From Styela clava (lineage: Eukaryota), in contig NC_135264.1 in NCBI RefSeq assembly GCF_964204865.1, forward strand, positions 10,044,001-10,108,000: a stretch of 64,000 nt of DNA, given 5' to 3'. Made by a program: the position numbers and the translations under genes. This document shows positions 1 to 64,000 of the stretch, piece after piece. Numbering within the stretch: position 1 is the stretch's first letter; each line of letters opens with the position of its first letter. A model generated the notes under the pieces. It did not search any database, had not been told where the DNA came from, and saw only the letters and a program-made list of their open reading frames with translations.

Positions 1-80
1 ACACAAAGGGTACAAGTGTGCAATTTCAGTCCGTTGCCGTCCAAGCAAAATATGAAAACCAGATGTAATTAAAACTTTAC

Positions 81-209
81 CTCTGTATTTACACCAGAAA
101 ATATCTCCGAATCAGTCAGCCGCAGAAGTTCAACCATTTCTGCAGGAGTACTAACGTCTATTTTTTCTGTAATTTCATTGCTGCGTTCAGTGAAAGGAGT
201 GTTGTCCAT
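81..209 (-). CDS. GCKR: First coding exon of a glucokinase regulatory protein-like / MurQ-like SIS-domain protein; gene continues off the left edge
   Basis: ATG at 209, 43 codons MDNTPFTERSNEITEKIDVSTPAEMVELLRLTDSEIFSGVNTE, then GTAAAG donor at 80. Resembles the recalled GCKR N-terminal motif PITEKSNPLTQDLD...IVRLLGQCDAEIF. Only one exon is visible. Confidence 0.6.
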
Positions 210-1838
210 TTTGATTTAAACTACAATTCTGTCTAATACTGCAGTGTACTGAAAACGGCGTCGACTATCGAAGACGACTTAAGTTAATGGTTCACTTGTG
301 CATTCTAGTTGCGCAATCGCCCAATTATTCAAAGGTCGAAATAAACTTCGAAATTACAGTGCTGCTGACATTGGCAACTGTCGTCGATTTGGCCAAACGG
401 TGCGCAACGCATTTCATGTTATCCGGAGTCTTGAATAAATATAGAAAGAACAAACATTCTCTTTGAACTAACGGTGACATGGAGTCGGACAATCATAAAA
501 TTAGTTGAAAACAGACATCTAGTTCCTAGTGTAAACATGCGGTAGGGGCTAGGGGAACAAGTCCTATTTTTTGATTTCAAAATGTACCGAGATCCGCATT
601 CAAAACTTCACAATTATTTGGGTCCGGTGTTTTCAGAAATTATATTTCGGCATCCTCAAACACGCACTTCCTCGATCGGCTAATGATTATATATATCAGC
701 TAATCGAGATTGTATATTATGGTGTTATAGTTCTTTTCGTATATATTCAAAACAATAAAAGTCATTTTATAAAATGAAACTTTAAAAGTGAGGCTAATGA
801 TCCAAAATAAAGAATTAAGTGCGGTTCGAATCAAATACTCAAAAGGTCCGGATTCGGACCGCCAGTTGAGTGGCCCTGCTATACACAACAAATTTCGGAA
901 AAGGGAGATTTGGGTTTAGAAGTCCGCTAGGTTGACTTTTCCACCTCCATTCTCAAACTCAATTTTAAAAAACACGACTTTGCTTTATTATTGATACCCC
1001 ACAATAACCCTTATTAGTTTTAGCTTCGTTTTGTCCGCATCGGACTATTTTATACTTTACATACCTGTTATAGTTATAAAGGAGTCTAAACATGGCGATA
1101 TGCCAAATCCACCAATGAAGTTTTTTTTATCATTTTCAATCAAATATTATTTATAACCACATATTTGGTATAATCAAGATCAACACGAAACATTTTTGTG
1201 AACAAGACTAGTTTGACTGAAAACCAGATCGAATTGAACTGACCTGGTTCAAACCTGAAGCAAGATGCTATCGAAGTCTTTTCTGTTAAAACATTAACTT
1301 AATGAACACTGGTACAATTTGCTTGGCACAAAATATCACATTGAAAGTTGTGGAAACTATAGAAGTTTCCATCAAAACCCAAGCCTTTACTATTGAACAA
1401 GACATTTAAAAGGTTCTTCAGAGGGCTTTTATTAAGTTTCGGACATATATGCACAACAAACAGTTTTATAATCAATCAAATTAACCTATTATCAACACCA
1501 TATATACAACAGTAAGAACAAAATACGGACATGACTTAAAACACCCACAGTTTGACAAACTTTACAACAAAATCCATAAAAATTTGTAAGTTTCTCAAAT
1601 ACAGACGAAAAGGATGAAGTTATATTTATTAGGTACTTGTCCCATCTCGAGCTTATAATTAGAACTTGTTTTAAATGAATAATAATAATTAGGTTTGACA
1701 AATGGTTCACCGAATAAATAAAAACAATTAAACAAAAAAACACAAACAAAAGTTGGGGTCTCCCTCTCATGCCCATAAACATCAATTATGTACGGTATGT
1801 CCTGTTAAAAAGTAATGAGTGATGACTTCTGATAGAAC

Positions 1839-4800
1839 TTAATTAGTGAACATGAACTCGAGATCATAGGTAGACTGGTCAGGATGACAGGTCTTGACAA
1901 CTTGGTTAGTCAAATCTTGTTCCTGTAAAATAGAAGTTCATACAGAGTTTTATGTGATGACAGACACTTTTGACAAGATTAAAAATTAAATACTAAAAAA
2001 AATCAAGCAGGCTCCAAAGAACAACGACCATTTAGAATCAGGTAATTAGTCTAGGTTAAAATACCCAATCAGTTTTATCAGTCTAAAGAAGCCATAACCT
2101 TATGATTATTTGTGTCTGCCACAATAGGAGACTGGTAATGTTCTCATCTGAGTACTCCACAAAATTGCGACCTCATGAGTTGTATACTTCCAATGTTTTC
2201 ACATTCACTCCCCAATTTGCAACGTTGGAGAGTATGTTTTGAGCGCTTTGTAGAATGAAAAAACTCCTCAGTCTTATCCAAAATCGATTGTCCGTAAAAG
2301 TATTTTTGATGTGAGAATAAACAGATTACCTTGAAATTAATCACTCACACATACCTGAAGCTCTGAAACACGGAAAGTCAAGTTTGGAATTTTTTTGTTG
2401 CCACAAAGCTCATTCAATCGATCACTGAGAAATGAATGAACAAACATTATTCCATTACATGAAAAATTCATTGTTCATGCCAGACAAAGCAAACTTAATA
2501 CAAGCACCCCAAACTATACAGTATCGACAAATGCAATTGAAATTGGCTGGCTTGATTCTAACGTTATGTATCATCATTATTAAGTGAACGCATATGAATA
2601 CACAGATGCACAATATACAGAAATAAAGTGCAAAATCATTTCGCAAAAAATACAACGAGGATAAATGATGCCAGAGCAGGCATGATTAGATTGTGAAAAA
2701 TGGGCATAATAAATTAATCAATTAATCCTGATCGATTAGGAAATGAATCGAAAGCAAAACTCCTTTCCGGCACAGTATAAATGAGATTATAGTGTATTGA
2801 AAACCAAAGAAAACAACTTCCTATGAATATTAAAATATCATTAACATTTCTGAAAAAATAAGAGGAATTATGATGAATATTTATTTTGCTTAATCACTTG
2901 TTATTCAATCGAATGTTGTAAGATGAGTCAGATGACCTAATCAAATTTCATTAATTCAAAACATAGGGAATATTTGGAAAATGTTTACTCCCGATTCTAA
3001 ATAAAAAAGCAAGTCTCACAGGCTATCTTTACTGATCATGAAATAAATAGTGGAAGTTTTAAATCCATTAAAAGCTGATCCAGCTGCCACAGTGTATGCT
3101 CCCATATCTAAAGACAAAAATAACATGTTTATTAATATGGAGCCTCAAAAAATAACATGATTTAAATAGAATTTCATATGGTTTTCAAGAAGCCATATTA
3201 TAACGGCAATGCTGTTCAAAAATAAATTTATATATTCAAACACTTTACAAGTGTAAAATATCTTTACAAAATTATTATTGATTACCATAAATTGTGATTT
3301 CATACACAGATAAGAGTTTCAAAATATATGTTAAGATCTGAATTTAAAATAAATAAATGATATTTTAAAAACTATTGTATTCCCTGACACCGGCAGGAAT
3401 TTCAGGAATTTCTCAGACGTCAATACTATTACACACAGTGTTGCAATGCAACTTCACTTGAGGAACAATAACAAAGGAAATTCTTTATTTGATATGTAAC
3501 ATGGTGTAATGTTACCCTAAGGTACTGTACTAAACCATAAAAATATCCAGTAAAGTCCCCAGGACTATTTCTCTTTCTACATATCGTGATTATCATATGA
3601 TGACATGGCACATATTGAATTCATATCCTAGCACACATATTTACTTTATGGTCTATGTCAATTTGAAAACAAACATCCCATGACATATGAATGCGTACAA
3701 ACTAGTGTTTACGTAGTAGATACACAAGCAGGTAACAAACTGCAGGACAAAATTAACAGAATATTATACCATGTTATTCGCTCTAAACAAATTTTATTGC
3801 AATAAGTTGATTTATATTTATAAAGACCATTAAAAGGAAAAAATAAAATAAAATTGCAGGTTTGTTTTGGCTAAATGATGCATTTTCAATATTAATGGTT
3901 GTTAAATGGTTAGGAGATATTTTTTAATATAAGCTGAATTAGGTCATCTTCAGAAATTTGCACAAGTCAATTATCCTATGAAGACTGAATTTGATAATTT
4001 GGACATTGTTATTTTGTATATTCTACAGCCGGAAGTCGACGAAAATGTCAACTGCATTGATAACTTTCCAATTAAAAGTATTAGTCTCCTTCTGAAAATC
4101 AAGATTTAAAATATTAAACATAACTATATTCTAATCATTTTGAGCATGATGGTTCTCAGCTGAATTGCAATAACTTGCAAGCACAAAGAGGTTTAAAGGA
4201 AACTGACAAAAAGGAACATAACCTAATACTGACCTTTCCAAATGATCCAATCTCCGATATCTAGTTCAGGCAGATTACAGTTTTCAATAATTCGATCCAA
4301 TCCGTCACAGGTCGGCCCCCAAACACTTGAAGAAAATTCAAGTGCATTTTTCTCAGCAGTCTGTAAAACAAAAATAACAAGCTTATCTTATAAAAAAAAA
4401 TATTCAGCAGATCGAGACTACTCTCCTATACTTTCTAAAAATTTTTTTTAGTTGATTTTACTAAGTTTTTTAAACACTAACCTTCAGCAAAGTTGGTTTC
4501 ACTTCAGCATGGTCGTAGAACAGACAATTGAAAGATCCGTAGAGTCCGTCATTTAAGAAATACATGAACGCTGGTTCATCAGATCTATCAGCCAAAACAG
4601 CATTAAGAATGGCATCTGTGAGAAAGAGACAATGGTCATTGAATATCAGAATAGCCATTTATTCATTTTTACATACGATTACAATCAGTTTGTTGGCTTA
4701 ATACGATAATGGACATTTCCGCAAGCAGCAACTTCTGTGCATTGGTAAGGTATAGAAATAATTTTTCTTTGGTCTCAAGACTGAGAAAACATCCAATACA

Positions 4801-7800
4801 GCATCAGGTGTAATAATTCATTGAAACGACTTCTTACCAATTTGCCCAACTTCTTTATTACCGTAATATTATACTCCACGCGAGCCCGAATAAATATAAT
4901 TTAACTTTTTACTCAATTATTATCATAGAAATTATACCTGCTTCTAACTCAACATTGCAAATTTAGGAAAATTTATTGAAAAAAAAAAAATTAAATTGTC
5001 ATAAATGCAAACCTTTCGCTGCAGTTTCATCTTCATAAGTCTGTCTATCACGAGAAACTTTACGTTTCGCGATGACGTTGGTAGCGAGGGTGAATGCGGA
5101 GGCCGCAAAATAACGCCCAGGTTCCGCAATGATCTTCAGGTTCTCGAATTGAGGTACAGAGAAAAGATCACTCAAAGTAGCGTTCACAATGAGAGCAATC
5201 TAAAGGGATAAAGTCATCAAATCGAGATTAATCTAGGTTAATCTCCAGATTGATTACAGATTAACTCGATTGATACAAATGAAGAGCGATAATACGCTAT
5301 GGAAAGTGTCACCTTATCTGATTAATATACCAATATGATCTATAGTAGCAAGAGAATTATGAATACCGCTATCCATCAAAGAACACATTTGCTCTGAACG
5401 AGGCCCAAAACAAGCAAAGCTGAAATGTACTACTAATTTAACGACACCAATCTTTCCGTCGAGTAGTCGTGTCAAGTTCAATTTTCCCAACCAGCAGAAA
5501 ACCATCGGTTCCATTACATTCGAAATCATATACATTTGAACCCACGACAATTGCACCTGCATACTATTGCACCTACGGAAATTTTTTTTCACGGATATTT
5601 GAACTCATACTAACCCTAACCCATGGATTTTATCACCCTCATATAGATTCAACCCGTGGATATACGGGTGCAAATGTATGGGTTCAAATGTACGGTCACC
5701 AAAACAATCATATACAATATTGAAGAAAAGATAATCAGATATTTTTACTGTGGAAGGGAAGCCGCGGGGAAATGAAGTTGGTTATCGAGCAGCGACACCC
5801 AAGGTTCCACTATCTAATTTAAAAGATCGGTAATTTCATTTACGGACCTATTGGTATTGTCTGCGAGTACTGTATGGTTTTGCAAAATACATTACTAACA
5901 TATCTTACAAGGCATGGATGAAACCGGTAAAATTTTGGAACCCACAACCTTCATACTATTGCTACTATTACACATACTCCTTCAGCATAAATTCGGAACC
6001 TACCTCTTCTACAGGTAATTGTACATCATTAGTACCAGGAAATCCTCCGCCAATATCAAGCAAATTTATGTCGAAACCAATAGAAGAACCATAATCAAAG
6101 ACTCTACGAGCAAGCTGGAGTGCTTTCACAAATGCTGTTGGGTCTTGACATCCACTTCCAACATGAAAACTAAAGAAATATATGAATTTTGATAATTATT
6201 TTAGGAGGGTATAAAATGGCCGAAATTATTATATAGGCGAAACGGTTATCCATAATTTGCAAAATAAGGCAAAATTCGCAATATCAGTATTACTTAAACT
6301 GATATATACAACACCATAACAATGTCAGACCGCAAGTCAAGGTCAATTGAGACCACCACTTTATGTATTTTATATCTCCGCGATATATCACACTCCTTTT
6401 TTATATAGGCTACATATTACATCGCTAAATATTGATAACGAAAATTTTTATCCCGATAGGGGAAATATAAATATAAACGTAATTAAGGATGACAAATGCA
6501 GGAAATGAGACAACTCATCACTTAATAATCAATCAGCTTTATGATCAGATATGACAGCTTCCTACTCGACAGAGGCATAATCATGTGTTAGCTGGGATAT
6601 ATTTAGCAATATTGATAAATTTGAGTGGCATGAAATCACACAGTAAATTTGTAGGGTTATAAAAGACAGAATTTGGACTCCTTGGCTGAATTTCGGCCTA
6701 TTTTTAAATCAACAAGTTGAAATGAGAATATTAACAAAATAGATGAAGCAAAAAAAAAACACATTGAACCTTTCTGTTCAAGTATGTTAAGTTCAACTTA
6801 AATTTTTCTGGAAATACGGTAAAACTTGGCCTGGAAAATGCAGCAATTTATTATTCCTCTCATTCAAAATTTAATTATGAATAGAAAAATTCAGACGAAA
6901 ACAAATTTATGCAAAAACAATTTACAAGAAACTGTCGTTGCAAAGTTGCAAAAACTTGGTGGCAAACAGTCAAAAAACACAGTCACCAAGGCAATAAAAT
7001 GTTCCTATTTATCTATATCTTCACCTTGGAATTATATTCAAATGTTAAAGTGGTTTTCCTACCTGACGCCGATAAGATTCAATTCAAGTTTTTTAGCGGT
7101 ATCAACAAGCGCCTCACATGAATCTGCATGAGCACCATATTTCATACTGAATCGACAAATAGATGCAGAATCATCAGTCTGGATGCGTAGCACCAAACTA
7201 AAGAAGCAAAATTGTTATTAATAAAAGAATAGGGGAAAAAAAATAGGATCGTACAAATATGCTAACTTTTTTTTGATAATACTTACTTGGCATCCGGAAA
7301 CAGTTTTTTAATTTTGAAAAGTTCTATTTCGTTGTCGAAAACAAGGTCTGTGACGCCATTATCTCTCGCAAATTTTATGTGCGAGGATTGCTTGCATGGG
7401 TTCGCAAAGATGATTTTCTTCGGATCAGCATTGAGTTCAAGCATTTGTTTTATCTCAGCCTAAACAGAAAACAAAACGAAATTTATAAAATGAATAAAAA
7501 TTTCCAACTTTGCTACGATAGTCCTACCTTGCTTGCACAATCAAATCCCATTCCCATGGCGATCATACAGCGAAGCACAGGCTCACTCGGATTGCACTTT
7601 ATGGCATAAAATGGATGGATTCTGGGGAAGATTTTCTTCCACTTTATATGCTTATGAACAACATCTCCTATATCGCAAACGAAGAAGGCATCTTCTCCAT
7701 CCTGGAATACAGAAGATTGACAATCAAAGATCTGTTATTTTTCTACAGAATTTGCGTCTGTGACATATAGAAGCTGAAATACTCATAACTGTTGCAGCAA

Positions 7801-8273
7801 CGACAAGTACCGGTATATCATAAACAATCCCTATCTAGGTGTAAAAAGCGTTTCGATCTACAAAAAAATGCTATGTATGATCCAGGAAAAAAAAACATTT
7901 TAGAACTAATTTTGAATCCCTCATTTGAATTGGTATTTATACTCTCTAATGAATTTTAGAAAAACAGAAAAACTTTAATTATGTTTAGTGAGGTTCAAGT
8001 ATATGACAAACGTAAGTACGTACATACATACAATTACGTGATAAAAAAATAATTTACATAAAAGACAAAACACAACTTAAAATAGGAATACAAGCCAAAG
8101 GCTCATTAAAAAAATGTACAAGTGGTTGGACTTGTTGACAGCAACAAATAGTATTTAATTACCTCACGATTTGCACCAGCTTGGGATTTGACCTTTGACA
8201 CCTCCAAGGCATCCAAGTTGTCAATGACCTCAATCACAGTATTGGTATTACTATCGTTAATAAGTTGCTTCAT
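1839..8273 (-). CDS. ODC1: Ornithine decarboxylase, 11 coding exons, ~482 aa
   Basis: Exons (minus): 8273-8163, 7701-7528, 7459-7287, 7197-7063, 6169-6004, 5199-5013, 4615-4482, 4360-4234, 3107-3020, 2424-2355, 1922-1839. All GT-AG and phase-compatible, 1449 nt. Motifs: PFYAIKCN (PLP Lys), [57 protein letters not shown] (catalytic Cys-Asp), MGAYT, FNGF. The last two exons are supported only by splice signals and frame continuity. Confidence 0.95.
2136..2256 (-). ncRNA. Candidate intronic H/ACA-like RNA in the last ODC intron
   Basis: Stem ACUCUCCAA/UUGGGGAGU, H-like AUACAA (2185-2180), hairpin CUCAU...AUGAG, ACA (2141-2139) 15 nt from the upper stem. Folded by eye. Confidence 0.3.
3507..3641 (-). 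ncRNA. Candidate intronic box H/ACA snoRNA in ODC intron 4233-3108
   Basis: Hairpin - H box AGAGAA (3574-3569) - hairpin - ACA (3512-3510) + 3 nt. 3' hairpin: lower stem GUCCUGGGG/CCUUAGGGU, upper stem UACUGGA/UUUAGUA, pocket 15 nt from ACA. Folded by eye. Confidence 0.5.
5531..5700. mobile_element. Small inverted-repeat element (MITE/HINE-like) in an ODC intron
   Basis: TACATTTGAACCCA (5531-5544) and its exact complement TGGGTTCAAATGTA (5679-5692), extended by TTGCACC/GGTGCAA; internal TAACCCTAACCC. Confidence 0.6.
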
Positions 8274-8751
8274 TGTTATGTTATCAATGGCCAGTCTTGA
8301 TATGATGATATAGATGATTTTTTATCAACAGTGATGAGTATGAGAGGGAGACCACAAGATTTTCACCGCAAACTAAAGAGAAATGTCTAATTATGAAATA
8401 CCCATCCCAAAAGCAAATCATTTTGAGCTATTTTATCACTGACATATATAGATATTTTAATTTTAAAAAATTGCAACGAGTGGCGTATTCTTAAAACGAA
8501 TAAATTTTATTATATTGATCTTATGAAATTAGTCGAATAAATGATATCGTCTTCTGTCCTTCTATTTCTATTAATTTTTATTATTAAATTTTTATGCACA
8601 ATTGGTCGTAAGTTAAATAAGAAAGTACAGGTTAGAAAATTAGATCGTTTTTAATATTTTCGAACATCTCTAAATGTTGCAAAATGATTTTAAAATATAG
8701 ACTTACTTATAAAAACACCAATTTGCAGTGTATGAATGCGCCCGGCGTGTA

Positions 8752-10093
8752 CTAGCTGGGATCCCAGGGTGGTTCAAAGTTAAAGTCGAGCTGGCTACGG
8801 TAGAGACAAAGACCGCCTTCGATGGCAACGTACTTCCCAAAGGAAGGCTGAAAAAAAATTTTGTAAAACACTGCAATGACTAGAATAAAATCTCATTCCA
8901 ATGATTCAAATTAGTATGAATTGTTTATTTTAGTAATGTACCACAAGTATATGTTGCATGTGTTATTCCTAACCCCCACCTGACTATGCCATCCAAAAAT
9001 TATGCCACTACAACGTCACAGAGCTTGCCAAAGGGATGGCCAATACCGAATACAGGAATAGTTCCAACTTTTCGAATACATTCAAAATTATTATTTTCCA
9101 ATATGAAATATCGTATACCAGTATACATTTGAAAATAAAAAACAAGTTTTCCTTAGTGCTATAGTCAGAATCTCGGGTTTCATGTAGTTTCGTACCTAAC
9201 ATACCTCTAGCGGGCGTAGCATGACAATTTTCTCACGTATCAATCCTAACCCCAACCTGACTACACCATCCAAAAATTAGGTCAACACGACGTCACAGTG
9301 ACATAATAGAGCCCTTCAAACTATACGAACTGCCATCCAAGACGCGCAAACAAGCACCGGAAATCAAACAGTTATTTCTCTCGTTTTCTCGTCGCAACGA
9401 TTCCAATAGGAGAGAGATCGATAACGTCAGTTAGTTCTTTATCGACAGCGCCAATGCCATTTCGGGCGATTGTACATATATTTGGCAAGCTCTATGACGT
9501 GATTGTGATGTCGTAGCGACGTAATTTTTGAATTGCGTAGTCATATGGGGGTTAGAATTGACATATCGAAAAATTGTTATGCTACGCCCACTAGAACTAT
9601 GTTAGGTACGAAACTACACCCAGAATCTCCATATCTCGGTAAACTCAAAAAATGATCGAATAAGGCAATTTTTATATTCTTAAATTATCTAAATAATATT
9701 TATTGTCATAATGCTGTAATGTATGATCAATGCCAGAATTCTGAATATTTGAATACAAATGTATTTCTGTATTTAAACAAATCTTCTGATCTTTAGCAAA
9801 TAATCAATATTCAGATATTGCGCAAAACTACTTACTGACTTTATTAGTTCAGCAGTAAATGCTTAGAATGGGCTGTGTCAGTGTGAATCATTAATATTAC
9901 ATATAGATCTATAAAGACAGTAACGTTAGGCCCAATCTGTTAATGCCAATAGCTGGAAGAAAACTGTTTTAATCTGGAAAACAGTACTGCAGTACGGTAC
10001 TGGTATCGGTTAAAACGTTCAAATTTAAAATTCACTTACCAATTCCAGCGACCCCCTGGATGGTAACACGGTAATTTCTTTAAACGACGGAAT
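8752..10093 (-). CDS. AUU-initiated upstream conserved coding region (uCC) of the ODC mRNA, 49 aa, split over two leader exons (10093-10040 and 8847-8752)
   Basis: AAA-ATT-CCG start context; phase-0 intron (GTAAGT at 10039, TTTTTTTTCAG ending 8848). Peptide (M)PSFKEITVLPSRGSLEL|PSFGKYVAIEGGLCLYRSQLDFNFEPPWDPS* carries the PPW and PS-stop motifs of the AZIN1/ODC uCC family. Confidence 0.9.
8938..9034. repeat. Partial copy of the MITE family seen at 9175-9621 and 55425-55734
   Basis: Shares CCTAACCCC(C)ACCTGACTA...CATCC.AAAATTA...ACGTCAC...AGAGCTTGCCAAAG with 55480-55558. Confidence 0.6.
9175..9621. mobile_element. Non-autonomous DNA transposon (MITE) with ~130-bp imperfect TIRs and an 8(-9)-bp TSD
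   Basis: TGTAGTTTCGTACCTAACAT (9183-9202) / ATGTTAGGTACGAAACTACA (9599-9618); GGG...CCC termini; AGAATCTC duplicated at 9167-9174 and 9622-9629. Confidence 0.85.
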
Positions 10094-10170
10094 TTTGAAA
10101 GCTTTCAAATTCCGAAAAAGTAGAAAACACGATCGACATCGAAATAACGCGAAAAGGATCGCGCGAGCAG

Positions 10171-10246
10171 CTGAAAAGGGAATGGCGAAATCTTTTGGTG
10201 AAAGACCTTATGTACGACGCGGTGGCGCTGTTGGATAATGACGTCA
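10171..10246 (-). promoter_or_regulatory. ODC promoter/5' end: CRE palindrome TGACGTCA (10239-10246) and pyrimidine tract CCATTCCCTTTTCAG (TCT-type start or SL trans-splice acceptor)
   Basis: Motifs seen directly in a CpG-richer patch just upstream of leader exon 1; function inferred. Confidence 0.4.
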
Positions 10247-10891
10247 TACTTTCGCGAGTTTTCAGCCGGATGTATGTATGTATGTTTATTCGTCTCGGAA
10301 TACTGTAGTGAGAAATAAATAAATTTCTAATTAATATTTAAGACGTGATGCATGCACAAGACCTCCGAAGATTTCCGTTGAATTTATTTGCGTATTAGGA
10401 ACGGTTTTGTTGGTTAAAATACCTGAAAAGATATACTGAGGCATTAGGATAAAGTAGGGGGTCGTGGCATCTGCCAACCATCTCTGCGTCGGTACCATAA
10501 GTTACCGTATCAAAGTGGAATAGGGGCAGAGTATTACTGCTGTTCTGTGATTGCATTTATTGGATGATAGTTGAAGGTTTATACCAGGATTATAGCACAA
10601 AATTAAGAATTTAGATATTCCCAAGTAGGGATGGGCGATATAGAATACCGAATCTGGAGGATTTGAATCCCTAGGACTCGGTTTCCGCCTCTTCGGCGCC
10701 GTGCGTCAATTTTTGTATTTCTGATAATTTATTAATCAGGGGCGAGCGTTATACTCTCGCAACGAAATCTGTCTTACATGTTTATACTTGTGTTTTCTCG
10801 CAAAGAGCTCGCAAACGCGTTTGCGGCAGATATCAAACACCGTAATCCCAGCTTGGATATTCAGAACGCGAAGACGGCGTTATTGCACCAT

Positions 10892-12260
10892 TTTTGGACA
10901 CGTTTATTGTTGGACACGTTTATTGGACACGTGTAGTGGCCATAACGATCTTTTCAAAATTTTGTTGTTATTGTTATTTTCTTTCGACATTTTCATTAAA
11001 AAATCGTTTTCCTCTCCGAATACTGGACCAATTGCTTTGAAATTTTCAGTGAGTAAAGATTGATTTTTTAGCCTTTTCGTCCGTTTATTTGCTGTGATGT
11101 GGTGCTTTGTTTATAATTTGACGAGTTTTGTTCGAAATAACCGTGTTCTTAATATATATGACGGTCAGAAATGCAATTAGAAGCTCAATGTTTTCAAAGA
11201 TAGAGAAGTTCTGGTAGCGCGGTGACACTGAACTAACTCGTAGCTGTCAAAAGCTTGAAAATACATACAAATATAAGAGATAAAAAGATGACCTTTGGCA
11301 GGTGGGTAGAATTGTGTTTCTTTTAACCATCTTTAAAAGGTTCGCGTTTTTACATTTAAAGGAGGGAGAATAGGGGGGTGCGCATTCCCAATATCTTTGT
11401 CAACCAATCTGCGACCACCGTGTTTTTGTCTGTTTGATTCCTGTGATGTGGTGCGTTGTTTATACAGGTACTGGTAAGTCACCGAATATGATTTTTTGGA
11501 GAATTGTTCTGCGTGTCCATATATTTGAGCATTGCTCTTTTGTTTTATTATCATTGGTGCCGACTGTCATCTTACAGGCGATTTTTCGATTGCAACAATC
11601 TTAATTTTTTGAAATAGTGGAGCATTCTTTTCTTTTATATCAAATGACTTTCCGAGTTCTCCCGGAGAATGATGAGTACCCGACGTTAGATGATAAAACA
11701 TTATTTGCGATTACTTTAGATCAAATTTTACTTTTCACGACACCCGGTTTCCGAAAAAACAAGTTATAACGCAAAACAATGCGCTTTGTCACATTTATTT
11801 TGCCCTACCAATAAAATACATATATCTTGGATTTCGAGTCGCTGATGAATCCGTTCCTATCGCCCAAGCGCGACACACGCTTGGTCGAGTGTCGGGCGGT
11901 ATTTTAGTTGACGATAAATTAAAAAAGTTGCGATGATAACTGGAAATAAAAATTGATAACAGAATTGAATTTGTCTCAAGATGTTATTTTATGAGTTTTG
12001 CTCTCAGAAGCAATCGTTTCCTGTCAAAGGCACAAAAATCTCGAATCTCTTGAAGTCCACAGAAATGTTTGAAAAAGGTAAAAGTAATAGCCTTCTGGCA
12101 AAAAAACAATCTTTAACCACTGAAAATTTCAAAGCAATTGGTCCAGTATTCGGAGAGAAAAGCGATTTCATCATGGCGAAAGAGAAGAATAATACTAATA
12201 ACAAGAACAACAACATAATATTGAAACGATCGTTATGTACACTGACGGGTCCAAAAATGT
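10892..12260. repeat. Inverted pair of a ~170-bp interspersed repeat (10892-11075 and 12090-12260); either long TIRs of one element or two Helentron-like ends
   Basis: CTCTCCGAATACTGGACCAATTGCTTTGAAATTTTCAGTG near 11012-11051 has its reverse complement near 12118-12157; CATAACGATC/GATCGTTATG also match. Confidence 0.75.
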
Positions 12261-15200
12261 TAGATTAAATATGTATATTATGGTCATTTATATGGACAGT
12301 TGTGCAAGGTGGGTTGATTGGTGTGGTGAAAGTGGTAACTGGTAAGGGTGGTGTATGCAAAACTGGTCATACGAGGAGTTTATAAGACAAGACAATATAT
12401 ATAAATAGAGAGACAACACAACACCAAATACAGATACATAATGATGAAATCAAAATTTAGGCGTAACTACAAGACCTTTGAGTGGTGAGACCATATAATT
12501 TAAATGAGCGAAGTATAAAAGTTGAATGTCGGTTTTTGTGTCTATATGGTATGCGTCACTCAAGGGTGATAGTAGAGTTTTCAATAGAATGTGACTATTT
12601 CAGCAAAAATGTGAACCATGCAGATTTTGGTGAAATACTTCATTTCACGTATCAAAATTTAGGTTTTCTTGTCACTTAATCAGTGTTAACAATCATTGTA
12701 GTTGGTTAACAAATACATAACTTTCCTGAGTTTCAATTCTGGATTACATTCTACTCCAATTACAACTCCGCATTTCGAGAGAACCAAACCTGAATGACCA
12801 AAATTCTGTATGTATTCGTTGAAATTTTTCATTCCCGCTTCAAGAACTTCTAAAATTCTGACTCATAATAAGTCAAATTTTTGTCTCTGGCGTCGGCACC
12901 AGTACCAATAACCACATACCAATATAAAACTTCGATTCTACAGCATGGTATGTATATAGAATAGAGCGAGAATTAATAGAATCTGGTAGTCGCCAGTGGG
13001 CAATATTGAGCAGAATATTTTGAAATATTGAAAACAGACTGTGTTCTTGGATAGACTTTCAGACACACTGCCTTTTCATGCTTCCTTTTGAGAGATTTTA
13101 AAAACAGATTCATATACTTTATTGATTGTGGAGTATCAGTGGCCCAAGTATTTTGGACGTTTTATCAATCTTTGAAATTAATTTTAGAGATTTTTCGTAT
13201 TTGCACTATCTAATGCGTTTTGTAATCAAATGTTATTTTTTATTGAAAAAATTTGAAATCGAATTGCCTTCTCGAAAAATCCAAAAATAAATCTTATTCA
13301 CTCTCTCAACTAGCATACCATTTTTTCCTCTCCCACATTCGTGGTAATATTCAGTATAACTAATAGAATGAGACAGAGAAGAACTTTATTATATTTGAAA
13401 ATATAATATATATAGTATAAATAAATATAAAAAAACGTTTTGAATACCGACTGTGCGGTAACCATGCAACCGTGCGATATTCAGAGTAATTTACCACCTA
13501 ATCTCCATGACTTATTGTCTGTGCATTGTTACGTGTCGTTGGTGCGAAATGGAGTTTTATTATTGTTCAAAATGAATATTTTAAAAATTGGCATACCTAT
13601 TTTAACAAAAAAATATGTCATTTTACGACTTCAATACGAAACGCGCAAGATACGTATGGAAGCATGATCGGGCGTGATCGAATACCTTTAGATCAACGGA
13701 CAACGGTGGCCGCATGGGAGGTTGGATGAAGTAGAACAGAGAGTAAATTGTGAATATAAAAAAATCAAATTTAATGGATATATTTCATTTGAACTCTAAA
13801 TTCAGCATACAGGCGAGGAAATGTACGACAAAAAGGCAAAAAATGCCTCCTAGGATTTTTTAAAATTAATATAAGGATCGGGCATAGAAAATTGATTTTG
13901 GTTTATGCAAATAGTTTCATAGTATTTGGGTTTTAGATCGTTATTAGTTTGATGGTGCTACTGTGACTTTAAAATTATAGTATATGTTATGATGCCTTAT
14001 GTTTTCCAAAATATTCAAGTTTTTCAGGTGATTACTAAACTAATGTATTTTAAAATATCCTGGTTCAGGTTGGCTCCCATCTAGCTTTTGCTTTGAGTTA
14101 TCATCCAGTAGTTGGCTATGTAAATGCTGAAAAACCACAGTGGAAAAAACAATAAGAGTCAAGTTAATGATTCAGTCTGGCTAATCATTGGTGGTGAATG
14201 ACTAACGCTTCAAACTCGCTAATACCATTTAAACAAATATTCAAAAGTGTCCTTGACAAAGTAGAGGAACGAAACAAACAGGAACAGAACACTTCAGAGC
14301 AAGTCAACTGAATGTTCTATACACTACACACAAAAAAATCAGTCCAATACATTGCTGAAATATTGTTGAAAATTTACATTGTGAATATTTGACTGTGTGG
14401 TAGTTTTTTTTTTATGTTTTTATTCCAATAATTATAATCCGTGGTGCGCAAATGAGTCGTACATAATTGTTGGTCGGAATCGGATCGAAATTAACAACTC
14501 TGACTGTGAACCTCATCGATTGTCCTTAAATTAGAATCATACGTCACGTCTTGATACCAAAGTCTGTATTGGCTTTTATGTTCATTGAAGCGTAAGTAAT
14601 TTTACCACCATGATATTATACTCAGAACAAAGACAAACTGCAAAACGTAGAAGACGACTTTTTGGTATCCAACGGAGCATAAATGCGGGTTGGTGTCTTT
14701 TGTGCAAAATGCACCACCATATTGCCCTAAATCTTATTCTCTAAGCTTACCTTGGTCATTTGCATTAGGATATTTATACCTTTTTATCGCAGATCATCAT
14801 CAGGTCAAATTTACTTTCGAACACAATGGTTCATTTTATTTTTCCCACAAAAGGTTTTCGCGCAAAAGTACTTTTACTTTTTACTTACTATCCATAAAAC
14901 AAGATAGTGATCAGCACGCCCATTTCAAAACTACGAACTCAGCTCAAATGCAAATGGTAAATATATGTTTCATGGGATAGAAGTTATCTAGTTGCAAGAC
15001 TCTTAATTACATCGTCAAGCCTGAATGTTGATTGTTGTTTATCGCCACGTTCATTGACGTTTTGAAAAATGCCAAATTCATTATTAGTGTAGATACTTGG
15101 CAAGACTGATTAGCTAAACCTTCTCAATTTGAACAAGCCGTATTATTAGCTTCCCTCTCCAGATTGACCTGACACCCATCGTTCATTTGTTTATGGGCAA

Positions 15201-17804
15201 AAATTTCTTTTAAAATAAAAACTAACGGGGCATGAAATATTATTGTACGACGGAACGCGAAACGGCCTTTGCTAAAAGGGTCATGTGAAAATATAACACT
15301 GTTGGTCTTGTCGACAGCTAGTTGCAAAATATGCAATTTACTCGCCCGGAATAAACACACTCGTTGGTGTTGAAAAATCGATAATTTGGGTTGACGTATT
15401 CTGAAGCGTAGTAATGTGAACAGATAGTAGGCCTTATTTCTTTGAAATGTTCATTTGGTGTCAATGCAGTGAAAGGATTTATTTGAATCACCATGACATT
15501 CACTTTTAAAAAAACACTTGTGAAGTGTTTCAAACTATTTCTAGAGAAATTGAAGAAGTTTTAGGTAGTTCCAACTTAGAACATAAGGTTTTTGTTTAGC
15601 CGTTTTCGATATGATTCCTACTATGTTTTTTTTTACAATATTTGCAATACTTCATATTGGAAAATTATAATAACAATATATACTATCAAGCATTTAAAGG
15701 TAACCCAGGAAAGTAAAGCAACTCTAGTGACACGAAATCCGATTTGGCCAATTTATAAAAGAATTAAACTCATCTATAACACGCCTCTAATTGAACAAAC
15801 TCATAACCATGGTTTCGATCGGGCATGGCTCGTAGATAGAAGTGCATTGTTCAATCAACATTTTATAAACCTCAATCTTAGTGAGTCCCTTATCAATTGT
15901 AAAACGACTCATTTCTCCCACGCATGTGACATACGAGTGGAAATCCTAACCTCTAGTTTCTCACGTCATTCGTTTCATATTTCGTATTGTGTATTTGCTT
16001 GCCAATGCGAAATCATTCTTCCTAAAGACAATACTTTTTTACGAGCAGATGTATATTTGATTGATGTTCCGATGCATAACAATTAAGCCTCGTATCTGAC
16101 GACGCTGGAGTGAAAAGGCTTCGCCATGATGTAAGGCGTCGAGAATGAAACGACCGTTGGTTGGTTGGTTAATTTGAGGATGAAACTTTTTGTTGTCTTG
16201 CCAGGTTATTTTTTGTTTTGAGATGTTAACAAGTTGACAATTAACAATGGTGAACTCAATGCTCACGACATATTTGGCCAGAAACCCGATCAATTTCCGA
16301 CTCGTCAGCCATCACAAGTAGTCTCACTCAACTGCTATTACATCCAACATATTGGTAGGTATCCCAGTCAACAAAAACTATAGATAGAGTTATAATTACT
16401 GATTTTTTCAATGCCAATTACTTCATATTTATTCGTGACTACTTTTCAACAAAAGTTTGTTCAATGTGAACTTTAGTCCTATCTTATCGATCCAAAGTTC
16501 GCAATATGAGTGAGATGAAAGAGAAAAATTACAGTATAAAATAATTTTTCCGCCAAATTTTATTTCAGATAATTTTACCAAATGGTAAAAACTACAAGAG
16601 GGCTCATCTCTTTTAAAAATTGAATTCAAATATGCGAAATGCGATTTTGCGGACTATGATGTAATGTGTACAATACATTATTGTATTTACAGACCGATAA
16701 CGGTATACCTTGAATCAAAATTATCGTTCTTTGGGTGTCATCGAACTAAAATAAATAAACTCGTCGTTGTTCTTGATTCCCGCGCAAATTTGTTATTCTC
16801 GCTATAACGATTTGAGTGTTCTGAAATGTGTATTTTCAAGTTTGAATGTTTACCAAGTAGATCATCGGGTACTTGAATGAATGATTCAACATACTTTTGG
16901 ATAAAAGTGTTTGCGTAGGTTGGTGATGTCTAGCAGGCGTTTTATCTGCTGAGGTGGGTAATTGTATTAGATAAATAAGTTTGACCCATGGATGGTAAGT
17001 GGTGCGACAAATCTTTTTGTCCTATTGACAATAATACCGTAACGTCGTAATAGATTAATCTGGCGACGCATAACACAATCCTTTTTTAGAAATGATAGTG
17101 TATATTACATAAACATATAGCGCCACTGAACTTCATAAAAATACACTTTTTGAGCAGTTCATTCATCGTATAAATTCGGATACCCTCTTATTACTCATAT
17201 GCTCGTTTGCCGTTTTATGGTAATTTTATATATCATTGTCTACTCAAGTTTATACTAACAAAAAGATTTCAGCATCAAAAAAACTTAGATGACACGCATG
17301 GCTAGTGCACCCATTACATATCGCCAATATTATTCCATGATCTGCATTCAAATGTACACAACTAAAACTCGTTCATCCAAATATAACCTCCGTGTATAAT
17401 GTCATTTTACATCTGTATGATTACAGAACATTCTCGTGGGACAAAGCTTCTTAAAATCTTATCTTGTATTAAATGCAGGAATACTCCCTTATGTTTAATT
17501 GGACTTAAAATCAATTTTAATATAGAAAAAATGTGGAAGTATTTATCAATATTTTCCCGTGGACAATTATAAAAAAAAATGACTATTCTCAAATTTTGCA
17601 CATTTTTGATTGATTGATGTTGCGGCAATATTTTTTGCGGTGTTCTGATTTGGGTGATGACCGCTGCTTATTTGTGATTGAGTTCAAATTTAAATGCGAC
17701 AGGCGCTGTCGTCTTCTATTGCTGTATTCCGTTGCCACATTCTATCATACAGTAGCGCCCGTTAGAATTTTCCATTCCAACATAAGCCTAGTCATTCTTT
17801 GGAT

Positions 17805-17908
17805 GCTCCCGAAGTATGTGCACTAAGATGGCGCACAACCTGAACATAGTGTGTGTACCAGGTTGGGGTTCAGGTTGTGCGTCATCTTGGGGAACATACC
17901 TCGGAAGC
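17805..17908. mobile_element. ~100-bp MITE-like inverted repeat
   Basis: GCTCCCGAAGTATGT...AAGATGGCGCACAACCTGAAC / GTTCAGGTTGTGCGTCATCTT...ACATACCTCGGAAGC. Confidence 0.65.
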
Positions 17909-20900
17909 TCCTGTGAATAATAGATAATCTTAGATTCGCATTTTAAATATAGGATAGCAAATATCCCGCGGTGAAGGTAAATGTTTCTGGCGGAAGCATT
18001 ATTTTAAAATGCTTGCAATGCTATTACTAACGCAGTGGGAGTCTTGGAAAACAACAATCTAATTTCTCCTGTTGACGTGCAAATCAAATTGTTCTCAACA
18101 CAGGCATGGTTCATACTTGAATCAGGATCGTATCACCCATGGCCAAATATTGTTTGTACACAACGCCAAAATGAGATATGAGCTTTATTGTGCAAACTAT
18201 TAAAAAAAATTCATGCAGTTATTTCGTTATTTAAATATAAGGAACGGCAATTTTAATAAAACTGTATTGGTTATTGAGTATTAGCGGGATATCACGATGA
18301 AAATAGTTTTGTGTTTAAAGATTTATCTCCAATACATGGAGTCTTACGAGAAATAGCGGAAAAGATTACTGCTTCTGCAGTCTGAGGAAATACAGCGTCC
18401 TTCTAGTTTTATTAGTCAGGGCAGTACCTCTGTTATTAAGTATTTTGTGAACAACTAAACGACTCGCACTTTTTTCCACGCCGAGAGGAGAAAACGCGGC
18501 CATCGCGTCACGGCTTATGGGACTCGATAAATGAAGTCATTCGTCACTTGTTCGCCGCGAGCAAAGGTTGGTTTTTGTCATAATAGGTTTACTGATCTTA
18601 TCGTTTCCGAAAGTGGGTTACAAGTTTTTAAATATTAAAGTCTTTAGAATAAGCTTAAAAGAAGAGAAGTTGCATTATTTAAATTGTGGGGTAGTGAATG
18701 GTGATGTAGAATTTAGAGTAGAAAATATTGAGGATTCGAATCTTCAACTATTTGATTATTGTAGCATCGCATCCCATAAACGAAGATTTTTGATATGATT
18801 CCAATCAAGTATTCATCTTTGCTCAAGGTATGTATGTAGCTTCCGAAGACAAAGTTAAGAGGATTGTTTGATTGACATTTATATTTTATAAAATCATTTA
18901 TATATTATTTCAATTGTCATAATCGCCGCAAAAACGTCCTTAGTCCACTTTATGCGTAGAAAAATGCGACGTCGAAGTGTGCTTGTTGTTGATAACAATG
19001 TATAAATTTCAATTCTCAATAATTTTGGCGAGATGCTTATATAATCTGACAATGCCCATATGCTAAATTCAAGAGCATTTTAATCCGAGCGACACTTCGC
19101 GAATACGAATAATTGAGCAAAGGCAAACATGCCTTGTATAACTTCCCCCTTAGCGTAGATACTCAAATTAAAACGTTTGAAGTGCACTTGGACTTTTGAA
19201 ATCTGCTTAATTAATAGTGTTCAAATGTTTAAGCGCCAGAAATGCCTTTGTATGCGCTGTGATATATTAAAAACAGACTTCTAGATTTTTTTTTTAAATC
19301 AGTAGGGCGTGAAACATGTTTTTATCGATGTTAAAAGCTACAATTAACAGATTTTCCACGACATTGACCTTGGAATGAAAATTACTTCGATTATGACGTC
19401 ATAATATTCCGCAAGGCGTCATGCGCGGGAAGACTTAATGAACGAAGTATCAGAGTGGAACAAAAGTTCGGCCGAGTACGATTATTTCGGTCTTATCAGT
19501 AATTATTCTTATATGTTAAATAATTTAACTAGTTCCTTGTGAATCTTGAACGTTCTTGACCTTTGTTTTTGTCGACTGTTGGAGATACCGACACTTCCGT
19601 CGTATATTGTTGGAGATTTTTGGTTCCACACCCAATACAAAGACTCTACTTTTTACATGGATATCATATATTTTCTGCCAGGCCATGACAATTATCAAAA
19701 TGTCAACTTGAACTTTCAATTACCTAATTATTTTAATAAAGCCATGTGTTTCGGTGTGTCGTATGACGTTTCACTGACGCCAGTCTTCTGCGTTTATTTT
19801 CGATTTGGATTATTTTTATTTCACATTCAGCTAATGGTTAAAGATAGTGTATTGGCGCGAAAATATATGTTATAAACTATTCTTTGAGTACTTGGATAAG
19901 CCAGCTGTCGCCATGTTTCGTCGAATTTCTTCTCAATCAGTTTACTGAAGAGCGTCAACTTGATGAGAAAAGGGCCCTCTATTGACAGAGAAATATGAAC
20001 GATGATGCCTCTCTACACGGAGTTCGATTACTGTGTAAATGTACGTTCAATCAACTACGAACCATAATTAGATTTCAATAGCCCATACCCGATAGTAAAA
20101 TACACTTCCCAACTTCGGCAGCATGTAATTTAATTGATAAAATTTTACCACGGTTTTCCAACCTGCCTATGGTTTGATTGATGGCTATCGTGTCGGTGTT
20201 AAGTGCTCCTACAGTCCACGAAGAGGGTCACTACTCACTAGAACTGCATTTAGCAATTAGGCGTTTTCAGACATAGAGACAATGCAGTATGAAAAAGTCC
20301 ACACTGAGGTTTGACTCAAAGTTTGGCTAACATCCAGCGAATGGGTGTTTGTTGTATATTTCAACTATCATACACCTTGAAAATTCGAACACACTTAACA
20401 TGGCAAATAGACCAATGTTGCCATAATATTACTAGAGTCAATTTTTGATTTTGGGGAAATTGGTAATAAGATTTCTGCTATCTCTGTTGTGATTTCCGTT
20501 TAAAATTCTTCACAAGTTTTGTCATCGAATGTAAGGGAATATGACGTCATTTTTACAATTTCATAGAAAAAATTATCTTGCTTTCTAACATTAAAACTTG
20601 AAGTTCTCCATCGAATTTTTTTCCATGGCCTATTTTCTTTATTTCGGTATATTTATTCACTTGCAGTTACCCTATATTGAATCCCGTTTGCATAATCTTA
20701 CTCTCAGAGCTTTATATAGTAATTCAACAGCGGCATTCATATGACCCATGTGCCCATCCAAAGTGACCTTTTTTGCTAATTTCAGGATATTTATGCTACA
20801 TCCGGAAATACCTTGTGTAAAGAAGCATGTTTCCATACAATCACATCAAAACTATATCAATATATAACTGAAATAACATGGGTTTTCTTTTCCATCTTGA

Positions 20901-23900
20901 TATCACCAAAAATCGGTTAGATTTCTTAGGTTAGTTAAACGATCATGGAATAAAAAGGGAGCATCGACAGCGCGTTGTACCGTCAAAGTGAAACATTTAT
21001 TACTGCGACAGCGCATGTTTCCAGACTAGACGAGAGTGAACAATAATCTCCTTGAACTAATAGTTTTGTTTACCGAAATTTTCATAATTATCTTCGCCCA
21101 ATATACCTAATTGATCTCTTCCGGCTTATATTATAATTCTTATATTCCGGCATTCTTATAATTCTACACTCAAGCAATCAAGTTCATACCCTCTCGTTTG
21201 ATAATGTTGCACTAGACGTCAATCTGTTATCAATATAATATTAGATGAAATGTATAATATTAGATGCATGTTCAGCTCGATTACTTACCTTTGCGTTGTG
21301 CCGTGCTCGAAATATGATGAATGTCAGAATTATGTTTCCCCTTTTTTCTGCCTTCGAATTATCACGAAAAAGTAGCGTCTCTAAATAGAAACTTCATTAT
21401 CAGCGAATTCAGAGTGGCAATTTTGAACTCGATGCTCAAAACTTACTGTGGAACTTACTCGTCGTCAATTCATAATTACTTGGTCATATTATATCTAATA
21501 ATGTTAAAACAAATAATCCGATATTTGTTTGGTATTAAAATGTGATTACCACAAACTTTTTTATTAAATATACCTTCTATGTTCAAAACACTTCGTAAAA
21601 TAGACGCGTCATTGCTATTTCTCTAGTGGTAGTTTGCATTTTCTTTCGATTATTTGCTTGGCGTTGATTGCTATCCATATTCTCAGAAATAAGCACAGTC
21701 ATGTTGAATGTTTCGCAATAAAAAAATGGGTTAATTTTAGTATTCTGGTAAAAACTACCTATACCTTCGACTTAACCTCAAATATACTATGTGAACGATT
21801 GACTGTGCGCATATCGTCTTAATTTAGTTCACATTATGTTACGTCATTATTTACCTACATGGAAAAGTAAATGTAGTTAACATCTGTGCCATATCGTTCA
21901 TTACTTGTGGCATCTTCGACCAAGCTCGGGTTGTAATTTTGCCACGAATTTGTGCGCGGTGTACTTGCAGCCATGTTTGATCACATAAAACACATTAGGT
22001 TAACGACCGCCTCATAAATAATGCTTTAAAACTGAATGTCCAGATGTGTACAGTTAACTGTGCATCAGTACTAAAAAATCACTATTTTAACAAACCGTCT
22101 ACATTTTTGGAAGGCTTACTGTTAATAGGATGTGGGATTAACCAATTGCGATTTTGATCGACAATTTGAAAACCTGTTTTGTATTTATATTCCAATCTAC
22201 ACGCGTCAATCAGAATACCATCGAGCGAAAGAATCATAAATATTGCGCTTGACTAGTTATAGCTGCTTAACGACGTGTCGAAATTCACGTTCATTGTACG
22301 TTGCAAGCTGCTAAAACAATTAAAACTGACTACAGGGCAACCTGCGATTGGAATTGACTGACCAGTTCGAAATTGAACTAGCAGGGGGATGGTTGGTGGA
22401 ATATGCAGTCAGTTGGGATTCATCGAGCGAACACAAATGTACACAAGTAACGTTAATATGTTAGTAAAATCTCAGAGGTTACGGCGTCACTCTTGGGCTT
22501 CTCTCAACACCAATATGGCATCACTCAGTTTCCTTAGCTAATTGAAAACAACGGTGAATTCAAATCCAACCGAGAAATAAATGATTCATTCCTCTGTATT
22601 TCATTTCTGGAGGACGGGCAAATAGATGACAACACCGGCATTGTTCATGAAAACGCATCGAGATCTTGCGAAATATGCAGGTATCGAACGTAAGTACTCG
22701 GAATTTAAATTTAATAACTATGGAAATCGCGCAAAAAAACCTAAAATATTATTGGTCTTACTTTTATGTCACTTTAAATTTAGCTCTTCGGAATCCCGTT
22801 CTTTGTTGCACTCGGTGTGAAATAATTATCAAGCTCACATTTGCGAGCCAATTAGATTATAAAGTATGAGTTTTTATAACAAAGACCACTGTATTGGTAG
22901 TGGTCAATAGATAGGAGTAATCAGACAATGTCTTCCAGCTAGGTTTCAAATTTTACGGCCTTCTGGTCTAAAATGAATTATGCATGGAATTATCGAGCGC
23001 TCTCACGTCAAGTTGTCACAGGACGATGAAGGCCTACTGTTTGGCAATCAAAATATAATAAGAAAGATTTTGACTAAGAAATAGGATGCCGAATGCCTCG
23101 AGGAGTAGAGCGCTTCCCTTGGGTAACGAATATAGTTTTGAGCAATGACTCGAGTGTATTCAAGTTCATATGGCACCATTCTTGGATCAGCTGTTAATAA
23201 GCTAGCTATAGTTGTGTATCTAGTCAGCATTGTTGTAGCCTTCAAGTTGATTTAATTAAGTATATCACATGTTGAGATTGGCTTTTAGCTAATTGTATTC
23301 ATATTGGCTTTATTCCAACTTATAAACCTTCAGGCATTTCTTTTATGATAATTAGGATGATGTAATGATATTTTATAATATTGCTTAATCTTGGAATGAA
23401 AAGCGGTGATAAGTGGCACTCTGTCGAAAACATGCGGTTTTTGGTAAGCTCATTTTGTAAAATTGTGTTCGTCAAATCAATGACGATTTAGCCAATCGTT
23501 CTTCGATCCCTGAGGCTATCAAGATATAAAAAAAATACCGTAGCTATGCCGTTCACGGGTCGCTCGCGTTTCTTAAGTATCGTCAAGGTAGCAAGCAGTT
23601 CCCATTCAAGCGGATTTAGCCAGTTTAGTTATTTCAGAAATCACTTACGCAATGTGCCGTCCATTCTTGATCATCGATTATTTAGACATATATACCGGTA
23701 CTTAGATTTGGAGAGCACAAACAGGAACTTTTCGAGGGTTTATGTATACTATGAAAAGTAAGCCCTGGGCACGTGACGACCGAAGTTAAGCGACAAGGAC
23801 CTCTTCTCTTTATATACTTCCCTTCTGCAACAAAGGGACTTAGCGACGAAAATATTTTGAATTCGTTAAGTATACAGTCGGTGCTTGGAGTATTGTTTCT

Positions 23901-24365
23901 TTGGCATGGAATGTATGGCAAGTCAAAAGTAGTAGCAAGTGAAAGGTACATTTACCGGTATATGTCCGTCGTCAAATATGGGAATATTTATAATATGTTG
24001 ATCACAAAATGCAAAACTAATCGAGCTAATTGTGCTATGTAGCATAGATGAAGAAATTTCCAAATAACGTCGTCTACTCGCTTGCGCTTTTCTAATTTAA
24101 CAATTGTGAAGAATTTTTTTTCTTGATACACCAATATTTCAAATCAAGGAGCGAATCTTCTTCGCTTCTTGCGCATTGATTTTGAGTTGGTTGATCGAGA
24201 TGATTGTACTTATAATAAATATCGATCGAACAATAATTGTTCATCTATATAGAATTTCTTCATCAATATTTAGACGTTATTATTGACAAAATGGCGCATT
24301 TAGGATACAATTCGTATGTTTTTCGATTTATTTATAGTTAATCAATGAAATGATTTAGGTAGATC

Positions 24366-24481
24366 TCCATTTTATGAGACATTTTCCTCTGATTATTTCA
24401 TGTGAAACTGGCATGTAAATGGATCCATTTTATGAGACATTTTCCTCTGATTATTTCATGTGAAACTGGCATGTAAATGGA
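24366..24481. repeat. Perfect 58-bp tandem duplication (2 copies)
   Basis: TCCATTTTATGAGACATTTTCCTCTGATTATTTCATGTGAAACTGGCATGTAAATGGA starts at 24366 and 24424. Confidence 0.9.
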
Positions 24482-27400
24482 ATCTTCGTGAAACATGAAA
24501 CCCTTAAACCACCAGTTCGCCTGAATTAGGGCTTTGTGTATCCCTTGAAACGTTTTGTGAACACACAAACAGGTCTTATATATATGTGCAGTTGAAATCA
24601 AAGTTGCAAAATTACTCGCAAGAATAGTGGAATTACATATGGGACATCAAACAAAAAAGACATTTAGTTCTCGCTTTGTAAACAAAAATGCAATTGATTT
24701 TCTGTAGTAACTTAAAAAAAAAAATTTTGAAAACGATATTTCTATCACTGAAAACATTGTAGCCGCTATCATTAGACGAATCACTCTACACCTCGCTATA
24801 GATTGAAGAAACGCAGATTCTCATATCTTAAATTTCATCGCCACCTAATTTGTTTATAGACTTTTAAACAGACCTTCTTACAAAACGAGACCAATATCTT
24901 TTAAGTTTAAATAATATTTTTCATCATGTTTACGGGTTATTTTAGTATTTCATCATTCGTTAGCTTAACATATGAACCCTGTGTTAGATTTTGCGCGTTC
25001 TGATGGATGACGGTTTCCTATGGGTTCCAATAGTCGAAATCGTTTACCGGAGCAAGATGCAGACCTTTTTGACACAAGTATTTAGAGTCGAACTAAATTA
25101 GATTAACGTAATATTCTATGTCCTTGTTAGTGCCAAATGAGTCTGTAAAGATTACAAACATATGACGTAATATGTCTTTCAAACATTATAAAATCTGGTA
25201 ACGATGGTGGTGAATTATTTTCAATTTGGGTCATGATTGAATCAGGCTTCTTTGAAACGTATTATTTGAACTTTGACCTCCGGTTTTATCGAAGTCAGGT
25301 CGCAATGGTTCATCATCATGCCCACGCTTGATCTGATATATAAGTAAATTGGATAAAAATATATATACATTTCGAATATGATGAGGTATTATACGATGAT
25401 AATATTCTTGGTGGGAATCAAACGTTTCCCACAGTGATAGCAGATTAGTGCTGACTAAAATTCTTTGATTTGTATTAAACCGATCTGACTCCGTTGAGAA
25501 GGTTCATAGTTAGGTGACTTATCGATTAAATAAATCGTGTGATTATAAACTTCAAATGAAACGTGCAACGATCCCATAGGTTATAATTACTAGCGAGGTT
25601 TAGTGACATCTCACCAAACAAACAACATTACAGTTTGTCAGACAGATAGATCACATCTCGGTGAAGGTTTTCTGCTATAAAGTATACCTAGAGATATGTA
25701 AATTAACAAATTATTCCCGCCCAAATCGTACAGAATGTAATAGTGATTTCCAAATGGTGAATGACCAGGACGAATAAACTTGAATAAATTTGACGTATTC
25801 CTTACATTATTTCGATAATGCAATTGAAAACATGTATTGGAAGGTTGTTGTTAACAGGGCTTGTTTGAAACTTCCTTGAAAAATCCTATATATCAGTTTT
25901 GGTTATATATCGACGCGCCTGAATGTTTTCTAATTGGAAGTTCAAACAAAAAAAAAATACTCATATATCCAACTAGTTAAAATCCTATACAAATGTTAGT
26001 TTTTGTACCATAAATTACGAACATAATATATATCCTCGGAATTTCCCCAAAGCAGTAAGAACGTGCTTTTACCCTTTAATACAAGAATCTGATATGAACT
26101 TGGCATGCAAACTTACTCAGCTTAAATCTAATCGAAAAACTTCCATTACACGCAATCGAATTTCCAGTGAAGTCAAACGATGCGATATCCAAGCTTCGGA
26201 TTTAATTTCTGGTTTCGCCAATTTGATTCCGTGGGAAAGCGATGTAGAAAACCGCGTTATTTCGAGGGCCAACTGACAGCGAGGTAATAAAGGATGAAAT
26301 AATTTTATATTCCTATTGAAGTAGGTTCAAAATTGATTTTGAAATAGCTTAATTACGAGTAAACGCGGTGAGCTAGATAGGACAATTTGGCGTGTTGATT
26401 TAGCTAAAAGAAAAACACTAAAATTTTATATGCTCAAGTGTACTTATACACGGATAGTGAGTAATCGCGCATGAAGTTATACCGCATCGACCGATTAGTT
26501 ATGGTCAATATGAATTTCATTTTTAATTCTAGTCGTCTTCTAAAATTTGAAATAGCGCATAAAACAACTTAGCTCTCAAGCTTCAAAAAGTTTTGTCTAA
26601 TGGATTTTCTTCGACAGCTTTTGTCTGAACTAAAAAATACAGTGGTTAGAATGTTGATAAAGCGTAATTTGATTTCCCCCAGGACGAACTTAATTTGATT
26701 GCGTTACTAAAAGCTGGTAATGTCGATTTGTTAGCTACTTTGTTCACTGTGTTTTAGCAAAAGGAAAGTTCTCTGGGGAATAGGCATGGGAGGTATTAGA
26801 TTTTGTACAGGCTTCGAGAGGAGTTCAGTAAAACTTGCCTATGTAACGTTCTATACCGAAAAATGGATATATATAGGTAGTTTTCATGCGGTACGTGGCT
26901 GATGATATATATATATATAAAATAGCGATGTTACGTCGAATTAATTTGGGTATTAATATCCCGGGACAGAAAAAAAATTCATCGTATGCGTCAGTAGTGT
27001 GTGACGCCACGTGATAGTGCTCTTTGAACGCAGAGAACAGTTTTTTGTTTGTTCGATGAAATTCTCCCTCTTCATGACGCCGATGTTCTTGTACGTGGTC
27101 TGAGCAGGCGTTACTGTGCGAACCCACGTTCACGTGAAGATTTTCAAAAGCTATTAGCCATGCGTAATTTAAACACTCAACAAGCATGGCCTTAGAAGTA
27201 GTAATACCTGGCCGATGTTTGGATAAATTAAGCATAATATTGTTGTTTTCTCTGGCCTATGGTTGGTTAAGTTCACAATGTAATAGTGTTTGAATTTATT
27301 GGAATGCATTGTTTACCCACCGGGCGAGGCTTAACTGTTTAAGCTGAAAGATCTCACATTGTGTCGATTGTTAAATCGTTGTCATTCGTGCAAGAATTTT

Positions 27401-30400
27401 CCTTAGAATTGAAATATTTGGTTGGTTTTGCTCTTGGGGCATCTTGCCGCAGATGTAAGGTGAATTTGCCATTTTTGTATTGTTGTTATGCCAAAGGGAT
27501 TCATCATACTGTAAAAAATATTTCCCGGAAAAGTTATGACTGGTTGTCATATTAATTAATCATAAATATTACAAGTTACTTAATAATATATACAGAGTTA
27601 TTTTTTGTCTGGTGATATTTTGGTAACTTTCGGAAAAGATCTGCCTTAGCAAATTTTTCACTTTGTGAGCGCAACAGGCGATAAATTACACCAAAATCAC
27701 TCCTAACATCAGAAAGGAAATCTCTATCGGAAATTGCGTTTTTAGCTATTTTAAAATATTTTTATCGCCGATCGACGGGAAATAGGGCATATTGTACATC
27801 CTGTTCGTCAGCGAAAATTATAAATCTTATTACATCACATCAATAAATACATTATTTGACAACAAGTGAAATAGAAAAGTTCGAAAGAATTCGTTCACCG
27901 AAGTTTCATATATACTTGGTAAAACAGGATCTAGTCTCAAATGCTCAATGGAGGGTTGATTTGAGTAATCAGGCGTGACGAATGACAAAATTACTTTAAA
28001 ATATTGAATAATGAAATTACAATTTCACACTAGATCAGCGTTGATTGTGGTTAGATTGAAAACAAATTAGGTTCATGATCACACATGGACAATTTTGAAA
28101 CTATGATAATGTTAACACTCAACGTTAAAATTATATCAAAGTCGAATTTTGATGATTCAAGGCGACCCACTGGGAGTAGAATTATTGTTGATCTGCGATC
28201 AATGATAGAGCGTGTACCATTGAAGAATGTGACTCGACAGCGCACTACATCAATGAACCATACCTGACTCGGTATAGTAAATTTGATTTGGTCATACGTA
28301 TTTTTTCTGTATTTGTTTCGGTACAGACGATTTGGCGTCTCTAAGGAGATGCCGAATATCATTTTCAATTATACTATTGATTTTAAATAGAGTAGGTTGA
28401 TGGTGGTTTGTTGCATTTTATGCGTGTGTTTATTTCTAATCATATATAAACATAGCATTAAAATGGTGGCGGACTGTTCACCGCCGAAGCCATCCCGGTG
28501 ATGTCGTTCATGTGTTAAATTTACACGCTGAACATATTCTGTTTATTTTGTTGTTATTACTATTAGATACTAGTTTCCCATAGGAGTTGTTTAGACCTTG
28601 TTACCAAATGCTCCTTTTCGGCAAATTGTCCAATTGTTGTTACATCGAATAAACTAGCAATTTAGCTGGATTTTTGTTAAATATCAAGTCGGTTTGTAGC
28701 TATACAGATGACACTACAGATGGGTGATGGTTCTTTTCGCATGTGAAATATGCTGTTAAACCACCAATTTTGTAGTTTAGATTAGGCGATGACAAGTCGA
28801 ACCAGATCAACAGTTTAACAATTCATCAACGGTGTTCTCTCAGATCAATATTACCGTGTAAAATTAGTACACCGTGTGCTAGAATACAAATGCTTGGTGA
28901 GTAGAGTACCAGATGTGGTGACATCGCTAGGGATTAGATTGTCAGCTTATAAAAAGAAATATATTATATATGCAGATGCCGTGATTTTCCGATTTTGATT
29001 ATTATTGTAGAGGTACTTCCGCGTTCCATATGTGCAAATATTCCTGAGAATTCCTTTTCATTTTCATGGATTCTAGAGACCGAGGTTGAAGCAGCAATAC
29101 AGACTACAGTACGTAGCCCAGTTGGTGTCGTATTTTACTTTATATTCCAACGTTTACTTTTAGGTTGTAATTTAAAAACATAATTAGGCTATAAAACTTC
29201 AAAAATGATATAACAAATTAGTTATACCGAGCATAAAAATCGAATTGGATAAACATTACTGATCTTACTAAAACGCAATTAACATTCCAATCCATTTAGA
29301 GACGTCAGTTCTTATCTGCACCGTCCAGGAGATCGCGTGTTTACTCAGTTCGTCATCGCATGTTTGATGACCATTGTTGAGGCTCTTCTATCAGTGTTCT
29401 AAAGTTCAAAACACGCCCATTTGATCAGCATAGGTATAATAAATAAGCAAATGGAACAATACAGTGTATTTTTGAAACTATGCCAGAGATGTACTTGTAG
29501 TATGTGAGTGATAGCCTGCTCCTGTTATGGAAACACATTGCCGTATTTACTGAATGCAGTACAGTTTCAAATCTGTACCAACTTCGGCAATCTTCTGTAT
29601 GGAATACGTAAATAGCGTAGCTATAGGCCATGCTTAAGTTTAGTCGTAACGAACAATCAATTTGTAACTGATGCTTGGCAGCGTTTAAATTCTTGTATAA
29701 GTGTTCCTGGAACGTTAAGAAGTTCGTAATTGGAAAATAATCCCGCCCTGGGCAATTTGGCTGTGAACCATTGCGCATTGTCGGGTTGCGCATGCTGGTC
29801 AATTTTTTAAGAGCAATAAATTTTAATAAAACTGTCAACTGCACACGATCTCTGATTGAGTTCTTCAAATTCGGTAGCAAATAGCAACTAGGAGTTTACT
29901 TAATTTCATTAACAAAATTATAGATCAATAATGTAAACAATAATAACAAACCTCTGATCAAGTTGTAAAGTAAGCAAAGCATTTCTCAGAGTCGACCGCA
30001 TAAAATTATTCCAGTATTCGCTGACGCCTTCGTGCTAAATAGGCCTGCTATTTGTTTATCAGCACTTGCTTACTGTGCATTTTACACCGTAATGTGCTTA
30101 TCACGAGGAATTACATCTGGAAATGTTATCATTCATAATTTGACAGGTTAATACGAGTTCGTTAGTGAAATTCGCGCTTGCGCTTTCATTTTTAATCTTA
30201 ATCCTCTGTTTATACATATTTAGAGCATTGCGCAAAATAGTAGCAACTCTTTCAAAATTACATTTTAGGATTAAAAACAACCATAAAACACTACGGGGAA
30301 GTTTATGGTTGACGAGTCTACGTAACGTTATGGATGGTAGCTCGGACGAACCTTTTCTCTTTACTTTGAACATTCGAGACATATTTCGTGTTTTCCCTCT

Positions 30401-30874
30401 ATCGTAGCTCAGTTTGTTCTTATCCTCGCGAGGTTGGGTCTCCTTTGTTTTGTCGCATTTCGTGTCAGAGTCAGGGTAGGGTAAGGGAATTTGTGACATT
30501 TTTGAATATGATTGTATGAATATTATTGAATTCATTCTATTTAAATTATCATTTTATAAATTCCGGATATCAGAGGCCAGATTGAGTGTATTTTTTTGTA
30601 TTGATTATCAGATATAGATTACAAATGGTCAAAATATGAAATTTCAGTTTCTAAATTTTTCTTAAAATCAGGAATTCGAAATATCTAATTTAGTCCAATT
30701 AATTATGAGTCTAGCAATATTTGAATATATTCGAGTATTTGCAGTGGTTCAGGTTTTCATAATACTGTAATAATGCTGTTATTGCAATTTTCTCTGTTTT
30801 TTCAGAATATCATGCTTATTTACAGTTTTTAATGTTGTAAGTTGTTTATTGTTGTGTCACTGTAATTCGTTGAC

Positions 30875-33800
30875 ATGATGAGCACTGTGCCATCAACTCC
30901 AGCATCTTATGGAGGTACAACCCCACTGCGAATATTAAACAAAGGACCTGAATACTTTCGGAACTCTAAACGTTCTGGTAAGTTACTTGGTGTAGATCAG
31001 TGCTTGAATAATTGAATTAAAGTGCCGTATTCCTTGACAGATTTTCTCAACCATATACCAAATGAGGAAGTCATGAAATTTTTTGATTATTTAGTGCCTT
31101 TCTGTAGTTCTGTAGCTTATGATGATTGTATACCGTACCTAAATAAAATTAGTATTACCATTTTTTTCAATATTGAGAATTGGTGAGGTGTCACTGGTCA
31201 TTCAGCATATTTTTATTTCTGATAAGCTAAAATAGCAATGTACGGTATTTCATGAAATTCCTCTAAAAAGATGAGAGCATAACTCATAACTTTCCTACCA
31301 TGATAACTATTTATTAAAGTATAATTTATGAAAAGAGTTTTAACAAAGGATTTATTATATTCAAAACTCAAAATAATAAAGTGGCAAAGTAGTAAGTTTT
31401 GACTTGCGAGCAATCTATGAATCAATCCTTTATATACTCTTACTTGCATGCTACTTTTGAAGTCAGTTTTGAAATTGTGTATCATCGGATGATAACAGCT
31501 TGTTAATTTTCCGATAATGATTTCCTCTATTAGCTTATCATGTTCATTATAGGTATTAATAATTTCCCTGATGTTAAAAAATTTTCATTTTATTTATCAT
31601 AGGAAATGAAAACAGAAGAAAAACTGCAACGGAGAGATTAGAGGCAGATAAATTCAAGTATGTGAAAAGTGAGGAAGTTCGACAGCGTCGTTTCACTTTG
31701 GAATTGAGGACCAGCTCACCTCCAAATAATGACAGTACTGGAACTCAGTCAATGGGTACGGCTTCTACTGGCTCGCCTATCAATATGGAAGAGGATGATG
31801 AAGTTTTAACTGGTAATGATGTTACTGGGGACTTCACTACTGAAGGCATTATGAAAGCTATGGCAAACTTCACCAAATATAACGAAGTAAAGCCACAGAA
31901 TGCTACACCTGTGACATCCAGAAGAAGACAGAATCGTCTCTCCACCGAAGATGCAACTGTTTTGAAACCTGCGACAAAATTAAATAATACAGATGCTGAA
32001 GTACTACATAGTATGACGGCTACACGGAGATTACAAAGGATGAAAAATAAGGCAATACGAAATAGTGAAATCGAGAAAAATAACAGAAATTTAAATGATA
32101 ATGTTACGCCTCCGAGTCCGCTTCTCACTCGACTTCGTGAAAAGCTACATAGCTCGAATAGCCAGTCAAGTAATGGATCAACTGGTAATGCCTTTACGCC
32201 TTCACCTACCATTGCATCCACCGCAGACGAGGGATCAAAAACACAACCCATTATCATGAAATCACCTGAATCTGAAAGCAAAAGTTTCATTCCAAAGAAT
32301 TCCCAACAAACCAAAAGTGTCTTTGCGAGTAATGCACTTAATACTTATATAAGCAAAGCAAAAGAGGGGATTAAAAATGTTCTGAACACCGAACAACGCA
32401 ATGAACGACAACCGAGATCAGCGAATAGCTCAAATGGTCGTAGGTATCGGTCTGCAAGTGCTGGGCCGAATGTTAACAAAACAACCCAATATAATCCTAG
32501 GCTTACAAGCAGTGCAGAGATGGGTCACAATTTGTTATCCGTTACCAAAAGTGAAGCAAGTAATGCCACAAATCCTCTATTGAGTCCGAGGTCGCAACTT
32601 AAACATGTGAGACAAAATTTAAAGAAAGTCAATATTGGGTCCGAGCGTATTCACACTCGAAGGCATACAAACTCGGAGACGAGCGTACCTGCTGAATATA
32701 AGTCTGGACTCAAAAAAGTCAGTGGTACGACTTTCACTGTAAATCCTGCTTTGCAGAAAAAGTCTCAAAACTTCCAAAATGATGCGTCTAATACTGCGGA
32801 AAATGCCATGGATACAAAAGACACTCGTGTTGAAGCAAAACCACCTATGCTGCCTCGTTCGAAGAAAGAAAAAGAGAATATTCGACGAACCGCAAGTTCT
32901 GATTCTCAACCTCATTCTATTGAAAGTTTAAAAAAGAGAACTAGCTCTGTTTCCAGTAAAGAGGGAACTGAAACTGAGGGTGGGTTACTGGTATTAATAA
33001 GATTGTATTCGCTTTAGGTGGAGTGTATTTGTATCATGCATGCCTATTGTTCAGACCATTTTACCCAACCCAGGTTTTTGAAATTAATTGGGGAAAGCAA
33101 ACTCAAGAGATATAGGTAAGTATTCAATTCAGTAAATCCTCTATACGTTTCGTTTCTTCTTATATCAAATATTTGGTTCACAGTGATAATTTTGTAGTAT
33201 TACATTACAGACTTATTCTTTTATATTTTTATAAATTATTTTGGTTATTGAGGGAAAATTAATTACGGTGCGTATGTTTTGATTAGAGCAAGTTTATGCA
33301 AACTCACCCCAAAGTAAAGGAACTCATCTTAGAGGAACGCACTCTAGTACAATGGCTAAAAACTTGTTTAGAAATTGGGAAAAAGATCTTAGACTTAAAT
33401 ATTTACCCATTTATTTCAGAATCTGGATCAAATCTCAACAAAAATGAACCCAAACGCTCGAATTGCAACCGAGTCAAAAGGCGATCTTGGGATATATTAC
33501 ATGCATCTGATAATACGCAATATACCAAAACATCTGGTGAAGAGAACACACCCCCACCATCAATAGAAATGGATACCAATGCATCTCATTCTCACTCAAG
33601 ACAAAGACGACCTCGCAGTTATACTTCAGATCAAAGAAAGAGCAATTTATCATCAAGAATGTCTCTGCCTGAAGGTAAATGCAAACTGTGGCAATACTTA
33701 TGCTATTTATTTCATTAGTAAATCACTACTACAGTCTTTATTAAATGCAGTTTGCCTTCATTAGTCACAAATTTTGTCTCTGAATAAATTTTACAAATGT

Positions 33801-36800
33801 GGATGTTTAATATCCCTATGATAGATATCCTTGTTCAAATGTCATCATTTTTCATCTCTTTGTGATTAATTTTCCAATTTTTCATTTTCTAGATTCAATG
33901 CAACCTTTCAAGGATGCCAATTCACAATTGTTCCAAAAAACTGGATCTAGAAAGAGCGTAGCAGAAGCTATCGAAGAAATCATAAACCCTGTTTTAGAAA
34001 ACACCAAAAATAATGACATAAAAAGAAATTCTGCTGGATCACCGGACATTGCGAGCATGGATGGAAATACATTAGTTGAAAATCGAGAAAGTTTTTTCGG
34101 AAATTTAAGCACAGCGACAAATTATGGTAACGGTAGTAACGCTGGCACCAAAAATTCATCCGTGGCAGATAATATTAATTTTGTGCTCGGAGGTGCCATA
34201 GAGGGAAGTTTGGGTAGTGGTAACTCAGACAACTCAGATAAGAGACAAGATAGGTCAAAAACCTCCTCAAACTCAAGGTCTAAAAAAGAGGAGTTTTCTG
34301 CCTCTTATAGTAATAAACCAAAATCAGTGACGCAAAAATCGAGAGAAAAGGAATCATCTTCAATGGAATTGCTTGACTCATCTGGTCATTATACAAAATC
34401 TTCAACAAAAACGCCGTCATATTTTGATGGACCAAATAACACGACACATTTACGCCATGTCCCCATGCGGCAACATTCCGCCCCAATTGGGTTTGCAAAC
34501 CCCCAAGATCACCCAGTCGCACCAACAACAAAATCTGACGATGGTAATCTCTCGAATTCTCCAATGTTGGCGCCAAAGTCTAGAAGAGAAGTTGTTCCCG
34601 ATTACAGAAAACAACATCATCCTAAAAATGATGACACGATGAAATCCCACAATACTTCAAGTTCTTCTGGAAATGCTAATAAACCTTTTACAGGTATGTA
34701 TGATTTTAGTGAGTTGCGGAACTTGGTCTCTACCTTCGCAAATATTTGACCTAAACATTGACATGTAATGCTCAAATGAAATATTTGACTTATAAGTTGG
34801 AGCGTTATTTTGTGATATCAAATTTAGTGTCACAATATTCCGCTTCGTTTGCTCAAAATTTCTTGTTTTTATTTTCAGCTTTAACTGCAAATGATTTGAA
34901 GCCTCGTTCCAACAAAAACAATTCAACAATTGTTCCACAATCCACTCCTATAAAGCCCACATTTGCATTCCCTGGGCAACCTTTATCACAGACAAGACAC
35001 AATCCAAAAAGGCCTACTACAACACCGATATCTCCTACACTGTCACCGAACAAGCAAGCGGCTAGAATGACCCCACCGCAAACACCCACTAGGTCGTGCT
35101 CGTCCACTCCGTACTCGTCACTAAAGCGAACTCCAACATCATCGAGAAGTTCGTCTTTAAAAAGGAATAGACACAGGTTGGTCATTGCTTACTGTTGAGA
35201 AATTGTTTGAAAAATTTACATTTTTATCTGCAGATGACAAGTTCCAAATTTGCTGATTGAAATTTATTAAAATGTTTTAAAACCACATCTTGACTTTTTT
35301 CAATAAAAATGAATTTTAAATTCATTTTGACATTACTCTGCTTTTGGTAAACCTGGTTTCATAATAATAAATAATAACCATTTCGCCATAGTTTTTATAA
35401 ACAACATGCCAGCACAAAGTGAAAATATTTTCAGCATATATTTTGTACACACTTTGAGAAAAGGTTTCGCTTTTGCCGTTCAATTGTAGTGGCAACAGCA
35501 TCATTTGATACCAATACATCAGACCTATGCGAACCGAAAACAATAATAAATCTTAATTTACGTCAAAAGGAGTTCAAATGTTATCTACGATTGAGCGCTG
35601 TAAGACTGAGATAAATCCTATATATTCCTTATTTGCGTCGATATTATATTATGCTTGTTCAAGGATGGGCAAAGACTAATTCAGCCAAATTTGTGTGGCC
35701 GTATGTATATTAAATTCATACTTGCTAGGGACATTTTCTCTATATTGCACAATTGATTTGAAATACACCTGTCTTGTATACGTTCATACATTTTCATAAT
35801 CCGTTTCACAAAAGCTTGGGATTATATTTCAGCTTTCATTTGATACCTTTTTTGATATATTATTTCAATAGCTCTATGCTATTATTGTTATGGTTTTTAT
35901 TGCGTATTGTACTTTAAAACTTATACACTCCCAGACGTAGATGACTAGACACGGCTCCTGTTGTATTTACTCCGTTGCCTATAGAGCCCACTTGCTATCT
36001 ATGATACTTGGTATGCCAATGTCAACAAGTTATCGATACACACAATGTATCATTTATATACTCGGAATGGAGCGTGACACTATGTTGTTTTTACTGGGAA
36101 ACCATTGCTTCTGTTGGAACTTTATGTATTGATTATTAATAGAAATTTATTGAATTTGTCTATTTTTTGCCAGTGTGGGTGTTTTTGGTAAATAAGCAAA
36201 AATGTTGTTTTTGGATTTGGGTGAGGTAGCTAAAATATTTTGGCAGCTGTTAGTATACACATTGGTATTAGTTTATTCTTGGAACTGGGACAAGGGTTTA
36301 AATTTTCCATAACTTAGTAAAAAAAAATCGTCATCAAATTTAAATTGTCAATAAATTTTCTCATTTATTTACTCTGTGACTCTTGATGTGAACATGTGAC
36401 GCATCTTGAAATGAAGTTTTCCTACTTGACCTTTTCGTAATCATTCAGCTTTAAATGGATTTTGAAAAAATCTTTTATGGAAGAAATAAACTTTCAATTT
36501 AAGAAAAAAGTAGGAATTGAAAAATAAAATTACTTGAAACGTTTCAAATTCAAATGTGCCCGGATGCAATGGTTTGTTGCTTTGGATATGCAATGTTGTG
36601 TTGTTTGATCCAACCTAGTGGGACTACCGGTAATTATCATCAGCAATATTAATAATGCAATGCATTCAATTTCATGCTATTTTGGCCTTCAATATTCAAT
36701 TTTACCCATATTGATGTTTATTTTATTCAGATCAAAGTCAGATGTCCTTTCTCATCAACATGAACTCGATAGGTTCTTTTCAACAATGGGAATGGAAGAA

Positions 36801-37653
36801 TATATGAATTTGGCACATCATTCTTCTATGAATGACACTTTGTATTCAAATCATTTGAGCAGCGAGTCTGATTTTTCGTTTGCAGGTTTGTGCAATTAGA
36901 ATTTTAATGTTTTATTTTCTAAATTTTTTGCACATCTCGAGAAAAGTTTTGGCTGAACAGTAATATATATATATATATAATGATTGTAAGATAGATGCCA
37001 TTTCAATAGGTTGTTATTGTTACCATTGGTACTTTGCTATAAAATTCACCGTCTTTTGTGAACTAATTACAAGTAAAATTTTGCATGTTGATAAATGAAG
37101 TTCATTTAGGTTAACAGACCTAAATCACTCAAAGCTCCTCAAACCCACTAAGGTCTGAGTGTTTTTATCTCTTTTTCTTCTAGGAGCATCTGCTTATGTT
37201 AGGGATAGTCCCGATGAAGCCATGGATGTTGACCCTGTAACAACTGCATTAATACGCGGCCCTCAATCTGTCAGTATCATTGAGAAAAACGCTCGAGTTA
37301 TGAGATGGTTGATGACTTGTCAAAAGAACAGAAAATCAAGTACCACAACAAAACTCTCTCGTGAAAACCTCTCACAATCACCGCCAGTTTCTCCCTCGAC
37401 TCGAGAACCAATAAAACCCTCTCATAAATTATTATCGACATACCCGCCCACATCTGCCCCAATTTCCAATGGGTACCACTCTGGGTCACACCAAGCCCCT
37501 CTTTTGAGACCAAGCTCTCAACCTAATACGAGTTCATACCCTTCTTCACCCCCTCCGATACCCCCAAGAACATATCAGCGACAACATGCAGTATACCAAC
37601 CACCACATAACGATGCAATTCTTGTCGGAGCACCTAAGGAGTCGAATGTTTGA
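30875..37653 (+). CDS. FAM110: FAM110-family protein, 7 coding exons, ~1152 aa
   Basis: Exons 30875-30977, 31603-32979, 33420-33674, 33893-34693, 34879-35176, 36731-36885, 37184-37653 (GT-AG, in phase, 3459 nt). N-terminal PLRILNKGPEYFR...TERLEADKFKYVKS; C-terminal RSKSD...ELDRFF and VSIIEKNARVMRWL match recalled FAM110 motifs. Confidence 0.88.
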
Positions 37654-40600
37654 TGTGCTACAGTTTTTTAACTGTGAGTGTAAAATTTTGTTTGAAATGA
37701 TAATTCGTTGTATAGAGATTTACTGTAGGAAAAACCACAGGCTTAGTCTGTCAATGTTGGGTGCACTTTTATATTGCATTTACAATGTTTACATTATAGT
37801 ACAGTGTCAGTGATTCCCGGATATCATATTTCGTTCCATATATATATAAAATTCCTATTCTATTATTTGTTCAATCTTTGAAGAACTCTTAGCCAGTTTT
37901 TTGGGCAACTTACTATGCTTTTGCACAGTTAGTATGATTTATATGGTGTCTATGATGATTATTCAAATATTACCAAATAACGGATCAACATCAGTGGAAC
38001 CGCACCAAATATGAAGCACTATTTCTGAATTTCCACCTCGTAAATAACAAAATTCCTGAGAAACGCTGTTATAGGGTATCACAGTTCATTTTTTTGGTTT
38101 AATGAATGCCATTTTTTAAAGAAATTTTACAACACGAGTAAACATGTTATACATAACCAACCCATATTACACCATAAATAAAGTAATATTGAAAACCAAT
38201 GAGAATGAGATATTTCTATATTGCGGATTAAAATAATAAGACATTATCTAGCAAAGTGGATAATTTGTATAATTGTTCCCCAGATTGAAAAATTTTGGCA
38301 AAGGTATGATTACATCACTTAGAAGTAATAAAGACGGTATTTTCCGGTTGGCGCCGTGTTCCTCATTTAGCTGAAACTTGAAACCAATTTACACCTGAAG
38401 ATTACCTCGAATGACAAAATTTAGTTATATTCTCACCGATCACGGGAGATGGGTAACACTTATCCCTTTATTCACTAAAAAAAAAACAAAGTTTATTTTT
38501 TAATTTCTATGTTATTTGAACTTATGTATAAATTTTGTAGTTTCTAAAGTAAGTTTCTAAAGTACGATAAATTGAATTGGGTAAAAAAAACTTTGATGTG
38601 CTTCATTCAACTGATGTTGGGCATATAAAGGTGTATTCAATGAAATAGAAAAATTTAAATAAACAATGATTGGAATAAAATAAATCTGGTTAAGAATCCT
38701 AACTTGGGAAGATATGTTGGGAACTGAATTCATAACAAAATTTTGATGCCAACAGGACTATTTTTTGCCTATATGACTTGTAAAAATATACTGCATTTTG
38801 TGCGTCTTCCAAGCATTATTTCTTAGTGATCTATAGACCAACCGTAGCTTTCAACTTTTCATTCAATATTATTTATAAGTAGAGACAATGTGAATGACTT
38901 ATGAATGCAATAGTGCATAATAGTTTCCGCGTATATAAAAAAGGGTTATCAAGTTACCCATGGATATGTACACCCACACAATATTCTTGCGTTCATGCGG
39001 AAAATACTTCCAGTTTGTGTGAAGCGTTAAACCGCGATAATAACTTAGCATAAATGGTGGCTTGTCGATTACCATGTGAAAATATTTTAAATAAAATTCA
39101 ATTTTTTGTGAGAATTTTATGGATCATAACACAAAGTGGTATAAATTTGTTTTTTCTTTCAATTATGGCCTGCAAAAGAGACTTAGTGGAAAATTACCTC
39201 ATTTGGTAAATCCATGAGGGTTTTCCTAATATAGATATTACCTTTTTCCTAATGTTAATTTTTGGTTATGAGCTCTCTCAGGTTTCCTCATTTGTGTATA
39301 TTCATTACACATGCATCTAAGATACTAATAATAGGTTGTGACTAGTGGGTTCAGTTTATTCCGCTAATTGCCAAAAAAATAATCTAACCCAATTATAGAC
39401 TGTTATTATTCACAAGTATGTGTTAGGTATCTACCAGAACAGTTCGGTATAGAATTTTTGAATTAATTTACATCATAAAAAAATCTAAATGAGAAAAAAA
39501 TTAAAATTCTGCTACCCTAGTTTTTCAAATAAAAACTTCATTTTACTGTCTACATGGCAGACTTTTTCTGAATATTGCATAATATTGTTTTAATTTCCAT
39601 ACACCTACATTAGTTTCACGAACAATATGAACTCGTGGAAGGATGTTATGGCTGATTTCACTTTTCCTCAACTGGTGGTCAGAAAGACAATTTTGTTCCC
39701 TTCTAAATTAAGTATAACTGTAACACATTCTTTCACAGCCAAAAAAATGTGACTTTGTGGTATAAATAATATTTTGGGCCAAGTATGTATAAATAAAATC
39801 CGAGGTTTATTAGTCTAATTCTTCCCCAACCCATGCCTGGTCTTAGAAAAATGATTTTAAGCAGTCTAAACAGGTCTAAACGTGTCTGCAATGCATGGAA
39901 TGTGACATTAAAGAGTGTTACATACATTGCTTAGGCTGTGTTTACTTTCGTAAATCAACCATGGCGCATGGTAATGCTACCTCGTCAACCAGTCAAAAGG
40001 TCCTGCCTTATGAATGTATGTATGCACAGAGATACACCAATGTGAAAATTTTAATAAATTTTTTTTTTATTTTTTCAATTTTTGACTTATGTATGATACG
40101 GGTAATAATATTAGTACAAAAAACAAAAAGGTAAACGTTATATGAAATTGGGAATATGAAGGTCCTTGTGTTGTGTAGTACATATTAATTGATCAAAAAA
40201 GCTATTTTGTTTCAGTAATATATCGTTGAAATCGATTCTGACCAATCTAATATCTGATATAAAACAGTTTCGAACATTTACATTTGTTTATATTATTCAA
40301 TTCGCCTATAGGTTTTTGAATCATGTCTGACCAACCATAATTTAATTGTAAAATTTATTTTATGATCTATTAGGTTTGACCCTACCAACCATTCTAATAT
40401 ATCTCTGCAATTTATTATAGAAAGGTGATATAGTATGCTTGTTTTATGGATGGTTCATAATTGATAAAACAAGGTTTAAATAATTGGAACAATGATTGTT
40501 TTCATTTGATGCGGTTTAAATGATAACAGACTTTAGCTTCAGCGTCTGTTTACAATAGCAACAAGTATTTATACCACTGTTTCCTTATATGGGATTTACA

Positions 40601-43600
40601 TCGGAATCTTTTGACTTGAAGAGGTCAAAATGCGGAATTTTTAACCTTTGTAAATGCATTAACGGAATTTGATCCGTCGTATGATCCTGTTACCAAATTT
40701 TGACATGCTTCATTGAATTTTGTCACGATCACTGAGTTTTATAACAGCACAGTTGAAATTTAGTAAATTTACACGAGAAGGAAAAATCAGTTTTGCAAAA
40801 TTGAAAGCTGTCTAGTAGTATATAAAAATGAAGGAATTTATTGCAATCTGGTTTTATAGTCACTAAATGTATTTGCATTCCATGTCCTACATCTATTATT
40901 GCAGTATGATTTTATAGTCACTAATGTATTTGCTTTGTACGTCTTATAAGTAGTAAAAATAGGTATTGGTGGTAAGATGACTTCAACTTCTCCACTTTGT
41001 GTAAGAATAGTGTTTACTCGCTTTTTATTGGGAGCTGAATACACTTATGTAATTGTAATTGGGAGCATAGCATGCAGTGAAATGAATGCCCAAATATACA
41101 GACACAAAGGCCAAAATGAAGAATTATCAAATCTTTTACAGTACCAGCTAGTCATACTTATAGAAAACTCCCTGAATTCACTGACCACCAGACCGCTGAA
41201 ATGGATCATGTGACCGGCCATGTTGCGCAATTTCTTATTTTTGATGATATCACCACACACAAAAAATGAATCCCATAGTCACAAAGTCCATAGAAATTTT
41301 TGAAATAAATAAAAGTAGTAGATTTCTAGCAACAACAACGGTCATTAACCACTGAGAATTAATCTATCCAATAGATGAATAGAAAACACTTTTTTTTCAC
41401 AACAAGTCAGTATTTCGTTTTTACACAATACGGAAATACACTTAGTACATACAGAATGTAAAAAAATGTCATTCCAGGGAAATAAAATACTAGTCATTGA
41501 GCAGCGACAATCGTGGTTAAACCTAACGGTAACTCATACTGGTACAGAAGATAAAAATTGAACGATAAATATTAAAAAAGTTTGTGCCAAAGTAGGTCAG
41601 GCCCAACCTGATATATCCAAAAGATGTCCTATACCAGACAAGTAATAAAAAGCCAACTTTGAATTGAAAAAATTTCAGACTGCGAACTCATGCTATTGTT
41701 TGCATTCATATTATGTCGACGAATACCATTTCTTTTGTTTTAAAGCGTCCCGGCAGTCGGCATGTTGTCAATGTATATTGTTATAGATTCCACAAATTCT
41801 TTACTATTGTAAAATATGTCTAGTCAAGTATGCCATGTGCTGAGGACAAGATGACATCACTTTTATGCCATTGTTTTTTCGATACCTATTCATTATGATG
41901 TCATAAAACCGCTGCAATAAATTTTTTAAAATTTTGTGATGTAATTGGATCCCTGTTTAAGTTGAAAAATCGTTCCACCTGGAATATCTTTTGCTATATT
42001 ACCCTTATAGGGGTATATCAGTGGGAGCAATCAAAAAAAACACTAGAAGCTCAGAAATACTTGATGTTGTATTATCAAATTCTGCCTCAAGTAAACAATA
42101 ATTAGAAAATTAACCTAAATTTCATGGCTAGATCATTTTTCTTGTATTCAATATATTGCTGTAACTTGAGTTGGTACCATGGAAGATGAAATTGTAGATT
42201 TTTATTCTAAAACTTTTTCCTATTTTTCAGTGCTTGAATGAATTTACAATATTGATTAAAAAAAGATAGATGCTGCTACATTTCATCATATCGTATAGAG
42301 ACACCAAACTTCAACAAGAAAACTCCCAAAGTATTGAATTCTGACCAAAATGTTGACAATTTAAATCATTATATATATATATTATGTATTTGTTATAGTT
42401 GTTTCATACTGGATTCAATAAAAAGTTGCTTTGAACGAATTCATCGTATTGATTATGACATAATAGTGCACTAAAATTTAGATGCTTGTTGCATAATTTG
42501 AATTTTGTTATGATGTGTTTAGGGTGTGATAAAATTTCACGTAATTTTTGGATAAACAATATGACAACCGCACTTATTATTAGTTCGAAATCCAAGCAAC
42601 TAATTGAATGTCTATACCAGAATTTAAAAAGAAATATCAGTCAGTGCTTGATAATATGTTGTTTCATACATATCTTCATGAATATAGTGTTTTGTTATGA
42701 ATGAATGATCTCCAGTCTTCCCCAACGTTATATATATTGTCTTGATATTTTTGATAATGTTCCTTTTAAATGGTAGAATTGCCTGAAGGTTTGTGGCAAA
42801 AGATCAATTATATGAAAGTCTTGTTATTGATAAAGTACATTTAGCAACTGCTTGGTGATTTAAAAATGTCACACATCCTGTTTAAGATTTTTTTTCAGTG
42901 TATTTGACATCATGAATTTGTTGCCTCAAAAGTATACAATAAATCTAATTGGAAATTTTTCATGTAGTTCATAACATATAACTTGAAAATGGCAAAATGC
43001 TCGACGTTTAAGCACAAACAACAGATCTCTACCATCTCTTGCAAAACTGGTTTCTATGTGTATAATATTAGAATTTGCATGAAATATCCTATCCCTTTTT
43101 TATATTTATGACAAAAATGCATCGCCTTGTTTTTATCATTATTTTTATTGTAGCCTATGTTTTATTAAAAAAAATTTACACTGTAATATTATTGCTCTAT
43201 CAGATCATAAAATCACAGAAAATATGTTTTTGTTACCTTATGCTGTAACAATGCCACATTAAAGCCTGTATTTCGATTAGTTCGGTATTCAAGATTTTTT
43301 TCTCCCTTTCCTATTATGATGTTTCGAATATTATATTTTATAGCCGGATTGTGGTAACAAAAGGTCATTCCAATTTTATGAATAGAAAGGAGCCTTGGTT
43401 TGAGTATTACTCGGACAGTTTAATATCTTTGCCTTTATAAAGGACTATATCCCTGCCATACATAGAATATTGTACCCGTTTTGTTTTTATTTTATATATG
43501 AAGTGTGTGCATGTGGGGATGATCGTGTATGTTTTATCTTTTATCGTATTATTCATTTTTCTTCTCTTTTATCGGAATTTACAATATAGTTTCATGTGAT

Positions 43601-43875
43601 TTAATTTGTTGATTTGTAGTTTGTTCAGGCTGGGTAGTTGGACACATAAGAACAACCTATTCGTATTAGCTTTTTATGCACAAAAAATATATTGTCAAAA
43701 AATGATTTTAGTTAGTTGCCACAGCAACTATTGTGATTTGGAGGGTGATTGAATTTTTGATGAAGATATAAGCAGTGGTGTGAAGATATGCAGCTAGGTA
43801 GCATCCAAATTGCTCTCCTATTTACATCCACTGCAATATACCGGAGGTGAATACAAAAGTGATTATATATTCAAG

Positions 43876-44139
43876 TAGGATAGGATTTACATATTTATCC
43901 TGGGGGAGAGGAAGGCCGATAAGACTGCTCAATCTTATGGCGAACCATGTCCTCTCTTCCGGTTGTCAGTCAGGTATGGCCAGCGATTGCGTGAACTACC
44001 CTACGGCGGCGAAGAGTCTGGCAATCCTCTCGCACATTACCATCCCCGCATAGGATTCGGACCTGCAAACCCACGCACGGTAATCAGAGGTGCCGTGGCG
44101 AACGTATCCCTAACGCCTTACACGATACGCCACACCGCC
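43876..44139 (-). mobile_element. Diverged, internally deleted copy of the tRNA-derived SINE
   Basis: Aligns by eye to 51100-51451 (TAGGATAGGATTTACATATTTATCC... GCAATCCTCTCGCACAT... CCACACCGCC) with substitutions and a central deletion. Confidence 0.85.
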
Positions 44140-45216
44140 AAGCATAATTTCCTATGACCGGGTTCGTTGGATGTAAAGGTTGATTGGTCATTAATCCATG
44201 GGTGGACTACCTTAATTAAGTCGAGAGAAAGACATTTTGCTGTACAGTATTCCTGAATTACACAAGCTAAGATAATGGCATGGTGTTCCCAACTGTGTGA
44301 CACCCACTCAATGGTAATTTCTAATGCCAGTTTCCATGAGATTCATTCACCCTTCAATTTTCATATTTGATTGTAAGTTTTTTTTTCATTGTTACAATGT
44401 GCATAAACATGGCCAGTCCCCGCACTGACCAGGTTTCAACATCCCTCTTGCGTTGCATTTGCGTAACAAAGATATACCGTAAGCAAGAATTCAACTTTTT
44501 TTGTAAAAATATATTCATATTCAAATATTAGGTATCACTAAATAAAATACCTTGATATCAAATTACGTTCAATTGCTAATCAAAATAAAACCATTGGTTT
44601 ATCAAAATAATACAACCAGAAATGAAATTATTCCATACTGATACTCTATTGCAGTAGAAAGAATACTTTGTTATAATAGTTTTGAGTTGATTTCCAAACC
44701 CTTTTTTCTGAATTTCATCAGTTAAAATCAGAACCGACACCAAAATTTTTATAGTCAAAAATTAGTCTTCCAGTGTCTGGTGTTTGAGTTTTACTTTTCA
44801 AACTAAAAAGTCAGGAAGCAATATGGCCACAATATTTGTCAAATGGAATTTATTGTTTCTGACTAGCTTGAAAGTCTTGACAAAACCTATCTTCGACTTC
44901 ATCAGGACTGAGCTGGAGCCTTGAAAATTTCTTGAAGCTGAGGCCAATCAAGCTACCAGAAGTATTAGTGGCTCCAGTTCTGAAGAAGCTCAACTCCCAA
45001 GTTAGCCACAGTTTGATTATACTGGAGCGAACCATTCTGATTTCAAACCAAATATCCGGTTCTGAGTGTGACATGTATGCTTGAGAGTTGAGTAATGAAT
45101 AAGTTTGATATAAAAAAGGGTCAGGAATCCAACTAAAGCTTCAGTCACTTGATATTCATGTAAAACAGAGATGTTCACATCATCTAAATAGTTTAATCTA
45201 AATTCCACTCTACATG

Positions 45217-46152
45217 CTAAAGTCCTTTTATTATCTTCACTTTTGGTTGTTGCACTACTGTATTGAAGACATTTCCTTCAAATACAGTTCTATTAATTCG
45301 TTTAAACACCCATAAAAAGAGCAACAAAATGGTGGCATATTGGACCCATCCCCATTTGATTAATTCCCAAAATCCAGGCTGGTAGGTTATCACTTCTGTA
45401 GGATAAAAGACATCAAGTTGTAAAACAAAGGGCTCCGTGGGCAAACGCCCAGGCGACCATACACTGTACGAGTTTTCAAGTCTTGTGGTAATGTTTCTTT
45501 GGGAGTAGTTTTTTAGGATAGTAAATAAATCATAGCTTGAAGCAAAAGTGCTTGTCGAATCAATGATAGGAGTATTGAATCTAATGTCAGTGCCTCTGTG
45601 ATATAACGGCACTCTTTGATACAATCCAAGATCACCAGTCACCTTCGCCCCCGCCCCACCTAAAGCCGAAGATTGTGATACGTAAACCATGCTCTCCATT
45701 TCAAATGTTGACATTCTGTATAACTTGTAGTCAAAGATAACCAGAAGGTGAACACTAACAACCTGTTCTGAAGATGTGAGGGGAACACTTATATTAAGCG
45801 AGAGTTGATCGTTAAGACCATCACGATTATTATCAAGTTCAAAGGAAGACACCTGGGGAACACGTAAATTGCCTTGTAATAAATTGTTAAAATTTGCATA
45901 CGTGCTCCATGCAAAATATTCACCAGGGTTTGCAAGTTCCGCCACAATAAGAAGTTGTTTCTTATAAGTGACGTCTGGTTGTTCTTGATATGTGTTTGTT
46001 GTAATCCAAAATCCTTGGCTTCTGTATGCAATTAGCAGAGGTGGTATGAAAGTTAAAACTAACACTGCCAGGACATAGAAGGAAGCTTTCGACCAAACAC
46101 TCGACTTGTATCGATACAATGCAGGTAATGAGTAGATCTCAAACACGGCCAT
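45217..46152 (-). CDS. TMEM231: Transmembrane protein 231 (ciliary transition zone, MKS module), intronless CDS, 311 aa
   Basis: ATG at 46152, 7 nt after an AG acceptor (46160). PPLLIAYRSQGFW...YQEQPDV, DNNRDGLNDQL, YQPGFWELIKWGWVQY motifs. A probable non-coding upstream exon ends at the GTAAGT donor at 46960. Confidence 0.93.
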   Translation of the reverse strand: MAVFEIYSLPALYRYKSSVWSKASFYVLAVLVLTFIPPLLIAYRSQGFWITTNTYQEQPDVTYKKQLLIVAELANPGEYFAWSTYANFNNLLQGNLRVPQVSSFELDNNRDGLNDQLSLNISVPLTSSEQVVSVHLLVIFDYKLYRMSTFEMESMVYVSQSSALGGAGAKVTGDLGLYQRVPLYHRGTDIRFNTPIIDSTSTFASSYDLFTILKNYSQRNITTRLENSYSVWSPGRLPTEPFVLQLDVFYPTEVITYQPGFWELIKWGWVQYATILLLFLWVFKRINRTVFEGNVFNTVVQQPKVKIIKGL

Positions 46153-46269
46153 CTTGAATCTAAGAAAAATAAACAAGAAATAGCTGATGAAAATAAAAAA
46201 ATCATTACAGAATCAGAAAAGCGAATAAAGTTGTATGTACGGAAGTAAGGTTTAAAACATACAGAATTT

Positions 46270-46700
46270 TAACAGAATGGTGTCGCTGGAGGTAAACTGG
46301 GGGTTCAGGGATCCCCGGGGGTCCGTGACAACTGCACAGGGTACGAAACGATACGAAAAAAGTCTGATAGATATTTAATGATTGATTTCAATCAAAGAGC
46401 AATTGCAAATTTTTGGTTGAGCGTTGCGGACGAATATCCATTGCTGTCAGAAAAGGCAATTAAAATTTTATTGCCTTTTGCAACGTCCTACATGCGTGAG
46501 GCAGCATTTTCAACTCTTATAAATATGATGACAAAATACAGGTCAAGACCTAGAATCGAAAAATTTTGCAGTGGAAAGCAATCTAATCCATCACATTAAT
46601 GTCATTTGTGTTATAAATGGAAATTGATACATAGCGCGTATCCATCAAAATTAAGATTCTCGAATAGGGGTCCGCAGCCCAAAAAATTTGGGAAACTCTG
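46270..46700 (+). mobile_element. Deleted hAT (Buster/Charlie-type) transposon remnant in the TMEM231 5' intron
   Basis: 46378-46599 encodes the hAT C-terminal dimerisation segment FW...EYPLLSEKAIKILLPFATSY.REAAFS...KYRSR...KQSNPSH; right end AAATTTGGGAAACTCTG resembles a Charlie TIR. Left boundary approximate. Confidence 0.8.
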
Positions 46701-47340
46701 ATTTATATATTATGCAAAAATAAAAAGAATATATTTGCCACTCCCACACCTATATCTGTATATCAATGATTTCTGATTTTTTTTTTAAATTTCTCAATCA
46801 TTGACTACCAAATCAATAAACACAAGTAAACAGAAAAAATGATATTTATCAAAAATATCGCCAAGCTAATTATTGTTAAAGTTTACTTCATCCAAATTGC
46901 CCAGACAGAATTGCCAAAGGTGGCAAGATCACCTTTCACTTAAACATATTTTAAACTTACCAGTGATCTTAGGAGTAATGTAGAAGTCAGGTACCAATCT
47001 TGGATGTCAATTTAACTACCGTATATCACTAACATTTTACTAAATTTAAGAGAAACTGAGAAAGCCCACAACAAAGTTTTATTTTATAATTGGCTAACCG
47101 CTTGAAATAATGTACACAAATGCAAAAACGGGGAAATTTTAATCACGTGGGGCTAGTAGAGAGTCAGAAGTAAAAAAGATGTTAGGTAACACAGGTATAA
47201 ATGAACGATTTTTAACTACATTATTTCAAAACACATAAATGAAATTTTAAAAATTATTCAAATTTATGACATCGTTTTACATTTTAAAATTGGTAATGTG
47301 TTTGACGCAGAGTGGCAAGCAGTTGATGAACAGTACCGGA

Positions 47341-50300
47341 TAATAAGTTTAATAAGTATAAGTTTATTTCGACTCCATAATCAGCAAAACAATAAAATGA
47401 ATGCTAAAAATAAATAAATAAAAACTGATTATGAAATCAGGAGAGCGAACAAAACCTTAGATAAGGTTTAAAACGTACAGAATGTATATAAGATGGAAGG
47501 TTTTGCCAAGAAGATGTGGTACGTGTTCACTCACCTAAAATAATTGAAATATTTCACACACGCTCACACGCACCCACACACACAACCATATAGAAGTTAT
47601 TAAGTAAAGGGAACATGAAAAATTACATACTGGTAGTTAATAAAAAATAAATAAATAAAAATTACTTGCCACACCATATTAATAAATTTATCATGATTGC
47701 CACTGCCAAATTGATCAATTTTATAAATGGGAGTGAACAGTAAAGATAAACTTTTATAAAAAAATATATTGTCAAGCTGATTATAGATGGAGTCAAATGC
47801 CAAAATGCCCAACCAAAGTTGCCAGAATTGGGTGCATGAAGAGGTGGGCTAGACCACTTCATTGCCCAAACTAGAGCCTATTATTGCCAAATTGTAGTCC
47901 AGATTGCAATAAGTATTTAAATCTATCAGTAACTTTATAAGTATGAGTAATTATAATTAATTAAGGTAGAAAGACAGGGTATAGGAATATGTTGGTTGCT
48001 AAGGTTATAAGGTTTTTTTTTTCATTCTTAGATATTGACTTCTGCAAGGATAAAGGAATTAGGAATAAAGGAATTAGTATTGTTATTTCACAGGATCATT
48101 TCTTCATTTAATTATTATGGCGTAATAGGTTCAAGTTTATCGTGGATGAGACATCAGCCTGCGAATTTTGTTGTTGTAGACACCATTTATATTCAATAAA
48201 CTAGCCATTGTATTGATCATCACAGAACGACCTGAAAAACAGAAAACAAATCTGCGAGTAGGATATTCAAGGGTTACATATTTGGAAACAGCACTACCCT
48301 ACACTTTTGTTTAGAATTAATTATTATTTCGAGTAGATATTGATTATTAGTTATCTATCTATAAAACGCTAGTTCAAAGACCAGAGTTGAAATATGGTTG
48401 GGACACAGGGTGAATTCCTCGCAAACCATGCAGAAACTCTCAAACCACACTGACCATTCGTATGTTGGCCTTCACATCAACTTCACAGCAGAACCTCAAC
48501 CTAGGATAAAATTTTGTATACACACAAAACAAATCATAGAATACCACAACAAATTAAAATGAAGGGGAGAATCCAATATATCTCCACTGGTCGCCTAATT
48601 ACAATAATAGGTACAGGAGCTAAACTATACGGTCTACAACCCTCATAAGGTATCACACCACCCATATAGAAACAAAGATCATGCATGTGTAATGTCAAAA
48701 ATCCAACGTTAAGCAAAAAGGGAACATGCGCATGCAGATGTCAGAGTGTAAACAGCCATTTGAAAAATAAATAAATAAAATAATTTGCTGTGCATGCTAC
48801 AGAACCCGACACACCAACAATAGATGTAGAACAGGTGGAGAGAGATTAACTGCCGGCTCAACAACAATCAGCAGCTGCAGGAGCAATAGCAATATTGTAG
48901 CTGTTTAATATTTTCATGAAAATAAGTATGTGCAAGTGAAGAGTGTCCCAACTTTCTATCATGGTCATTCATGAAGGTTCAATATTTTTTGTGTCCGAGC
49001 TATCAAAACGTTGTAGCTAATTTCATACGAAAGAGTATATATATCAGTGTGGTTATGGGAAAATAACTTTTAATATTTGGATACCAAGTACGACTTAACT
49101 TGTTTCTGAAATGATTTTTTGGATTTTAATGACTTCAAATTCAAGGGGAGAGAGTTCCATAGCTTAGGTCCATTATAGCATAGGGCATGCTGGCTCACAG
49201 ATTTACTCATAAACGGTATAAATAAATTGGAATTACTTCTTCGATTGGAGGTGGTTTTGGTTAGTATGTCGTCAAAGCAGTTTGACAATGAGTTGTCATG
49301 AAAATCATAAACTAATGATAATACTTCAAATTTCATTATGTCTTCAACCTTGAGTATATTTAGCGATTTATAGAAATGATTTACGCTTTCACGTTTACTT
49401 TTCCTAAAGACAATTCTTAAAAAATTATTACAAATGCTTTGCAATTTCGAGACAAGTGTTTTATTACCATGGAGCCAGACTGAGCTACAATATCGGATAT
49501 GACTTAGTAGTAGAGATTGAAACATTGCTAGTAAAGCTGATTGATTAACGCACTGGGATACTTTAGCAGCAACTGCCAAGTTCCTTTTTGTTTCACCAAT
49601 AACATGCAACATTTGTGATTTCCATGATAGATTTTCATCAAAGATAACTCCTAGAAATTTTATTTCTTTCACTCTTTCAATTTCATTGTCATTGAGCAGT
49701 AGTGGTTTTGAACTACTCACACTTTTATGCTTGCTTGGGTGGAATAATACAAATTTAGTTTTGTTAGCATTAAGAGATAATTTGTTAACCAACATCTAGC
49801 TATGAATGTTGGTTAGTTCTTGGTTTGCAACTGTGAGTAGATCTTCAAGGTTTTTCCCATGAAGAATCAAGTCAGTGTCATCAGCAAACATGATCGACTC
49901 AGAGGATTTCAGACACCTGGACATGTCATTAATGTAAGCTAGAAAAAATAATGGGCCAAGTAAAGATCCTTGTGGAACTCCGTGCTTCATGACACAAATA
50001 TTTGTAGAGAATGAGTTGTCATATTGCACAATTTGTTTCCTGTCTTGCAGGTAGCTCCTGATCCAATTGAATGGGACGCCTCTAATTCCATAGTGATAGA
50101 GCTTACTTAAAAGGATGGAATGGTCAATGGTGTCGAAAGCTTTTGAAATATCAAGAAATATTCCAATTGCATGTTGTTTGCTTTCAAAGGCCTTGGTCAG
50201 TTTGTGTACCAAAACATTAGCAGCCATAGCAGTGGAGTGATGCTTGCGGAAACCAAATTGATGAGAGTGGAAAACATTGTTAGTTTCAAAGAAGTTTGAC

Positions 50301-50860
50301 ATTCTACTATACATTATTTTCTCAAGAATCTTAGAAAATGATGGTAAAAGACTAATAGGTCTATAATTTCCAAGATCTGAAACACTACCCTTTTTAAATA
50401 GAGGAAGAACTTTAGATGTCTTGAAGCTTTCAATGAATAACCCACTAGATAGTGAAAGATTAAATATATATGTCAGGATGTCAATGATATGTTCTGGAAC
50501 GTGTTTCAATACTTTGAATGGAATACCGTCAATTCCAAAACTTGACTTGGGCTTCATTTCGCGTATAATATTTTTTATTTCTAATGATGTAGTTGGCCTT
50601 AAAAACATGGATGAGGATTCTTGCTTTCCAAGATATGAAATGTAATTTTTGTCACAGCCAGCTGGTTGTGGCATACAGTCGAGCAGGGTTTGTGCCACTT
50701 GGGAAAAGTGTTCATTAAATTTATTTGCAATTTGTGTATTACTGCAATCGAGTCCAATCAAAGGACAAGAACCTGTTTTATTTTTACCAATAAGTTCATT
50801 AATTGTTTTCCATACTGCCTTGATGTTACCTTTGTGAGAGGCAAATTTAGATTTGATGGA
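47341..50860 (-). mobile_element. 5'-truncated non-LTR retrotransposon (L2/CR1 group)
   Basis: RT reading frame ~50855-49070 (YRPISLL, QFGFR, FLDISKAFDTIDH, GVPQGSLLGP, FADD). Probable 3' end near 47341: stem-loop AAACCTTATCTAAGGTTT, AATAAA and an (ACTTATT)-like tandem tail. The RT part is certain; linkage to the distal tail is inferred. Confidence 0.8.
49070..50855 (-). pseudogene. LINE ORF2 reverse transcriptase region, broken by one in-frame TAG at 49798-49796
   Basis: ORFs 49796-50761 and 49070-49795 abut in the same frame; the stop sits where a conserved Trp (TGG) is expected (NIHS*MLVNKLSLN). No endonuclease domain present. Confidence 0.9.
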
Positions 50861-51099
50861 TATGTGGTAACATCGTTTTTTGAATGCAATGCGTAATTTT
50901 TTATAATTCGCTTATTCAATTAATAAAAACGGCATGGCAATGTAATGAGAGGGACGAATAAAATTTCTCTGATTTGCGCAATATTGTTTTTACGGTCTGT
51001 GGCCAACCGGAAGAAACTCCATACACCACCAAACAGCTTTGCCAATGCATCATGCTGGCAGCGATTTCGAAAATCGACGTTTCGTGGTCTGTTCAGCAC

Positions 51100-51451
51100 A
51101 TAGGATAGGATAGGATAGGATTTACATATTTATCCCGGGGGAGAGGAAAGCCGACAAGACGGCTTATCCATATGGCGAACCACGGCCTCTCGTCCGGTTA
51201 CCATTCCAAGTCGGGTATGGGATTAGTTTTACTGTATTGTTTGTTTTCGGAAGCATGGACTTGGTGGTGGAGGAAGCCGTAACCGACCAGCGGTTACGTG
51301 AACCACCCAACGACGGCGAGGAGTCCAGCAATCCTCTCGCACATAACCATCCCTGCATGGGATTCGAACCTGCGAACCCACGCAGAGTAATTAGAGGTGC
51401 GGTGGCGAGCGTATTCCTAACGCTTAGCCCGTTGAGCCACACCGCCGCGCC
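51100..51451 (-). mobile_element. Full-length tRNA-derived SINE (copy A)
   Basis: Reverse complement of 51611-51963 with few differences; (TCCTA)n tail at 51100-51120. Confidence 0.9.
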
Positions 51452-51610
51452 ACATTACAGCATTAAGGTGTATCCAGCACTTTCTTTCTTTTATTTATTT
51501 TAAATTTATTATTTGTTCATAATCAAAATGTTTTGCATACTAATAATGATGTTGGGGTTGATATTTACCGAAATTTCCAATGTGTGGATAAGTACCGGCG
51601 GTGTACTGCT

Positions 51611-51963
51611 GGCGCGGCGGTGTGGCTCAACGGGCTAAGCGTTAGGAATACGCTCGCCACCGCACCTCTAATTGCTCTGCGTGGGTTCGCAGGTTCGAAT
51701 CCCATGCAGGGATGGTTATGTGCGAGAGGATTGCTGGACTCCTCGCCGTCGTTGGGTGGTTCACGTAACCGCTGGTCGGTTACGGCTTCCTCCACCACCA
51801 AGTCCATGTTCCGAAAAACAAACAATACAGTAAAGACTAATCCCATACCGGTACCCGACTTGGAATGGTAACCGGACGAGAGGCCGTGGTTCGCCATATG
51901 GATAAGCCGTCTTATCGGCTTTCCTCTCCCCCGGGATAAATATGTAAATCCTATCCTATCCTA
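51611..51963 (+). mobile_element. Full-length tRNA-derived SINE (copy B)
   Basis: Pol III box A TGGCTCAACGG (51623-51633), box B GGTTCGAATCC (51692-51702), 3' (TCCTA)n tail; three copies in the window. Confidence 0.9.
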
Positions 51964-52301
51964 CCGGTACCGCACCGGTTGAGTGAAAAAATTTTGAAGG
52001 TTTACTGGGGTCTCCCTAAAACCAGGCACTTGCGAATCCTGGAACTTTGATATATTTTTTATTTTTACTGTACGGTACCGGTCCTGAAATTTAACCGTTC
52101 CGCAAGCCAACAAGCAAAAAAAGGGTGAAAACCACTGGTCTAGGTGGCCATACAGCCATATTTTGCGGCGGAGAAACTAAAATGATTGATTGATTGAAAA
52201 ATATACTGGTAGGTGTTTTGTTTGTGTTTTACAAATTATTTTCTGATTTTTTCAATGCAGTGTTGTGCTAGATCAGGTGACAGTTTAACAGCCTAATAAC
52301 C

Positions 52302-53018
52302 ATGTTACAGTCATTAAGAGTGACGGTTACTAATCAGATTCCTCTGACTATTCTCAAAGTCACAACAAATTCATGCATTTCATGTCGAACCAGGCGTTCA
52401 GCAAAACAAGTTAATAACGATATTCCAGAAGAAAGAAGACGCATAAGTCAACTTGATGACTTGGATGAGACAATGCTACGGCCACAATATAGACATATCG
52501 AAGCACTGAAAACCGCCCCGGAAAATGTGCGTAAAATTTTTACCCTAGAGTTTGGTACAAAAGAGGAAAAGTTGGAATCAAAATTTCTTCAATATGGTGA
52601 ACAATTGCAAAGACACAAATATGACTTTGATTCGCTTGAAATGGAAATCGCTGGTCTAACCATCACAATTCGTAAAGACCAAGAGGAGTATGTGAAACGA
52701 GAATATTTAAGTGGATATCTTGAAAAAAAATTACAAAGAAAAAGAAAACTCAGGAACGACTTGTTGCTAAAACTGAGACAAATGAATTTTGAACGATATT
52801 GTCTTGTTGTAAAAGTTTTAGATATAAATCTAATACATTGGCCTGATTATGATGTTAAATTAACGAAGCGTGCTGAGGAAACCATGGATATGAAATTCCG
52901 GACTTTCGCTGAAATCGAGCGGGAAAAGCATGAAAGTGCTAAACGCAGAGATGAAGTAGCAAAACTCCAAGCAAAATTTGAAGAGAAAATTAAATCAGGA
53001 GAATTAGTTATACCATGA
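52302..53018 (+). CDS. MRPS15: Mitochondrial ribosomal protein S15 (uS15m), intronless CDS, 238 aa
   Basis: Arg/Ser/Thr-rich N-terminal presequence-like segment; VRKIFTLEFG, DFDSLEMEIAGLTITIR, LLKLRQMNFERY..VVKVLDI fit the S15 fold. Probable short 5'UTR intron 52209-52260. Confidence 0.82.
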   Translation: MLQSLRVTVTNQIPLTILKVTTNSCISCRTRRSAKQVNNDIPEERRRISQLDDLDETMLRPQYRHIEALKTAPENVRKIFTLEFGTKEEKLESKFLQYGEQLQRHKYDFDSLEMEIAGLTITIRKDQEEYVKREYLSGYLEKKLQRKRKLRNDLLLKLRQMNFERYCLVVKVLDINLIHWPDYDVKLTKRAEETMDMKFRTFAEIEREKHESAKRRDEVAKLQAKFEEKIKSGELVIP

Positions 53019-53210
53019 TATACCTACTCTTGTAATCCTTGGTTAATCATAAATCAACCACTTCCTGGCTTTAAAGACATGATAGAGTTTTATTCAACTT
53101 TGAGCCATTCATTAACTTTAGGTGGAGTAGAATAGGAAAATTTGAGCTCAGGTTATGGATTAAAAATTTTAACTCAGACTCCAGCTATACTTTCCAAAAC
53201 ATAATTGCTT

Positions 53211-53318
53211 GACCTCTGCTTTCTGACCCTAATATTCAGTTTAAGAAACTATTCAAGTGATCCGACCTCTGCTTTCTGACCCTAATATTCAGTTTAAGAA
53301 ACTATTCAAGTGATCCGA
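53211..53318. repeat. Perfect 53-bp tandem duplication in the MRPS15 3' region
   Basis: GACCTCTGCTTTCTGACCCTAATATTCAGTTTAAGAAACTATTCAAGTGATCC starts at 53211 and 53264. Confidence 0.9.
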
Positions 53319-53746
53319 TTACAATAATTGGTGTAATAAAGATGAGATAATTGAAACAATAATAATGTTGTTTGTGGTATTTTCACATTGTCAAGTTGCA
53401 CTGGGTGTGCTGGATGTCTTCGTAATATGAAATATGTAATTCTCCATTTATTTGAAAAATGCAAAACTGTTAGTTCATTATCTATTTGACATTCTATGTT
53501 AGAGACTTCATGCCTCCATCATTCAAGCGGTCAATGCCTAGAGGTTTGACCAGAAATAGTGCAGTCTTTTTAAACTCAATAAACATAAAATTTATTTTAA
53601 TTTTTTAGATAAATATTTAGCCCCTTTACAACTGATGAATATTGGTTCATCACCTTTGAATTGCTTCTCTGGCTTTCTTATTTTTCTAATATGATTCGTT
53701 TCTTAATATTTCAGACTTATTAAAGAGTAAAATTTTAAAAAACACT

Positions 53747-54757
53747 ATGGCACAACTCACCAAACAAGAAGAAGATTGGGATGGTTTGTTAATGCACATT
53801 GCAACACAGCACCAAGGTGGTGTTCACCAACTACTAGACACATTTTTTGCGTTTTTGAGACGAAAAACAGACTTTTTTGTCGGAGGAGAGCCAGGAGATG
53901 CGGAGAAAGCTGTAATCACTGCGATGGAGAGACAACAAAAAATAGCACTCAGTAACAAAACGAAAAAGGAAGAAAAAAAAGTGAAAGAACTGAAAAGGAA
54001 AGAAGAGGAAGAAAAAAAGAAGCAAAGACAAAAGGAAATAGAGGAAAGCAAAATAGTTGAAGTTACGGAAGAAGAAGCACGACAAATACAAGAATCAGCG
54101 AAGAAAAAAGAAAAGGAGAATTCAGTAAATGTCAATAGTAAAATGGAAAACGGGGACTCTGCTGAAAAAGAGGTAAAAGAAGAAACCAAGAAAGACAATG
54201 AAGAAGAAGAAGAGGATGAAGCTGATAAAGGAAAACTTCGACCGAACGCTGGCAATGGTGCTGATTTACCAAATTATTCTTGGACACAGAGTTTACAAGA
54301 GTTGGAACTAAAAGTGCCATTCAATGTGAATTTTCCTGTGCGATCGAAAGATGTTGTTTGTGAAATCGAACGCAAACATTTGAAAGTTGGTCTAAAAGGT
54401 CATCCTCCTATCATTGATGGCGAATCGTATGCGGAAATTAAAGTTGATGAATCATATTGGACAATAACAGACAGAAAAGCACTCCTTGTTAATATTGAAA
54501 AAGTTGATAAGATGAGCTGGTGGAGTCGACTTGTGACCTCTGACCCTGAAATCAATACACGAAAAGTCAACCCTGAGAATTCCAAGTTGAGTGATCTTGA
54601 TGGGGAAACAAGAGGAATGGTAGAAAAGATGATGTTCGATCAACGTCAAAAAGAAATGGGTCTTCCGACATCGGAAGAACAAAAGAAGCAAGACATGTTG
54701 AAAAAATTTATGGCGCAACATCCGGAAATGGACTTTTCGAAAGCTAAATTTTCATGA
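53747..54757 (+). CDS. NUDC: Nuclear migration protein NudC, intronless CDS, 336 aa
   Basis: [82 protein letters not shown]. Confidence 0.97.
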
Positions 54758-55424
54758 TTTAACCCTAAATCCATATGATGAACCTGGTATCCTCATAAAT
54801 GCAACAGATGGTTAGATAACCCTAATCATATTCACATGAAATTTGTGATTTATACTTTGCAATGTATTATTTTGTAACTGTATGATATTTTACATTCCAT
54901 TGTTGAATGAATAATCATACATAATCTGTAATTTAATTGCACAAATGCTGTCAAACTGAATATGATAGAACTGTTGCATATGTTGATGATTGGTCTCAAG
55001 TTTTGAGAGAATGAAAAGTTTGTTATTAAATGCTTCATTTTTTTATTCACATTTTTCTGGTCATTCTTCTTACTACTGCGGGTTAATTCAGAATTTTTAA
55101 CTGTATATCAAGTGGAAATGTTGAGTTTTCAGACATATGACAATTTCAATGCCGTCAATGGGTTTTTGTTTGTTTGGATAAAGTAGTCCAAGACAGGTAA
55201 ATTCATTTTAAACTGCAATGTGAGTGCACCAATAACGACGAGAAGTCGATCACATTCAACCTTTGTAATATTAGAGTAGTTTAAATTAAGAGCCCTAGGA
55301 GAAGTATTTTAAGATTAAGTGCCATTGGTTATTTCTAATAAAATTTTAGTATACACAAATGACATATTACAGCTACTTGGAAGTTCATCAAATTATACTC
55401 CGATGCAGGTGTTACTAGGATATT

Positions 55425-55734
55425 GGGTGTAGTTTAGTACCACGTGTACTTCAGATCGTGCCACAACCATTTTTGTTTGTTATTCCTAACCCCACCTGAC
55501 TACGTCATCCGAAAATTACGTCACTACGATTTCACGATACGATAGAGCTTGCCAAAGTATCGCTGACTTACAATCGCCACAAATGGAATCTGCGCCGACG
55601 ATAACGAATTATCTCATATCGGGGTCGATACGACGAGAGAAATAGATGGTCATCGGCTCGTTTTGGACGATAATCCGTATATTTTTGCGGGCCCTAGTAT
55701 GTCGCAGTGACGTAATGTGGTACTTAACTACACC
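55425..55734. mobile_element. MITE of the same family as 9175-9621
   Basis: Termini GGGTGTAGTTTAGTACCAC / GTGGTACTTAACTACACC; internal CCTAACCCCACCTGACTAC...AAAATTACGTCACTACGA shared with the other copies. Confidence 0.7.
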
Positions 55735-56125
55735 AGACCAAACCCAGACGTGTACGAACCGTTGAATTACAGGTTTTCCATTTTTCTTATTCAGTTCGGA
55801 TCGATATGTGGACGTTAAGTTAGCACAAGGATGCTTGAACGCAGGAATTAGGATGACGAAGATCCTGTTTTGTTTGCACAAATTAGACTATAACATAAAC
55901 GGAAGAATACAGATATCTTGTGGAGAGAAGTTTTTTGAGTTATTTTTGATTATACTCAGATGATGTTGTTTTATCATCGCATTTTTGTTACACTTCCGTC
56001 TCATTTCTTCATTCCTTGTAGCCAGTTTATCGCTCCGGTTGTATTGTATGTGTGACTGCCCGATGGAGACAGAAGACTACACCTCTAGTCCACCTCCATG
56101 TACAATTAGAATATCGCTCAACGGA

Positions 56126-56172
56126 AGGTGCGACAAAACATCTCAGCTGTCTGACACCTCGTAAAACAGTTG
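56126..56172. promoter_or_regulatory. Candidate muscle cis-regulatory module upstream of myosin: T-box site, E-box, T-box site, E-box
   Basis: AGGTGCGA (56126-56133), CAGCTG (56144-56149), TGACACCT (56152-56159), CAGTTG (56167-56172). Confidence 0.45.
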
Positions 56173-56809
56173 TCGAAATGTTACTTCGTGCTAAATGGAA
56201 TCGCAGGTAAGGAGCGAGAAGACTATCTTAAATAATAAAGTATCTCGTGTTCAGAATATTATTCACATGTGTGTGTCTTGTGAGTAAGAAGTCTAATAAG
56301 CGTCGTAAAATGTACTAGGATTTGTTGCGAAATATTTTTAGCAATACCAGAAAGGGCAGTCCTCTTCAAACGCGACAGGAACTATGTATATAAAAAAGTC
56401 GAAAACAGCATAAAAATATTTCTTTAGCTTCATGATATCATTAATCTATTATTCATTTTAGAATGTTTTGCTTTTGGTGTTTTTTTGGTTTTTATTCAAT
56501 TATATTTTCAAGTACAATCCCAGTAATAAGGAATAGTAAGGCACGTGCGCAACGGATACTATTAATACAGAGAAACAAACAACTATATATATATATATAT
56601 ATATGTATTTCGCCAAGATGTAGATGAAATAATGTGTTGTTGCCGTCAGAACTTCGATTGCCTTGTTTATGTTTGAAATAGACTCGGCCTGCTTTCGATT
56701 GCTTCGAGTTTGTTTTCAGTTTACTGTTAATCTTAAAATTTCCATTGCAGTTTATCGAATATTTCGAGCAACATTTCAGTCTAGTAAACCTAATCAGGAA
56801 CTTATCAAC

Positions 56810-63903
<7,094 letters not shown>

Positions 63904-64000
63904 GTAAGTTTCACATATTCGAACCGAAATAGGCCCTAGACAAGCAATTTTTCAAGATAATCTATATATATTGAAAGGACTGAAATATTTTAAATCCAAC

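Follow-up and report, generated by a model that had tools for sequence, protein, structure and literature searches.

The window, by which we mean the whole 64,000-nt stretch of Styela clava DNA that was analysed (contig NC_135264.1, positions 10,044,001 to 10,108,000), carries an ODC gene on its minus strand. The exons downstream of the main AUG match the Pfam ornithine/arginine decarboxylase domains PF02784 and PF00278, and they keep the ODC motifs FYAIKCN (with the PLP lysine), HVGSGC, GGGFPG, EPGRY and WGPTCDGLD (with the catalytic cysteine). Because both the domains and the PLP-lysine and cysteine motifs are retained, we regard the host gene as an active-type ODC and not as an antizyme-inhibitor-like protein; judged from these residues, the encoded enzyme is catalytically competent. 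[quoted passage not shown] The features of the leader and of the host gene are as follows, in window coordinates and in the order of transcription.

10091-10093, minus strand: predicted start codon of the uCC, an AUU in the context ttcaaaATTccg; the peptide begins IPS
10040-10093, minus strand: 5′ coding segment of the uCC (18 codons), bordered by a GTAAGT donor
8848-10039, minus strand: leader intron 1 (predicted), 1192 nt, in phase 0 inside the uCC, with 19 ATGs and a MITE-like repeat
8755-8847, minus strand: 3′ coding segment of the uCC (31 codons), comprising the conserved C-terminal half
8764-8772, minus strand: Pro-Pro-Trp codons CCA CCC TGG, where stalling sensitive to polyamines and eIF5A is predicted
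8752-8760, minus strand: Pro-Ser-stop, CCC AGC TAG, with the TAG at 8754-8752
8707-8751, minus strand: untranslated rest of leader exon 2 (predicted), to the donor ATAA/GTAAGT
8373-8706, minus strand: leader intron 2 (predicted), with 4 ATGs inside and the acceptor ctctttag
8274-8372, minus strand: leader portion of exon 3, with no ATG
8163-8273, minus strand: first ODC coding exon, with the main AUG at 8273 and a protein beginning MKQ
3019-7701, minus strand: other ODC coding exons (7701-7528, 7459-7286 and more, to about 3019)

An ATT-started, ATG-less frame that spans two exons and ends EPPWDPS-TAG is present in this leader. The original prediction had joined 10093-10040 to 8847-8752 into an AUG-less frame of 49 codons, and our analysis recovered its coordinates, its ATT, its TAG and its openness throughout. 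With the predicted junction, 18 and 31 codons are joined in phase 0 on the minus strand, and the 49 codons contain no in-frame ATG. The splice sites at 10040 and 8847 proved as well formed as had been proposed: both are canonical GT-AG sites in phase 0, with a GTAAGT donor and a (t)8cag acceptor whose last base is 8848. The C-terminal end reads LDFN-x-EPPWDPS-stop, and the role of its Pro-Pro-Trp as a stall site is taken from published work (PMC9082881, PMC8705083, PMC11058473). Our gene model also corrects the second leader intron, which spans 8706-8373, placing the start of exon 3 at 8372. Under this predicted splicing, the spacer from the uCC stop to the main AUG (8707-8751 plus 8274-8372) amounts to 144 nt.

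Conservation of the C-terminal half

We scanned the whole 377-Mb genome with a loose DNA pattern for PPW-(D/E)-P-x-stop, CCNCCNTGGGANCCNWSNTRR, which gave exactly one match, the uCC site. The reversed control of the pattern likewise gave one match in the 377 Mb, and therefore about one chance match is expected genome-wide. The sole real match lies in the leader of an ODC gene and on the correct strand. Independent evidence came from a profile built on an alignment of ten foreign uCCs, with the window sequence not included. Searched against the genome, this profile returned a single match, at 8755-8817 on the minus strand, with an E-value of 3.1e-7; searched against the six-frame translation of the window, it returned the same piece at 3.7e-11, with the runner-up at 2.7. 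From the unique motif match and the E-values of the foreign profile, we consider a chance origin of the motif to be excluded.

The profile alignment is confined to the C-terminal 21 positions (profile positions 29-49), and the N-terminal 18 codons gave no detectable signal with it in either the genome or the window. The N-terminal half is poorly conserved among the relatives themselves too. Since these 18 codons are without profile signal, the first exon is supported by the context of its AUU, by its donor, by the overall length of the frame and by a leader devoid of ATG. A search of the 46-residue open frame around exon 2 against a protein database returned no candidate; this blank says nothing about conservation, because uCC peptides appear to fall outside what gene callers predict.

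We collected relatives by scanning public contigs, both metagenomic and metatranscriptomic, for the stricter pattern F-x-x-E-P-P-W-(D/E)-P-S-stop, which found 22 loci. True uCCs account for 17 of them; the remaining five (L011, L014, L015, L025 and L029) lack an ODC context and were discarded as chance matches. Thirteen of the 22 loci are mRNA-like contigs of 1.7-3.8 kb, in which the motif closes a short frame near the 5′ end and is followed, 78-161 nt downstream, by a main frame of 405-478 amino acids that begins MK. These long frames are 41-66% identical to the ODC exons of the window, and the MKQ start of the Styela clava protein resembles their MK start. Three further contigs with a uCC (L016, L017 and L023) are genomic. 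A search with ODC exon 5 additionally gave exon-sized matches of 74-79% identity in the ENA contigs P0004, P0007 and P0008. One locus, L027, may be mammalian or even human DNA and was left out of all comparisons. The comparison set comprised 14 contigs (L008-L010, L012, L013, L016-L023 and L028).

The identity of the last ten residues in these relatives is partly forced, because the stricter pattern was derived from the window sequence; it fixed F, E, P, P, W, D/E and P, and more loosely S and the stop. Outside the forced positions, the window has the majority residue at positions -12 (L), -11 (D), -17 (L), -18 (C) and -20 (G), and the commonest residue at -16 (Y) and -15 (R). Position -8 deviates, with Phe in the window versus Ala in 12 of the 14 relatives. 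At the nucleotide level, the Asn at -9 is encoded by AAC in all 15 sequences (the 14 foreign uCCs and the window), and for the Ser at -1 every one of them uses AGC, although sixteen codons were permitted there by the pattern. The stop is followed by TA in every one of the 15, and by TAT in 12. In the codons for Pro, Glu, Asp and Leu, the third position is free to vary across the family; this variation, with the amino acids maintained, points to selection on the peptide.

The predicted AUU start, the intron and the ATG-free leader

Among the 13 mRNA-like contigs of the family, 12 have an ATT that is in frame and 46-50 sense codons ahead of the stop. Its context follows a-n-n-ATT-(c/a)cg, in the forms gccacaATTccg, agcaaaATTccg or gacaaaATTacg, and the encoded peptides open with IP or IT. 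In L019 no ATT is in frame; ATC and ATA are the only candidates there. The ATT of the window, in the context aaaATTccg with an A at -3, fits the family, and the bases that follow it, ccgtcgtt, are almost identical to those of L013. The length of 49 codons obtained with the predicted junction lies within the 46-50 codons of the family and within the class criterion of about 46-52, and the 144-nt spacer falls inside the family range.

The leader is also depleted of ATG. In-frame ATG is absent from the uCC frames of all 13 mRNA-like contigs, and the 11 that were fully analysed lack ATG in all three frames from the ATT to the main ATG. The predicted spliced leader of Styela clava, consisting of pieces of 54, 141 and 99 nt (294 nt), likewise contains none, versus about 5.5 expected from the window-wide ATG frequency (Poisson P about 0.004). 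The ATGs lie instead in the introns, 19 in the first and 4 in the second.

The intron inside the uCC does not seem to be peculiar to this locus. Two genomic contigs from other animals carry a phase-0 intron at the equivalent codon: in L016, aaaATTCCG opens 18 codons that run to GTAAGT, followed by an intron of about 0.86 kb and the acceptor cag/GGC, and in L017, acaATTCCG opens 15 codons that run to GTGAGG, followed by an intron of about 1 kb and again cag/GGC. The two halves of the L017 uCC can be matched throughout to L008, an mRNA in which the frame is unsplit. Because the same layout recurs in L016 and L017, the uCC intron appears to be old and shared rather than a local acquisition. We tentatively raise a further possibility, to which we give well under an even chance, namely that this phase-0 intron is ancient (an ascidian and two other lineages) and that the fixation of AUU-CCG, AAC, AGC and UA after the stop at the level of nucleotides hints at RNA-level determinants acting together with the nascent peptide. 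In the uCC literature covered, we found no discussion of an ancient uCC intron or of such nucleotide-level fixation.

Leader intron 1 contains a MITE-like element whose inverted arms map to 9175-9330 and 8960-9031 (minus strand). At least 2,320 candidate copies of a 156-nt arm are spread over the genome; 40 of them were scored and mostly show 90-94% identity, and the copies often form inverted pairs about 300 nt apart. Intron 1 fits non-coding DNA, since this repeat lies within it. The repeat also overlies a weak alternative ATT candidate near 9059.

We considered whether the C-terminal element is a genuine uCC whose start is not the AUU at 10093, or whose junction differs, with UUG at 10108, AUU-CCC at 10183, an ATT within intron 1 or the ATTCCT near 9059 as the candidate starts. 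The frame is open for at least 30 codons upstream of the AUU, with near-cognate codons inside it, among them an in-frame TTG at 10108 and a second ATT followed by CCC at 10183. The unspliced frame around exon 2 measures 46 codons, 15 of which lie above the acceptor and include three ATT codons, and the N-terminal half, as noted, is without profile signal. A blind search for A-n-n-ATT-(C/A)C with an open frame and an in-phase GT, covering 6 kb upstream of the stop, returned four candidates. Another ATTCC candidate among them reaches 46-48 codons with weak in-phase GT donors, but only the one at 10093 combines a consensus GTAAGT donor with a family-like total length of 46-50 codons. Only at 10093, moreover, is aaaATTccg followed by tcg, a near base-for-base match to L013, whereas the intronic ATT codons lack the family (c/a)cg after the ATT and the candidate at 9059 overlaps a repeat with thousands of copies. 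The two-exon layout is repeated in L016 and L017, and the 19 ATGs of intron 1 would make it unfit for a leaky-scanning leader. Another start or junction is thus unlikely, and we retain the AUU at 10093 and the junction of 10040 with 8847 as the predicted structure.

Upstream of the AUU, one further short frame deserves mention.

10080-10141, minus strand: possible 19-codon AUG uORF in another frame, in the weak context tcgATGt, ending 11 nt past the AUU

This uORF, which may overlap the AUU, would be relevant only if the transcript begins upstream of 10141. Upstream ATGs are also present in 8 of the 11 mRNA contigs of the family. An acceptor-like sequence, cccttttcag/CTGCTCG, lies at 10165-10183 on the minus strand, preceded by the in-frame ATT-CCC at 10183. 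Spliced-leader acceptors are common in ascidians, and this site could be one; if it is used, the mRNA keeps the weak ATG at 10141-10139. A perfect palindromic CRE-type octamer, TGACGTCA, occupies 10239-10246, some 150 nt upstream of the AUU, with a TACATAAG box just downstream of it at about 10206-10213. Together, TGACGTCA and TACATAAG form a possible promoter, and the ATG at 10247, which overlaps the octamer, is probably untranscribed.

An inverted repeat at 10088-10114 (minus strand) pairs the AUU in the minimum-energy fold. We rejected a hairpin over the AUU as a feature of the family, as 8 of 12 relatives leave the AUU unpaired when the minimum-energy fold is computed over the same 60 nt. 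A search of Rfam gave no match within 8000-10600.

Proposed polyamine feedback and its relation to known uCCs

The original prediction assigned the frame to the ODC/AZIN1 uCC class, and this assignment is supported by our sequence analysis: the position, the lack of AUG, the AUU context, the length, the C-terminal motif, the ATG-free interval and the spacer all agree with it. The class itself was already known, as had been stated, with the uCCs of animal ODC homologues published in 2008. The C-terminus of AZIN1 that had been quoted with this prediction is found letter for letter in contig L027, which, as noted above, is possibly mammalian or human. Given these properties, we propose that the frame is the ascidian orthologue of the animal ODC uCC, AUU-started and intron-split, and that it acts as a polyamine-feedback element; we put the probability of this reading at roughly 0.85.

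For mammalian AZIN1, a mechanism that involves eIF5A, polyamines, stalling and queuing has been described (PMC2811004, PMC9082881, PMC8705083, PMC11058473, PMC7397865), and polyamine repression that requires the AUU and the C-terminal peptide, like an eIF5A-sensitive pause at Pro-Pro-Trp, is known only for this mammalian gene (PMC2811004, PMC9082881, PMC8705083). By carrying this mechanism over to Styela clava, we infer the following sequence of events. Most scanning subunits would bypass the weak AUU, allowing ODC to be translated. High polyamine levels would impair eIF5A function, and the few ribosomes that translate the uCC would then stall at Pro-Pro-Trp and possibly also at Pro-Ser-stop. 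Scanning subunits would queue about 130 nt back to the AUU, leading to more initiation there. Such a block would be self-reinforcing, repressing the main frame and lowering ODC synthesis, and the net effect would be a translational negative feedback on polyamine synthesis. Pro-Pro-Trp occupies codons 44-46 of the uCC, about 130 nt from the AUU, and the narrow family length of 46-50 codons would fit a spacing requirement.

The genome contains 16 ODC-like exon-4 matches, this locus included. The 15 others, which amount to a sizeable expansion of the ODC family, are 31-53% identical, and several of them lie in tandem clusters.

C17: ODC-like matches at 8.115-8.160 Mb
C6: ODC-like matches at 7.93-7.95 Mb and 5.60 Mb
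C2: ODC-like matches at 21.00-21.02 Mb
C13: ODC-like matches at 8.22-8.23 Mb
C4: ODC-like match at 10.04 Mb
C8: ODC-like match at 21.47 Mb

We searched the genome with the uCC peptide, and with the profile at E-values up to 10, and found no uCC at any of these paralogues. With 16 such matches in the genome, and with position -8 deviating from the family, the frame could be an evolutionary relic, a uCC by descent that no longer regulates this ODC, with control exerted through another of the 15 ODC-like loci or by antizyme alone. We consider this very improbable, as the open frame, the AUU context, Pro-Pro-Trp, Pro-Ser-stop, the splice sites, the ATG-free leader and the spacer are all intact, a young repeat has inserted into the intron with the exons undisturbed, none of the paralogues has a uCC-like frame and this ODC copy retains its catalytic residues. 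That the frame is open by chance, or that the element is conserved as RNA or DNA rather than as a peptide, is scarcely credible: the nucleotide-invariant AAC, AGC, TA after the stop and ATT-CCG, and the local hairpin over the AUU, would suit it, whereas the single genome-wide motif match inside an ODC leader, the profile E-value of 3e-7, the synonymous third positions that vary while amino acids are kept, the Rfam result and the lack of the hairpin in most relatives (AUU unpaired in 8 of 12) speak against it.

Interpreted as a polyamine-feedback uCC, the Styela clava frame can be compared with three groups of known elements. It shares with the mammalian AZIN1 uCC an AUU start, the lack of AUG, a length of about 50 codons and a place in the leader of an ODC-family mRNA. 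Pro-Pro-Trp stands three residues before a Pro-Ser-stop end in both, at codons 44-46 here and at codons 47-49 in mouse (PMC7397865). The C-terminal stretches are close, and the predicted mechanism is the same. In contrast, the host gene here encodes an ODC that is predicted to be catalytically competent, whereas the mammalian one encodes an inactive antizyme inhibitor; the N-terminal halves are unrelated in sequence, and position -8 is Phe here and Ala there.

With the animal ODC uCCs of the 14 contigs, the frame has in common the type of host gene, the AUU context, a length of 46-50 codons, an ATG-free leader and a spacer of about 80-160 nt. The end L-(D/N)-F-N-x-E-P-P-W-(D/E)-P-S is likewise shared, as is the phase-0 intron in L016 and L017. 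It differs from these relatives in that their SPEG and QGG are only loosely matched here (IEGG and SRGS), in that UAC follows the stop versus UAU-UU in most of them, and in that the hairpin at the AUU is not common to them.

The fungal ODC uCCs and the small uORF of plant AdoMetDC also lie in leaders of the polyamine pathway and encode regulatory peptides with prolines near the C-terminus. The plant uORF even shares the Pro-Ser-stop end, but it starts with AUG. The fungal elements (from Pezizomycotina, Basidiomycota and Zygomycota) and the plant elements differ from the Styela clava frame in having 22-100 codons and no sequence similarity, and both are regarded as independent origins (PMC2811004).

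The uCCs of ODC homologues and AZIN1 were reportedly described by Ivanov, Loughran and Atkins in PNAS in 2008, and the mechanism of the AZIN1 uCC is said to have been worked out by Ivanov et al. in Molecular Cell in 2018. The Styela clava uCC is thus a sound further case of what was reported in 2008 and 2018 and not a new mechanism. The 2008 uCCs, from ODC homologues of six animal phyla and with AUU starts and Pro-Ser ends, are summarised in PMC2811004, and the 2008 species list may already contain an ascidian example; a literature text search combining uCC with Ciona returned nothing relevant.

No new question is opened by this uCC, which adds a well-supported ascidian example to the family and fits the expected deep conservation of polyamine sensing by ribosome stalling and queuing. 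Among the 16 ODC-like loci, it singles out the one that probably encodes the feedback-regulated enzyme. Annotation that demands AUG starts and unspliced open reading frames will miss a regulator of this kind. The leader is compact, about 350 nt once spliced, and suited to reporter assays in tunicates.

Elsewhere in the window, an intronless open frame of 479 codons at 31578-33014 (plus strand) shows a weak match to the FAM110 N-terminal domain (PF14161, E-value 1.9e-5).
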